A DNA stretch of 64,000 bases from an uncultured delta proteobacterium (GCA_963753975.1 CAVWEH010000004.1:96001-160000), one strand, 5' to 3'; numbered from the stretch's first letter, positions 1 to 64,000 are shown. A program made the numbers and translations. Notes: generated by a model not told the origin, from the letters alone.

Positions 1-120
1 CAAGTCCTTTGTTCTTACGCCGGGCTTGACTTTTTCTCTGAGCTTACTTAAAACCTCGGCAACAATACGATTACTTGCCCTTGCTTTTTCAATTTCTTCC
101 GGAAGCTTCAGAATTATCAT
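1..120 (-). CDS. map: Methionine aminopeptidase, N-terminal part (runs off window)
   Basis: My translation from ATG at 120: MIILKLPEEIEKARASNRIVAEVLSKLREKVKPGVRTKDL, a typical Map N-terminus; lies downstream of secY. Confidence 0.85.
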   Translation of the reverse strand, partial: MIILKLPEEIEKARASNRIVAEVLSKLREKVKPGVRTKDL

Positions 121-152
121 TAGCTTAAATAATCCTTCGGAAAAAGCTTCCC

Positions 153-1460
153 CTATCTCCTGCGGGTAATATGTCCCTTTTTCATAAACCCTTCGTATTG
201 CCGAGTCAGTAAATGTGACTCTATCTGGCCTGCCGTATCCATAGCCACGCCAACAACAATCAAAAGAGCGGTACCGCCAAAGTAAAAAGGTATATTAAAT
301 TGACCAATTAAAATACTGGGCAATACACAGATTATGGAAACGTAAATAGCCCCGCTAAAAGTAAGCTTTTCCAAAATATCTTCTATGTATTCGGCAGTAT
401 GCTTGCCGGGTCTGATCCCCGGAACGTAGCCGCCGAACTTTTTCATATTTTCCGCCACATCATCGGGCTTAAAAGTAACTGCCGTATAAAAAAAGCAAAA
501 GAAAAAAATAAAAGCTACATATAATATTTCATAACCCAACGTGCCCGGCTTTAGATAACCGGCAACATCCTTTATCCATCCTTCCTGGGCAAAATTAGCG
601 ATTGTTGCCGGAAACATGATGACCGAAGAAGCAAAAATCGGGGGAATGACCCCTGCCGAATTTACCTTCAAGGGTAAATGCGTAGTCTGGCCGCCATACA
701 TTTTGCGTCCCACTATCCTTTTGGCGTATTGCACTGGAATACGACGCTGCCCACCTTCGACAAATACTATCGCACCCACTACTAAGATCATCATTATCGC
801 TAGCAACAGCAATATCAATATTCCTAATTCACCGGCAGTCACCAGCCTGTATGTATTGCCAATAGCCGCCGGCATGCGGCAAACAATGCCGGCGAAAATT
901 ATCAAAGATATGCCGTTGCCTATACCTTTTTCCGTTATCGTTTCGCCCAGCCACATAATAAATGCAGTTCCGGATGTCAAGGTAAGAACCGTCATAATGA
1001 TAAACGATAATCCCGGCTGTAAAACAATCGGCGCACCTGAAGGGCCCGCCATTTGTTGCAAGCCATAAGCAATGCCAAAGCCCTGTATCGTACTCAAAAT
1101 AACTGTGCCGTAACGAGTATATTGCGTAATTTTACGCCGTCCCGTTTCGCCTTCTTTCGAGAGTCTCTCTAAATGAGGCACAGCAACAGTTAATAACTGT
1201 AAAATAATGGAAGAACTGATATAGGGCATGATACCCAAGGCGAAAATCGAGAAATTACTAAAAGCGCCACCTGCAAACATGTCCATCAGGCCGAATAGAG
1301 AACCTTTAGCATGTTCGAAATAAGCGAGCAGCGCAACATTATCGATTCCCGGAGTCGGAATATAGACACCAATCCGATAAACAGCTAAAAGAAGGACGGT
1401 AAATAAAATCCTTCTTTGTAATTCCGGAATCTTGGATACGCTTCCCAGTCCTTCTAACAA
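153..1460 (-). CDS. secY: Preprotein translocase subunit SecY
   Basis: SIFALGIMPYI, GIGNGISLIIFAGI and FGGTALLIVVGVA motifs; end of spc operon. Confidence 0.99.
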   Translation of the reverse strand: MLEGLGSVSKIPELQRRILFTVLLLAVYRIGVYIPTPGIDNVALLAYFEHAKGSLFGLMDMFAGGAFSNFSIFALGIMPYISSSIILQLLTVAVPHLERLSKEGETGRRKITQYTRYGTVILSTIQGFGIAYGLQQMAGPSGAPIVLQPGLSFIIMTVLTLTSGTAFIMWLGETITEKGIGNGISLIIFAGIVCRMPAAIGNTYRLVTAGELGILILLLLAIMMILVVGAIVFVEGGQRRIPVQYAKRIVGRKMYGGQTTHLPLKVNSAGVIPPIFASSVIMFPATIANFAQEGWIKDVAGYLKPGTLGYEILYVAFIFFFCFFYTAVTFKPDDVAENMKKFGGYVPGIRPGKHTAEYIEDILEKLTFSGAIYVSIICVLPSILIGQFNIPFYFGGTALLIVVGVAMDTAGQIESHLLTRQYEGFMKKGHITRRR

Positions 1461-1461
1461 A

Positions 1462-1908
1462 TTATATTACCTCTTCTATGGAACCGCCGGCAGCTGTTAT
1501 TTTTTCTCTTGCCGCCTGACTAACTTTGGCTACTTTTAAAATAATGGGAAAATCAATATTGCCTTTAGCCAAAATTTTTATGCCGTCTTCTTTTTTCTTC
1601 ACAATACCGCTAGCCAAAAGAGCCTCTTTATCAATGATGGCGCCTTTACTGAATTTACGACATAAATCGATTAGATTTACCGCAATAAATCTTTCGCGAA
1701 AGGGATTGCGGAAACCGCGCTTAGGTAATCTCCGGGAAAGCGGCATCTGCCCTCCTTCAAAACCGGCGCGCACCTTGCCGCCGGAACGAGCCTTTTGACC
1801 CTTATCGCCACGGCCTGCTGTTTTACCCTGCCCCGAAGCGTCACCACGGCCGACTCGTTTTCTTTTTTTCGTTGCCCCGGCCGGAGACTTAAGAGAACTC
1901 AAATTCAT
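1462..1908 (-). CDS. rplO: 50S ribosomal protein L15
   Basis: RVGRG...[17 protein letters not shown] motif. Confidence 0.99.
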
Positions 1909-1911
1909 AAC

Positions 1912-2100
1912 CTACCCCTTGGACTCTTCTACAGAAACTAAATGGGATACCTTATTTATCATACCGCGGGTCTCTTGAGTATCGGCTAAAATCACCGCGT
2001 CATTTAATCTTTTCAAACCCATGCCACGCAGTACTTTCCTTTGCTTTTCCGGACGGCCTATTTCACTTCCCACCATTTTAATCTTTAACATTTTGGCCAC
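1912..2100 (-). CDS. rpmD: 50S ribosomal protein L30
   Basis: 62 aa, [10 protein letters not shown]; position between rpsE and rplO. Confidence 0.97.
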
Positions 2101-2145
2101 TTTAGACTACTCCAATAAGTATCATTAATATGATCATTAATAAAA

Positions 2146-2625
2146 TTACTTCCCTCTCTGGGCGGCAATATCCGCCGGGTCTTTTAACTGACAAAGACCT
2201 TCCAGAGTGGCTTTCACTAGATTGTGTGGATTATGGGAACCGAGACATTTTGTTAAGATATTGCTAACGCCGGCAACCTCCAATACTGCTCTGACGGCGC
2301 CTCCGGCAATAAGACCTGTTCCTTCCGATGCGGGTTTTAACAATACCTTCCCCGCGCCATAACTGCCTATTACTTCGTAAGGGATCGTTCTATTGGTAAT
2401 GGCGACCTTCACCATGGTTTTTTTTGCCATATCCATGCCCTTGCGGATAGCTTCCGGCACTTCGTGCGCTTTGCCCAAACCAGCTCCAATCGTTCCCTTA
2501 CCGTCACCGACGACAACGATGGCGCTAAACCTAAACCTCCTGCCTCCCTTGACCACCTTTGCCGTCCGGTTAATGGTAATAACCCGGTCCAGGAGTTCCA
2601 CATCTTTCATTTCTTTTTTATCCAA
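2146..2625 (-). CDS. rpsE: 30S ribosomal protein S5
   Basis: [20 protein letters not shown] motif. Confidence 0.99.
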
Positions 2626-2668
2626 CGGATTCTTCCCTTATCATAAGTATTATAGTAAAAAACAAAAA

Positions 2669-3034
2669 TTAAAATTTAAGACCGTTTTGCCGTGCCGCAT
2701 CGGCCAACGCTTTAACGCGACCATGATACAGAAACCTGCCTCGATCAAAAACGACTTTATTTACTCCCATTGACAGCAGACGCTCGGCAATTAATTTCCC
2801 TACTTCCGTCGCCGCATCTACTTTTTTCTTTCCCTTGATTTTCTCGGATAAATCCTTGCTCAAAGTTGAAGCTATGGCTAATGTCGCCGATTGAGTATCA
2901 TTAATGGCTTGCACATAAATATGTCTATCACTACGGAATACGGAAAGACGAGGCCGCTCCTTTGTTCCGATGATTTTGCCTCTTACTCTTTTTTCTCTTC
3001 TTGTTCTAATTTTTAATGTTTTTTTGGAAGCCAA
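2669..3034 (-). CDS. rplR: 50S ribosomal protein L18
   Basis: [31 protein letters not shown]. Confidence 0.99.
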
Positions 3035-3083
3035 TCTTCTACCTCATTTAACGGCTAAATAAAATTTCGTATGTTTAATTAGA

Positions 3084-3623
3084 TCAGGCGCTCACCGACT
3101 TGCCGGCCTTGCGCTTGATGTACTCACCAACATACTTGATACCCTTGCCTTTATAAGGCTCTGGCTTTTTCAATGCTCGGATTTCCGCTGCCACGCGGCC
3201 AACCAGTTGCTTATCAATACCGGAAATCGAAATATTTATTTGTTTATCCACCTTAACCTCAATTCCTTTGGGAATATTGTACTGTGTCGGACTGGAAAAC
3301 CCCAGAATCAACTTCAGGTTGCTTCCACTCACTTCGGCGCGATAGCCGACTCCCGATATTTCCAATCTTTTTTCGAAACCGTTGCTCACCCCATTTACCA
3401 TGTTGCCGATTAGTGATCTGGCTAAACCATGATAAGACCGGACAAGACGTTCGTCCGATTTTCTGGCGATAACCAAACTGCCGTCCGCAATGGCCATAGT
3501 TATCCCCTCGGGTAATTTCGACGATAATGCTCCTTTGGGTCCTTCCACTTTTACAATACCGTCACTTTGGCTGATTTTAACATTTTTCGGAAAAGTGATC
3601 GGCTTTTTACCTATTCTCGACAT
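3084..3623 (-). CDS. rplF: 50S ribosomal protein L6
   Basis: Start trimmed to MSRIGKKPI; PEPYKGKGIKY motif. Confidence 0.99.
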   Translation of the reverse strand: MSRIGKKPITFPKNVKISQSDGIVKVEGPKGALSSKLPEGITMAIADGSLVIARKSDERLVRSYHGLARSLIGNMVNGVSNGFEKRLEISGVGYRAEVSGSNLKLILGFSSPTQYNIPKGIEVKVDKQINISISGIDKQLVGRVAAEIRALKKPEPYKGKGIKYVGEYIKRKAGKSVSA

Positions 3624-3658
3624 TAACAAGCTCTCCCGCTGAACATCATTTGTTCCAA

Positions 3659-4060
3659 TTACCAAACTTTACAAAGAATTTCTCCGCCGACATTCAACTC
3701 CCTGGCTTCCTGATCAGTAATAACGCCGTGGGAAGTGGAAAGAACAGAGATACCAAAACCGTTCAAAACTTTAGGAATACTATCGGAGGCCACATAAACT
3801 CTGCGTCCCGGTTTGCTCACCCTTTTAATATCTGTAATAACGGCACGCTTGGTATCGGGGTATTTCAACATTATTTTTAACATCTGCTGGCCTTTTTCAT
3901 CTTTTACATTATCGTAGCTATTGATATATCCAGCCTTTTTCAATACTTTAGCAATATTGATATTCATCTGAGACGCATAAACGTTGACACTCTTAAACCG
4001 CGCCTTATTCGCATTTCTGATTCTCGTCAGCATATCGGCAATAGGATCGGTCATCCCCAT
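3659..4060 (-). CDS. rpsH: 30S ribosomal protein S8
   Basis: DPIADMLTRIRNA, SKPGRRVY. Confidence 0.99.
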   Translation of the reverse strand: MGMTDPIADMLTRIRNANKARFKSVNVYASQMNINIAKVLKKAGYINSYDNVKDEKGQQMLKIMLKYPDTKRAVITDIKRVSKPGRRVYVASDSIPKVLNGFGISVLSTSHGVITDQEARELNVGGEILCKVW

Positions 4061-4082
4061 GCTTTTTCTCCTTAATTCAAAT

Positions 4083-4268
4083 TCACCAACTCGATTTTAT
4101 TACGCCCGGAAGCTCTCCCTGTAAGGAAAGTTTCCGCAAACAAATTCTGCACATATCAAATTTTCTATAATACGCGCGCGGCCGGCCGCATAGCGGGCAG
4201 CGGTTATATTCTCTTACCGAAAATTTCATTTTTCTTTTCGCTTTCGCAATTAATGACTTCTTGGCCAC
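4083..4268 (-). CDS. rpsN: 30S ribosomal protein S14, short Zn-binding type
   Basis: 61 aa with CPLC and CRIC motifs. Confidence 0.98.
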
Positions 4269-4294
4269 GCTAAATCCCTCCGGAGATTCCTCTT

Positions 4295-4834
4295 CTAATT
4301 CTTAAAAGGCACACCCATCAGTTTCAATAAAATCCTCGCCTCTTCATCAGTTTTCGCAGTAGTCACGATTGTGATGTTCATTCCTTTGATTTTTTCCACC
4401 TTATCGTATTCAATTTCCGGGAATATTATTTGTTCCTGCAAACCGATAGAAAAATTTCCCCTGCCGTCAAACGCATTAGGCGATATACCGCGAAAATCTC
4501 TTACCTTAGGTAAGGCAACATTTACCAAACGGTCAAAAAACTCATACATGATTTCTTTTCTTAAGGTAACCGAGCAGCCGATCGGCATTCCCTGTCTTAA
4601 TTTAAAGGTAGCTATGGATTTCTTGGCCTTAGTTACTACAGGTTTTTGTCCGGTAATCATAGCCATTTCTTGCACGGCACCATCAATAATTTTTGCGTTT
4701 TGAGTCGCTTCGCCCAGACCCATGTTAATGACAATTTTTTCCATCTTGGGCACTTGCATTGGATTTTTGTAATTAAATTCCTCAATCAGGGCCGGAACTA
4801 CTTTTTTTAAATAATAATCTTTTAATCTTGCCAT
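4295..4834 (-). CDS. rplE: 50S ribosomal protein L5
   Basis: [24 protein letters not shown]. Confidence 0.99.
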
Positions 4835-4840
4835 TTTCCC

Positions 4841-5164
4841 TTAACCTACGCTGATTACGTCATTACATTTGCTGCAAATGCGTACCTTCTTCCCATCTTC
4901 GAGCAACTTATTTCTCACTCTAACGGCAGTGTTGCATTTATTGCATAATAAACCGACTTTAGAGATATGGATTGAGCTTTCTTTTTCCACGACACCGCCC
5001 TTGGTTTTCTGATCTGGTCTTTTATGTTTTTTGATAAGATTAATTTTTTCTATGATTATTCTTTCCTTAGCGGGTATAGTCTTCAGTATTTTGCCGGTTT
5101 TCCCCTTATCTTTACCGGTAAGAACTTTAACCATATCGCCCTTTTTAAATTTATTTAACCCCAT
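4841..5164 (-). CDS. rplX: 50S ribosomal protein L24
   Basis: KOW motif KKGDMVKVLTGKDKGKTG. Confidence 0.98.
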   Translation of the reverse strand: MGLNKFKKGDMVKVLTGKDKGKTGKILKTIPAKERIIIEKINLIKKHKRPDQKTKGGVVEKESSIHISKVGLLCNKCNTAVRVRNKLLEDGKKVRICSKCNDVISVG

Positions 5165-5183
5165 TTTTTCCCTCGTCTTACTC

Positions 5184-5552
5184 TTACAAAACCTCTGGCG
5201 CCAGAGATATAATTTTCATGAACTGTTTCGCTCTCAACTCACGGGCAACCGGACCGAAAATCCTCGTTCCCACAGGCTCCAGTTGGTTGGAAATCAAAAC
5301 AGCGGAATTATCGTCAAATTTCAGATACGAGCCGTCCGACCTTTTTACTTCCTTCACTGTACGCACAATGACTGCCTTCATCACGTCGCCTTTTTTTACC
5401 TTGGAGTTGGGAATCGATTCTTTTACCGAGACGACAATTACATCGCCCAAACTGGCATAGCGACGCTTCGATCCACCAAGCACCTTAATGCAGGCAACCT
5501 TCTTCGCACCGGAATTATCCGCAACATTCAATATGGTTTGCATCTGAATCAT
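5184..5552 (-). CDS. rplN: 50S ribosomal protein L14
   Basis: Start trimmed to [26 protein letters not shown]. Confidence 0.99.
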
Positions 5553-5571
5553 AAAAAAACTCCATCCAACC

Positions 5572-5829
5572 CTATTTCGCCCGCTCCATAATTTCCAGCA
5601 TGCGCCATCGCTTTTCTTCGCTGAGCGGCCGCGCCTCAATAATCAGTACGGTATCACCGACCTTACACTGGTTTTGCTCATCATGGGCTTTGTATTTCAT
5701 ATGTCGGCGCACATATTTGTGAAAAACGGAATGCTTTACCAAACGTTCGGCTTTTACTACGATGGTCTTATCCATCTTGTTGCTTATTACTACGCCCTTA
5801 ATCGTGCGCTTATTCCCATGCTCACCCAT
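5572..5829 (-). CDS. rpsQ: 30S ribosomal protein S17
   Basis: [21 protein letters not shown]. Confidence 0.98.
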
Positions 5830-5830
5830 G

Positions 5831-6025
5831 TTAACTTGCAGCCTCCTTTGTTTTCAGTACCGTTTTAATGCGAGCTATGTCCTTACGGATTTTTCCGAGC
5901 ATTGCCGTCGATTCCAATTGGTCTGACGCATGACGAATTCGCAGCCGAAAAAGTTCTTCCACCAATTCACTATTTTTTTGTTTGAGTTCTTCAATTCCCA
6001 GATCTCTGATTTCCTTAAATTTCAT
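5831..6025 (-). CDS. rpmC: 50S ribosomal protein L29
   Basis: RKDIARIKT; operon position. Confidence 0.97.
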
Positions 6026-6437
6026 CAGATATCTCCCTCGCTAAAAACTTTGTAGGGATAGGCAGCTTATGCGCTGCCAGGCGAAATGCTTCTTTAGCCA
6101 CTTCCCTGGTTACGCCTTCCATCTCATAGAGGACAGAGCCCGGTTTAACTACGGCTACCCATCCTTCAGGCGCGCCTTTTCCTTTGCCCATGCGCGTTTC
6201 GGCCGGCTTCTTGGTGACCGGCTTATGAGGATAAACCCTGATCCAAATCTTGCCGCCGCGTTTCACATGACGAGTCATTGCGATACGTGCTGCTTCAATT
6301 TGTCTGGCAGTAATCCAGCCGCATTCTGCCGCTAGCAATCCGTAATCGCCAAAAGCAATCGAACTGCCCCTTGTTGCCTTGCCTCCCATGCGGCCTTTTT
6401 GCATCTTTCTATATTTTACCCTCTTCGGCATTAACAT
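6015..6437 (-). CDS. rplP: 50S ribosomal protein L16
   Basis: [20 protein letters not shown]. Confidence 0.99.
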
Positions 6438-6509
6438 AATCTAAAACTCCGATACCCTTACAACTATTTTTTATTCGATATATGCCGGATAAATAATCCG
6501 GTAAGATAC

Positions 6510-7154
6510 TTATTGTTTTTCGTTCTTCGACGGCAATACTTCTCCATGGAAAATTAACACTTTAACCCCGATCAAACCGTAGGCCGTATGGGCTTCAATA
6601 AAACCATAATCAATGTCGGCACGCAGAGTGTGCAGGGGCACTCGACCTTCCCTATACCATTCGGATCGCGACATTTCCGCACCGCCGAGTCTTCCGGAAC
6701 ATTGAATCTTAATTCCCTTTGCCCCAAATTTCAGGGCATAGCCAACGCATTTTTTCATAGCTCGACGAAAGGCCACTCTTCTTTCCAATTGCATGGCAAC
6801 ATTTTCGGCAACTAATTGGGCATCCACTTCCGGTTTACGCACTTCTAAAATATTTATTATAATTTCTGACTCAGTAAATTTTTCCGTATCGGCTTTCAGC
6901 TTCTCGATTTCCGAACCTTTTTTACCTATAATCACACCGGGCCTAGCCGAGTAAATATTTACCTTAGCCTTATTAGCTGCGCGTTCAATTTCGATTTTGG
7001 AAATACCGGCATGATAAAGCTTCTTCTTGAGGTATTTTCTAATTTGTACATCCTCATGTAACATTTCACTGTAATTCTTATCGGCAAACCAAACTGATTG
7101 CCATTTTTTAATATAGCCTAATCGTAATCCTACCGGGTTAACCTTCTGACCCAA
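6510..7154 (-). CDS. rpsC: 30S ribosomal protein S3
   Basis: [22 protein letters not shown]. Confidence 0.99.
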
Positions 7155-7166
7155 TATCGTACCTCC

Positions 7167-7499
7167 TTACATTTCATCCAAGACAACTGTAATATGTGTA
7201 GTTCTTTTCTTAATTCCTGCCGCTCTTCCCTGAGCTCTTGCCCGCCAACGCTTTAATGCCGGTCCCTGATCAACAAATATTTCTTTCACATAAAGAATAT
7301 TTTCATCAATATTAGGATTCTGGGTGGCATTGGCCAGAGCTGATTTAAGAACCTTAGCCACAATACCTGCCGCATACTTTCTGGTGTAAAGAAGGATATT
7401 CTTGGCTTCCTGCACCTTCTTTCCCCTTACCAAATCAACCACCAGCATGACTTTCTGCGGCGACATCCTTATATATTTTGCAACTGCTTTTGCTTCCAT
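7167..7499 (-). CDS. rplV: 50S ribosomal protein L22
   Basis: [18 protein letters not shown]. Confidence 0.99.
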
Positions 7500-7539
7500 G
7501 TTAAATCAACTCCAAACTTATCCAGCCCAGCTCAAACAA

Positions 7540-7866
7540 CTAAGTAGTAGTAGTGGTTGTTGCAGCAGCGGCTGTGGTACCGGTGGTGGTACGGACTTTT
7601 GTTTTTCGGTCACCGGAATGCGAATAAAAAGTCCTCGTCGGTGCAAACTCTCCGAGCTTATGCCCTACCATATTCTCAGTCACATACACGGGAATAAACT
7701 TTTTCCCATTATGGACGGCGAACGTGTAACCAATGAGTTCCGGCGTTATCGTTGAGCGCCGCGACCAAGTCTTAATGATATTCTTGCTGCCTTCGGTCTC
7801 CATTTTCCTGACTCTCGCGAGCAGCCTTTCTTCAATATATGGACCTTTCTTGATCGAACGTGCCAC
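7540..7866 (-). CDS. rpsS: 30S ribosomal protein S19 with Thr/Ala-rich C-terminal tail
   Basis: [22 protein letters not shown]. Confidence 0.98.
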
Positions 7867-7872
7867 GTTTTC

Positions 7873-8694
7873 TTAATCCCTTCTCTTCACAATATATTTA
7901 TCGGTTCTCTTATTTTTCCGCGTTTTGTGACCTTTTGTCGGTATGCCCCAAGGTGTACAGGGATGCCGGCCACCGGAAGATTTACCTTCGCCACCACCCA
8001 TCGGATGGTCAACCGGATTCATCACAACGCCGCGAACATGAGGCCTTTTACCGAGCCAGCGGCTACGACCGGCTTTGCCAATACTGATGTTTTCGTGTTC
8101 ATTATTGCCAACTTGCCCGATAGTTGCCATACACTCAATAAATACTTTGCGTACTTCACCTGACGGAAGCCTTACCTGAGCGTAACTGCCCTCTTTCGCC
8201 ATTAACTGTCCATAGGCTCCGGCCGAACGTATTAACTGTCCGCCACGGCCGACTTTCAACTCCACGTTATGAATTAATGAGCCCAAAGGAATATATCTTA
8301 AAGGAACGGCATTCCCGGGTTTAATATCCGCCTTCTCACCACTGATTATAGTATCTCCGACATTGACCTGCGCAGGTGCGACAATATATCTTTTTTCACC
8401 GTCGCGATAATTGACGAGCGCTATTCTGGCTGTCCTGTTCGGATCATACTCGATGGCGGCGACTTTTGCCGGGATATCGGTTTTACTGCGGCAAAAATCT
8501 ATGATGCGATATTTTCTTTTATGACCGCCGCCGATATGGCGCATTGTAATCCTTCCATAACTATTGCGCCCACCCGTTTTCTTCAGCGGCTGCACAAGTC
8601 TTTTCACCGGCTCGGCGGAAGTAATTTCCGCGAAATCGGCGACGCTCTGAAATCTTCTTCCTGCCGATGTCGGCTTGTATTTAATAATTCCCAT
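7873..8694 (-). CDS. rplB: 50S ribosomal protein L2
   Basis: [20 protein letters not shown]. Confidence 0.99.
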
Positions 8695-8717
8695 TTGCTA
8701 ATCCTTAAACCCTTATT

Positions 8718-9005
8718 CTATGCGCCTTCGGAAATTTCAATGCGATTACCGGCAACCAACGTCACGATTGCTTTCTTCCAGGAACTCTTTTGTCCGATCA
8801 CCCGGCCCAGTCTTTTCTTTTTTCCTAAGACGTGCATGATACGGATATCAGCAACCTTGACTTTAAAAAGCTTTTCCACCGCTGCGCTTATTTCTATTTT
8901 ATTTGCCCTACGATCAACCTCAAAAAAATATTTATTCTCTTTATCCCGCGCTACGGTGCTCTTTTCTGTAATTAACATTTTTTTAATAATCTGATGTACT
9001 TCCAT
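8718..9005 (-). CDS. rplW: 50S ribosomal protein L23
   Basis: ITEKS, WKKAIVTL. Confidence 0.98.
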   Translation of the reverse strand: MEVHQIIKKMLITEKSTVARDKENKYFFEVDRRANKIEISAAVEKLFKVKVADIRIMHVLGKKKRLGRVIGQKSSWKKAIVTLVAGNRIEISEGA

Positions 9006-9628
9006 TATTTAAGCAACGCTCCCTCTAGCTTCTTGATGGAAGGCTCCAGAAGGACCAAATGTTCATGATTTAAGATATCATAAACGTTAATACCTTCCGA
9101 CCTGATCATTTTAATGCTTTTTATATTTCGTGACGATTTCTGCAAAGTAATATCATTATCGGCTAAAACAAAAAGTGCTTTTTTTAAATCGAAGAGGTCA
9201 ACAACACTTTTAAATGCGCGGGTGCTGATCTTTTCCATCGGAAAATCTTTGAGAATCAGCATTTTATCTTGTTTGAGCTTCATACTCAGCGCGCTGATCA
9301 CCGCTTTTTTACGCACTTTTTTCGGTATGCTGTAAGCAAAATCGCGGGGATGAGGTCCAAAGACAATTCCTCCGCCTCGCCACAGCGGCGATCTTGTCGT
9401 TCCGGCCCTCGCTCTTCCGGTTCCTTTTTGCCGCCAAGGCTTTTTCCCGCCTCCGCTGACATCGTGCCTGGTTTTCGTAGAGGCAGTGCCGGACCGCCGT
9501 GAAGCCAATTGCATTTTAACGACGTCGTGTACAATCGCTTCGTTGACTTCCGCGCCAAATACAGCGTCATTTAACTCAACTTTGGCGACTTTCTTTTTCT
9601 TAATATTGTAAACATCTGCGACTGCCAT
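9005..9628 (-). CDS. rplD: 50S ribosomal protein L4
   Basis: KPWRQKGTGRARAG. Confidence 0.99.
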   Translation of the reverse strand: MAVADVYNIKKKKVAKVELNDAVFGAEVNEAIVHDVVKMQLASRRSGTASTKTRHDVSGGGKKPWRQKGTGRARAGTTRSPLWRGGGIVFGPHPRDFAYSIPKKVRKKAVISALSMKLKQDKMLILKDFPMEKISTRAFKSVVDLFDLKKALFVLADNDITLQKSSRNIKSIKMIRSEGINVYDILNHEHLVLLEPSIKKLEGALLK

Positions 9629-9645
9629 TTTATATCTCCAGCGAC

Positions 9646-10281
9646 TTATGCGCTTTTTTTCCTGGCTTCCTTAATCAATACAAAACCATTTTTACTGCCG
9701 GGAATCGAACCTCTTAACAAGATTAAATTTCTATCGGCACGAACCTGCCAAACCTGCAAATTCTGGACAGTTTTACGAACATTGCCCATATGACCGCCCA
9801 TCTTTGTACCTTTAAACACGCGTGATGGATCAGCGCTGGCACCTATCGATCCGGGAGCTCGATGGAACATCGAACCGTGCGTAGCCCTACCGCCGCGGAA
9901 ACCATGTCTTTTCACGACACCGGCAAAGCCTTTACCCTTGGAAGTTCCGACGACGTCGACAAAATCGCCGGCTTTAAATATATCTGCTGTAATTTCCTGT
10001 CCAATTTCATGCTTACCTGATTGTGCGGGGAATTCTTTTAGAAAACGAAAATACCCTTTTTTTGCCTTATCGAAGTGACCCTGGAGAGGCTTGATTACAT
10101 TTTTCTGCTTTTTTCTACCATAACCTAGCTGAATTGCATCGTACCCATCTTTATCTTTCGCTTTTACCTGAACGATAATGGACGGCTCAACTTCAATAGC
10201 AGTAACACCGACGGCAGCTCCGTCATCGGCAAATACCTGAGTCATTCCCAATTTTTTTCCAATGATTCCCTTGTTCATCAC
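9646..10281 (-). CDS. rplC: 50S ribosomal protein L3
   Basis: GKKLGMTQVF, SKGKGFAGVVKRH. Confidence 0.99.
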   Translation of the reverse strand: MMNKGIIGKKLGMTQVFADDGAAVGVTAIEVEPSIIVQVKAKDKDGYDAIQLGYGRKKQKNVIKPLQGHFDKAKKGYFRFLKEFPAQSGKHEIGQEITADIFKAGDFVDVVGTSKGKGFAGVVKRHGFRGGRATHGSMFHRAPGSIGASADPSRVFKGTKMGGHMGNVRKTVQNLQVWQVRADRNLILLRGSIPGSKNGFVLIKEARKKSA

Positions 10282-10374
10282 TACCCAACTTTTTTAATAA
10301 ATATAAAGCCAATAATCTCCATTGGGGAGAATGGCGGTAATCCTTACCATCTTCCAACGCCTAATACAAAATGC

Positions 10375-10683
10375 CTAAGCTTTTATCTCCACATCCACTC
10401 CGGCGGAAAGATCTAATTTCATCAGAGCATCCACCGTGGCTTGCGTAGGCTCTACAATATCAATTAATCTTTTATGTGTTCTGATTTCAAACTGCTCGCG
10501 GGATTTTTTATCCACGTGCGGTGAGCGATTTACGCAATACTTATTGATTTCCGTAGGGATAGGTATAGGACCGGCAACACGTGCGCCAGTCCTTTTTGCA
10601 GTTTCCACTATTTCTTCTACCGAGCGATCCAATAGTTTATAATCGTAAGCTTTGAGACGAATTCTAATCTTTTGTTCTTTCAT
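10375..10683 (-). CDS. rpsJ: 30S ribosomal protein S10
   Basis: [22 protein letters not shown]. Confidence 0.99.
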
Positions 10684-10708
10684 TGAACGGATAACCTATT
10701 CCCTGTGT

Positions 10709-11902
10709 TTATTCAATAATTTTGCTTACGACTCCGGCGCCTACTGTTTTTCCACCCTCGCGGATAGCAAATCTCAGTTGCTCTTCCATAGCAATGGGCG
10801 TAATCAATTCCACTGTCATTTTAACATTATCACCGGGCATAACCATTTCCACGCCAGCCGGCAGCGTAGCCACGCCGGTCACATCGGTTGTCCGGAAATA
10901 GAACTGCGGCCGATACCCGGAAAAGAAGGGCGTATGTCTGCCGCCTTCCTCTTTCGTTAAAATGTAAACAGCCGCTTCAAATTTCGTATGTGGAGTAATC
11001 GAACCGGGTTTGGCTATAACCTGGCCTCTTTCCACTTCTTCACGTTTAATACCTCTTAAAAGCAGACCGACATCGTCACCGGCACGACCTTCATCGAGGG
11101 TCTTACGGAACATTTCCACGCCGGTAACAACCGTTTTGATCGTTGGTTTGATTCCGATAATTTCCACTTCTTCGCCAACCTTGACAATGCCTCTGTCTAC
11201 TCTACCGGTAACCACAGTGCCACGGCCGGAAATGGTGAAAACGTCTCCCACCGGCATAAGAAAGGGTTTTTCCGTATCACGTTTCGGTTCCGGAATGTAG
11301 TTATCCACGGCATCCATAAGCTGCCAGATGGATTTGGCATCAGGCGAATCAGGATCGTCCGTCTCCAATGCTTTTAGTGCTGAACCGCGAATAATGGGAA
11401 TTTTGTCGCCGGGGAATTCATATTGATTTAAAAGTTCTCTTAATTCGAGTTCTACCAGGTCGAGAAGTTCAGGATCATCAACCAAATCCACTTTATTAAG
11501 ATAAACGACAATATAAGGAACCTGAACCTGTCGGGCAAGGAGGATATGTTCTCTGGTTTGAGGCATAGGACCGTCGGAAGCGGCAACAACAAGGATAGTT
11601 CCATCCATATGAGCAGCGCCGGAAATCATATTCTTAATATAGTCGGCGTGACCGGGACAATCCACGTGAGCATAGTGCCTTTTTGCCGTTTCATATTCCA
11701 CGTGGGAAATATTGATCGTAACTCCTCTTTCTTTTTCTTCGGGAGCATTATCAATGGAATCGAAAGGTCTGAATTCAGCAAGACCTTTCTTAGCTAAATG
11801 TTTGGTAATAGCTGCCGTTAGTGTTGTCTTACCGTGGTCAACGTGACCGATTGTTCCGATATTTAAATGCGGCTTAGTCCTTTCAAATTTTTTCTTAGCC
11901 AT
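10709..11902 (-). CDS. tuf: Elongation factor Tu
   Basis: [21 protein letters not shown] GTPase motifs. Confidence 0.99.
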
Positions 11903-11973
11903 GTCAATTTACCTCCTTAACTTTCAGTGGTTACTGTTCTTGTCGTTTAAGTATTATTTCCTTATTTAGCATA

Positions 11974-12444
11974 TTAAAATTTATAATGGGCGAAAGCTTT
12001 ATTTGCTTCGGCCATTTTGTGCACAGCCTCTCTTTTCTTGATTGCTCCCCCACGGTTATTGGCGGCATCAATCAATTCACCCGCCAGCTTTTCTTTCATG
12101 GTCTTCTCCGTGCGCTCCTGAGCATTTGTAATCAACCAGCGAATCGCCAAAGCTGTTCGCCTACCCGGCAGAACTTCTGTCGGCACTTGATAAGTAGAAC
12201 CGCCGACACGCCTTGATTTCACCTCGATTACCGGTTTTACGTTATTTACGGCTTTTTCGAAAAATTCGACTGGCTGCTCCTTTGCTTTCTTCTCAATTAT
12301 ATCGAAAGCGCCATAAAGGATACTTTCGGCAATGCTTTTCTTGCCCCGCTTCAACAACGAATTTACAAATTTTGCTACCAGTTTATTATTAAATTTAGGA
12401 TCGGGTAAAATGTCCCTTTTTTCTATCTCTCGTCTTCTCGGCAT
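11974..12444 (-). CDS. rpsG: 30S ribosomal protein S7
   Basis: [23 protein letters not shown]. Confidence 0.99.
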
Positions 12445-12458
12445 TTAACTATCCCCGT

Positions 12459-12831
12459 CTAACTTGGCTTTTTAGCCCCATATTTTGACCTACCCTGTTT
12501 ACGATCTTGAACGCCCACAGCATCAAGCGTACCCCTGACAATATGATATCTTACGCCGGGCAAATCCTTAACCCTACCTCCGCGCACCAGGACAACTGAA
12601 TGCTCCTGCAGATTATGGCCGATACCCGGGAATGTATGAAGAGACTTCATAACCTGTGGTAAGACGAACTCTCGCTACTTTACGCAAGGCTGAATTCGGT
12701 TTTTTGGGGGTTGTCGTATATACCCGGACACAAACTCCACGGCGCTGCGGTGAACCTGCCAGTGCCGGAGTATTTGTTTTCCTTTGTATTTTAATCCTGC
12801 CTTTCCGAACTAATTGGCTAATCGTCGGCAT
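12459..12831 (-). CDS. rpsL: 30S ribosomal protein S12, split by one extra base near 12627 (probable sequencing error)
   Basis: N-half [10 protein letters not shown]...[10 protein letters not shown] and C-half GHNLQEHS...[10 protein letters not shown] lie in two frames joined at a G/C run. Confidence 0.96.
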
Positions 12832-12945
12832 TCTTCCTCCAAAACTAACTAAATATCTTCACGCTATTCTTATCAACAGCAACAAATCTGTGTTTGCTAT
12901 CAATTAACCCTACATATGTCAAGTATTTTCTGAACTTTTTCCAAC

Positions 12946-15900
12946 TTATTCCAAACTGACGCCAGGATTGTTATCCTCAAGCTGAATGCCTAATTTCCTG
13001 TACATCACTAAACCCGTACCCGCTGTTATCAACCTGCCCATAATGACGTTTTCTTTGAGTCCTCTCAAATAATCCGTTTTACCCGACAGAGAAGCTTCGG
13101 TAAGCACTCTGGTTGTTTCCTGAAACGAAGCGGCAGAAATGAAGCTCTGGGTGCTCAAAGATGCTTTGGTAATGCCTAAAAGCAGAGGTTCACCTATGGC
13201 CGGACGGCCTCCTTGAGCCATAACCTTTTCATTCTCTTCCTGAAAGCGGTAGCGTTCAACCTGTTCGTCAGCAAGCAGCACCGTATCGCCCGGATCCGTA
13301 ACGCGAACCCTCCGTAACATTTGGCGGACTATAACTTCCATATGTTTGTCGTTAATTTTAACTCCCTGTAATCGATAAACTTCCTGCACTTCATCAACCA
13401 AATATCTAGCCAGTTCCTTCTCTCCCTTGATGGCTAAAAGATCATGCGGATTATTAACACCGTCCATCAAAGCATCGCCCGGTGTTACACTGTCGCCTTC
13501 CTGAACGCTGATATGTTTGCCTTTGGCAATAAGGTACTCTTTTTCCTCTCCAATTTCCGGGGTAACAATGATCTTGCGCTTGCCCTTTGCGTCCTTGCCA
13601 TAAGAGACAACACCTTCAATTTCACTGATGACTGCAAAATCTTTTGGCTTCCGGGCTTCAAAAAGCTCCGCCACTCGAGGCAAACCACCCGTTATATCCT
13701 TAGTTTTAGTTGTTTCCCGGGGAATCTTTGCAATAATATCTCCCGCATGAACTTGATCCCCTTCAGAAACGACTATATTAACTCCTACGGACAATAAATA
13801 ACGGGCAACAGAATTCGTACCGGCTATTTTAGCCGTTTTACCTTTGTTATCTTTTACCGAAACACGTGGTCTTAAATCACCCCCTTTAAATTCGATAACA
13901 ACCTTACGGGACAAGCCGGTGACTTCATCAACTTGCTCTTGCATCGTTTTCCCTTCGATGATGTCGCCATATTTGATCGTTCCGTCAACTTCAGCCAGAA
14001 TCGGTATGGAGAAAGGGTCCCATTCGGCAATCAATTGTCCGCGCTTGACAGAGCTATTATCTTTTACCTTCAAATGCGCGCCGTAAGGCACCGTATACTT
14101 ACCGCGACTTCTTTTCTGTTCATCCAAAACATGGACTTCTCCATGACGGTTCATCACGACGAATTCATCTTCCCTTGTTTTTACGGTATTTAAGTTAATG
14201 AATTTAATCACGCCGTCATGGTGCGCTTCCAGGGTAGAGTGCTCGTCGAACTTCGCCGTGCCGCCGATGTGGAATGTTCTCATCGTTAACTGTGTTCCCG
14301 GCTCGCCGATAGACTGAGCGGCAACAATGCCGACTGCCTCACCGATATTAACAAGGTGGCCGTGAGCCAGATCTCTTCCGTAACACATGGCACAAACACC
14401 GTGCTTCGAGCGACAGGTTAAAACCGAGCGGATGCTAACTCTTTCAATGCCGGAACGATCGATCTTTTCCGCCAGCGCCTCATCTATCGCCTCATTGGCC
14501 TTGACGATGACTTCAGAAGTAAATGGGTCTCTGACTTCCTGCAGAGCAACTCGCCCCAAAACGCGCTCTCCAGCCGTCTCGATGATTTCGCCGCCTTCCA
14601 TAAGCGCCGAAACGTAAATTCCGTCGACCGTTTCGCAATCATTCTCGGTAATTATGCAATCTTGCGCGACATCAACCAACCTTCTGGTCAGATAGCCGGA
14701 ATTAGCTGTTTTCAGTGCCGTATCGGCCAAACCTTTGCGTGCGCCGTGAGTAGAAATAAAATACTGAAGGACCGTTAACCCTTCGCGGAAATTTGCCGTA
14801 ATCGGCGTTTCAATAATTTCTCCCGACGGCTTGGCCATAAGTCCTCGCATGCCCGCCAGCTGTCTTAATTGCACCGCAGAGCCGCGGGCGCCCGAATCGG
14901 CCATCATATATATAGGATTGAAACTTTCGATTTTACGCTTCTTGCCTTCGGCAGCGGGGACCTCTTCCGTACTGATACCGGTTAACATTTCGGAGGCAAT
15001 CTTTTCCGTTGATTGAGCCCAAATATCGATAACTTTATTGTAACGCTCGCCGTCAGTAATCAGACCATCCATATACTGTTTCTGAATTTTCAGCACATCC
15101 TTATCGGCCTGCAAAACAATGTTCTTTTTATTCTCCGGAATAATCATATTGCCCACGGCGAAAGATAGTCCGGAAATAGTGGCATACTTGAAGCCCAAAT
15201 CCTTGAGCCTATCGGCCAAAAGGACCGTTGTCTTATCGCCGCACAGGCGGTAACAGTGGTCGATTAAATTGGCGAGTTCCTTTTTATTCATCAATTTATT
15301 GATCGTATCGAAAGTAATTTCACCCGGAACTATTTCCGAAAGAACAACCCTGCCCACGGTGGTGTCTTTCAACTCCGAGTCAATTCGTACCTTAATACGG
15401 GCGTGTAAATCAATTACACCTGCGTCAAGGGCTGAGCGCACTTCTTCGCGGGATGAAAAAACCATTCCTTCGCCTTTTACAGCAGTCTTGGCCCTGGTCA
15501 AATAATAAATACCCAAAACGATATCCTGACTCGGGATGATAATCGGCTTTCCGTTGGCCGGAGAGAGAATGTTGTTCGTGGACATCATCAGAACACGCGC
15601 TTCGGTTTGAGCCTCGATGGATAAGGGAACGTGAACGGCCATTTGGTCTCCGTCGAAGTCCGCATTAAAGGCTGTGCAAACCAGCGGATGCAGACGAATA
15701 GCCTTTCCTTCAATTAGCACCGGTTCAAAGGCCTGCATGCCCAGGCGGTGCAAGGTTGGCGCGCGGTTGAGGATGACCGGATACTCGCGCACAACTTCAT
15801 CCAACGCGTCCCATACTTCCGAAGTTTCTCTTTCCACCATTTTCTTGGCACTTTTTACGGTGGTAACATATCCTTTTTCCAGCAAGCGGTTGTAAATAAA

Positions 15901-17040
15901 AGGTTTAAAAAGTTCGAGCGCCATTTTTTTCGGCAAACCGCACTGATGCAGCCGGAGATCAGGTCCGACAGTGATAACTGAACGCCCGGAGTAATCTACT
16001 CTTTTACCCAATAAGTTCTGGCGGAAACGTCCTTGTTTCCCCTTCAACATATCGGATAGAGACCGGAGAGGCCTCTTATTTGTTCCGGTAATAGCCCGGC
16101 CGCGACGTCCATTGTCAAAAAGAACATCTACCGCTTCCTGCAGCATACGCTTTTCATTGCGGATAATTATTTCCGGTGCATTCAATTCCTGCAGACGTTT
16201 TAAGCGGTTATTTCTATTGATGACCCTTCGGTATAAATCGTTAAGATCGGATGTGGCAAAGCGGCCGCCATCCAGAGGAACCAATGGCCTTAAATCAGGC
16301 GGAATCACGGGCAGGATTGTCAAAATCATCCACTCCGGCTTATTCCCGGATTTGCGCAAGGCTTCCACTACTTTCAATCTCTTGACAAGTTTCTTTTTCT
16401 TGGTGTCGGAAACAGCGGTAACTACCTCTGAGCGCAGCTCTTCATAGAGTTTTTCCAAATCAATTTCTTCCAGAAGCTGGCGGATAGCCTCAGCGCCGAT
16501 CCCCGCAACCAAACCATCCTCTCCATATTGCTCTTTGGCTTCGATGTATTCCTCATCCGTTAACAGCTCTTTTTTCTTCAAGGTAGTGTTTTTCGGATCG
16601 AGAACAATCCAAGATTCAAAATAAAGAACCTTTTCCAGTTCCTTCAGGGATAAATCCATGACATTTCCGATGCGACTGGGAAGGCTCTTTAAAAACCAGA
16701 TGTGGGCGACGGGTGTTGCCAGGGTAATATGTCCCATCCTTTCCCGGCGGACTTTGGATTGAATAACTTCGACACCGCACTTTTCGCAAACCACACCACG
16801 GTGTTTCATCCGCTTGTAGCGCCCGCAAAGACATTCGTAGTCCTTTACCGGCCCAAATATCTTGGCGCAAAAAAGCCCATCTCTTTCCGGCTTGAACGTC
16901 CGGTAATTGATGGTTTCCGGTTTCTTGACTTCACCATGCGACCAAGAAAGAATCTTATCCGGTGAAGCAATAGAAATCTTTATTGCATTAAATCTAATCG
17001 GATTTTTTGGCTTCTCAAAATAACTGAAAACATCTTCCAC
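12946..17040 (-). CDS. rpoC: RNA polymerase beta' subunit
   Basis: NADFDGD catalytic motif; N-terminal Zn finger. Confidence 0.99.
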
Positions 17041-17113
17041 GAATTTTCTCCTCTACTAACCATTAACCATCTAAATAAATTATGTTAAACGTTTACACAA
17101 AGTTGCTTTAATT

Positions 17114-20100
17114 TTATTGTTTCTGCGTGTTCACATCATCTGTTTCTTCTATCAATTCTACGTCCAAGCCGAGACTCTGCAGTTCTTTAACCAGCACGTT
17201 GAAAGATTCCGGCAGACCCGGCTCAAATGTATGTTCACCTTTAACGATAGATTCGTAAATCCTTGTCCGGCCGGCTACATCATCGGATTTGACTGTAAGA
17301 AATTCCTGCAGAGTATAAGAAGCCCCGTAAGCCTCCATAGCCCATACTTCCATTTCACCTAATCTTTGCCCGCCAAACTGAGCTTTACCGCCCAAGGGCT
17401 GCTGGGTCACTAGGGAATACGGGCCTATGGAACGAGCATGAATTTTATTATCAACCAAGTGGTGCAGCTTCATCATGTAAATGATCCCTACTGTAACTTC
17501 CTGGTCAAAAGGCTCACCGGTTCTGCCATCAAAGAGCATTGCTTGTCCTTTTTCCGGCAATTCAGCTTTTTCCAGCATTTCTCTAATCTGAGTTTCGGGG
17601 CAACCGTCAAAAACAGGGCTGGCTACCAGCATCCCTTTTTTTAACCGCCCGACGAAGCTCTTGATTTCTTCGGTTGTAGCCTGCTCAAGAAATTTATCAA
17701 AATCTGGCGAAGAGTATGTTTTTTTCAGTTCGCTTTTAACATTATTCAAATTGAAATTTTTTTCTAAAAGCTCGTTCAAACTTTCGCCGATTGATTTTGC
17801 CGCCCAGCCTAAATGAGTCTCGAGAATTTGTCCGACATTCATTCGCGAAGGAACCCCTAAGGGATTAAGAACGATATCCACCGTAGAGCCGTCGGCAAAA
17901 TAAGGCATATCTTCTTCCGGTAAAATTCGCGATAAAACGCCTTTGTTGCCGTGCCTTCCCGCCATCTTATCGCCAACGGAAAGTTTTCTCTTAATCGCGA
18001 TATAAACCTTAACCATTTTTATTACCCCGGGAGGAAGTTCGTCGCTCGCTTTAATCTTCTCCAGCTTTTCTTCAGAATGCGCTCGAATAAAATCTATTTT
18101 CCTTTCCATGGAAGAAAGGAGGTTCGTTAACTTCTCTTCGGTATTATCGCTTTCCGCAATAGTAATATCTTTCCAGTAACTGAAGGGAAGATCATTCAAA
18201 ATGTCTTTGGTGAGCTTGTCACCTTTTTTTAAAAGGGTTTTCTTTTTGGCATCGACGATCTTCGCGGAGAGGGTCTTTCCATTAACCAGTCTCGCCACAT
18301 CTTTCTTTATTGTTTCGGTAAGAATGCGGATTTCATCGTCCCTGTCTTTAGTTAATTGCTCAATGGCGTCGGCTTCGATGGCTTGAGATCGCAAGTCCCT
18401 GTCCGCGCCTTTCCTGGTAAATATTTTTGCATCGATAACCGTGCCTTCAACTCCGGGAGGCACGCGTAAAGATGTATCACGCACATCACTGGCCTTCTCG
18501 CCGAATATTGCCCGCAATAGTTTTTCTTCAGCAGAAAGCTGGGTCTCTCCTTTGGGGGTAATCTTGCCGACAAGGATATCTCCGGGCTTGACGGAAACGC
18601 CAATGCGAATAATGCCGCTTTCATCTAAGTTTCTCAGCGCTTCTTCACCAACGTTGGGAATGTCCCGGGTAATTTCTTCTTTGCCCAGCTTGGTATCGCG
18701 CGCCATAGTTTCAAATTCTTCGATATGAATCGAAGTATAAATATCCTCCTTGACTATTCTTTCGCTAACCAAAATGGAATCTTCATAATTGTAACCACCC
18801 CAGGACATGAAGGCAACCATAACATTCCTGCCTAGCGCTAACTCGCCGTCATCGGTTGCCGGCCCATCGGCCAATATATCTTTTTTGCCGACGCGTTCAC
18901 CGCTGTTAACTATCGGCTTCTGATTAAAACAAGTATCCTGATTAGAGCGCTGGTACTTAGCTAAAGGATAAATATCAACACCACTATCGATGCCGTCCTC
19001 TTCGGGATGGTCAGCACGAATAACAATCCGGGAAGCATCAACGGTTTCTACATGTCCCGATCTTTTGGCTACAAGCACCGCTCCGGAATCACGCGCAACA
19101 ACCGATTCCATCCCGGTGCCCACTATCGGCATTTCCGGGCACATCAGCGGCACAGCTTGTCTTTGCATATTGGATCCCATGAGCGCACGGTTGGCATCAT
19201 CATGTTCCAGGAAGGGAATCAATGCCGCCGCTACGCTGACGAGTTGGTTGGGAGAAACATCCATCATTTTAAGTTCGTCCGGTACAACGGAAATAAAGTC
19301 TCCTCCCTTTCTGACGGAGATCAGTTCCTCTACAAACCTTCCGCTTTTATCCAAAGGACGGTCGGCGGGCGCGATGATCTGGTTTTCTTCTTCGATCGCC
19401 GTCACAAAGCGGACTTCGTTCGATACCTTGCCGTTTTCCACTATCTTATAGGGCGTCTCGATAAAGCCGAATTCATTGACCCGAGCATAAGTGCTGAGAG
19501 AGACGATCAGACCGATATTAGGACCTTCCGGAGTTTCTATAGGACAAATGCGGCCATAATGTGTGGGATGGACGTCGCGAACTTCAAATCCGGCCCTTTC
19601 CCGTGTTAAGCCGCCGGGCCCCAATGCGGACAGGCGTCTCTTATGTGTAATTTCCGAAAGAGGATTGGTTTGATCCATAAACTGAGAAAGTTGGCTCGAA
19701 CCGAAAAATTCATTAACAACGGCCGATACAGGCTTGGCATTGATCAGATCATGCGGCATCATTGTCTCAATATCCTGCAGGCTCATTTTTTCTTTGATTG
19801 CCCGCTCCATGCGTACTAAACCGATGCGATATTGGTTTTCAATAAGTTCCCCGACAGACCTTACCCTGCGGTTACCTAAATGGTCGATATCATCTACACT
19901 GCAATCACCGACGCTATTTTTCAAATCGATCAAATATTTAACCGCGGATAAAATATCTTCATTGCGTAACACAGTCACGTCAGTCGGCACATTCAAATGC
20001 AATTTGTAATTCATCTTTGCCCGGCCCACATCCGAAAGATCGTAAGTTTCGGGTTCAAAAAACAGGCTGTGAAAAAATTTAGCCGCCGTTTCCGGCGTCG

Positions 20101-21253
20101 GAGGATTGCTCGGACGCAAACGACGATATATCTCCAGCACGGCATCTTCAGCGGTATCGATTTTATCCATCAACAAGGTATCCCGAATGGCGGCGTTATC
20201 CAGATCCTCATCGAGATAAATAAAGCGCAACTCTTTGATGCCCCTCTGCTTAGCTGTTTCCAAAGCATTTAAGGGCAATTCTTCATTGCAATGGAAGATA
20301 ATTTCGCCGGTCTTGGGATCACGGACATCCGCAGAAAGAATCTTTCCGGCAAGATCGGTTTCCTTGATCGCGATACGCTTGACACCGGAATCCAATACTC
20401 TTTTCAAAAGAGGCTTGGTCAGCTTCCGACCTTTCTTGATTATCATTTCACCGCTTTTCGGATCTTTGATATCTTCAGGAGCTTTTTGTCCGGCCAGCGT
20501 GTCGTCAGTCGTAAAATAGAGCTTTTCGCTTTCAATGGTAACTTTTTCGATGCTGTAAAAATAATTGAGAATGAATTCCGTGGAATTGCCCATCGCTTTA
20601 AGCAAAATAGTTACCGGCATTTTACGGCGGCGGTCAATCCGGACATACAGAAGGTCCTTGGAATCAAATTCCAAATCCAGCCAAGATCCTCTGATGGGAA
20701 TGATGCGCGCCGAATAAATCAATTTGCCGCTGGCCACGGTTTTCCCTTTGTCATGATCAAAGAAGATGCCGGGTGAACGATGCAGCTGACTGACAATAAC
20801 TCGTTCCGTACCGTTAACTATAAAAGTGCCGTTTTCGGTCATCAGCGGGATTTCACCGAAGTATATTTCCTGTTCCTTGATGTCGCGTATCGGCTTGGTC
20901 TCGGTTGCTTCTCTGCCGATTTTGGCATCGGCAATGCGGTCGGTATCGAATACGACCAACCTCACCACAATTTTCAATGGAGCGGCATAAGTCATTCCTT
21001 TTTGGATACATTCTTTTATGTCATACCGGACATCGCCGATTTTATAGCTGACAAATTCCAAAGAACATTTCCCACTGAAATCCGAAATCGGAAAAACGCT
21101 CTTAAAAGCGCCCTGTAGGCCGACATTGCTTCTTTTCGCGGCCGCCAAATCCTTTTGGAGAAATTTCTCGTATGATATTGTCTGGATCTCAATTAAATTG
21201 GGAATATCCAATATCTTTTTTACCCGGCCGAAATTTTTTCTAAATTTGTCCAT
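17114..21253 (-). CDS. rpoB: RNA polymerase beta subunit
   Basis: [25 protein letters not shown]. Confidence 0.99.
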
Positions 21254-21291
21254 AACATCCTTTAAAAATAAAATATTTGTTAGAGATCATG

Positions 21292-21678
21292 TTATTTAAT
21301 CTCGACGGTTCCACCAACTTCTTCAATTTTCTTCTTAATATCGGCGGCTTCATCTTTGGAAACGCCTTCCTTGATCGGTTTGGGTATTCCTTCCACCAAG
21401 TCTTTTGCTTCCTTGAGTCCTAATCCGGTAATTGCTCTCACAACTTTTATTACCTGAATTTTTTCCGCACCGAAACCGGTGAGGATGGTGCTAAATTCCG
21501 TTTTTTCTTCAGCTGCCGCAGCCGCCGGAGCTCCGCCCGGAACTGCCATCGCCGCCATCATCGGAGCGGCGGCGGAAACACCAAATTTTTCTTCCAATTC
21601 TTTCACCAGCGCAGAAAGCTCCAGCACGGTCATCTCTTCAATAAATTTTACGACGTCATCTTTAGTTATTTTTGACAT
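21292..21678 (-). CDS. rplL: 50S ribosomal protein L7/L12
   Basis: [22 protein letters not shown]. Confidence 0.99.
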
Positions 21679-21703
21679 TTTTCTATCCTCTTTTCTGTAT
21701 GTT

Positions 21704-22231
21704 TTATGAGTTTAAAGTTTTTTTCTTATCACTTACGGCATTGAGCACTTGCACAAAGCTTCTCGGGACACCGCTTAAAACCGTCACGAATGATGTCGGC
21801 ACCGCCGCCATAATCGAAACTAACTTACCCAAAAGGACATCCCTGCTGGGTAATTCCGCCAGGATGGTCAAATCGCCTTTGGTTAAAATCTTGCCGTCCA
21901 GCGCACCGATTTTTATTTCCAGTTCCGGATTTTTTTTGGCAAAATCAATCAGAACTTTTGTCGGTTCCACCGGATCTTTGTAGCTTAACACGACGGCAAT
22001 AGGCCATTGGAAATGGTCGGCAAGAACACTGAAGCCGGTTTCTTTTGAGGCAATTCCCAAAAGAGTGTTTTTTACAACCTTCACTTCAGCGTTGGATTTG
22101 CGTAACGCATTTCTCAAAGCTTCCATCTTCTCGACGTTCATCCCGCTGAAACTGGTCAAAACGCCTAGTCTGGCTTCTTTAAGTTTCTCGTGCAGTTCGG
22201 ATACTATTTGCTCTTTCGTTCTCCGATCCAA
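21704..22231 (-). CDS. rplJ: 50S ribosomal protein L10
   Basis: [14 protein letters not shown]; lies upstream of rplL. Confidence 0.98.
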
Positions 22232-22350
22232 TTTATCAGCCTCCTTTCCAAAAATACTTTAGTTGCCGAGGCCGGAGAATACAGCCACATACAGAAAAAA
22301 CGCCATCTTTCACCTAAACTCCGATTCCCGTTTTTTTTAAAAAATATTTT

Positions 22351-22410
22351 ACTACGAGTCTCGGCAGGCCGCTTTACGTTTAAACTTCTGTACCTGCTGT
22401 CTTCGACCTT
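22351..22410 (-). ncRNA. L10 (rplJ) leader, autogenous regulatory RNA
   Basis: Minus strand GGTCGAAGACAGCAGG...TTTAAA...CCTGCCGAGAC in the rplA-rplJ spacer matches the remembered L10-leader pattern. Confidence 0.75.
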
Positions 22411-22436
22411 TTTGCTAAAAAAATTAGCTCCTCTTT

Positions 22437-23139
22437 CTATTGAGCGGACTTAATATCCAGAGGATCGATTCTCACACCCGCACCCATTGTGCTGGAAAGA
22501 GAAATACTCTTAATATAAATTCCCTTACTCGATGCCGGTTTTAATTTAATAATTGTTTCCAATAGAGCGCTGACGTTTTCGCTCAGCTTTTCGGCGCCAA
22601 AGGAAACTTTGCCCACCGGGGAATGAATGATTCCGGCTTTCTCCACACGAAATTCGACTTTGCCTGTTTTCAGTTCTTTTACCGCATTGGCCACTTCAAA
22701 GGTTACCGTTCCCACCTTGGGATTGGGCATCAAGTCCACGCGGGCCTAGAATCTTGCCGATTTTTCCCACAGCACCCATCATATCCGGCGTGGCGATCAC
22801 CCGGTCAAATTCCAGCCAGCCGCCTTTGATTTTTTCAATGATTTCGTCATTGCCGATTAAATCCGCGCCGGCTTCCAGTGCTTCTTTTTCCTTTTCACCC
22901 TTGGCAAATACCAAAACGCGTACCGACTTTCCCAAACCGTTGGGCAAAACCACACTGCCCCGGACCATTTGATCGGCATGCGCGGGATCGACACCCAAAC
23001 GAACGGCAAGATCGACCGTTTCGTCAAATTTGGGCGCAGGCATCGATGCAACGAGTTCCGCGGCTTCTTTAAGTGTGTAGCGCTTATTTACGCCAATTTT
23101 TGCTTTTGCTGCTAATATGCGTTTGCCTCTTTTTAACAT
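22437..23139 (-). CDS. rplA: 50S ribosomal protein L1, frameshift near 22730 (probable error)
   Basis: FDETVD...LGPRG in one frame, MPNPKVGTV...STMG in the next. Confidence 0.95.
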
Positions 23140-23163
23140 GATAAAACCTCTACCTCTTCCTTA

Positions 23164-23590
23164 TTAACCAGCTATTTCTATTCCCATTGACCTGGCCGTA
23201 CCGGCGATTATCTTCACGGCGCCTTCAATATTCACGGCATTTAAATCGTTAAATTTTAACTCGGCAATTTCCTGCACCTGCTTGGCTGTAACAGTACCCA
23301 CTTTTTCTCTTTTGGGATCATTGGCGCCTTTGGCAATTTTGGCCGCTTGTTTGAGCAGTACGGATGCTGGCGGCGTTTTGGTTATAAAGGTAAAGGACCT
23401 ATCCGCGTAAACGGTAATCACGACCGGAATAATCATTCCCTCTTGATTTTGCGTCATTGCGTTATACGCCTTGCAAAATTCCATAATGTTGACGCCGTGC
23501 TGTCCCAACGCCGGACCTATCGGCGGTGAAGGAGTTGCTTTGCCCTGCCTTTATCTGTAATTTTATATTTGCAATAACTTTTTTTGCCAT
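23164..23590 (-). CDS. rplK: 50S ribosomal protein L11, frameshift near 23545 (probable error)
   Basis: [16 protein letters not shown] / [24 protein letters not shown]. Confidence 0.95.
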
Positions 23591-23647
23591 ATTGATCACC
23601 CTGATCGATAAATTTTTTAAGTTTCGTTTCGCTGTATTATAGGAATA

Positions 23648-24178
23648 CTAACCTTGCGTTACCTGAATGAAATCCAATTCTACCGGCGTCGGCCGGCCAA
23701 AAATGCTCACGATAACCCGAAGCTTGCTTTTTTCCGGTTTTACTTCGTCAATGACTCCGTCAAAATTAGTAAACGGCCCATCGATAATTTTAACATGATC
23801 ACCGACATCGAATTTAAATTTAGGCTTAGGCTTTAAAGTTCCTTCGTCAATCCTGATTTTTAAATTTTCCACATCCTTGTCTGATATGGGCGAAGGTTTA
23901 TCCTTACTGCCGATAAAACCGGTCACCTTCGGCGTGTTCTTTACAATGTGCCAGGTCTCATCGCTCATTTCCATCCGGACAAGTATATAGCCGGGAAAAA
24001 ACTTGCGTTTGGAAGTTTTCTTTTCTCCGGAAATCAATTCCACGACATCTTCCTCAGGGATAAGAATATCCGAAAAATACTCCTGCGCGCCGGCCATTTC
24101 GATTCTTTCCTGCAGGCTCATTTTTACTTTGTTTTCATATCCGGAATAGGTGTGAACAACGTACCATTTAAAGGCCAT
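23648..24178 (-). CDS. nusG: Transcription termination/antitermination factor NusG
   Basis: WYVVHTYSGYE, FFPGY, KOW domain. Confidence 0.99.
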   Translation of the reverse strand: MAFKWYVVHTYSGYENKVKMSLQERIEMAGAQEYFSDILIPEEDVVELISGEKKTSKRKFFPGYILVRMEMSDETWHIVKNTPKVTGFIGSKDKPSPISDKDVENLKIRIDEGTLKPKPKFKFDVGDHVKIIDGPFTNFDGVIDEVKPEKSKLRVIVSIFGRPTPVELDFIQVTQG

Positions 24179-24182
24179 TTGG

Positions 24183-24386
24183 CTAACCTAAAATATATTT
24201 AACGAGTTTAGCAAGAACGTAATCAACTACACCAAGATAAATCGCTACAATAAAAACAATAATAATAACTACTGAAGTAGAAGCCAGGGTCTGTTTAGGG
24301 GTCGGCCAGGTAACCTTCTTCAGCTCCGTCTTAGCTTCGCTTACGAATTGCATTATTTTTTGCAATATTCTTTTGATCTGTTCCAT
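24183..24386 (-). CDS. secE: Preprotein translocase subunit SecE
   Basis: ELKKVTWPT plus one TM helix; start trimmed to MEQIK. Confidence 0.96.
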   Translation of the reverse strand: MEQIKRILQKIMQFVSEAKTELKKVTWPTPKQTLASTSVVIIIVFIVAIYLGVVDYVLAKLVKYILG

Positions 24387-24414
24387 ATCTTTAAAATCCT
24401 TATGCCAAAAGAAA

Positions 24415-24491
24415 TGGCAGGCCAGGAGGGACTTGAACCCCCAGCATCCGGATTTGGAGTCCGGCGCTCTATCCATTAGAGCTACTGGCCT
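24415..24491 (-). tRNA. tRNA-Trp (CCA)
   Basis: Cloverleaf AGGCCAG...CTCCAAA...GGTTCAAGTC...CCA end. Confidence 0.97.
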
Positions 24492-24504
24492 ATGCCCATA
24501 TCCG

Positions 24505-24654
24505 CTATTTTGTTTCCCTGTGCAGCTTATGCCCCCGGCAAAACTTGCAGTATTTTTTCATCTCCAGACGGTTCTGGATGGTGCGCTTATTTTTCGTCGT
24601 AACGTAATTCCTTTGCTTGCATTCCGTGCAAGCCAATATAATATTACTCCTCAT
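24505..24654 (-). CDS. rpmG: 50S ribosomal protein L33, Zn-ribbon type
   Basis: [12 protein letters not shown]...[21 protein letters not shown]. Confidence 0.97.
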
Positions 24655-24666
24655 AACTCTCCTTAC

Positions 24667-24742
24667 TGGAGCCCACGACCAGGATTGAACTGGTGACCTC
24701 ATCCTTACCAAGGATGTGCTCTACCAACTGAGCTACGTGGGC
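24667..24742 (-). tRNA. tRNA-Thr (GGT)
   Basis: GCCCACG...TTGGTAA...AGTTCAATC...CCA. Confidence 0.97.
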
Positions 24743-24781
24743 GCAATCTCTTAGACTTTTGCCCGTATTTTATGAAATACT

Positions 24782-24857
24782 TGGAGCGGGAAACGGGATT
24801 CGAACCCGCGACCCTCAGCTTGGAAGGCTGACGCTCTAGCCACTGAGCTACTCCCGC
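24782..24857 (-). tRNA. tRNA-Gly (TCC)
   Basis: GCGGGAG...CTTCCAA...GGTTCGAATC...CCA. Confidence 0.97.
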
Positions 24858-24879
24858 TTATCCAGCTTCAAAAAATCCT

Positions 24880-24964
24880 TGGTGGAGGGGGGAGGATTCG
24901 AACCTCCGTAGGCTCCGCCGGCAGATTTACAGTCTGCTCCCTTTGGCCGCTCGGGAACCCCTCC
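24880..24964 (-). tRNA. tRNA-Tyr (GTA)
   Basis: 85 nt with long variable arm, anticodon loop CTGTAAA. Confidence 0.97.
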
Positions 24965-24981
24965 AGTATGTAATAGCCAAC

Positions 24982-25057
24982 TGGAGCTGGCGATGGGACT
25001 CGAACCCGCAACCTGCTGATTACAAATCAGCTGCTCTACCGATTGAGCTACGCCAGC
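24982..25057 (-). tRNA. tRNA-Thr (TGT)
   Basis: GCTGGCG...TTTGTAA...GGTTCGAGTC...CCA. Confidence 0.97.
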
Positions 25058-25143
25058 AAATCCCACCTTAAATTCTCTTAAATATTAAGACCTTATGCTC
25101 ATAAACGCAAAAGCGCAAGAATACACCCCTAAGCGAATTGCCG

Positions 25144-25172
25144 AATCTAATTTTTATGGCTGCTTTTGTCAA
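25144..25172 (-). promoter_or_regulatory. Sigma70-type promoter of the tRNA/r-protein operon
   Basis: TTGACA-17 nt-TAGATT followed by a GC-containing discriminator. Confidence 0.65.
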
Positions 25173-25279
25173 GCAAATTTTTAAAAAATCTTATAGATAG
25201 GCGTGAAATCCGGGCTGGCTGGTGGGATGCGCGAAAGTTTCTTTCCCAACATTTCTTATGGAAGGCGTTTTTTTGTGGT

Positions 25280-25428
25280 CCATAACGCAACGATCAGTTG
25301 CCAACTGCCGAGACAATGCTTGCTGGTTGAACGCCGCCGCTCGAAGGAGTATTGATGTAAAACATTTGGTCGGTAGAGCCTGCTGCTTGCTAGCACTGCA
25401 GCTGGTCAACTGCATGGTAATGTTATGC
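25280..25428 (-). repeat. Long attC site (149 bp)
   Basis: Minus strand GCATAAC-ATTACC-ATGCAGTTGACCAGCTGC...GCAGTTGGCAACTGAT-CGTTGC-GTTATGG; R''/L'' and L'/R' boxes with extrahelical bases. Confidence 0.75.
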
Positions 25429-26359
25429 CTCTTCTTCTCTTCCTCTGACTTTTATTAAATAAAGGAGCGCAACATTTTGCACCCATAATAAGATTTGTAT
25501 TCATATTCGGTCCTGTAGACATAATTATTTGCTCATTTCGGGCAAGTTCTCCAAAGAAGAACGAAGAAGTAACCCCACCGTCCATCAGTATATCGCTGCC
25601 GGTGATAAACGCACCATCAGGCCCCATGAGAAGTGATGCGACATTGGCAACCTCATCAGAAGTGCCTGCTCTCCCAACAGGGCAACCCTCAATCATGTGG
25701 CGGTACCCTTCTCCACGAGGACCCGTTAGTTCATCTTTTGCGAGTGGAGTAATAATAATACCTGGACTGATTGTATTGATCCGAGCGCCTCGCTTACCCC
25801 ATCTAACGGCTTCTGCCATTACTCGTAAAACGTTTCCACGTTTTGAGAGTTGATAAGCGTGCAAAGTATCCCTCACTTGATCCGGCTGGAGCATTGGAAG
25901 CGATAAAAGCTGATCGGCAGGCGTTGTCGCAAGAAGCCTATTTTGTTCATCCGTGAGAGCACCCAAACGATGCCCCGATTGGGATGCAATCACTACGCCG
26001 GAACCTCCACGTGCAATGACGTTTCCAAATACTTCAAGTACGAGGGCTGTGCCATACATATCCACTTTCAAAATCGCAGCTACTGGAGCTTGCGAGGGCG
26101 AAACGCCGGCCGCGTGAATAACCCCTGTCACATCGCCAATGCCGGTGGCCTTGTTAGCAAGACTCTCAACTGCTCTGCGCAAGGATACATCGATTGTCGC
26201 AGTGCTGACCTTAAATCCGGCGTTACTTAAAACTACAGCTGCCGCGTCCGCATTTTCTTGCCGTAAATCAGCGAGTAGAATGTGCTTTCCGGCACTCACT
26301 CTTCTTGCGATTGCGACACCTATTGATCCAGAACCAATTAGTACAGTGACACTTTCCAT
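25406..26359 (-). CDS. SDR-family oxidoreductase (gene cassette)
   Basis: GSGSIG Rossmann motif, YQLSK catalytic motif, NTISPG, ITGSDILMDGG; SD GGAGG before ATG 26359. Confidence 0.9.
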   Translation of the reverse strand: MESVTVLIGSGSIGVAIARRVSAGKHILLADLRQENADAAAVVLSNAGFKVSTATIDVSLRRAVESLANKATGIGDVTGVIHAAGVSPSQAPVAAILKVDMYGTALVLEVFGNVIARGGSGVVIASQSGHRLGALTDEQNRLLATTPADQLLSLPMLQPDQVRDTLHAYQLSKRGNVLRVMAEAVRWGKRGARINTISPGIIITPLAKDELTGPRGEGYRHMIEGCPVGRAGTSDEVANVASLLMGPDGAFITGSDILMDGGVTSSFFFGELARNEQIIMSTGPNMNTNLIMGAKCCAPLFNKSQRKRRRGITLPCS

Positions 26360-26444
26360 AAGAACCTCCAAGGCAAATGACTTTTGAAACTTGCGGCCCA
26401 ACTGGTCAAATAATGTAATAAACCATCTTTGGTTTTCTCAAGGG

Positions 26445-26500
26445 GCATAACGAAGAAATCAGCCGGAGCGTAGCGATCGGCTGTATTGATTTTGTTATGT
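26445..26500 (-). repeat. attC site (56 bp)
   Basis: Minus strand ACATAACAAAATCAATACAGCCGATCGCTACGCTCCGGCTGATTTCTTCGTTATGC; near-identical to three sites at 59.8-61.3 kb. Confidence 0.88.
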
Positions 26501-26557
26501 GTTTATATAAATATGTTTTTCATATAATAATGAGCAGAGTACTTGGGGATAATATTT

Positions 26558-27025
26558 TCATTTCTTTCTGCTATAGGTTGGGTTACATAGAACCCCTCCC
26601 GTACCAATGGTTTGCTCTCGTGAGAATAACCATTTACCTTCATTTTCTTTTGCAATAATCCAATCTCCGGCACATGCATATTTGCTAAGGTCAGAAAAGC
26701 CATACCTGCGTAAAGTTCCGCAAAAGGGACAATTAAGTATATTGAATTGTACGATGTCAGAATTGTCTTGAATAACGTTTATGTCATAGAGTCTCTTAAA
26801 TAATGAATAATTTCTCTTTACTCTTTCTCTAAAGTAATCAAATTGATCAGGTGAAGCTATAATAGGAATTGCCAAACCGACAGTATTCTTCGCAACTCGT
26901 GTAAGCCGCTTGCCCACCATACTTACCGCTTTTGATCTTCCCTTAAATAAGGAAAGAACGAGCACAGTGAGCATAAACGGTGTCATTATCAAATGGCCTA
27001 TTATTGTTCTATAGATATTCTTCAT
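26558..27025 (-). CDS. ATC-hydrolase-like (L-2-amino-thiazoline-4-carboxylic acid hydrolase family) cassette protein
   Basis: CPF...C..D...REQTIGTGG..C pattern recalled for this family; start trimmed to MKNIY. Confidence 0.6.
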   Translation of the reverse strand: MKNIYRTIIGHLIMTPFMLTVLVLSLFKGRSKAVSMVGKRLTRVAKNTVGLAIPIIASPDQFDYFRERVKRNYSLFKRLYDINVIQDNSDIVQFNILNCPFCGTLRRYGFSDLSKYACAGDWIIAKENEGKWLFSREQTIGTGGVLCNPTYSRKK

Positions 27026-27034
27026 ATTTCTTGC

Positions 27035-27063
27035 ACATAACAATGTTTATACAGTCTGTATAA
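27035..27063 (-). other. Putative attI site 1
   Basis: Minus strand TTATACAGACTGTATAAACATTGTTATGT, 5 nt after the intI stop; ends in the core site of the first cassette. Confidence 0.7.
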
Positions 27064-27068
27064 ATCGG

Positions 27069-27203
27069 TTAAAGGCCGTCAAAAGGACTTCGCATACCGT
27101 GGCCTCCTTTGTTTAAAACATGGGTATAAATCATTGTCGTTTTCAAATCTTTATGGCCAAAAAGTTCCTGCACTGTTCGTATATCATATCCGTCTTTAAG
27201 CAG
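27069..27203 (-). pseudogene. intI: Integron integrase C-terminal remnant
   Basis: [44 protein letters not shown], the characteristic IntI tail including the catalytic Tyr; upstream sequence is unrelated. Confidence 0.88.
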
Positions 27204-27267
27204 GAAAGGATTTTTAGGCAACATCGTTTTCACCAATAAGACATTTTTACGGCATTGAAAAAATATT

Positions 27268-27296
27268 TTGACAATATTTAATTTTTGCATTAGGAT
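27268..27296 (+). promoter_or_regulatory. Sigma70-type promoter of the leu operon
   Basis: TTGACA-17 nt-TAGGAT upstream of the leader peptide. Confidence 0.65.
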
Positions 27297-27330
27297 ATCA
27301 TAACTTTTTTAAATGAAGGCTGTAAAAACG

Positions 27331-27450
27331 ATGTCGGACATAGCGAGAAACCAGAATTTAGCAATCAATATTCTGCCCCTGCTTTTGGGTCTCGCCCTGT
27401 TGCGCCTTTTACTTAGGGCTCGCCGCTCATCGTTTTTAGGTCGTCACTAG
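27331..27450 (+). CDS. Leucine-rich attenuator leader peptide (LeuL-like)
   Basis: MSDIARNQNLAINILPLLLGLALLRLLLRARRSSFLGRH*: 12 Leu in 39 aa, upstream of leuA and of a terminator; alternative in-frame ATG at 27313. Confidence 0.8.
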   Translation: MSDIARNQNLAINILPLLLGLALLRLLLRARRSSFLGRH

Positions 27451-27474
27451 TACTATAAACATAACTGATTACCT

Positions 27475-27512
27475 AAAAGGCCGTGGGCGGAAAAGCCCAC
27501 GGCCTTTTTTTT
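27475..27512 (+). terminator. Attenuator terminator of the leu operon
   Basis: AAAAGGCCGTGGGC-GGAAAA-GCCCACGGCCTTTT stem followed by a T-tract. Confidence 0.9.
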
Positions 27513-27666
27513 GTTCGTGAAACTAAATTTTTACAAGCAATGGCGAAGTAAAAATTATAAGTTGAACGAATCCCGATAGCGCAGCGTATCGGGATAAATG
27601 AGTTTAATGCTAAGCAGCTTAAGAAAGTTTTCTAATATTCGAGTCTCATGAAAAGGAGAAGGCATT

Positions 27667-29211
<1,545 letters not shown>

Positions 29212-29263
29212 ACATAAGAAATAAGATAAATAATTTTATTCGATAACCTATCAAGGATAAAGC

Positions 29264-30526
29264 ATGGGTAACACCATAACAGAAAAGATATTAATGGCGC
29301 ATACCGACCTGAAAGAAATCTCTGCCGGTCAGTTGATTAATGCGAAAGTGGATATAGCTTTAGGTAACGATATTACCGCGCCTATTGCCATTAAAGAATT
29401 CCGGAAAGCCGGCGGAAAAAAGGTTTTTGACAAAAATAAGGTCGTCCTTGTTCTGGATCATTTCACGCCGAATAAAGACATCAGCTCCGCCCAGCAATGC
29501 AAGGCTGTACGCGAATTTGCCCGCGACCAGGAAGTAGACACATTTTTTTGAGGCCGGGCAAGTGGGTATCGAGCATGCGCTTGCTTGCCGGAAAAGGGCA
29601 TCGTGCTTCCCGGAGATTTGGTCATCGGGGCAGACAGCCACACCTGCACTTACGGCGCACTGGGCGCTTTTGCCACCGGTGTCGGCAGTACGGATCTGGC
29701 CGCCGTTATGCTCACCGGCGAGCTCTGGTTCAAAGTGCCGCCGTCGATGAAATTCATAATTTTCGGTTCTCTACAAAAATGGGTTTCGGGAAAAGATTTG
29801 ATTTTGAACATCATCGGACGCATCGGTGTGGATGGAGCACTCTACAAGGCGATGGAGTTTGCAGGCGAGACAATCGGCAGATTGCCGATGGCCGATAGGC
29901 TCTCTATGGCCAACATGGTTATCGAGGCCGGAGCCAAAAACGGCATTTTCGTTCCCGATGCTATCACCAAAGAATATGTGAAAAAAAGGGCAAAGCGCGA
30001 TTACAAGTTTTACGCCTCGGATGCCGATGCTGTCTATTCCGAGACGGTCGAAATCGATGCCGGCAAGATTGAGCCGCAGGTGGCTTTTCCGCATCTGCCC
30101 TCAAACGTAAAAGGCATAAGTAAAGCGGGTAATGTAAAAATAGATCAGGCGCTCATCGGCTCCTGTACCAACGGACGGATTGAAGATTTAAGAATTGCCG
30201 CCTCTATTCTAAAAAAACGTAAGGCGGCATCATCGGTAAGGTTAATCGTTGTTCCGGCAACTCCGGATATCTATAAGCAAGCAATAAAGGAAGGGCTCAT
30301 CGAAATCTTCCTGAATGCCGATGCGGTCATCAGCCCACCTTCCTGCGGCGCCTGTCTGGGAGGGCATCTGGGGGTTCTCGCGGAAGGCGAACGGGCTGTG
30401 GCGACAACAAACCGTAACTTTGTCGGCCGTATGGGGCATCCCAAAAGTGAAGTCTATTTGGCCGGCCCCGCCGTTGCGGCTGCTTCTGCCATACTGGGTA
30501 GGATTGCTTCACCGGAAGAACTTTAA
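29264..30526 (+). CDS. leuC: 3-isopropylmalate dehydratase large subunit, frameshifts near 29545-29585 (probable errors)
   Basis: [42 protein letters not shown] spread over three frames. Confidence 0.93.
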
Positions 30527-30538
30527 AAAGGTACCAGC

Positions 30539-30615
30539 CCAACGCTGCTTCGCGCGTTGGATAATTCAACTAACCAATCCCGATGCGCTTCGCTTTCGCG
30601 ATTGGAGTTTCATTA
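30539..30615. repeat. Two REP-like hairpins with GCTTCGC loop
   Basis: CCAACGC-TGCTTCGC-GCGTTGG and CCAATCCCGA-TGCGCTTCGCTT-TCGCGATTGG in the leuC-leuD spacer. Confidence 0.65.
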
Positions 30616-30626
30616 AGGATTTTTAT

Positions 30627-31130
30627 ATGATACTTAAAGGAAGAGTCTGGAAATTCGGAGATAATATTGACACCGACGCCATCATTCCCGCGCGCTATCT
30701 GACAACTTCCGATCCGCAGGAGCTGGCCAAACACTGCATGGAAGATGCCGATCCTGCTTTTATCAAGAAAATAAAGCCCGGAGATATAATTGTCGGCGGA
30801 GAAAACTTCGGCTGCGGATCTTCGCGCGAACACGCGCCCATCGCCGTTAAGGCGGCGGGCATTTCCTGCGTGGTGGCGAAAAGTTTCGCCCGCATTTTTT
30901 ACCGCAATGCCTTTAATATGGGTCTGCCGATTTTCGAATCCCGCGAACTGGGCGATGTGATTTGCGACGGCGATGAAATATCCGTGGACAGCGTCAAAGG
31001 AGCTATCACAACTACCAAAGGAAATAAAATATTCAGCAGCAATTCAATTCCTCCCTTCATGGAGCAATTAATTGCCGACGGCGGTTTGATGAAGCATATC
31101 GGGAAGAAGAGGAATAAATCACGGGTATGA
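30627..31130 (+). CDS. leuD: 3-isopropylmalate dehydratase small subunit
   Basis: MILKGRVWKFGDNIDTDAIIPARYL, NFGCGSSREHA, SFARIFYRNAFN; start trimmed. Confidence 0.96.
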   Translation: MILKGRVWKFGDNIDTDAIIPARYLTTSDPQELAKHCMEDADPAFIKKIKPGDIIVGGENFGCGSSREHAPIAVKAAGISCVVAKSFARIFYRNAFNMGLPIFESRELGDVICDGDEISVDSVKGAITTTKGNKIFSSNSIPPFMEQLIADGGLMKHIGKKRNKSRV

Positions 31131-31138
31131 AACCAAAA

Positions 31139-31513
31139 CAAGCTTTGAAAACATTTTACAGCAAGCTCACGGGTATCATACCCTACGCTTCGCGGGATTG
31201 TTCAACCTGCAAGTTTCAGCGCACTTTGTTTCTGAAACTTGGGTCTCATTATAATAGTCCCACGTAGCTTCGCACGTGGGATAATTTCCAATCCCGATAT
31301 ATCGGGATTGGATAATTCGGCTAAAAGACTTCAAGGCACCTATAGTGACCTTTAGGTTATTTGCTTTTGAAGTTTTAGTCTCAGTACAGCTAACAGATAT
31401 TACTGTGCTGCGTTTGTGGAGTCCCCCCTGGAAGGAGCCGAAGGCTCTTTTCACAAACGCGACATCCCGCGACGGGATAATATCTGAGTTTCATTAGAAT
31501 TGGAGTTTCAACA
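31139..31513. repeat. Hairpin-dense intergenic cluster (REP/BIME-like)
   Basis: At least six inverted repeats, e.g. CAAGTTTCAG/CTGAAACTTG, TCCCACGT/ACGTGGGA, TCCAATCCCGAT/ATCGGGATTGGA. Confidence 0.65.
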
Positions 31514-32608
31514 ATGAAACCAAAAGATTTTAAAATAGCCGTTTTTGCCGGTGACGGAGTCGGCCCGGAAATAATAAAAGAAGCTTTAAAAATTTTGCGA
31601 TTGATCTCCTCTAAAAGAAATATTAATCTGATACTTACAGAAGGATATATCGGCGGCAGCGCCTTTGATCTTTTCGGCGTTCCTCTGCCTGAGCAGAGTC
31701 TTGATCTGGCCATGCATTGCGATGCGATTTTGCTCGGAGCCGTAGGCGGCCCTAAGTGGGAGACTCTTGATTACAGCTTAAGGCCGGAACGAGCGCTTTT
31801 AGGATTGCGCGAGAAACTGGGACTTTTTGCCAATTTGCGGCCGGTTGTCGCCTTTGATGAGCTTTTGGATGCCTCTCCTTTGAAGAAAAATATCATCCGG
31901 GGCATTGATATTATGATTGTCCGCGAATTGACCGGCGATGTTTATTTCGGTCAGCCGCGCGGCATCTTGAAGGGAAAAGAAGGCAGACGTACAGGCATCA
32001 ATACCATGATTTATACTGAAGATGAAATCAAGAGGATCGCCGTCCAAGCTTTTGAAATCGCCCGAAAGCGAAGAAAAAATATTGTTTCCGTGGATAAAGC
32101 CAATGTCCTCGAAAGCACCGAGCTCTGGCGCTCTGTAGTTACAGAGGTCGGTCGTGACTATCCCGAAGTGACTTTAAGGCACATGTACGTTGATAACTGC
32201 GCCATGCAGCTTATTCGTAATCCGGCGCAGTTTGACGTAATTGTTACGACTAATTTGTTTGGCGACATATTGAGCGACGCGGCCGCCATGCTGACCGGTT
32301 CCATCGGTATGCTTCCCTCAGCCTCTCTGGGCAAGGATACAGCTTTATATGAACCCATTCACGGTTCAGCACCGGATATAGCCGGAAAAAATATTGCCAA
32401 TCCATTGGCTGCAATTCTTTCTGTAGCTATGATGTTACGTTATTCGCTAATGATGTCTGAGGAAGCCATTTTAGTCGAAACGGCCGTTGCAAAAACCTTA
32501 AAAGAGGGCTTCCGGACACAGGATATTCATCAGCAAAACAAGAAACTCATCGGCACCGAAAAAATGGGCGACAATGTCGTAAAAAACCTGCATAAACTCT
32601 TAAATTGA
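31514..32608 (+). CDS. leuB: 3-isopropylmalate dehydrogenase
   Basis: [41 protein letters not shown]. Confidence 0.98.
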
Positions 32609-32777
32609 TGGACACATTAGGAAATAAAATATCGCCGCTTGTAAGTGGAGCTCCTCCGGCAGGAGCGGTAATCTCCTTTCCAAAACGCGACATCCCGCAG
32701 CCAGCAGAAAGCATTGAACCCCCGGCGGAAGCTGGAGGCTTTCTGCAGCGGGGTGGAGCCTTACGAGGATAAAAAGG

Positions 32778-33398
32778 ATGGAATCTGTCGTCTTTTTTGA
32801 AAAGATAGTAATTGATCCTCCTCGCACAAAAATATACCGGCGTCTCGGCTTTAAAAAAAGAACCACCCAAATTCCGGTAAACCAGCAAAAAGAAACCGAT
32901 GGCTTTATCGATGAAGCCGTAGCGATTATTTCATTGCGAGGATCTTTACTGCGGACTCCCATTAATAAAAATGATGGAAAGAAAATATTTTTGGCCGGTG
33001 ATTTGATCTTCGACAGCAAAAAATTGTCCTCATTCCTCTCCAACTGCGAAGAAGCCGCGCTCATGGGCGCAACAGCCGGAAACTCCATTATGGAAGCAAT
33101 CAAAGAAAAAACGAACCAGGATAATCTGGCCGCCGCTGTGGTTTACGACGCCGCCGCCAGCGAAATAGTCGACGCCGGGCTGGATTGGATTATGGATTAT
33201 CTGAATCAACAACTTCGCCGCGAAAAAAAGACTCTTTTGCCGCGGCGCTTTTCCGCAGGCTATGCCGATTTTGATCTGACAAATCAAAAGGCACTGTATC
33301 AAAAACTCCAAATGGAAAAAATTGGCGTAACAATCACCTCCAGCTTCATCCTGCTTCCGGAAAAATCCGTCACCGCGGTGAGCGGCATTTGCGGTTAA
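32778..33398 (+). CDS. Stand-alone methionine synthase activation-domain protein
   Basis: RRFSAGYADF and LLPEKSVTAVSG resemble the MetH reactivation domain; adjacent to a MetH lacking that domain. Confidence 0.75.
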   Translation: MESVVFFEKIVIDPPRTKIYRRLGFKKRTTQIPVNQQKETDGFIDEAVAIISLRGSLLRTPINKNDGKKIFLAGDLIFDSKKLSSFLSNCEEAALMGATAGNSIMEAIKEKTNQDNLAAAVVYDAAASEIVDAGLDWIMDYLNQQLRREKKTLLPRRFSAGYADFDLTNQKALYQKLQMEKIGVTITSSFILLPEKSVTAVSGICG

Positions 33399-33507
33399 AA
33401 CGAGGAACTGTTATTACCCTTGGAAAAAAATCACACTTCTTCACTCAAAGATGATATAAGAACATCCTCAAAGGCAAAGAGACATCTAAGTTTCGGGAAA
33501 CATTCTG

Positions 33508-35907
33508 ATGATAAACAGCAAAATTAAAAATCTCTTGACGAGAAAAATTATAATTTTGGACGGCGCCACCGGCACCGAACTGCAAAAAAAAGGAATGCCG
33601 GCAGGAGTTTGTCCTGAACTGTGGTGTTTGGAAAATCAGAACATTATTAAGGATATTCACGCATCTTACGTACAAGCGGGAGCCCAAATAATTTATGCCT
33701 GCACCTTTGGCGCTAATCGCTTTAAGCTCAAACAATTTGATTCTACAGATAATATCCGGCAAATTAATCGGCAACTGGCGCGTCTGGCTAAAAAAACTGC
33801 CGGTGACAAAGCGCTTGTTGCCGGCGATATCGGTCCGACCGGTCTTTTTATCCAGCCTTTCGGGCAGCTTTCCTTTGCAGAAGCCGTGAACACTTTTCGC
33901 GAACAAGCTCTCGGTTTGATTGAAGGGGGATGTGATCTTATCGTCATTGAAACGATGATCGATATTCAGGAAGCACGGGCGGCTTTATTGGCCGTAAAAG
34001 AAATTAAAGACATTTTTACTATCGCTTCTATGACCTACGAAAAAGATGGTCATACACTGAACGGCACCGATCCGGTAAGCGCGCTCATCACACTGCAGAG
34101 CCTCGGTGCGGATGCCGTGGGCTGCAATTGTTCTACCGGACCCGAAAATATGGTGGAATTCATCGCCGCCATGAAGCCTTATGCAACAGTGCCACTCATC
34201 GCTAAACCGAATGCCGGGGTTCCTCGCCTCGAAAACGGCAAAACAATCTTTGATATGGATGCCGCAACCTTTGCCTCTTTCGGACGCAAACTCGCAGCGG
34301 CAGGAGCTAATATGTTAGGCGGCTGCTGCGGAACAACGCCGGCACATATCAAAAAACTCGCTCAGATAACGGCAAATATCAAACCGAAAGCGCCACGGAG
34401 AAAGTCAATTGCCGCGCTCAGCTCCGCGCGCGGATTTTTGCACATAGGCGAAAATCAGCCCCTCTTAATCGTCGGAGAACGGATTAATCCTACGGGGAAG
34501 AAATTATTCCAGCAGGAGCTCTCCGAAGGAAAGACATCCATCCTTCGCCAGATGGCTCTCGATCAAGAAAAGCAAGGTGCAAATTTATTAGACGTAAATG
34601 TCGGCCAGCCGGGCATAGACGAAGTCGAAACGATCAAAACCGCCATAAGCCTTTTGACGACGGTATCCAAATTACCGCTGGTGATAGATTCTTCCCGGAT
34701 AGAGACCATCGAAGCTGCGCTGCGCATTTATCCCGGCCGGATGCTCATCAACTCCATCTCCGGGGAAAAAGAGAAAATAAAGCGGCTTCTGCCGCTCGCC
34801 GCCAAATACGGGGCGATGTTTATTCTCCTGCCTTTGACCGAGGGCGAAATACCGTCTACCGCCAAAAAGCGCCAGAGCATAATCAAGTGCGTCTTTCAGG
34901 CGGCGAAGAAATACGGATTTACCAAAGATGATTTTGTCGTGGATGGTCTTGTTATGGCCGTCGCTTCGGATACGCAAGCCGCCAAAGAAACCTTAAAGAC
35001 TGTTAGTTGGTGCGCGGAGATATTTAAGTGTAAAACCATTTTGGGGCTTTCGAATGTTTCCTTCGGGATGCCCGGACGTCCCTGGCTTAACGCCGGTTTT
35101 CTGGCGATGGCGCGATTATGCGGTTTGACCATGGCCATTGCCAATCCGGCCAGCACGGAAATGATGAATATAGCCAAAGCAGGAGACGTTCTTACGGCAA
35201 AAGATAAAAGCGCCCAGCGTTTTATCGGCCATTTTTCAGCCGAAAAAAATGCTGATTCCAGCGCTGCCGTAAAGATGATTCTTTCGCCTGAGGAAAAAAT
35301 AGCCGGTGCGATTATGGAAGGAGACAGAGAAAGTATAGTTTCTCTGATTAAGTCCGTTCTATCTTCAGACTATTCGGCGCTGGAAGTGGTCGATCAAATC
35401 ATGATTCCCGCCATAGTCAAAGTGGGCGATCTATACGAAAAGAAGGTTTATTTTTTGCCGCAACTTATGGCCGCGGCCGAAGCAATGAAAAAAGCGCTCA
35501 ATTATCTGGAGCCGCAATTAAAGAAAGCCACCACCGGAGATAAAGGCAAAATAATACTGGCAACTGTAAAAGGTGATATTCACGACATAGGAAAAAACAT
35601 TGTTGCGCTTCTTTTAAGAAACTATGGCTACAGTGTTCTTGATTTGGGCAAAGATGTCGCTGCAGAAATAATAATCGCCGCTGCCAAAAAGGAAAAGCCG
35701 GATGTGATCGGCCTTTCCGCGTTGATGACGACAACAATGGTCAACATGAAGGACGTAATTGCTCTGGCCCGGGAACATGGAGTAAAAGAAGCCTTTCTCA
35801 TCGGCGGAGCAGTTGTTACCGAAACTTATGCTCGCTCCATCGGCGCGTCTTTTGCGAAGGATGGTGTAGAAGCTGTTAAGGTAGTTGAAAAATTAATTAA
35901 AAAATAA
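33508..35907 (+). CDS. metH: Cobalamin-dependent methionine synthase (homocysteine, pterin and B12 domains)
   Basis: LDGATGT, GCNC, GGCCGT, GERINPTG, GDIHDIGKNIV, GLSALMTT. Confidence 0.9.
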   Translation: MINSKIKNLLTRKIIILDGATGTELQKKGMPAGVCPELWCLENQNIIKDIHASYVQAGAQIIYACTFGANRFKLKQFDSTDNIRQINRQLARLAKKTAGDKALVAGDIGPTGLFIQPFGQLSFAEAVNTFREQALGLIEGGCDLIVIETMIDIQEARAALLAVKEIKDIFTIASMTYEKDGHTLNGTDPVSALITLQSLGADAVGCNCSTGPENMVEFIAAMKPYATVPLIAKPNAGVPRLENGKTIFDMDAATFASFGRKLAAAGANMLGGCCGTTPAHIKKLAQITANIKPKAPRRKSIAALSSARGFLHIGENQPLLIVGERINPTGKKLFQQELSEGKTSILRQMALDQEKQGANLLDVNVGQPGIDEVETIKTAISLLTTVSKLPLVIDSSRIETIEAALRIYPGRMLINSISGEKEKIKRLLPLAAKYGAMFILLPLTEGEIPSTAKKRQSIIKCVFQAAKKYGFTKDDFVVDGLVMAVASDTQAAKETLKTVSWCAEIFKCKTILGLSNVSFGMPGRPWLNAGFLAMARLCGLTMAIANPASTEMMNIAKAGDVLTAKDKSAQRFIGHFSAEKNADSSAAVKMILSPEEKIAGAIMEGDRESIVSLIKSVLSSDYSALEVVDQIMIPAIVKVGDLYEKKVYFLPQLMAAAEAMKKALNYLEPQLKKATTGDKGKIILATVKGDIHDIGKNIVALLLRNYGYSVLDLGKDVAAEIIIAAAKKEKPDVIGLSALMTTTMVNMKDVIALAREHGVKEAFLIGGAVVTETYARSIGASFAKDGVEAVKVVEKLIKK

Positions 35908-35920
35908 AGGCTTTCGGCAC

Positions 35921-36628
35921 GTGGAATTAATCACCCGGAAAAAGAAAATACAAAAAATCACATCGGCAGTTTGCTTTTCACTTTTAATTCACGCCGGCGC
36001 GGGAACGCTTTTAATCTTTAGTCCGTTAAGTGCTCCAGTTTCCCCTCCCCGCTTAAGCGGCTTGAATTTTGTTTGGGCATCGCTCGGCGCTGAAAGCAGC
36101 GGCACAGCCGTTGAAAAAAACCCGCTCCATCAAGCGCATAAAAAGAAAAACCCGGCTACAAACCCTTCAGAGCCTGAAGAACAAAACTCCCCGCCGAGAA
36201 CCGCGCCAATATTTGCCGCCCCCGAATCAGCCGGTCCCATTAAATCGGCAAACTACGAAGGATACAATGCCGAGTCAACCAAAGAACAATCTGCCAAAAC
36301 AAGTGAAGCCGCGGACGGCATATCACGGTCGGGCGCTTTAACTGCTTACCCTCTATACAGGGAAAATATGCCGCCGGTCTATCCGGAAATAGCACGCGTT
36401 CGCGGCTATGAAGGAGTTGTCTTGGTGGTCGCGGAAATTTTACCTAATGGCCGCGTGGGGAATATGAAAATTCGTAAATCATCCGGTTATGCCATCTTGG
36501 ACCAGTCAGCACTGGAAGGTGTAAAACCTTGGAAATTCGAACCGGCGAAGAAATCAGGCAAACCATTTACAATTTGGGTGCAAGTGCCGATCAAATTTGT
36601 CTTACATAACGATAATTCTCCATCATAA
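35921..36628 (+). CDS. TonB-family energy transducer
   Basis: N-terminal TM with S..IH, Pro-rich linker, YPEIAR..GYEG.V...SSGY.ILD..A...WKFEPA. Confidence 0.88.
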   Translation: MELITRKKKIQKITSAVCFSLLIHAGAGTLLIFSPLSAPVSPPRLSGLNFVWASLGAESSGTAVEKNPLHQAHKKKNPATNPSEPEEQNSPPRTAPIFAAPESAGPIKSANYEGYNAESTKEQSAKTSEAADGISRSGALTAYPLYRENMPPVYPEIARVRGYEGVVLVVAEILPNGRVGNMKIRKSSGYAILDQSALEGVKPWKFEPAKKSGKPFTIWVQVPIKFVLHNDNSPS

Positions 36629-36660
36629 GTAAGATTTAGATCCATTAATGGGACAAAAAA

Positions 36661-37239
36661 ATGACTATTAATGAAATGAAAGAGAGGCTGGGTGAAATAA
36701 TTATCGCGCGGTCTTTTAAATACAGTGATAATCCCCCGTTTACTCTGGCTTCCGGGAAAAAAAGCAATTATTACTTCAATTGCAAACCGACTACGCTTGA
36801 TCCCGAAGGCATGAACCTTATCGGAACAATTCTCTTTGACATGCTTAAAGATAGTGAAATTACGGCAGCGGGAGGACTCACCCTGGGAGCCGATCCGATA
36901 GCGAATGCGCTTTCGGTCATATCATATCAAAAAGGTAAACCGATAAAATCATTTATTGTCCGCAAAGACGTTAAAGATCACGGAACGAAAAGCTCGATTG
37001 AAGGTAATATTACACCCGGTGAAAAAGTTGTCATTATCGATGATGTCATAACGACCGGCGGATCCACCATCATTGCCATCGAACAGGCTCGCGAAGGCGG
37101 GCTTATCGTCGATGGAGTTATAACACTTATCGACCGCGAGGAAGGCGGCAAGGAAAATATTCTCCGGCATACAAATAACGTCAGAAGCATTTTAACCCGA
37201 ACACAAATAATGCAGCTTCGCGCAAAAGATGAGCGGTAG
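36661..37239 (+). CDS. pyrE: Orotate phosphoribosyltransferase
   Basis: FTLASGKKS.YY, VRK..KDHG, IIDDVITTGGS PRPP loop. Confidence 0.95.
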   Translation: MTINEMKERLGEIIIARSFKYSDNPPFTLASGKKSNYYFNCKPTTLDPEGMNLIGTILFDMLKDSEITAAGGLTLGADPIANALSVISYQKGKPIKSFIVRKDVKDHGTKSSIEGNITPGEKVVIIDDVITTGGSTIIAIEQAREGGLIVDGVITLIDREEGGKENILRHTNNVRSILTRTQIMQLRAKDER

Positions 37240-37350
37240 AGATAACAAATGCAAAAAAGCTCCGCTGTTTTTATTTTTTTGCATAGTCTTGCTTTTCCAC
37301 GAGTTGATTCTTTTATTACGGCAAAAGTAATTCAGTGAAGGATTTTTCGT

Positions 37351-40332
37351 ATGGTCGATCAATCAAAATTCCCCCGGCCGACACTGCAAGCCGGGAACAA
37401 ATTGCACGGATTTAAAGTACTACGGGTGCAGACAATCCCGGCCATGCGGCTCACCGCCTACGAGATCGAGCATGAAAAAACCGGCGCTAAAGTTCTGCAT
37501 CTGCATTCATTGGACCGGGAAAATTTATATGCCATCGGTTTTCGTACACCGCCTTCCGATTCGACCGGATTGCCGCATATTCTCGAACATTCCGTGCTGG
37601 CGGGATCGGCAAAATATCCGCTCAAAGACGTCTTCAAGGAATTGATGCGCTCCACACTGCAGACTTTCATCAATGCTTTCACCTACCCCGATAAAACCAT
37701 TTATCCGGTGGCGAGCCAGATCAAAGCGGATTTTTACAATCTGGCGCGCGTCTATACTGATCTGGTTTTGCATCCGCGACTATTGAAAGAAACTTTTTTT
37801 CAGGAAGGGCATCACCTGGAATTTGTTGTGCCGGAAGATCTGGAGAGCGATCTGACTATTTCCGGTATCGTTTATAATGAAATGAAGGGAGCCTACTCTT
37901 CTCCGGATTCCCTTATGTACAAAGCAATCCAGGAAAACCTCTATCCGGACAGCGTTTACGCTTACGATTCCGGCGGCGATCCTGACGTTATTCCCCAACT
38001 TACATACGAACAATTTAAGAATTTTCACCGGAGTTATTATTCTCCATCCAATGCGCGGTTTTTTATCTATGGAGATATTGAAACTGCCGAGCATCTGATT
38101 TTTCTTGCAGAGATGCTCTCCGGTTTTGAAAAATTGGAAGTTGATTCCTCCATCAAAAGCCAGCCGCTCTTGACCGAACCCCGCCACGTGACAAGCAGCT
38201 ACCCCGTGGGGAAAGAAGAATCCCTGGAGCATAAAACAATGGTTAACGTCGCCTGGCTGCTCACGGAAAATAGGGATTATGAGACGGCGCTTTTTTTGGA
38301 AATTATTTCCGGACTGCTTGTCGGCAGCGCAGCCAGCCCCCTGCGCAAGGCGCTCATTGATTCCGGGCTGGGCGAAGATCTGACGCCGGTCAGCGGCATG
38401 GAGTCTGATTTGAAGCAGCTGATGTTCTGCGCCGGTCTGAGAAATGCGCAAAGTACAGATATTCAAAAAATCGAAAAGCTCATTCTGGATACGCTGCAAA
38501 AGATTGTTACGGAAGGATTTGACCGGGACTTGATAGAGGGTATCCTTCATCAGGTTGAATTTCACGGCAAGGAAATTGTCCGCGGCTCTTATCCTTTCGG
38601 TATTGCGCTTATGGGAACTGTTTTTCAGACATGGCTCTACGACGGTGATCCGTTAATCAGTCTTGATTTTCCGCTGGAAATAGAGAATATACGCAAGCGC
38701 TGGACAGCCGATTCGCAGATATTCCAGAAGATGACAAAAAAGTGGCTTCTGGACAATCGGCATCGCCTTCTCGCGGTGATGGAACCGGACCCCGCTTTCA
38801 ACGAAAAGAAAGAAAAAAAATTCCTGGGCAAAATGGCAGGGCTTAAAGCCCGCCTTTCTCGGGATGAACTCCAAAAGATCAACACTCAGGCACATGAGCT
38901 CAAAATCTTTCAGTCGGAGGCGGATTCACCGGAAGCTGCGGCGACCATACCAAAATTAAAAATAGAAGACATCCCGAAAGAGATCGAAATAGTTCCCACA
39001 CAGCATGGAATGCTTTCCGATGTCCAGACTCTGAATCACGATATTTTTACCAACGGCATTGCTTATATCGATCTCGCTTTTGATATTGCGCATGTGCCCG
39101 AGGAGCTTCAACCTTATCTGCCGCTTCTGGGCAAGATCATGAGCGGCATGGGAGCAGCAGGTTTTACTTATGAAGAAATGGCCAAACGTATCGCTCTTAC
39201 CATGGGCGGATTTGGTTATGATCTATCCGCCGGCTTTCTAGTTGATGCCTCTACAAGCTGGCAGAAAATGATCTTTTCTTTTAAAGCGCTTTACCGTAAT
39301 TTGCCGGAAGCGATCAATATTGTCAGCGATATCCTCTGTGCCGGAGATCTGGATCACGAAGCAAGAATGCGCGATTTAATCGCCGAGCGAAAAAATGATC
39401 TGCAATCCGCTATCATCCCGTCCGGCCATATCTTTGCCAAAAGAGCCGCAGGAGCGGCGCTTACCTTGCCCGCTTATCGCGATGAGCAGTGGCACGGCCG
39501 CACGCAATTCAGATTTGTTCAGGACAAAGCCGAAAATTTCGACTCCGCAAAGATTGATTTGCGCAAAAGACTGCGAGAGTTGAAATCGATCATCTTCAGC
39601 AAGAAAAATCTACTCGTAAATATAACGGCGGAAGATCAAGGACTAAAATTAGTTGATGAAAATATTGTGCATCTTCTGCAGAAACTATTTCCGCCCGTAG
39701 ACCTGCCGGCGGAAACTCCTCCCCGGCTGACGCCGGTTTATGCAGGAATTGCCGTTCCCACACAAGTATCCTATGTTGCCCGCGTTATGAAAGCTCCGGC
39801 ATATAATGATCCGGCCTCCCCGATGCTAATGCTGGCAGCCAAGGAACTATCCAACAGCTATCTTTACAAACACATCCGGGTGCAGGGCGGCGCCTACGGT
39901 GGCATGTCTTCATTCGATCCGTCGCTGGGATTATTTTCATTTATTTCTTATCGCGATCCGCATATTGCAGAAACGCTGCAAATATATAAAGATGCGCAGG
40001 ACTTTTTTTCCTCGAATGAAATGGCCGCAGTCGATTTGGAAAAGGCCATCATTAGCACGATCGGCATGCTCGACAAACCTATGGACCCGGGAAGCCGTGG
40101 CTATACCGCGATGCTGAGGTTTTTTGGCGGTGCTACTGACGAAAAGAGGCAGAAGTTCAGAAATGATATTTTATCCGCAATGCCGAAGAAGATGAAGGAA
40201 ACATTGAAAACGTATTTCGCTGAGGCTGCTAAATCCCAAGCGGTTGCCGTTTACTCCGCTCGGGAAAAGTTGAAGAAAGCCAATAGAAGGCTCACTGAAA
40301 AACTCGTTTTGGAAAATCTTTTTGAATCCTAG
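37351..40332 (+). CDS. M16C-family metallopeptidase (PreP-like insulinase)
   Basis: Inverted zinc motif HILEH, NAFTYPDKT.YP, GIVYNEMKG, IRVQGGAYG; 993 aa. Confidence 0.92.
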   Translation: MVDQSKFPRPTLQAGNKLHGFKVLRVQTIPAMRLTAYEIEHEKTGAKVLHLHSLDRENLYAIGFRTPPSDSTGLPHILEHSVLAGSAKYPLKDVFKELMRSTLQTFINAFTYPDKTIYPVASQIKADFYNLARVYTDLVLHPRLLKETFFQEGHHLEFVVPEDLESDLTISGIVYNEMKGAYSSPDSLMYKAIQENLYPDSVYAYDSGGDPDVIPQLTYEQFKNFHRSYYSPSNARFFIYGDIETAEHLIFLAEMLSGFEKLEVDSSIKSQPLLTEPRHVTSSYPVGKEESLEHKTMVNVAWLLTENRDYETALFLEIISGLLVGSAASPLRKALIDSGLGEDLTPVSGMESDLKQLMFCAGLRNAQSTDIQKIEKLILDTLQKIVTEGFDRDLIEGILHQVEFHGKEIVRGSYPFGIALMGTVFQTWLYDGDPLISLDFPLEIENIRKRWTADSQIFQKMTKKWLLDNRHRLLAVMEPDPAFNEKKEKKFLGKMAGLKARLSRDELQKINTQAHELKIFQSEADSPEAAATIPKLKIEDIPKEIEIVPTQHGMLSDVQTLNHDIFTNGIAYIDLAFDIAHVPEELQPYLPLLGKIMSGMGAAGFTYEEMAKRIALTMGGFGYDLSAGFLVDASTSWQKMIFSFKALYRNLPEAINIVSDILCAGDLDHEARMRDLIAERKNDLQSAIIPSGHIFAKRAAGAALTLPAYRDEQWHGRTQFRFVQDKAENFDSAKIDLRKRLRELKSIIFSKKNLLVNITAEDQGLKLVDENIVHLLQKLFPPVDLPAETPPRLTPVYAGIAVPTQVSYVARVMKAPAYNDPASPMLMLAAKELSNSYLYKHIRVQGGAYGGMSSFDPSLGLFSFISYRDPHIAETLQIYKDAQDFFSSNEMAAVDLEKAIISTIGMLDKPMDPGSRGYTAMLRFFGGATDEKRQKFRNDILSAMPKKMKETLKTYFAEAAKSQAVAVYSAREKLKKANRRLTEKLVLENLFES

Positions 40333-40369
40333 ATTAGCTGCATTTACCGCGCATTAAAAAAGTATCCTT

Positions 40370-41896
40370 TCAACTCCTTTTTTCAATCTGCTCGATCAGA
40401 TTATTGAAAATCAACCGATGAAACGGCAGGAATATATACCAGTATATTTTCCCCAGCAGAGTATGTGTATAATAGTAAGCAGTGATGGACAACTTTCTTT
40501 TATCAGTTTCATCCTGAATATTGAATTCCAGCCATGCTCTTCCGGGAAGTTTCATCTCCGCCCGCAGAAGAAGGCGCTTGTTCGGCTGAATATCTTCCGT
40601 GCGCCAGAAATCTATTACATCATCAATTTTTAGAGTAGTCTGGCTTTTTCTGCCTCTGGACGTCCCTACTCCCAGAAAAATCCGGTCGATTGCCCCGCGC
40701 AGCCGCCACATCCAGTTATTGGCAAACCACCCTCCCTTACCTCCCACGCGGCAAATGGCTTGAAAGAGGGAAGATGCTTTCTTATCGGTAACAAGCGAGT
40801 AAGAAGCGATGAATTGAGGCTTGCCCGCACATTCATGAAGCTTCATGGCCAGCTCATAGGCAGGAGGATAAGCATCGGACCAGCGCGTATGGATGTTGTC
40901 CTGCTCTTCGCGATTCATCGCTCTTATTATGGCTTCTCGGTAGCCGATGGTCTGGAACGGTAAAATTTCTCTTATCGAATTATCCTGGCAGATAACTTCA
41001 TTTTTCAGCCCTTCCATCAAACAGCGGTTTATGGAATCAGGCACAGGAGTTACAAGGCTTTCTATATAGGAATAAAAACGGATATTGGAAATAAAGCAGG
41101 GAATAAAAAAAGTCTTTTTATTCATCAATTCCGCCCTGATTTTTAACATATCCCGATAGCTGAGAATATCATTCCCGCCGATATCAAAATATTTTCCGGC
41201 CGCTTCTTTGATTTCCAAGACGCCAACCAGATATTTAATTACATCACGGATGGCAATCGGTTGGCATTTTGTCTTGGCCCAACGCGGAACCAAAATCACG
41301 GGAAGCCTTCTTATCAGATTCTGAATAATTTCATAAGAGGCGCTTCCTGATCCAATGATGATTGCCGCCCGTAAAATGGTCACGGGAACTTTTCCCTTTT
41401 GCAATTCCTGGGCCACCCGAATACGGCTTTCCAGATGTGTTGACAGCTGCGTATGTGTATCGCCCAGCCCTCCCAGATAAATAATTCGTTTAACCTTCTT
41501 CTCTTCGGCAACCATCCGAAAGTTCCTGGCGGCCTGTACGTCTGCGGAGGCGAACTCCTTCGGCCCCAGAAGCAGGGAGTGAATCAGATAATAGGCAGTA
41601 TCAATGTTTTCCAGAGCAGCCCTCAAGCTCTCTATATTGAGCGCATCAGCCACTACAATTTCCGCTTCCGGCCAATGTTCCTTGTAAATCGGAGAGGCAG
41701 CACGAACCATAACTCTGACACTGTACCCACGAGCCAATAATTCGGGAACCAATCGTCCGCCAATATATCCCGAAGCTCCTGTCACTAAAATCTTGCCCAC
41801 GTCCAGCCGCGGTTGGGAGGGCAGATCATGGCAAAACAGGTTTCCATATCCTTTCATTTGCCCGTTTAACTCATGATCAGTGGAAGAATTTGACAT
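40370..41896 (-). CDS. Atypical SDR NAD(P)-binding protein with DUF2867-type C-terminus (YbjT-like)
   Basis: VTGASGYIG, AYYLIHS, IIGSGSASYE, IDFWR, AEMKLPGRAWLEF. Confidence 0.85.
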   Translation of the reverse strand: MSNSSTDHELNGQMKGYGNLFCHDLPSQPRLDVGKILVTGASGYIGGRLVPELLARGYSVRVMVRAASPIYKEHWPEAEIVVADALNIESLRAALENIDTAYYLIHSLLLGPKEFASADVQAARNFRMVAEEKKVKRIIYLGGLGDTHTQLSTHLESRIRVAQELQKGKVPVTILRAAIIIGSGSASYEIIQNLIRRLPVILVPRWAKTKCQPIAIRDVIKYLVGVLEIKEAAGKYFDIGGNDILSYRDMLKIRAELMNKKTFFIPCFISNIRFYSYIESLVTPVPDSINRCLMEGLKNEVICQDNSIREILPFQTIGYREAIIRAMNREEQDNIHTRWSDAYPPAYELAMKLHECAGKPQFIASYSLVTDKKASSLFQAICRVGGKGGWFANNWMWRLRGAIDRIFLGVGTSRGRKSQTTLKIDDVIDFWRTEDIQPNKRLLLRAEMKLPGRAWLEFNIQDETDKRKLSITAYYYTHTLLGKIYWYIFLPFHRLIFNNLIEQIEKRS

Positions 41897-41969
41897 TTTT
41901 TAAGCACCATTCCGCTATTGATTAAATTCTATAAATTATTTTCATGCATTCGCCTAACATAATAAAACG

Positions 41970-42769
41970 TCAGTGCATGACGGCTCCTCCATCAACATTT
42001 ATGGCCTGCCCCGTGATGTTCTTAGCCTCCTCCGAAACAAGATAAGCGACAAGGCTTGCTATATCCTCGGCCGTCTGAGGTCGTTCAAAGGTGTTACTGA
42101 TTTTACACGCGCCTCAAAAATTTCTTCCAGTGTCTTATTCGTGAGAGATGCATAGTCTTTTTGCAGCTCTCGGGCCAGACGCTCCCATCCATGTGTATAA
42201 ATGTAGCCCGGACAGACGGCATTCACCGTGATGGTATAGCGGCCCAGTTCCCGGGCCAACACCTGCGTCAACCCGACAACACCGAATTTGGCCGCACAGT
42301 AGGCGCCGATAAGCGGTTCGCCCGACCTCCCTGATATAGATGAGATATTAATAATCCGCCCCCGTTTCCTTGAAATCATAACCTGCACCACGGCACGACA
42401 ACAGAGAAACGCACTTTTCAGATTTATTTCAATCGTTTTATCCCAATTTTCGATAATTGTTTTGGCAACCGGAGCCATACCCGAGCCACCACCTACATTA
42501 TTGACGAGGATGTCTATTATACCATACGCTTCGATCGACTGCCGGACCATTTTATCGACATCAAGCTCTTTTGTGGCGTCGGATTGGAAGGCGATGCTTT
42601 CGCCACCTAGTGCGATGATTTCGGATGCGACATCTTGAGCATCTTCTCTTCTCAGATCCGTCACAATAATCTTAGCACCCTCAGCGGCCAGACGCAAAGC
42701 GATTGCCCGGCCTATTCCGTTTCCTGCACCTGTTACGATAGCTATTCTATTCTTTATTTTCAAATCCAT
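41970..42769 (-). CDS. SDR-family oxidoreductase, frameshift near 42085
   Basis: TGAGNGIG, YCAAK; C-terminus RPQTAEDIA...ITGQAINVDGGAVMH* continues in another frame. Confidence 0.85.
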
Positions 42770-42923
42770 GCTTTCCCCCTTCGACAGCGGACATATTTGT
42801 TAAATCCAGTACAGCTTTCATGGCGCATTCTGTCAAGCATTACATTTTTAACAAAATATTTTGACATTCAGCATATTAAACTTTTATACTACTGTCGAAA
42901 CGCAAACTTGAGGATAAAACAAT

Positions 42924-43535
42924 ATGCAACTGATTCTGATCAGACACGGGGAAACGCTGTGGAACAAAGAAGGACGGGTGCAGGGCGCAAGTGATGTCGA
43001 ATTAAGCGCAGGGGGCAAAAAACAAGTAGAGCTTCTGGCTTTGTCGTTGAAAGATCATCCCCTGGAGGCGATTCATGCCAGCCCTTTGAAAAGAGCCTAT
43101 CAAACGGCAGAGATAATCAACGAGTTTCACCATCTGGACATTCAGATTCATCGGGACTTAATGGAAATGGACCAGGGAGACTTCGAAGGCGTCTCTTTTA
43201 AGGAATTGCTGGTCGGCAAAAAAGAGTTTCTGCAGAAATGGATCTCCGATCCCGCATCAGTTAAAATGCCCAACGGCGAATCTTTATCGGAGTTACAAAA
43301 CCGCGCCTGGCGCACTATGAAAGAAATCATTGGAAAATCGAAGAATGCTCTGGTCGTTTCTCACAATTTCACCATCGCCGCCATTCTCTGCCGCTTGCGC
43401 AATATCAGCCTTGCCGATTTCCGAAGCGCCTGCGTGGATACAGCTTCTAAAACTGTCGTCCGGCTCGAAAATAATGAGGCCTTTATAGACCTGCTCAATG
43501 ATCGCGGTCACCTTCTTGAGGCGAGTAAAAAATAA
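42924..43535 (+). CDS. Histidine phosphatase family protein (PGM/CobC-like)
   Basis: RHGET.WN, SPLKRA.QTA, PNGES, VVSH. Confidence 0.92.
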   Translation: MQLILIRHGETLWNKEGRVQGASDVELSAGGKKQVELLALSLKDHPLEAIHASPLKRAYQTAEIINEFHHLDIQIHRDLMEMDQGDFEGVSFKELLVGKKEFLQKWISDPASVKMPNGESLSELQNRAWRTMKEIIGKSKNALVVSHNFTIAAILCRLRNISLADFRSACVDTASKTVVRLENNEAFIDLLNDRGHLLEASKK

Positions 43536-43616
43536 TGGACATTGCCGGATTATTAAATTAAGTTAATCATTGATATTATGTTAATCGGTGCTGTTACCTT
43601 CTAATACTTTTAATAT

Positions 43617-45701
43617 ATGAAAGAAATTATTAAAAAGCGCATCTTCAATAACAAGGTGAAGATTAAGCCCTGCAAAGAGAACACTCAAGAATTACTCAAA
43701 ACGCTTGATATTTACCGTAATCTTGTGGAAGCGGCGAGCGATTCCATTTATATTGTGGATAGCGAATGCCGGTTTATCTACACCAATCCCAGATATTGTT
43801 CCCGCCTTGGTTTGCCTCTGAAAGATATAATCGGTAAAACCTACGGAATTTTTCATTCCCCGGAGGATGCCAAATCCTTTGCCGCGGATGTGGCGGAGGT
43901 TTTCCAAAAAGGTCTGTCGTTCCAGCGTGAATACCGGAGCCAGAGAGACGGAAACGAATTTTTGCGCACTTTCAGCCCTGCCCGCCAATTCGCCGGGCAA
44001 GGTGCGGTTACGACAGTATCCGTAATTGCGAAAGACATAACCCAATTGAAGCGCGCCGAAGAACTTTATGCCACACTGGCAGAGAAATCGCCCATCAGCG
44101 TTTTCATCGTTCAAGGTGGTCTGATTCAATGGGGCAATTCGAAACTTCAGGAATCTATGGGATATAAGGCCGACGAGCTTATAAATATGCCTTATTCACA
44201 TTTTGTCCATCCGGACGACAGGGAAATACTTAAGAGCAACTCCATCGCCATGCTCCGTGGCGAGATTTCTCTTCCTTTTGAATACCGGGTAGTAACTAAA
44301 GCAAGAGAGATACTATGGCACGTAGGAACAGTGAACTCCATCACTCATAAGGGGAAGAGAGCTATTCTCGCGAGTCAAATGAACATTGATCCCCAGAAGC
44401 AGGCAGAGATGAACCTGCGGCAAAGTGAGGAACGTTACCGGACGATAATCGATACTATTCCGGATTCTTATTCCGAACAAGATTTGAAAGGTAATATCGT
44501 GTACTTCAACGATGCCTATGCGAAAAGCATGCAGGGTTATAATCGTACAGAATTACAAAACCTCAGTTACAAGGAATATATAGACAGTCATTCTGCAAAG
44601 CGTATTTTTCAAGTCTATAACACGGTTTTTAAAACCGGAAAACCTCTGAAGAATGTGGAAGTGGAGAGAATAAGCAAGAAAGGGATAAAAAGTCTGGCAG
44701 AACTCTCTGTCAGCCTGGCCCGGGATAATCAGGGGAACCCTACTGGATTTCACACTGTTTCCCGCGATATTACAGAAAGAAGAAAGAAAGAAGATGCTCT
44801 GCGGTTGAGCGAAGAGCGTTATCGCACAATTATCGACAGCATTGCCGATGCTTACTATGAAGTTGATTTGGCGGGAAACACCACTGTTTTCAACGATGCC
44901 TATCTTAAACTCTACGAATACAGCGCAAAGGAAATGCAAGGGAAAAATTATCGGACATACGTGGATAAGGAGCACGCAGAAATTGCCTATTGGGTTTTCC
45001 ATCAAGTTTTTAAGACCGGCAAGCCGACTAGGAAAATGGAATGGGAAATCATCACCAAAAGCGGGAAGAAGAAACAGGTGGAACTCTCCGTAAGTCTTAG
45101 TCGCGATGTCAACGGGAAACCAATTGGTTTCCGCGGCATCATCAGCGATATAACTGACCGGCGCATGGCCGAAGAAACGATTCGCCACCAGGCCTTCCAC
45201 GATTCGCTGACCGGTCTTGCTAACCGAATCCTTTTTTATGACCGTATGCACATGGCCTTTAACTTGGCAAAACGAGGCGGAAAAATGGTTGCTGTTATAA
45301 TACTTGACCTGGATAATTTTAAAGTAATCAATGATAACAAAGGCCATAGAGTGGGAGATGAAGTTTTAAAAAGTATTTCCGGCAGACTTTCGAAAATGGT
45401 TAGGGCGAGTGATACAGTAGCCCGTTACGGAGGCGATGAATTTACCCTGATTATTCCATCTTTATCCAATGAAGAAAATGTTTTGATCGTTGCCCAGAAA
45501 ATAGTCAAGGCTTTCAACGAACCTTTTCATCTCGATGACAGCAATATAACGGTAACAGCGAGTGTTGGCGTGGCCATGTACCCCCTTCATGGGCAGGACA
45601 TTGATACCCTTATGAACAAGGCCGATGCTGCAATGTACCGGGCTAAGGCTACGGGACGCAACAGGTACTGTTGGTACGGCGACACAAAAGAGAATTCCTG
45701 A
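43617..45701 (+). CDS. Multi-PAS diguanylate cyclase
   Basis: Four PAS/PAC repeats (DIT.R motifs), HDSLTGLANR, RYGGDEF active site. Confidence 0.93.
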   Translation: MKEIIKKRIFNNKVKIKPCKENTQELLKTLDIYRNLVEAASDSIYIVDSECRFIYTNPRYCSRLGLPLKDIIGKTYGIFHSPEDAKSFAADVAEVFQKGLSFQREYRSQRDGNEFLRTFSPARQFAGQGAVTTVSVIAKDITQLKRAEELYATLAEKSPISVFIVQGGLIQWGNSKLQESMGYKADELINMPYSHFVHPDDREILKSNSIAMLRGEISLPFEYRVVTKAREILWHVGTVNSITHKGKRAILASQMNIDPQKQAEMNLRQSEERYRTIIDTIPDSYSEQDLKGNIVYFNDAYAKSMQGYNRTELQNLSYKEYIDSHSAKRIFQVYNTVFKTGKPLKNVEVERISKKGIKSLAELSVSLARDNQGNPTGFHTVSRDITERRKKEDALRLSEERYRTIIDSIADAYYEVDLAGNTTVFNDAYLKLYEYSAKEMQGKNYRTYVDKEHAEIAYWVFHQVFKTGKPTRKMEWEIITKSGKKKQVELSVSLSRDVNGKPIGFRGIISDITDRRMAEETIRHQAFHDSLTGLANRILFYDRMHMAFNLAKRGGKMVAVIILDLDNFKVINDNKGHRVGDEVLKSISGRLSKMVRASDTVARYGGDEFTLIIPSLSNEENVLIVAQKIVKAFNEPFHLDDSNITVTASVGVAMYPLHGQDIDTLMNKADAAMYRAKATGRNRYCWYGDTKENS

Positions 45702-46056
45702 TTCCCGGAAAACTTTAGTCAGAAGTATACCCGGTTCAATATAATTAGCAAAAAGATTTAAGATGAAGCAAAAGTATCATTGATATTCTCTCGCAACCGG
45801 TTGAAGCCGCGATCACTGTAAAAAGCAGGAATATCGGTAGACAATTATGGCTGATGGACATCTATGCACTGGGAATTATTGTTAGTGCGCACATTCATGA
45901 CGCGCCGGGGAAAAATCAGCAGGAACTTGCAAAAAGCCCTGATTGTTTTCCACAATTTTATCATCGTTTCCCTTCTCTACCGCGTGAGCAATATCAGCCT
46001 CTAAAAGTTCAGAAACACCTGCACGGGACAAATTGTACCAGAAAGATAACTACAGA

Positions 46057-46938
46057 ATGCTGACAAAATCGAGTATCTTGCACTTACGTATTCCCTTTTC
46101 CTATTTTCTTATGCCCACATATCTTTTTGCTTTGACTTGTGCCGAGAAACCGATCCTGTGGAAAGTAGTGCTGGTATTTTTCATTCTGCACTTTCTTCTT
46201 TACCCGGCAAGTCATTCCTATAATTCTTATTATGATCGCGATACGGACAGCATCGGCATACTGAAAAACCCTCCTCCCGTAGAGAAGGAACTGCTCACCA
46301 TATCGCTGTTGCTGGATGCTTCAGCGGTACTCCTTTCTCTCTCAATTGGCTGGCTTTTTACCGCCGCCGCGTTTTTTTATGGCCTCGCCTCCAAAGCTTA
46401 CAGCCACAATAAAATTCGAGTGAAAAAAATGCCTGTTCTCAGCCTTATCGGGGTGGGTCTTATCCAGGGCGCTTTTACCTTTCTCCTATCTTTTTGGGGT
46501 ATTCAAGACATTCCCATAACAGAGATTTTCCATACACAGATTCTCTTTGCCGCAGTCATTTCCAGCTTATTTCTTGCGGCCGCTTATCCTATGACGCAAA
46601 TCTACCAGCACAAAGCGGATGGAGAACGTGGTGATATCTCCTTTAGCCTGCTTCTGGGTATTAAAGGCACTTTCCTGTTTTGCGCAGTGTTTATCATGCT
46701 CTCGATTGCCTGTTTTGTTTTTTATTTCCTGATCTATTATGGCCTGCTAATTGCCGCATTTTTCATCCTTTTCCTCACTCCCGTGGCGGTTTTCTTTTTT
46801 TATTGGATGGTGATAACATTCCGGGATGAAAGTAAGGCCAACTACGACAATGCCATGCGTCTGAATTTCATTTCCTCGACGGCATTGAACACTTTCATGA
46901 TATTATTAATGGCGGCAAATCATTTTAAACTTGACTAA
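46057..46938 (+). CDS. UbiA-family prenyltransferase
   Basis: Polytopic membrane protein with NSYYDRD and QH.AD..RGD motifs. Confidence 0.8.
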   Translation: MLTKSSILHLRIPFSYFLMPTYLFALTCAEKPILWKVVLVFFILHFLLYPASHSYNSYYDRDTDSIGILKNPPPVEKELLTISLLLDASAVLLSLSIGWLFTAAAFFYGLASKAYSHNKIRVKKMPVLSLIGVGLIQGAFTFLLSFWGIQDIPITEIFHTQILFAAVISSLFLAAAYPMTQIYQHKADGERGDISFSLLLGIKGTFLFCAVFIMLSIACFVFYFLIYYGLLIAAFFILFLTPVAVFFFYWMVITFRDESKANYDNAMRLNFISSTALNTFMILLMAANHFKLD

Positions 46939-47252
46939 CAACATGTGAATAATATCTGTAAAACATTACACTTAATTAAATTTTCATATAAAGTCACTAC
47001 GGTACAGACAGAAATCCGTCGTGCATTTTAAAAGAGCTCACCATTAGAAATTATGTCGCAGAGAACACCAGCTGCAGGCAAATTTTTTAAGTTGAAAAAC
47101 CTTTGCCGGACAGGTTGACCAAAGTTTGCGTCCACAAATAAGAAAACTGCGGCAGAAAATGATCCAACAGCCGGAAAGTTGGAATAGGTCAATGTTTCAA
47201 ATAGAATAGTTCACGGCTATAACCTTCCCTGATTATAACTCTTTCCCGCCAA

Positions 47253-48701
47253 TCAGATTTCGTTTCCAAAATCGGCCTTAAATGCCTTCACAAGTTTCGC
47301 GCCCCAGTCGCCGCCCACCGTTTCCAGCTTGCCGAAAAAGAAACGCATTACCGGCGGCTCCTCCACAAAGCGTAATCCGCCGATGATATCCTTATGATGA
47401 TGCAGCCAGGCTAGTCGATCCGCAACGTACTCGATATGCCCCAGAGTATAGGTACGTCGCGGGATGGCGATGCGCACGAGCTCCATTTTGGCTGTAACTT
47501 CCTTGCCGTTCCGATCCCGGTCTTCAGACATCGTTCCGCGCTCGACTCCCCGCGCTCCTGAAACAAGATACATCGCTGCATTCAGCGCTTCCGCCGGATA
47601 CTGAAGCGGGGGAATGTTCGGCAGAAACTCGCGGGCATTTACATGGCAGGCCAGTCCGCCCGGCGGGGTAACGACCGGAACGCCGTATTCCTGCAAACGT
47701 TCGACAAAATATTTGATAAATTCAGGGCTGCTGCCCGCAACTTCCATCTGTGTCATTTCCTCCAGCCCTACCGCCATAGCTTCGATTTCCTTTGTGGACA
47801 TGCCGCCATAGGTCGAAAATCCCTCGTACACCGGCAGCCATGTCATCAGCTGGTCAAAGTGTTGTTTGTTGTTTGTTGCAATAAGGCCTCCCCGCGCACC
47901 GCCGCTCTTCCTTCCCGACATATAGAGGATATCGACGTGACTCATCATTTCTAAAAGAATTTCTTGAATCGATTTATCAGCGTATCCTTTTTCACGCTGC
48001 TTGATGAAATAAGCGTTTTCTCCGATAAGGCTGCCATCCATCACCATCAAAATGCCGTTTGATTTGGCGATTTTCTCGACGTCTCGCAGGTTTTGCATCG
48101 AAAACGGCTGGCCACCGATCAGGTTGGTTGTCGCTTCCATGCGGATAAAAGCGATATTTTCACGGCCATGCTTTTCAATGGACTTCTTGAGCTTTGTAAT
48201 ATCGATGTTTCCCTTGAACGGTGCGCTTCCGGCCGGAATCAGGGCTTCGTCAGCCACCAGGTCGATGATCTGAGAACCAACGAGCTCCACATGAACCCGG
48301 GTCGAGGGAAAGTGATAGTTCGTTAACACAACTTGTGGAGATTTGAGAAACACTTTCACCAGCAAGTGCTCCGCGGCTCGTCCCTGGTGGACAGGTAACG
48401 TGTGTTCAAATCCGAAAACCTTTTTCACCACGCGTGCCATTTTGTAGAAACTCTCGGAGCCGGCATAGGCATCATCCGCAACCATCATGGCAGCTAATTG
48501 ATTATCACTCATTGCGTTTGTGCCACTATCGGTCAACATGTCGAGAAATACTTCCCTCGCCGGGAGGAGGAATGTGTTATAACCGACAGCTCGCAGACAC
48601 TCCAGCCGCTGCGCTGCAGGGAGGAGGTACATTTTTTGCACGATCTTGATCTTGTGCATCTCCATGGGTACTTGCCGGCCATTGGCCAATGTAATAATCA
48701 T
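47253..48701 (-). CDS. Tryptophanase / tyrosine phenol-lyase family PLP enzyme
   Basis: DMLTDSGT, DDAYAGS, HQGRAAE, MSGRK, EGFSTYGG, GVERG, PRRTYT. Confidence 0.88.
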   Translation of the reverse strand: MIITLANGRQVPMEMHKIKIVQKMYLLPAAQRLECLRAVGYNTFLLPAREVFLDMLTDSGTNAMSDNQLAAMMVADDAYAGSESFYKMARVVKKVFGFEHTLPVHQGRAAEHLLVKVFLKSPQVVLTNYHFPSTRVHVELVGSQIIDLVADEALIPAGSAPFKGNIDITKLKKSIEKHGRENIAFIRMEATTNLIGGQPFSMQNLRDVEKIAKSNGILMVMDGSLIGENAYFIKQREKGYADKSIQEILLEMMSHVDILYMSGRKSGGARGGLIATNNKQHFDQLMTWLPVYEGFSTYGGMSTKEIEAMAVGLEEMTQMEVAGSSPEFIKYFVERLQEYGVPVVTPPGGLACHVNAREFLPNIPPLQYPAEALNAAMYLVSGARGVERGTMSEDRDRNGKEVTAKMELVRIAIPRRTYTLGHIEYVADRLAWLHHHKDIIGGLRFVEEPPVMRFFFGKLETVGGDWGAKLVKAFKADFGNEI

Positions 48702-49003
48702 AATTTTCTCCTTTCGACTTCCAAAGTTCAAAGAACCTGAAATTACAGATAAATTATTGGTGATAGTTTCCTTCTGAGTGAGGGAGTATAGGAAAAAACT
48801 TTCTTTTGTGTCAAGATAATTTAATATTACAATTTTAGGTAATTAGAAAAAAATCGGCGGTACTCTTTTCAATTGTCTCCAGGCACATAAACCAGAAAAT
48901 TAGAACAGTCCAATATTTTTTGAATAAAACCTTTCTCAATTTTCCAGCAAAAAAATGAATCAGCCTGTCTGGTAATTCTCACGCATGTCTTGGACTGATA
49001 GTT

Positions 49004-49768
49004 TTACTTAAACTTGGTAAAATCCGGTTTACGTTTCTCAAAGAACGCGGTAAATGCTTCCTTTGCTTCTTTCGATACCAGCATTTTAGTAAAAAGCCTG
49101 CCCTCTTCCTCCATTTTGGACTTGATCGCCGCAAGCTCTTTACCCTTCATCAAATGTTTGGTTGCCTTTAGCGACGATGTCGGCAATGCCGCTAGCTTAG
49201 CCGCCTGGGTCTGCGCAAACGCAAAAACTTCGGCAGTCGGCAATACCTTGTTTACCAATCCCATCGCGCACGCTTCGTGGGCCGAAAATGTCTCGCCCAG
49301 CATCAACTTTTCCGCCGCACGCTGGTAACCGGCGATTTGAGGAAGCAGCATACTGGACGAAAATTCCGGACACAAGCCGAGCTTAGCGAAGGGCATCGAA
49401 AACTGAGCATTGTCGGCTGCATAGACGAAATCACAGTGCAGCAACAACGTCGTGCCAATACCGACTGCGGGACCGGACACCGCCGCGACTACCGGCTTGG
49501 TCGCCCGGCTAAGTTTCTGCATAAATTGGTATACAGGACTATTTCTTTTCTGCGGGGGATTCTTCATAAAATCCTCCAAATCATTGCCGGCCGTGAATAT
49601 TTCCGGTTTACCTGTGAATAGAATCACGCGCACCTCTGTATCTTTTTCCGCTTCTTTCAGTGCGTCGGCCATGGTCTGGTACATCGCCGCTGTAATCGCA
49701 TTCTTCTTATTTGGACGGTTAAATGTGATAGTAAAAATGCCGTTTGCCTTGCTGGTCAAAATATCCAT
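49004..49768 (-). CDS. Enoyl-CoA hydratase/isomerase family protein
   Basis: NRPNKKNAIT, FTAGNDL, GPAVGIG, LGLCPEF, FFEKRKPDF. Confidence 0.93.
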   Translation of the reverse strand: MDILTSKANGIFTITFNRPNKKNAITAAMYQTMADALKEAEKDTEVRVILFTGKPEIFTAGNDLEDFMKNPPQKRNSPVYQFMQKLSRATKPVVAAVSGPAVGIGTTLLLHCDFVYAADNAQFSMPFAKLGLCPEFSSSMLLPQIAGYQRAAEKLMLGETFSAHEACAMGLVNKVLPTAEVFAFAQTQAAKLAALPTSSLKATKHLMKGKELAAIKSKMEEEGRLFTKMLVSKEAKEAFTAFFEKRKPDFTKFK

Positions 49769-49947
49769 GTTATCTCCTGACAAAATACTTTTTTAATTCT
49801 TTTTATATTAATTAAGCAATCTTTATAAAACAGTAAAATCGACTGTTAATTTCTTTTAAATGCATTTATATCAAGCGGTGATTATGGTCAATGATTTGTT
49901 TGCCGATGTCATGATCCAGATTGCAGCAATATTTCCTCAATCAATCA

Positions 49948-50346
49948 TTACACTTTAATTGCTATTTGAATTTCCGGCGGCGCATCCAGAAACTTTTTGA
50001 CCGAGCAGGTTTGAGCGGCTTTAACAATCGCGGCTTTGTATTTCTCCGGAAAATTCAGCGGCAATACTATGTCGATATTCATTTTTTCGACCCTGTGAGT
50101 CGTGTCATTACGCATAACTGTTTGTATCATGGTAATATTGTCCGTCGGGATAGAACGTGATTGGCAAAAAGCGATAATATAAAACCCGGCGCACATACCA
50201 ATGGAAGCTAGAAAGATTTCCAATGGTGCCGGTGCAGTATTATCGCCACCGTCGGCCACCGGTTGATCTGACTTTAGAGTAAAACTACGAAAATGCGCAT
50301 CAACCTTTTTATTTCCAGTAAACGTAATGTCATATTTCATTTCCAT
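49948..50346 (-). CDS. OsmC-family protein
   Basis: DQP...GG...APAP...FLASIG.C and second Cys in C.VKK. Confidence 0.88.
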   Translation of the reverse strand: MEMKYDITFTGNKKVDAHFRSFTLKSDQPVADGGDNTAPAPLEIFLASIGMCAGFYIIAFCQSRSIPTDNITMIQTVMRNDTTHRVEKMNIDIVLPLNFPEKYKAAIVKAAQTCSVKKFLDAPPEIQIAIKV

Positions 50347-50392
50347 ATTTTCTGTCCTTATTAAAACAGTTATCCATTATATATAGGTGTCA

Positions 50393-50640
50393 TCAGCCGT
50401 CCATATATATGCGCCTTTTTGCCGGGGTAAATCTTTCTATCACGTAACGCAGCATGGCTCTGGGCATTACTGGGCAATGTTTTTGTAAAAACAACTCTGC
50501 ATACTTAATATCACGTTTGCCGACTTCGCGCAGCATCCAACCGGCAGCCCTGTAAATTAAATCTTCTTTATCTTGCAGTAAAATTCCGGTGATCTTAAGT
50601 GCATCGGCAAATTTATTGCTTCTGATAAAAAAGAAAGAAA
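50393..50640 (-). pseudogene. DNA alkylation repair protein (AlkD-like), C-terminal fragment
   Basis: DKEDLIYRAAGWMLREVGKRD...MPRAMLRYVIERF; no N-terminal part present. Confidence 0.75.
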
Positions 50641-50644
50641 AAAG

Positions 50645-51113
50645 TGAATGTGGGAACATATCAATAAAACTGATGATGCATTTTTCCGTGTGCCGATAAT
50701 TGCGCCGCCAGATCATTGAAGCGGTCAATGTGATAGTCAATGTTTATACTTTCCGACAACAAGATCGGATCATAGCGCCAGATGATTCGTTTCTTGCCAA
50801 TTTTATCGGAAAGCTTTAAGAACGTATCGATAATTTCGGTTTTGGGCGGCAGATTCGGCTCGATATCTTTGTTATAGGGTGTCAGGGTGAATTGAAAGTA
50901 AAAGTTGCAGTTTTGGAGAAGTTGCAGCCGATCCATCATCGGCGCCGGATCTTTCGTCCAGAAAACAATGCAGTCAACATCGGTAGGGGCAAGCGATATA
51001 TTCTAACCTGCTTGGGATTCATTGGATTGCGCACAGAACAAATCTACGAATCCGGTTGAAAAACCAGTCACTGTAATAAGCGGGAATATCCGTCTCGGCT
51101 GAGCGATAATCAT
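50645..51113 (-). pseudogene. DUF1848-family protein, N-terminal half with multiple frameshifts
   Basis: Pieces of MII..SRRTDIPAYYSDWFFNRI, VDCIVFWTKDP, FQFTLTPY..DIEP, WRYDPIL, CIISFID. Confidence 0.75.
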
Positions 51114-51636
51114 ATAGTTTATAAAAGTTAATAGAAGATTAAAATATAAAAATAATTGTATGAATATAAAGAAAATTGAAAAGTGATAATAAAAATAGAT
51201 TTATATATTTTTTGTTTTATATAGTGAAAGTATATGAAATTGTGAATTTGATAATTTTTAATAAATTGATAAGTATTGATAAGTTTATGTTATAGTGTTT
51301 GTAGAAAATTAGTAGAGTATATGTGATTTGTTATGAAGTAATTGATATATTGTAATTTTGAGATATATTATTATTATGACCGATTGAGCAACCGACTATT
51401 GATTTAATTTTAAAATTATTTTCTTCAAGCAATGAATTACATTGTAGCGAGCACCGCAATGCGTCGCTCCCAGAGGTTCTTTGATTTCGCCAGTTGATAG
51501 AGGGGCTTTTTGCTTTTCTCCATCAAAGACGCTCCCACAATATTGGGAGCAGAAACATCCACCAAATCCCAGTTATAGTACCGAGGAAAAAGATCGTCGA
51601 GAAAACCATGATGCTGACGTCAATGTATGTGCAGGA

Positions 51637-54295
51637 TTATCTATATTTGTCCTGCTTTGTCAGTAATTTCTCCAAACCAGAGAAAACTTTGCCCAAATTT
51701 TCCGGTTGTGTGCCACCGGCCTGAGCCATGTCGGAGCGGCCGCCGCCACTGCCGCCCACCAGCGGTGCGAGTTCCTTGATGATGTTTCCGGCGGAATATT
51801 TTCCGGCCAGGTCTTTGGTCACCATACACAAAAGCAACGCTTTCTCTCCGGTCTTACTGCCCAGAAAGATAACGCCGGATTCCATTTTGTCGCGTAGCTT
51901 ATCACCAAAGTCGCGCAGCGTTTTGACATCGGTAATACTCACTTCCGCGGCCAGCACCTTCACTCCGCCGATTTCGCGCGTCTGGCTGAGCAGATCACTG
52001 GAATCCTTGGCGGCGAGTTTTCCTTTGAGGGCTTCAATTTCTTTTTCCAGATCTCTTGCGTGTTTGAGCAATTTTTCGGTTCTGTCCACAAGCTCCAGAG
52101 GATTAGCCTTAAATAATCCGGCGGCTTTTTTGAGTTCTTCTTCCGCCTTCTGCACATGCGTAAGCGCTTCCTTACCGGTGACCGCTTCGATTCTGCGCAC
52201 ACCCGCGGCTATGGCCGATTCGTGGATAACCTTGAACAAGCCGATCTCGCCTGTTTGCTGCACATGCGTGCCGCCGCAAAGCTCCATGCTCATCTCGCCC
52301 ATTTTGACAATACGGACGGTCGCGCCGTACTTTTCATCAAACACAGCCGTGGCACCGGTTTTAAGCGCGTCTTCCAACGCGCAAACTTCCGTCTGCACGG
52401 GCAGATTTTTGCGAATCATATCATTGGCGATATCTTCCACACGCTGTAGTTCTTCATCACTGATTTTAGAAAAGTGAGTAAAGTCGAAACGCAACCGTTC
52501 GGCTGTCACCTGCGAGCCGGATTGTTTGATGTGATCGCCCAGCACGGCTTTGAGCGCTGCCTGTAAAATATGCGTGCCGGAGTGATTGGCCTGAGCCGCC
52601 CTTCTTTTTTCGGCATCGACAATCAAATGCGCTTTATCGCCGATTTTAATATTTCCCTTTTGCACAATACCTTTATGCACGATAAAATTTTCCACCGGCT
52701 TTTTGGTCTCGAGCACAGCAAAGTCAAAACCTGCTCCTTTTAAAAAGCCCGAGTCACCTATCTGACCACCGGACTCACCATAAAATGGAGTTCTCTCTAC
52801 AACGATTTCCGCCTTCTGGCCTTCGCTTGCACTATCGGCAAGTTTCCCATTCACAAAAATAGTCGCAATACTCGAATCTCCTATAGTCACTCCCTCATAA
52901 CCGCAAAACTCACTCGATATGCCGGAGCTGGAAGCTTTCAGGTAGCACTCAGCCACTGCTTCTTCACCGCTCCCCTTCCAGGCGCCACGCGCTCTTTCGC
53001 GCTGCTTCTCCATCTCGGCTTCAAAGCCAGCCGTGTCGAGTGTAAAATTATCTTTTTTAACAATGTCCGCAGTCAAGTCGGTGGGGAAACCAAAGGTATC
53101 GTAGAGTTTGAAAACCAGTGTGCCGGGTAGAACCGATTTCGCCCGCTTCTTTCAGGGCTGTCGTTTCTTCCTGTAAAATGCGCAATCCGGCGTCGAGCGT
53201 TTCCATAAAACGCTGTTCTTCGTTGAGAATAACTTTGGTAATGTAAGAAGCCTTATCGGCTAGGTCGGGATAGGTATATTTCATCATATCAATGACGACT
53301 CGCGCGCTTTCGTGTAAGAACGGTTTGTTGATGCCCAGCATCTTGCCATGACGCGCGGCGCGGCGCAAGATGCGCCTGAGCACATAACCGCGGCCATCGT
53401 TCGCGGGCAGGATACCATCCCCAATTAAAAAAGTCACAGCACGGCTGTGATCGGCAATGACCCGGATAGAGACATCATTATCGGCATTTTTACCGTAGGT
53501 CTTATCGGATATTTTTTCCATAAGCCGTATCAGGGGAGTGAAAAAATCAGTATCATAGTTACTCTTCACGCCCTGAATAACAGCCGTCAAGCGCTCCAGT
53601 CCCATGCCCGTATCAATGCTGGGCTTGACCAGCGGATTTAATTTTCCGCTTTCATCGCGATCAAACTGGGTGAAGACAAGATTCCAGATTTCCAGATAGC
53701 GGTCACAACCGCAGTCCAGACCGCATTCGGCGCGCCCGCAGCCGGTGCCTTTGCCCTGGTCATAAATGATTTCCGAGCAGGGGCCGCAGGGGCCGGTCTC
53801 CCCCATCATCCAGAAATTACTTTTTTTACCCATGCGGACGATACGCTCTTTCGGCACTTTCATCTTTTTATTCCAGACAGCGAAGGCATCATCGTCTTCT
53901 TCATAAATCGTGACCCACAGCTTCTCTCTGGGCAATTTAACAATGTCGATCAAGTATTCCCATGCCCAGGCAATTGCTTCTTCTTTGAAATAATCACCGA
54001 ACGAAAAATTGCCGAGCATTTCGAAAAAAGTATGATGCCGCGCGGTAACGCCGACATTTTCGAGGTCGTTGTGTTTTCCGCCGGCACGCACGCATTTCTG
54101 GCAGGATGCCGCCTTCGTATAGCCTCTTTTTTCGAGACCCAGAAACGCGTTTTTGAATTGCACCATACCGGCATTGGTGAAAAGCAGGGTCGGATCATCT
54201 TTGGGAATCAAAGCGGAGCTAGCCACTCGTGTATGTCCCTTAGCTTCAAAATACTTTAAAAAACTTTCCCTGATTTCACTCCCCGTTTTCGGCAT
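51637..54295 (-). CDS. alaS: Alanine--tRNA ligase, frameshift near 53140 (probable error)
   Basis: [49 protein letters not shown]. Confidence 0.96.
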
Positions 54296-54774
54296 TAATT
54301 TCCTCCTGTGCTGTCTTTCCCAGTTTTTTTAAGATCAAGCCCGGCGGGAAACCACGACCCATCAGGCTTTGAAATATCCTTTTTTTCGCCTGCAAATCCA
54401 AAATATCTAATTTTTTTCTTGATGCTTTTTTTTTAATTAAAAATGCAATGGCCTCTTCTTCCGAAATTTCCCGGCGTGCCTTCGTCTACCGCGGCTGGTA
54501 TTAATTCCGCCTCCACACCTTTTTCCCGCAGATTGACAAATATTTTTTTATCTCCCCAGAGCTTATTTACAGCAAGATCCCGTGCCCTTTGAACGGCAAA
54601 AGACGCATCATTTAGATAATTCAATTCGCGAAGTTTTTCCAGAGCTTCTTTGACCACAGCTGCGGAAAAGCCTTTCTCCCGCAGCTTTTTCCCCAACTCT
54701 TTTTCCGCGTGCGGACGCAATGATAAAAGACGGTAAGCTTTTTGTTTGGCTGCCGCCAGATCTAAAACCTTCAC
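54276..54774 (-). CDS. recX: Regulatory protein RecX, frameshift near 54480
   Basis: LLSLRPH...[14 protein letters not shown], then RGFP in the second frame; follows recA. Confidence 0.85.
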
Positions 54775-55793
54775 TTATCATCTTCCTGCTCTTTAGCCAC
54801 GATACCCAGCTTGGCTCGTACATCATTTTCCACTGCCGTCATAATATCCGGATTATCTTTTAAAAAGATACGGGAATTATCCCGGCCCTGCCCTATTCTA
54901 TCTCCCTTGTATGAATACCAGGCGCCGCTTTTCTCAATGATACCATTGTCGGCCGCCAGATCCAGCACATCGCCTTCGCGCGATATACCTTCGCCGAAGA
55001 TGATATCAAATTCCGCTTCTCGGAAAGGTGGGGCCAGCTTATTTTTTACAACTTTAACCTTGGTTCTGAACCCGATGACGTCCTGACCGTTCTTTATAGA
55101 AGTCATTTTTCTAATATCGAGCCGCTGCGAAGAGTAAAATTTTAAAGCATTGCCGCCTGTTGTTGTTTCCGGATTGCCGAAGAAAACGCCGATCTTCATG
55201 CGTAACTGATTAATAAAGATAACTGTGGTCTTGGATTTACTGATACTGCCGGTAAGCTTGCGTAGCGCCTGCGACATAAGCCTTGCCTGCAATCCCATTT
55301 GCGCGTCGCCCATTTCACCTTCCAATTCGGCCTTGGGAACGAGTGCCGCCACGGAGTCAATTACCAAAACATCCAAAGCACCGCTACGCACAAGAGTCTC
55401 CGCAATTTCCAATGCCTGCTCACCCGTGTCCGGTTGCGATATAAGGAGATCATCCGTGTTGACGCCAATTTTTTTGGCATAGGTCACATCCAAAGCGTGT
55501 TCGGCATCAATGTAAGCGGCAAGTCCATTTTTCTTTTGCGCCTCAGCGACAATGTGCAGCGCCAGTGTGGTCTTTCCGCCTGATTCCGGCCCGTAGATTT
55601 CAATAACCCTTCCACGCGGGACGCCAAACGTCCCTAAAGCAATATCCAGGCTAAGCGAACCTGTGGATATTGCCGGAACATCGGCAACCCGCTCCGAGCC
55701 ACCCAGTTTCATAATCGATCCCTTGCCAAATTGCCTTTCTATCTGAGTGATCGCCAAATCAACAGCTTTTGATCTGTCTAAATCTGCGCACAT
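54771..55793 (-). CDS. recA: Recombinase A
   Basis: [39 protein letters not shown]; start trimmed to the ATG after GGAGG. Confidence 0.99.
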
Positions 55794-55859
55794 AGTATCA
55801 TGACCTCCATTAATTTTATTGTTTGTAGTTTTTTTAGTTTTCATTGCTATCCTTAATTT

Positions 55860-56442
55860 TTAACCGGAAAAAGAAAACTTTTCCAGCTTTGTATAAATTG
55901 CTCCCTGTCTTGCCAGTTTACTTTCAAATAAAATTATTTCCGAACAGCTAAATTCACCCGCGATGAAATCGTTATACTTATTCAGAGCCTCGCTGATTTC
56001 CCACTAATTCCGGCGGGATTTTAATCCGGCCCAAGGTCAAATGAGCGCGGAATGGCCGGTTTTCCCGCGGAAAACCAATTCCTTCAAAATCCATATCTGA
56101 TGTAGTCTGCAATGCGGTCAATTTTTCCGTATCACCCGCCGTTCCCAGCCAGAGAACACGCGGCCTTCGGGCACCGGGGAAAACACCTAGCTTTTCTATA
56201 GTCAAAGACAGAGTCGGCACCGAAGCTACTTGCTTTTTCATTATAGCGCAAATATTTTTTACATCGTCTTGATCAATGTAGCCGAAAAATTTTAATGTAA
56301 TATGATTGCCTTGCGGTCTTGTCCAACTTATCTTTCCTTTTATTTCTTTTTTTAAATTCTCCTGCAGGCGGGAAACAGCCTCGAGGACATCATCTCCCGG
56401 CTCAATTGCTAAAAAAGCCCGTATCTTCTTTTCTTTTTCCAT
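55860..56442 (-). CDS. thpR: RNA 2',3'-cyclic phosphodiesterase (2H family), frameshift near 55998
   Basis: Two HxT motifs (HITLKF, HLTLGR), PRVLW. Confidence 0.88.
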
Positions 56443-56448
56443 TTGCCA

Positions 56449-57700
56449 TTAACCTTTTCTCTGTAAATAATCTTTGATCATCATCAAAGCCGCTTCTGAG
56501 AAAACATGTTTGTTTCTTTTACGATCCCAGCGAAAAGTGTAATGGCGGCAAATAGTCTGCTTGGAGTCGGCCAGCGCCAGATAAACAGTGCCTACGGGCT
56601 TATCAATGCTCCCGCCTGTTGGACCGGCAATGCCGGTGGAGGAAAGGCCCAAATCAGTGCCGGCAACTCTGCGGATTCCTTCCGCCATCGACCGCGCAGT
56701 CTCTTCGCTTACTGCTCCATACTTTTCAATTACGCCCGCCGGAATGCCGAGCAAATTCACCTTGGCGGCATTGCTGTAAGCCACGACCGCCCGTTCGAAA
56801 AAAGCCGAACTTCCCGCCACATCGGTTAATCGATTAGATATCAGTCCACCGGTGCACGACTCCGCCACAGCCAAGGTCATTTTCTTCTCGATCAACAGAG
56901 CGGCGACAATTTCTTCGAGAGTTTCCTCGCCGTAATGAAATATATATTTTTTAAGCCGCTTGGTTATTTCATCTCTGCGCTATCTTTAATTTATCCTGGG
57001 CCTCTTTAAGAGATTTCCGGCGCGATATCAAAACAAGATGATTTTCAGGGAAAACAGGATAAAAACCAACGCTCACCTCCAAAGAATTAAAATCGATGTC
57101 TTTCAGAGCGTCGTCAACAGCCGCTTCGGAAAGCCCGAAAGTCTTGATGGTTTGTTTGGCAAAATGCCGTTCGTCTTGCGGGAAATATCTGCGCAAAACA
57201 GGAATAACGCCTTCCGGCAACATCCTTCTCATCTCCGCGGGAACTCCGGGAATAACAAAAATAATTTTTCCTTCTGCCGTTCTAAGAGCAAAACCGGCTG
57301 CCGTTCCTATCGGATTGGCAATAATTTCTGCACCGAGAGGGAACATGGCCTGCTTAGCGTTATTTTCTACCCAGCGTAAATTGTATTTGGCAAACCTTTC
57401 TTTGATGCCGCGCAAAACGGTTTCATCAGTGTATAACGGCAAGTCGAAAGCCTGAGCGATAGCGGCAGTTGTTATATCGTCGGCAGTCGGTCCCAGACCT
57501 CCTGTGCAAATTACGGCATCCGTCATCGGCAACAAATAATTTAAACGGTTTTTAATCGCTTCAAAATCATCGCCCACCGACATTATAGCTTCGACGTGCC
57601 AGCCCTGCTGATTCACTTCGCGCGCGATAAACGAAGAATTGGTATCAACAGTGCGGCCGTTCATCAATTCGTTGCCTATGGTTAAGATGCCGATTTTCAT
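56449..57700 (-). CDS. cinA: Competence/damage-inducible protein CinA (MocF + PncC domains), frameshift near 56975
   Basis: IGNELMNG.TVDTN, GGLGPTADD, AESCTGG, GAVSEETA, TGIAGPTGG. Confidence 0.92.
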
Positions 57701-58152
57701 ATCACTCCAAAAAATACCAGTAACCACATCAATAGCCCTGCATAAATCCCGGCGGCAACATCGTCCAGAACAATGCCCAAACCGCCGGCTATTTTTTGCA
57801 GATCGCGGATGGGGAAAGGCTTTAAAATATCAAAAATCCGAAAAAGAATGAACCCGACCAGAAGATGCAACCCCGTTATGGTCACAGGCAGCATCGCCAC
57901 TTGAAAACCGGCAATTTCGTCAATCACAATGCGTTGATCATCTTTTGTCTGATAAATTTTTTCTGCAAGTCCGGCAACATAAACGGCAAGACCCGTGAGG
58001 GCGATCACAATCAAAAGCCGCAATAACCAGGGCAAATATCCGCAAATAAAGCAAATCCCGACGCCAATCAATGTGCCTGCGGTTCCGGGAGCGACAGGAG
58101 AGAGCCCGGAAGCAAAACCCGTGGCCAAGAACTTTATCAACTTTTCACTCAT
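57697..58152 (-). CDS. pgpA: Phosphatidylglycerophosphatase A
   Basis: APGTAGT, IVIDEIAG, FRIFDILKPFPI, GIVLDDVAAG. Confidence 0.95.
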   Translation of the reverse strand: MSEKLIKFLATGFASGLSPVAPGTAGTLIGVGICFICGYLPWLLRLLIVIALTGLAVYVAGLAEKIYQTKDDQRIVIDEIAGFQVAMLPVTITGLHLLVGFILFRIFDILKPFPIRDLQKIAGGLGIVLDDVAAGIYAGLLMWLLVFFGVI

Positions 58153-58317
58153 TGCCTCTCCAGTTATCCTGATAAACTGAAATATCTTCTATTATCAATT
58201 AGTTAAGTTGGTGCAGGCTATCTTTTTTTTAAAGTTGTGTCAATTGTTTTTATAAATTCTTTCCCTAAAACTCCCCGCACCTGAACTCTCTTTTATTTTT
58301 CCCTCAACAGAAAACTC

Positions 58318-58346
58318 TTGACAATAGAACAATCGTTCTATACCAT
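58318..58346 (+). promoter_or_regulatory. Promoter with an overlapping LexA-type operator
   Basis: TTGACA (58318) -17 nt- TACCAT (58341); palindrome ATAGAAC-AATC-GTTCTAT at 58324-58341. Confidence 0.78.
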
Positions 58347-58353
58347 ACCTTCC

Positions 58354-58941
58354 ATGAAAGTCAAGCGAACTTTACCGGATGTGGAGAAAAAATTTTCCGC
58401 CTTTTTCCGCGCCAACCGGCGTATGCCGACATACTCAGAAGCGGCTGAAATCATTGACGTGCATTCCAAAAGCGTCGTCCACTTCTGGGTAAAAAAGATG
58501 CTGGCCTCCAGGTTTCTGCAAAAGGACGCCAAAGGTTTTTTATCACCGGCGCGCTTATCGCTGGGCTTGCCTCTGGCCGGAGAAGTTTGCGCTGGTTTTC
58601 CTTCACCGGCGGAAGAGGAATTGCGCGACGTCATTTCCTTTGACGAATATCTTGTTGCGCATCCGGAAACATCGTTTCTGCTTTCCGTCACCGGCGATTC
58701 CATGATCGGCGAAGGCATCAGAGAAAAAGATTTAGTAATTGTAGAAAGAGGCCGGGAGCCGAAAAACGGCGATATCATTCTGGCCGAAGTGGACGGAAAC
58801 TGGACTATGAAGTATTTTCGCAAAAAAGGAAAGACGGTAACGCTAGAGGCGGCCAATCCCAAATATCCCCCGATCGTACCGGAGAAGGAATTGCGCATTG
58901 CCGGCGTCATTACGGCGGTGGTTCGGAAATATCACAAGTAA
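58354..58941 (+). CDS. lexA: LexA-like repressor (winged HTH + S24 peptidase with UmuD-type AGFPSPA cleavage site)
   Basis: MPTYSE HTH region, CAGFPSPAEE, GDSM (Ser) and TMK (Lys) dyad; start set to ATG 58354. Confidence 0.82.
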   Translation: MKVKRTLPDVEKKFSAFFRANRRMPTYSEAAEIIDVHSKSVVHFWVKKMLASRFLQKDAKGFLSPARLSLGLPLAGEVCAGFPSPAEEELRDVISFDEYLVAHPETSFLLSVTGDSMIGEGIREKDLVIVERGREPKNGDIILAEVDGNWTMKYFRKKGKTVTLEAANPKYPPIVPEKELRIAGVITAVVRKYHK

Positions 58942-59073
58942 TTATTGCGGCGGCGCGCATCTGTAAAACATATTGACACAAGGCGGCGACAATGATTTTA
59001 TCATTTCAATTCTTCTATTGTTTTCAGATCCGGTTTTACATGCATAAAAATGTTTGGGGAACTCGGAAATGAT

Positions 59074-59137
59074 GCACAATTCGGAAAACCAACCACCTTT
59101 GACCCACCATTCATTTGCCACTCACCTTCTTAAAGAT
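59074..59137 (+). pseudogene. intI: Degenerate integron integrase fragment (box II region)
   Basis: CATTCATTTGCCACTCACCTTCTTAAAGAT = HSFATHLLKD, preceded by a KPTT-like segment; about 55 bp upstream of attI-like site 2. Confidence 0.65.
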
Positions 59138-59191
59138 GAGGATACACACGAAAACGTCTTATACAGAAAGAAACCGTCTGTGTTTACAGAA

Positions 59192-59220
59192 TTATACAGA
59201 CTGTGTAAACATTGTTAAGC
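59192..59220 (+). other. Putative attI site 2
   Basis: TTATACAGACTGTGTAAACATTGTTAAGC; 25/26 nt identical to site 1 up to GTTA; partial direct repeats TTATACAGA/TTTACAGA upstream. Confidence 0.72.
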
Positions 59221-59223
59221 CAT

Positions 59224-59853
59224 ATGGATAAATTTAATTTTCAAAATCTGAGACAATTTGATCTCACTTTTCCTAGCCATTGGTTAGAAGGTGAAGACAG
59301 AGATCAAGCATTTCAAATATCCCACACATTAAGTATGATTCGCAGTTTATTCACCGAAGCTGTTGCTTCCTACGCTTTATTTCAACCACTTACGGCTGAG
59401 AATATTGACGACCATATAGAAAAATGGACAAATAATGATGAAACACCATATGAACGTTGTTTAAATGGTATTTATGCTAAAGCTTTTGTATTCGCTTTAG
59501 ACGGCATTGAGAAACTATTCAATCACCTAGTCACAAGTTATAGCTCACCAGAAAAAGTTAAGCATTTGCACGAGGAATACAGAAGACTATTCGGTCATCT
59601 TAAGCACATCCGCGATTCAGCCATACATATTGAAGATCGTGGCCGGGGGAAAACGCGAAAGCAGAAACCACTTGATACACATATCGTACTTTTGGGTTGC
59701 TTTATTGAAAAGCGTTACACTTTTACTGGTGAAGATGGAAGACAATATGAAGTTGAGATTTCTGAGTCTACATTAAACAAAGCAAAAGCAATTCTCCAAG
59801 AGGCCATTAATTCATATTCATGGATCGAAGTAGGGAAAATAAATTTGGTTTAA
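59224..59853 (+). CDS. Hypothetical cassette protein with an RxxxxH motif
   Basis: AT-rich ORF filling cassette 1; stop codon inside attC R''; RDSAIH. Confidence 0.75.
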   Translation: MDKFNFQNLRQFDLTFPSHWLEGEDRDQAFQISHTLSMIRSLFTEAVASYALFQPLTAENIDDHIEKWTNNDETPYERCLNGIYAKAFVFALDGIEKLFNHLVTSYSSPEKVKHLHEEYRRLFGHLKHIRDSAIHIEDRGRGKTRKQKPLDTHIVLLGCFIEKRYTFTGEDGRQYEVEISESTLNKAKAILQEAINSYSWIEVGKINLV

Positions 59854-59902
59854 CCAGGCAATCCAGCCGATCGCTACGCTCCGGCTGATTTTTTCGTTAT
59901 GT
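59848..59902 (+). repeat. attC site (55 bp)
   Basis: GTTTAACCAGGCAATCCAGCCGATCGCTACGCTCCGGCTGATTTTTTCGTTATGT. Confidence 0.88.
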
Positions 59903-59915
59903 GTCAGGAGGATAA

Positions 59916-60548
59916 ATGCAAAGGAAAACTTTCTGGAAGGCAATTTCCCTTTTTGAATCGGGGCTCTCAGCAGCCGAGTGGGCTTGGAGAATTATAGTCG
60001 TTATATTCATTGGCACTAGCGGAACAGTAACCGCATTTGTGGCTAAAGCAGACCCTGTACTCAAAGCACTTGGTCCTATCTATTGGATTGGTGCAGGAGT
60101 AATTATGGCGCTGGTAATTTCTGTTGTTCTGTTCCTCATAAAGTCCTCACAACTCAAACAGAGCGAAGCGGATCTTAATCGAGCACTGGCTATTCCGCGA
60201 AGCACGGTTAACCCGCTATTGAATAGCTTTACTGATTCAATAATACCCGTCGAAGACTTGAGATTACCGAGGACTCAATTGCACGAAAATAAGCATTTCT
60301 TGAGATGTAAGTTCGTTGGCCCTGCCGCCATCGCAATTTTAGGAGGCACCTATGTTCGCAGTGGCTTCCTTGATAGCGGTGATGTCATAGCACTTCCAGA
60401 TAATGTCGCTCTCTCGGGTATCGTTGTACTCAAGAACTGCACGGTTGAAGATTGCGAGTTCATACGAACAACGATTCTTGTAGATCAAGTTACCGCAAAA
60501 GGTATTGCGACTGTTCCAGGTGCGCAAGTCAAGGGAATGCGCACATAA
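59916..60548 (+). CDS. Hypothetical membrane protein (cassette 2)
   Basis: SD AGGAGG, two N-terminal hydrophobic segments, stop codon inside attC R''. Confidence 0.78.
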   Translation: MQRKTFWKAISLFESGLSAAEWAWRIIVVIFIGTSGTVTAFVAKADPVLKALGPIYWIGAGVIMALVISVVLFLIKSSQLKQSEADLNRALAIPRSTVNPLLNSFTDSIIPVEDLRLPRTQLHENKHFLRCKFVGPAAIAILGGTYVRSGFLDSGDVIALPDNVALSGIVVLKNCTVEDCEFIRTTILVDQVTAKGIATVPGAQVKGMRT

Positions 60549-60596
60549 CCAGTCAATACAGCCGATCGTTTACTCCGGCTGATTTCTTCGTTGGAC
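60543..60596 (+). repeat. attC site (54 bp)
   Basis: ACATAACCAGTCAATACAGCCGATCGTTTACTCCGGCTGATTTCTTCGTTGGAC. Confidence 0.88.
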
Positions 60597-60608
60597 GAAA
60601 GGAAATAT

Positions 60609-61202
60609 ATGAAAAGACAATGGCTTTATTTTGTAATAGTAGTCGTTTTAGCTATTACTCCGGCACTTAGTATTGCTGCTGACTCCATTCTGGGTGAATG
60701 GATTTCTGTGGAAAGGTCAAAGGGAGGTTTAGGCGCGGCAAAGAATTATAATAAAGACGGGACTGTTCAAGCCACTTTTGGTGCGCTCGTAGATTTCAAG
60801 TACAAGGTCACCGGCAAAAAAATTACTCTTTCATTTCCTGAGGCAGATGACATTGTACAGAAGTTTGAAATCAAAGATTCCAAACTTGTACTGACAGACG
60901 CGACGGGCAACAAACAGGAATTAACGCGCATTTCAGACGATGCAATAACAGGACTACTCGGAAAATGGACGGGTGTTCACTACACCGGGGCAAAACAAAT
61001 TCTTCACTTTACTGCAGCCCACAACTGTTATTTAGCAGTTCCCATGATCTCAGCAGACGGTACGTATATCATAATGGGGGATATACTGACCGAGTCATAT
61101 AAAGATAAAGGCTCACAAAATTACAAATGGACAATTCGAGACAATGTCCTAATCCTTACAGACGGCCAAGGCAAGACTGAAAAATACATGAGAAAAAAAT
61201 GA
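60609..61202 (+). CDS. Secreted hypothetical protein with two internal beta-rich repeats (cassette 3)
   Basis: Signal peptide MKRQW...ALSIAA; duplicated LGEW/LGKW...L.LTD..G units. Confidence 0.78.
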   Translation: MKRQWLYFVIVVVLAITPALSIAADSILGEWISVERSKGGLGAAKNYNKDGTVQATFGALVDFKYKVTGKKITLSFPEADDIVQKFEIKDSKLVLTDATGNKQELTRISDDAITGLLGKWTGVHYTGAKQILHFTAAHNCYLAVPMISADGTYIIMGDILTESYKDKGSQNYKWTIRDNVLILTDGQGKTEKYMRKK

Positions 61203-61204
61203 CC

Positions 61205-61259
61205 GTCCAACAATGGCAATACAGCCGATCGTTTACTCCGGCTGATTTTTTCGTTAGGC
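61205..61259 (+). repeat. attC site (55 bp)
   Basis: GTCCAACAATGGCAATACAGCCGATCGTTTACTCCGGCTGATTTTTTCGTTAGGC. Confidence 0.88.
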
Positions 61260-61300
61260 AGTGACCGAATCTATTCACACCCGAAAGGAGATTTTCCACG

Positions 61301-62062
61301 ATGGACATTCCACGGATCTTCAACATCACTGAAAGTGCTCACCGCATCCATGACCCATTCACACCCGAAAAGCTCGCCACTCTCGGCGCGGCGCTGCGTC
61401 TGGAAACGGGAACCCGAGTGCTCGACCTCGGCAGCGGTTCGGGGGAGATGCTGTGCACCTGGGCACGCGATTACGGAGTCATCGGCACCGGCATCGACAT
61501 GAGCCAGTTGTTCACCGAGCAAGCGAAACTCCGCGCTGAAGAACTCGGCGTCGCCGATCAAGTCAAGTTCATCCATGGCGATGCTGCCGGCTACGTCTCT
61601 GACGACAAGGCCGGTGTGGCAGCCTGTCTCGGTGCCACGTGGATCGCTGGGGGAGTCGCCGGCACCATCGAGCTTCTGGCGCAGAGCCTCCGCCCCGGAG
61701 GGATCATCCTCATCGGCGAGCCCTACTGGCGGCAGTTACCGCCGACGGAAGATGTTGCCAGGGGGTGTCTTGCCGGCTCAATCTCCGACTTTCTCCTGCT
61801 TCCGGAACTTCTCGCGTCTTTCGGCCACCTCGGCTACGACGTCGTGGAAATGGTTTTGGCAGACCAAGACAGCTGGGACAGATACGAGGCGGCCAAGTGG
61901 CTCACCATGCGCCGATGGCTTGAAGCCAATCCCGACGACGAGTTCGCGAAAGATGTTCGAGCCAAACTAACCTCGGAACCCGAGCGCTACGCCGCTTACA
62001 CGCGTGAATACCTGGGCTGGGGCGTGTTCGCGCTGATGCCTTTAAAGACCATCGGTTATTGA
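61301..62062 (+). CDS. Class I SAM-dependent methyltransferase, YjhP-like (cassette 4)
   Basis: VLDLGSGSGE motif I; MDIPRIF and WDRYEAAKWLTMRRWL as in E. coli YjhP (recalled); GC-rich. Confidence 0.88.
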   Translation: MDIPRIFNITESAHRIHDPFTPEKLATLGAALRLETGTRVLDLGSGSGEMLCTWARDYGVIGTGIDMSQLFTEQAKLRAEELGVADQVKFIHGDAAGYVSDDKAGVAACLGATWIAGGVAGTIELLAQSLRPGGIILIGEPYWRQLPPTEDVARGCLAGSISDFLLLPELLASFGHLGYDVVEMVLADQDSWDRYEAAKWLTMRRWLEANPDDEFAKDVRAKLTSEPERYAAYTREYLGWGVFALMPLKTIGY

Positions 62063-62107
62063 AATTTTTCGGGCTTTTCAGCTTTTTCTTGCTTTAAAAG
62101 AAGTTTT

Positions 62108-63421
62108 ATGGCTCAACAACTCTTCAGTCTCCATTCCTGGCCGCGCGCTATTGTCCACGTCGACGGCGACGCTTTCTTTACTTCCTGTGAAGAAGTGATT
62201 CATCCGGAACTCAAAGGCAAACCGCTCATCACCGGCGGCGAACGGGGCATTGTGGCCTGCGCCAGTTATGCGGCCAAAAAAATGGGTATCAAACGCGCCG
62301 TGCCTCTCAACGAAGCACGCAAAATCTGCCCGGGCCTGATCATCCTTCCTTCCGATTATGAGACTTACAGCCTGTTTTCACGGCGGATGTTCGACATTAT
62401 GCGCCGCTTCACGCCCGACGTCGAGGAATGCTCGGTGGACGAGGCTTTCGCCGATATCACCGGTATGCGCCGCGCCCTGCACTCCTCCTATGAAGAAATT
62501 GCAGCCATGATGAAAAAAGAAATTGAAAGAGATCTCGGCATCACCGTTTCCGTGGGTGTAAGCATTACCAAGGTGCTCGCCAAGGTTGCCTCTAAATACC
62601 AGAAGCCCTCGGGAATGACGGTCATCAGCGGCAGGGAGATTCCCTCCTACCTTCACGATTTGCCGGTGGAAAAAATCTGGGGGATCGGCCCTGCCACTAC
62701 CAATTATCTCGCCAAGATGGGCATTCGCACCGCGCTTGCTTTCGCCCAACTTCCCGAAAAAATTGTCCTAAAAAAATTCACCAAACCGGGAGTGGAAATC
62801 TGGCAGGAGCTGCGCGGCGAATCCGTTTATGCGGTGACTACCGAAGAAAAAAGTTCCTACGCGTCCATCAGCAAAACCAAGACATTTTCTCCGGCAACGT
62901 CCGATGCCGAATACCTTTTCGCGCAACTGATGCGCAATATGGAATCGGCCTGCATCAAAGCCAGGCGTTATTCTCTCGCGCCGCAAAAAATAATAGTGTT
63001 TCTGAAGAAGAATGATTTCGCTACGACCGACAGTGAAGCGGCCCTTTCTCATCCTTGTGCTTGTCCGCTGGAGTTTACCCACGTCATCCGTGAGCTTTTT
63101 TCGGACTGCTATAATCCACAGGAGCTCTACCGTTCTACCGGTGTCATTCTGCTCGATCTCGCGCCGGACAACAACACTCAGTACACTCTTTTTGACGATC
63201 CCGTGCACGCCGAAAAGATCAAAGATGTTTACGCCGTTGCCGACGAGCTGGGAAAAAAGTTCGGTAAACACGCTCTGCATCTGGGCAGTTCTCACCTGAT
63301 TGAAAAACTCGGCAAAGGACGCCGGGGCTCACCCACCGTACGGGAGCGGACAATTCTCAAAGGCGAGACAAAGCGCCGCCATTTAGGGTTGCCTCTTATC
63401 CATGTAAAAACAGAAGATTAA
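62108..63421 (+). CDS. dinB: Y-family DNA polymerase (Pol IV/DinB-like)
   Basis: HVDGDAFF, ASY.AK, SVDEAF, KVLAKVAS..QKPSG, IWGIG. Confidence 0.92.
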   Translation: MAQQLFSLHSWPRAIVHVDGDAFFTSCEEVIHPELKGKPLITGGERGIVACASYAAKKMGIKRAVPLNEARKICPGLIILPSDYETYSLFSRRMFDIMRRFTPDVEECSVDEAFADITGMRRALHSSYEEIAAMMKKEIERDLGITVSVGVSITKVLAKVASKYQKPSGMTVISGREIPSYLHDLPVEKIWGIGPATTNYLAKMGIRTALAFAQLPEKIVLKKFTKPGVEIWQELRGESVYAVTTEEKSSYASISKTKTFSPATSDAEYLFAQLMRNMESACIKARRYSLAPQKIIVFLKKNDFATTDSEAALSHPCACPLEFTHVIRELFSDCYNPQELYRSTGVILLDLAPDNNTQYTLFDDPVHAEKIKDVYAVADELGKKFGKHALHLGSSHLIEKLGKGRRGSPTVRERTILKGETKRRHLGLPLIHVKTED

Positions 63422-63559
63422 AACATATCGGCGCATAAACCAAAGACAATATTAAACTTTTATGATACTTACTCAATAATTATTTTTCAATTGCATAAAA
63501 TGCGGCAATGGTCTAAAAATGATTCATTGCACAAATAAAATAAAAAAGAGGTGAAAGAA

Positions 63560-64000
63560 ATGACTAATGTTTCTTTGACCGCACAAAGCGGCACAAAAGT
63601 CTATCGCAAGGCAATTAGCGCTTTTTCTCTCTTGGTTTTGCTCCCCTTGCTGGCAAGTCTCATCAATATAACTTTTGCCGAAAGCTGGAAAATCCATTTC
63701 TTTCCGGCAGCGATCATTTTGGCAGCAATCGTTTTCGGCGTTCCCGGCGGCATTATCGCGGGAATCTCCGGTTCTCTTTATTCCGCTCTGTTTTTGGGTA
63801 ATTCTTATATTATCGTGGGTAACGCTCTTTTTGGTCTGCTTGTTGCCGTTTTTTATAAGAAGAGCGGCAAAATCCTCCCCTCTGTTCTGCTCGCCTTTCT
63901 GTGCGAACTGCCGTGGCTGATTTTAACCGATTATTATCTTGTCCACCTGCCCCTAGTTTTTATTTCTCAACTGGTAGTTGTATTATTTTTGGCCAATATT
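63560..64000 (+). CDS. Membrane protein, probable ECF-transporter S component (runs off window)
   Basis: My translation MTNVSLT...KIHFFPAAIILAAIVFGVPGGIIAGISGSLYSA..., open to the window end; SD GAGGTG. Confidence 0.6.
   Translation, partial: MTNVSLTAQSGTKVYRKAISAFSLLVLLPLLASLINITFAESWKIHFFPAAIILAAIVFGVPGGIIAGISGSLYSALFLGNSYIIVGNALFGLLVAVFYKKSGKILPSVLLAFLCELPWLILTDYYLVHLPLVFISQLVVVLFLANI

Follow-up and report, generated by a model that had tools for sequence, protein, structure and literature searches.

How is a cassette array controlled when it lies between a lexA-like gene and a dinB-like polymerase gene, with no intact integrase gene beside it? Such an arrangement occurs in the window analyzed here, a 64,000-nt stretch of DNA from an uncultured delta proteobacterium (GCA_963753975.1, CAVWEH010000004.1:96001-160000) whose source genome, G000 (2.43 Mb), is represented by an assembly 95.1% complete. 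In class 1 and Vibrio chromosomal integrons, the intI promoter contains an E. coli-type LexA box (Cambray et al. 2011, PMC3108266). Apart from this box, the accessible portion of that paper reports no LexA motif among the intI promoters analyzed; it names the delta-Proteobacteria among the groups with divergent motifs, and leaves open how the integrase is restrained where LexA ignores the E. coli box, taking inactivation as the main answer. The loci described below suggest another restraint, in which the operator stands before lexA and not before intI, so that promoter scans would miss such control.

Organization of the lexA-dinB locus

On the + strand the window carried, in order, a lexA-like gene, an intI remnant, attI, three intact cassettes, a cut fourth cassette, and dinB. 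The features were as follows.

54433 to 58152, − strand: divergent neighbors pgpA, cinA (in two frames), 2H-phosphoesterase gene, recA, and a recX-like frame
58318 to 58346, + strand: lexA promoter, TTGACA (at 58318), 17 nt, TACCAT (58341-58346)
58325 to 58340, no strand assigned: palindromic operator TAGAAC-N4-GTTCTA, a predicted LexA-like repressor site that fills the promoter spacer
58354 to 58941, + strand: lexA/umuD-like S24 repressor gene, 195 amino acids (Peptidase_S24, E value 4.5e−29)
58973 to 59001, + strand: candidate promoter kept from the integron, TTGACA, 17 nt, TG-n-TTTTAT, operator-free, motif as in relatives
59003 to 59144, + strand: intI remnant in which the 5′ leader and start are joined to an HSFATHLL-coding stretch, most of the gene deleted
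59069 to 59218, + strand: 49-codon leader frame through attI, its TAA stop being attI core positions 3 to 5
59151 to 59220, + strand: attI, crossover G/TT at 59214-59216, at the intI 3′ end (co-oriented type; 64.7 bits by profile)
59215 to 59896, + strand: cassette 1, 209-amino-acid protein of no known family (59224-59853), 38% GC
59848 to 59902, + strand: attC 1
59897 to 60590, + strand: cassette 2, 210-amino-acid protein of no known family, hydrophobic segments at its N terminus (59916-60548)
60543 to 60596, + strand: attC 2
60591 to 61253, + strand: cassette 3, 197-amino-acid DUF5640/lipocalin-like protein with a signal-peptide-like start (60609-61202)
61205 to 61259, + strand: attC 3
61254 to 62040, + strand: cassette 4, class I SAM methyltransferase, 60% GC, 3′ end cut and attC lost
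62032 to 62107, + strand: dinB 5′ flank of the GCTGAT...AAAGACC...ATTGAAA type, with the deletion joint, common to other integron-bearing modules
62108 to 63421, + strand: dinB-like Y-family polymerase gene, 437 amino acids, with a C-terminal tail

All the parts that the first-pass annotation had placed on a single strand (repressor, operator in its promoter, intI fragment, attI, and dinB) were present on the + strand, and the divergent cinA-recA-recX neighborhood it described was recovered on the − strand, with pgpA and the 2H-phosphoesterase gene besides. Its count of four cassettes was correct for three, which are intact and carry attC; the fourth lacks attC and is cut at its 3′ end. Rfam searches gave no match anywhere in the stretch. 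The promoter and terminator scan returned counts at chance level (7 versus 7.1 and 9 versus 7.6), and single matches were therefore used only where conserved. None of the 24 sequencing runs listed contained more than 0.13 of the words, and among four runs mapped, the three RNA runs gave coverage essentially limited to the cosmopolitan methyltransferase cassette (cassette 4).

Cassettes and attC sites

Cassettes 1 to 3 each consist of a single promoterless gene, all in one orientation and each ending at an attC site. The three sites were matched by an attC profile (E values of 1.9e−18, 9.7e−13, and 2.7e−12 for attC 1, 2, and 3) derived from 18 such sites in other genomes that had themselves been gathered with a G000-seeded profile, which makes this test partly circular. 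The cassette junctions agreed with the assignment. R″ matched the cassette's own 5′ junction at 7/8, 8/8, and 8/8 bases in cassettes 1 to 3; outside the fixed core 14 of 15 junction bases matched (P of ∼4e−8), and the first cassette was inserted precisely at attI (junction 7/8). The sites have R″-L″-L′-R′ arms with the extrahelical base on the bottom strand, and 88% of cells were paired, versus 18 to 39% when slid. Covariation in the attC sites was not above that of shuffles (258/500), because the sites are nearly identical.

The cassette 1 protein gave no Pfam, NCBIfam, or PADLOC match, and the Atlas returned only hypothetical clusters. Cassettes 1 to 3 were rejected as known defense genes, there being no PADLOC match, and cassette 4 matched a methyltransferase model only. 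The methyltransferase frame of cassette 4 (61301-62062) ends by read-through, as the cassette was truncated at 62038-62040 by way of a short GCTGATG stretch that matches the dinB flank. Native copies of the cassette diverge past this point, and relatives of the gene were present in L068, L210, and L312.

Integrase remnant, attI, and promoters

Local alignments to the intI genes of G021 and G009 were obtained for two parts of the remnant, one resembling leader DNA (59003-59054) and the other coding for HSFATHLL (59095-59144), and attI (59151-59216) shared 88% identity over 66 nt with the attI behind the G021 intI. The same remnant was found in locus L207, the two copies differing at 12 of the 182 nt that follow lexA. 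As L207 carries the same deletion product, an assembly error was ruled out as the cause of the broken intI. Inside attI, a strong promoter match on the − strand (59218-59191) hinted at a divergent intI, which was rejected because all intact relatives are co-oriented. G000 gave no match above the TIGR02249 cut-off, and the integrase elsewhere in the genome that the first-pass annotation had envisaged was not found as an intact intI by PF00589, TIGR02249, or tblastn searches of G000; its integrase-related genes were XerC/D-like, one phage-type integrase, and a C-terminal intI piece. With three attC sites and no intact intI in the assembly, the array has the makeup of a CALIN.

The promoter candidate at 58973 has a motif that also precedes the stand-alone intI genes of L313, L328, and L337; the promoter scan missed it because its −10 lacks an A at position 2. 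Its region contained no operator (best match, 5 mismatches), nor was an operator found in the interval from lexA to attI. The scan gave no terminator-like site in that interval, in agreement with the earlier reading that no clear terminator precedes the array.

The leader frame, open in both the window and L207, stops 5 nt before the cassette 1 ATG, and by analogy it could couple translation to cassette 1 in the manner of ORF-11. ORF-11 of attI1 is a short frame through attI that comes into play at a first cassette lacking a ribosome-binding site, as described in the accessible part of PMC8876359. Like ORF-11, the frame in the window stops at core positions 3 to 5, and the first cassette, which follows at once, has no ribosome-binding site. 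Unlike ORF-11, it has 49 codons and is built from the intI wreck, and its role in coupling is putative.

A LexA/UmuD-like repressor with a single operator

The repressor scored close to the cut-offs of two models, at 109 bits versus 110.95 for TIGR00498 (LexA) and 110.3 versus 110 for NF007621 (UmuD). The cleavage site (A80-G81) and the S116/K153 dyad are intact and were invariant in 6/6 aligned proteins, and the gene was the only S24 gene found in G000. A Pfam search of the N-terminal domain gave no DNA-binding (LexA DNA-binding) match, so that binding to the operator is presumed. The perfect TAGAAC-N4-GTTCTA palindrome occurs once in the 2.43 Mb of G000, and GAAC-N4-GTTC was present in 107 of 148 distinct upstream regions of homologues. 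In a clade of lexA paralogues (from a lexA tree built with FastTree only) both operator halves have switched to GGAC-N4-GTCC; SRAP genes adjoin 7 of the 12 annotated lexA paralogue loci. The operator was located only before lexA, one to each lexA gene, except in G316, where it also stands before intI, and the region upstream of recA in the window lacked one (best match, 6 mismatches). The lexA ATG begins 7 nt past the −10, and the mRNA is therefore likely leaderless. The protein is predicted to behave as an autoregulated repressor of the LexA/UmuDAb type whose small regulon does not include recA.

A comparable operon is known from Geobacter sulfurreducens, where lexA-imuB-C-polY is damage-induced and read as a single transcript (PMC6511836, citing Jara et al. 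2003). In the parts of PMC6511836 and PMC8565304 available, that operon and the UmuDAb-type repressors share with the present locus a self-regulated S24 repressor, a Y-family polymerase, and a small recA-free regulon; they differ in their operator, the repressor described here scores between LexA and UmuD, and no integron is described there.

dinB and the lexA-dinB module

For dinB, Pol IV models scored best, yet below their cut-offs (245.7 versus 256 and 264.6 versus 371), and UmuC reached 148 versus 431. The type of its 5′ flank is shared with L207, L094, L096, and L107. Upstream of dinB in the window neither an operator (best match, 4 mismatches) nor a promoter-like site was found, bearing out the earlier remark that the gene has no promoter or operator of its own. 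Where dinB lies apart from lexA (L071, L073, L083, and L084), it has its own operator. Adjacency of the two genes in related genomes, which the integration scenario had called for, was also observed: without an integron they lie 20 to 192 nt apart, the gap of these empty modules being 185 to 192 nt in the three closest congeners and 20 to 49 nt in others. Judged by gene order and operators, the reading of the lexA-like gene and dinB as one module is supported.

Intact integrons behind lexA in Smithellaceae

The element in the window has decayed from a Smithellaceae integron in which intI is directed toward attI. In this family intI lay behind a lexA-like gene in 13 of 15 genomes with this IntI clade, compared with 0/9 loci of other IntI clades and 0/10 copies from other families, and in seven loci the lexA-intI gap was just 34 to 39 nt. 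Locus L102 held a complete lexA-intI-attI-attC-dinB arrangement on a single contig. Full-length IntI proteins with the motifs HxFRHSFATH and ELLGH...IYTH were encoded behind lexA in relatives, and intI was transcribed toward attI in every intact member examined. Across 164 distinct lexA loci, 8 had a full intI, 8 a partial one (some cut by contig ends), and 14 attI or attC only.

Linkage to lexA went together with loss of a promoter motif. TTGACA was present within 260 nt upstream of intI in 12 of 13 stand-alone copies and in 0/18 lexA-linked copies, which, being kin, do not amount to 18 independent events. No operator directly preceded the lexA-linked intI genes, and four short lexA-intI gaps had no hairpin below −4.4 kcal/mol. 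In G316, from another family, the same operator lies inside the intI promoter, and lexA-dinB is located elsewhere. Between the two lexA paralogue modules, four-fold-site divergence was 0.29 to 0.42 for the integron and 0.49 to 0.59 for the lexA genes (L104 excepted), which argues that the integron moved between them and kept its slot. The IntI tree was rooted on a long XerD-like branch, and the order of events was not taken from it.

Two further elements were conserved in the intact integrons, a strong hairpin right after the intI stop (−16.6 to −24.7 kcal/mol) and, between this hairpin and attI, a Pc-like TTGATT-17-TATTAA. The hairpin could terminate the transcript, against a single transcription unit, and the Pc-like promoter could drive the cassettes and dinB irrespective of damage. 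In the window the Pc-like segment is deleted and the intI promoter motif is retained instead.

Predicted regulation by operon capture

Taken together, linkage to lexA, the lost TTGACA, and the G316 operator make SOS control of the integrase by operon capture likely. In relatives with intI, everything from lexA through intI and the cassettes to dinB is probably transcribed from a LexA-repressed promoter as a single unit induced by damage, of which the window carries a decayed copy. RecA-stimulated self-cleavage of the repressor would free the lexA promoter, and read-through would yield a burst of integrase alongside the error-prone polymerase; cassette shuffling would thus answer to the SOS response with no LexA box needed in a promoter of intI. 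With intI deleted in G000, the array would be frozen unless an outside integrase arrives. It may be read there from tandem promoters, the inducible lexA promoter and the weak operator-free integron promoter, so that cassette expression is proposed to be basal and to rise after damage, and dinB would rely on read-through over 3.2 kb. A promoter within lexA with a nonconsensus −35 is a possible alternative. Frequent intI breakage at the lexA slot and the operator-free recA count against the one-unit model.

The idea that the array had landed inside a lexA-dinB operon holds in that an integron did land there; what arrived, however, was a whole integron with a working intI. Sole dependence of the array on the LexA promoter is unsupported given the operator-free 58973 motif and the Pc-like promoter of relatives. 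The stronger case is the one for the integrase rather than for the cassettes.

A broader proposal, which we advance tentatively and at slightly less than even likelihood, is that operon capture represents a second route to integron SOS control. A co-oriented lineage would have settled in lexA-dinB, given up its promoter, and moved between two lexA paralogues in the same slot, one LexA-repressed transcript then supplying integrase, cassettes, and mutagenic polymerase; in another family the operator would have been taken into the integron's own promoter, and intI-less copies would be damage-boosted platforms reloaded by visiting integrases. The loci form a graded natural series, from the empty module through the intact integron 34 to 39 nt behind lexA and the copy with intI deleted to the operator in the intI promoter. 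If the proposal is true, syntrophic bacteria of sediments and digesters have cassette shuffling and point mutation tied to a single switch thrown by stress, and expression of the cassettes beside dinB coincides with the time of highest mutation in the cell.

Three other explanations were weighed. The lexA-dinB gap might simply be a tolerated landing site, the integron using its own promoters (Pc or 58973) and its position having no regulatory meaning. This would fit the hairpin and the Pc-like promoter, both conserved in the intI-attI interval, the frequent decay of intI, the location of five of the six attI-like sites of G000 away from lexA, and the survival, in the window and in L207, of the promoter motif of the integron itself, in DNA that has changed far less (12/182 differences) than lexA four-fold sites (25/89). 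We nevertheless regard it as unlikely, since TTGACA is lost in 18/18 linked copies, gaps of 34 to 39 nt can scarcely accommodate a promoter, one slot is occupied by 13 of 15 family copies across two lexA paralogues and varied surroundings, and G316 gained the operator directly.

Still less likely is the reading of the first-pass annotation, in which the array is maintained without an integrase, as an SOS-driven cassette platform that relies on an integrase acting in trans from elsewhere. The window and L207 do share one dead remnant but no cassette, their first cassettes being different and each precisely inserted; attI persists without intI at 14 of 164 loci, the window has lost the Pc segment, and the leader frame is open in both copies. 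Yet G000 holds no intact intI, congeners have intact copies in cis, L207 shows an eroding attI and the window a truncated cassette 4, the second promoter candidate (58973) has no operator, and the shared remnant may have moved sideways, although neither lexA nor dinB showed a tract recently exchanged between the window and L207. As relatives keep a working intI in place, the integrase-less state is better read as decay than as design.

That the insert acts as a brake on dinB, lowering expression of a polymerase 1 to 7 kb from its promoter with integrase control incidental, is very improbable: dinB in the window does lack an operator or promoter-like site of its own, the lexA-dinB distance reaches 7.2 kb in L094, and dinB is frameshifted in some loci and absent behind 39 of 60 pgpA-linked lexA loci (some cut by contig ends), but it is intact in the window and most array-bearing loci, and added promoters (Pc, toxin-antitoxin cassettes) would raise its basal level.

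Relation to known integrons

In the literature covered, mostly outside subscription journals and supplements, no integron inside a lexA, umuDC, or imu operon was found; the supplement of PMC3108266 may list delta-proteobacterial cases. Operon capture would share with the integrons in the accessible part of PMC3108266 a predicted SOS control, together with frequent integrase inactivation, seen there in soil and freshwater lineages. Unlike in those integrons, intI here has lost its promoter motif and lies downstream of lexA, the operator motif is TAG(A/G)AC-N4-GT(T/C)CTA, and dinB follows the array. A LexA box in the intI promoter was absent from the window and the linked copies, and an operator in that position occurred, in form, in G316 only.

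Treponema-type integrons resemble this locus in having intI, attI, and cassettes on one strand with attI at the intI 3′ end, a likeness of orientation only; the available text of PMC3607928 contains 0 occurrences of lexA. CALINs with a nearby intI pseudogene numbered 15 of 279 in the part of Cury et al. 2016 available (PMC4889954). Like these, the present locus has at least two attC sites, no integrase nearby, and an intI pseudogene close by; unlike them, it has kept attI, congeners carry the intact ancestral form at the same locus, and the array sits in an SOS module.

Integron remnant between a LexA-like repressor gene and dinB

A 3.2-kb integron wreck separates the repressor and dinB genes in the window, which spans C4:96001 to 160000 of G000, a Smithellaceae assembly of 2.43 Mb (6 contigs, 95.1% complete).

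Features of the lexA-dinB region of the window
58354 to 58941, +: S24 repressor (lexA-like), 195 amino acids, scoring between LexA and UmuD; A80-G81, S116, and K153 kept
Between the repressor and dinB genes, +: 3.2-kb insert, integron wreck
In the insert, +: cassette 1, no known family
In the insert, +: cassette 2, no known family
In the insert, +: cassette 3, DUF5640-like
3′ cut at 62038 to 62040, +: cassette 4, widespread SAM methyltransferase, attC lost
62108 to 63421, +: DinB-like polymerase gene, 437 amino acids, downstream of the insert

The intI fragment and attI-like site reported in the first-pass annotation are both present; an intI leader-like stretch and HSFATHLL codons lie upstream of the attI, which shares 88% identity with the attI behind intI in the relative G021. 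Four cassettes had been proposed, and three have attC sites and matching junctions, while the fourth lacks attC, its 3′ end having been cut by way of a GCTGATG stretch shared with the dinB flank. The three attC sites show the R''-L''-L'-R' layout with an extrahelical base, and 88% of cells were paired compared with 18 to 39% in slid alignments; covariation showed no excess over shuffles. The cassette junction rule held at 7/8, 8/8, and 8/8 bases (14 of 15 free bases; P ∼4e−8). A 49-codon frame from the intI remnant crosses attI and stops on core positions 3 to 5, 5 nt before cassette 1. As ORF-11 of class 1 integrons likewise runs through attI and stops on core positions 3 to 5 (PMC8876359, in excerpt), this frame represents a putative ORF-11-like leader. 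On its own, the window is a CALIN-like wreck (as CALIN is defined in the available text of PMC4889954).

Operator and lexA-dinB module

Apart from the repressor gene, no S24 gene was found in G000. The palindromic operator attributed to the repressor promoter was identified as TAGAAC-N4-GTTCTA, which fills the promoter spacer and occurs as a perfect copy once genome-wide. Matches near recA, the insert, or dinB in G000 were no closer than 4 to 6 mismatches, in agreement with the earlier view that dinB has no operator of its own here. GAAC-N4-GTTC was identified in 107 of 148 distinct upstream regions of repressor homologues and GGAC-N4-GTCC, with both halves altered, in most of a lexA paralogue clade; the remaining regions held neither within 60 nt. 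Because the motif is conserved upstream of homologues and changed in both halves in the paralogue clade, these data support a real, self-regulating operator to which the repressor would presumably bind. The paralogue with the GGAC operator has varied surroundings, an SRAP gene adjoining it in 7 of 12 annotated loci. The lexA ATG lacks a ribosome-binding site and lies 7 nt past the −10 hexamer (58341 to 58356), pointing to a leaderless mRNA; this spacing is maintained among homologues.

Empty modules in relatives place lexA next to dinB, with gaps of 185 to 192 nt in G002, G011, and G013 and 20 to 49 nt in several others, and dinB standing without lexA has its own operator (4 loci). By these comparisons, lexA and dinB are one module. 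The Geobacter sulfurreducens lexA-polY operon is reported to be damage induced and to form a single transcript (PMC6511836, in excerpt, citing a primary paper). In five loci of relatives (L075 from G016, L071, L073, L083, and L084) lexA is cut or missing, and the retained operator and promoter lie directly 5′ of dinB or of a 3-kb insert. A conserved 77-amino-acid membrane-type protein with no Pfam family (L090:9793 to 10023 and homologues) is often encoded behind lexA, between it and intI or dinB. The window polymerase (62108 to 63421) extends beyond IMS_C in a C-terminal tail of ∼75 amino acids. The repressor partnered with it gives a UmuD score and, once cleaved, may also serve as a UmuD'-like subunit, an idea taken from the available part of PMC6511836.

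Integrons behind lexA in relatives

Excluding broken-lexA loci (e.g., L312, L314, and L329), 164 distinct full-length lexA-like loci were classified. Behind lexA, 8 had a full intI, 8 a partial intI, 14 attI or attC alone, and 3 other inserts; 36 were empty and 95 had no dinB in view, many through contig ends. Locus L102 carries lexA, intI, attI, attC, and dinB on one contig. The IntI clade was present at ≥70% identity in 15 of 116 family genomes, lying behind a lexA-like gene in 13 (ten verified on fetched loci; G053, G054, and G062 from coordinates) and standing alone in G021 and G083. No lexA was seen beside other IntI clades (0/9 loci) or IntI copies from other families (0/10 copies, 223 genomes), with 0.45 to 1.5 kb in view. 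In all members intI is transcribed toward attI, as in Treponema integrons (PMC3607928, in excerpt). The arrays at this site vary between genomes, and typical cargo includes toxin-antitoxin pairs.

Taken with its relatives, the window is one state of a co-oriented integron inside a lexA-dinB module, likely under SOS control by operon capture, with intI placed behind the LexA-repressed lexA promoter. Such capture would escape a scan of intI promoters for LexA motifs. In the available text of Cambray et al. (PMC3108266), no non-E. coli LexA motif is reported in intI promoters, and this lack is connected with decay of the integrase in groups that include delta-Proteobacteria. Our literature search found no paper on an integron in such a lexA-dinB-type arrangement.

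In L068 (G017), the stretch between lexA and dinB includes an additional, short DinB gene and a remnant of the intI C terminus, together with a PemK-type toxin-antitoxin cassette and the methyltransferase cassette also present in the window. One cassette of an intact lexA-linked integron on a metagenome contig (L230:2978 to 3796) encodes a lincosamide nucleotidyltransferase-like domain. In L089, L165, and L076, short units that lack a reading frame and contain internal inverted repeats are inserted at attI. A perfect palindrome 3′ of the intI stop in this clade (L090, L102, and G000:C4:203015 to 203045) shifts type together with the attI core (CCGATCC versus TTATACAG-N-CTGTATAA) and may be an integrase-binding site or terminator.

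Promoter loss and movement of the integron

Of the stand-alone intI copies, 12 of 13 have TTGACA within 260 nt upstream, compared with 0 of 18 linked copies, several of which are close kin; judged from these upstream regions, the linked integrases have lost this promoter motif. The lexA stop and intI ATG are 34 to 39 nt apart in seven loci, and no stable hairpin was predicted in the 4 short gaps folded. Between two paralogue modules, integrons differ at 0.29 to 0.42 of four-fold sites and lexA genes at 0.49 to 0.59, the exception being L104 (0.56 to 0.62), which looks recombinant. Since the integrons differ less than the lexA genes, the integron appears to have moved between modules after the paralogue split, keeping the same slot. 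The window attI is of the G021 type and not the G009 type, which indicates more than one filling or recombination event at the slot. G316 belongs to another family; there the operator lies inside the intI promoter itself, with lexA-dinB on a separate contig.

Expression of the cassettes

In intact elements, a conserved hairpin directly 3′ of the intI stop is followed, before attI, by a conserved TTGATT-17-TATTAA promoter-like motif, and for this reason the cassettes and dinB may have a damage-independent promoter. This segment is deleted in the window, but a promoter motif of the integron itself is retained at 58973 to 59001, 31 nt past lexA and with no operator. The proposed array inside a lexA-dinB module is confirmed as an observation, and its reading as an SOS-driven cassette platform is partly supported.

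Service in trans and further remnants

The array had been described as integrase-less and served in trans; G000 contains 15 attC and 6 attI-like matches, but the search for an intact intI found none genome-wide. Locus L207 shares the intI remnant of the window, with a further in-frame 30-nt deletion, and carries an unlike cassette set with a perfect first junction. On the lexA tree, L207 and the window locus do not group as sisters, and empty modules lie between them; they differ at 12 of 182 remnant bases and at 27 to 28% of four-fold sites. Two readings fit: selection may maintain the remnant as promoter and leader, with cassettes swapped by a visiting integrase, or the shared remnant block may have moved sideways; no exchanged tract was seen in the flanking genes.

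A second integron remnant lies in the window at 26446 to 27290 (−). It retains the C-terminal 44 intI codons (82% identity to G009 IntI) and a shortened attI, together with a single cassette, a single attC, and a gene for a short-chain dehydrogenase; its Pc segment was lost between two TTATACAG palindrome copies. No intact intI was found at seven further places in G000.

attI-like sites or attC clusters of the same family in G000
C4:203020 to 207550
C1:30460 to 32262
C1:80241 to 82823
C1:189820 to 189857
C5:433019 to 433072
C5:508535 to 508602
C5:547136 to 547197

The cinA, alaS, and xerD genes are each in two frames (window 56449 to 57727 and 51637 to 54295; G000:C2:602452 to 603487), probably through assembly indel errors, yet cinA is also split in G002.
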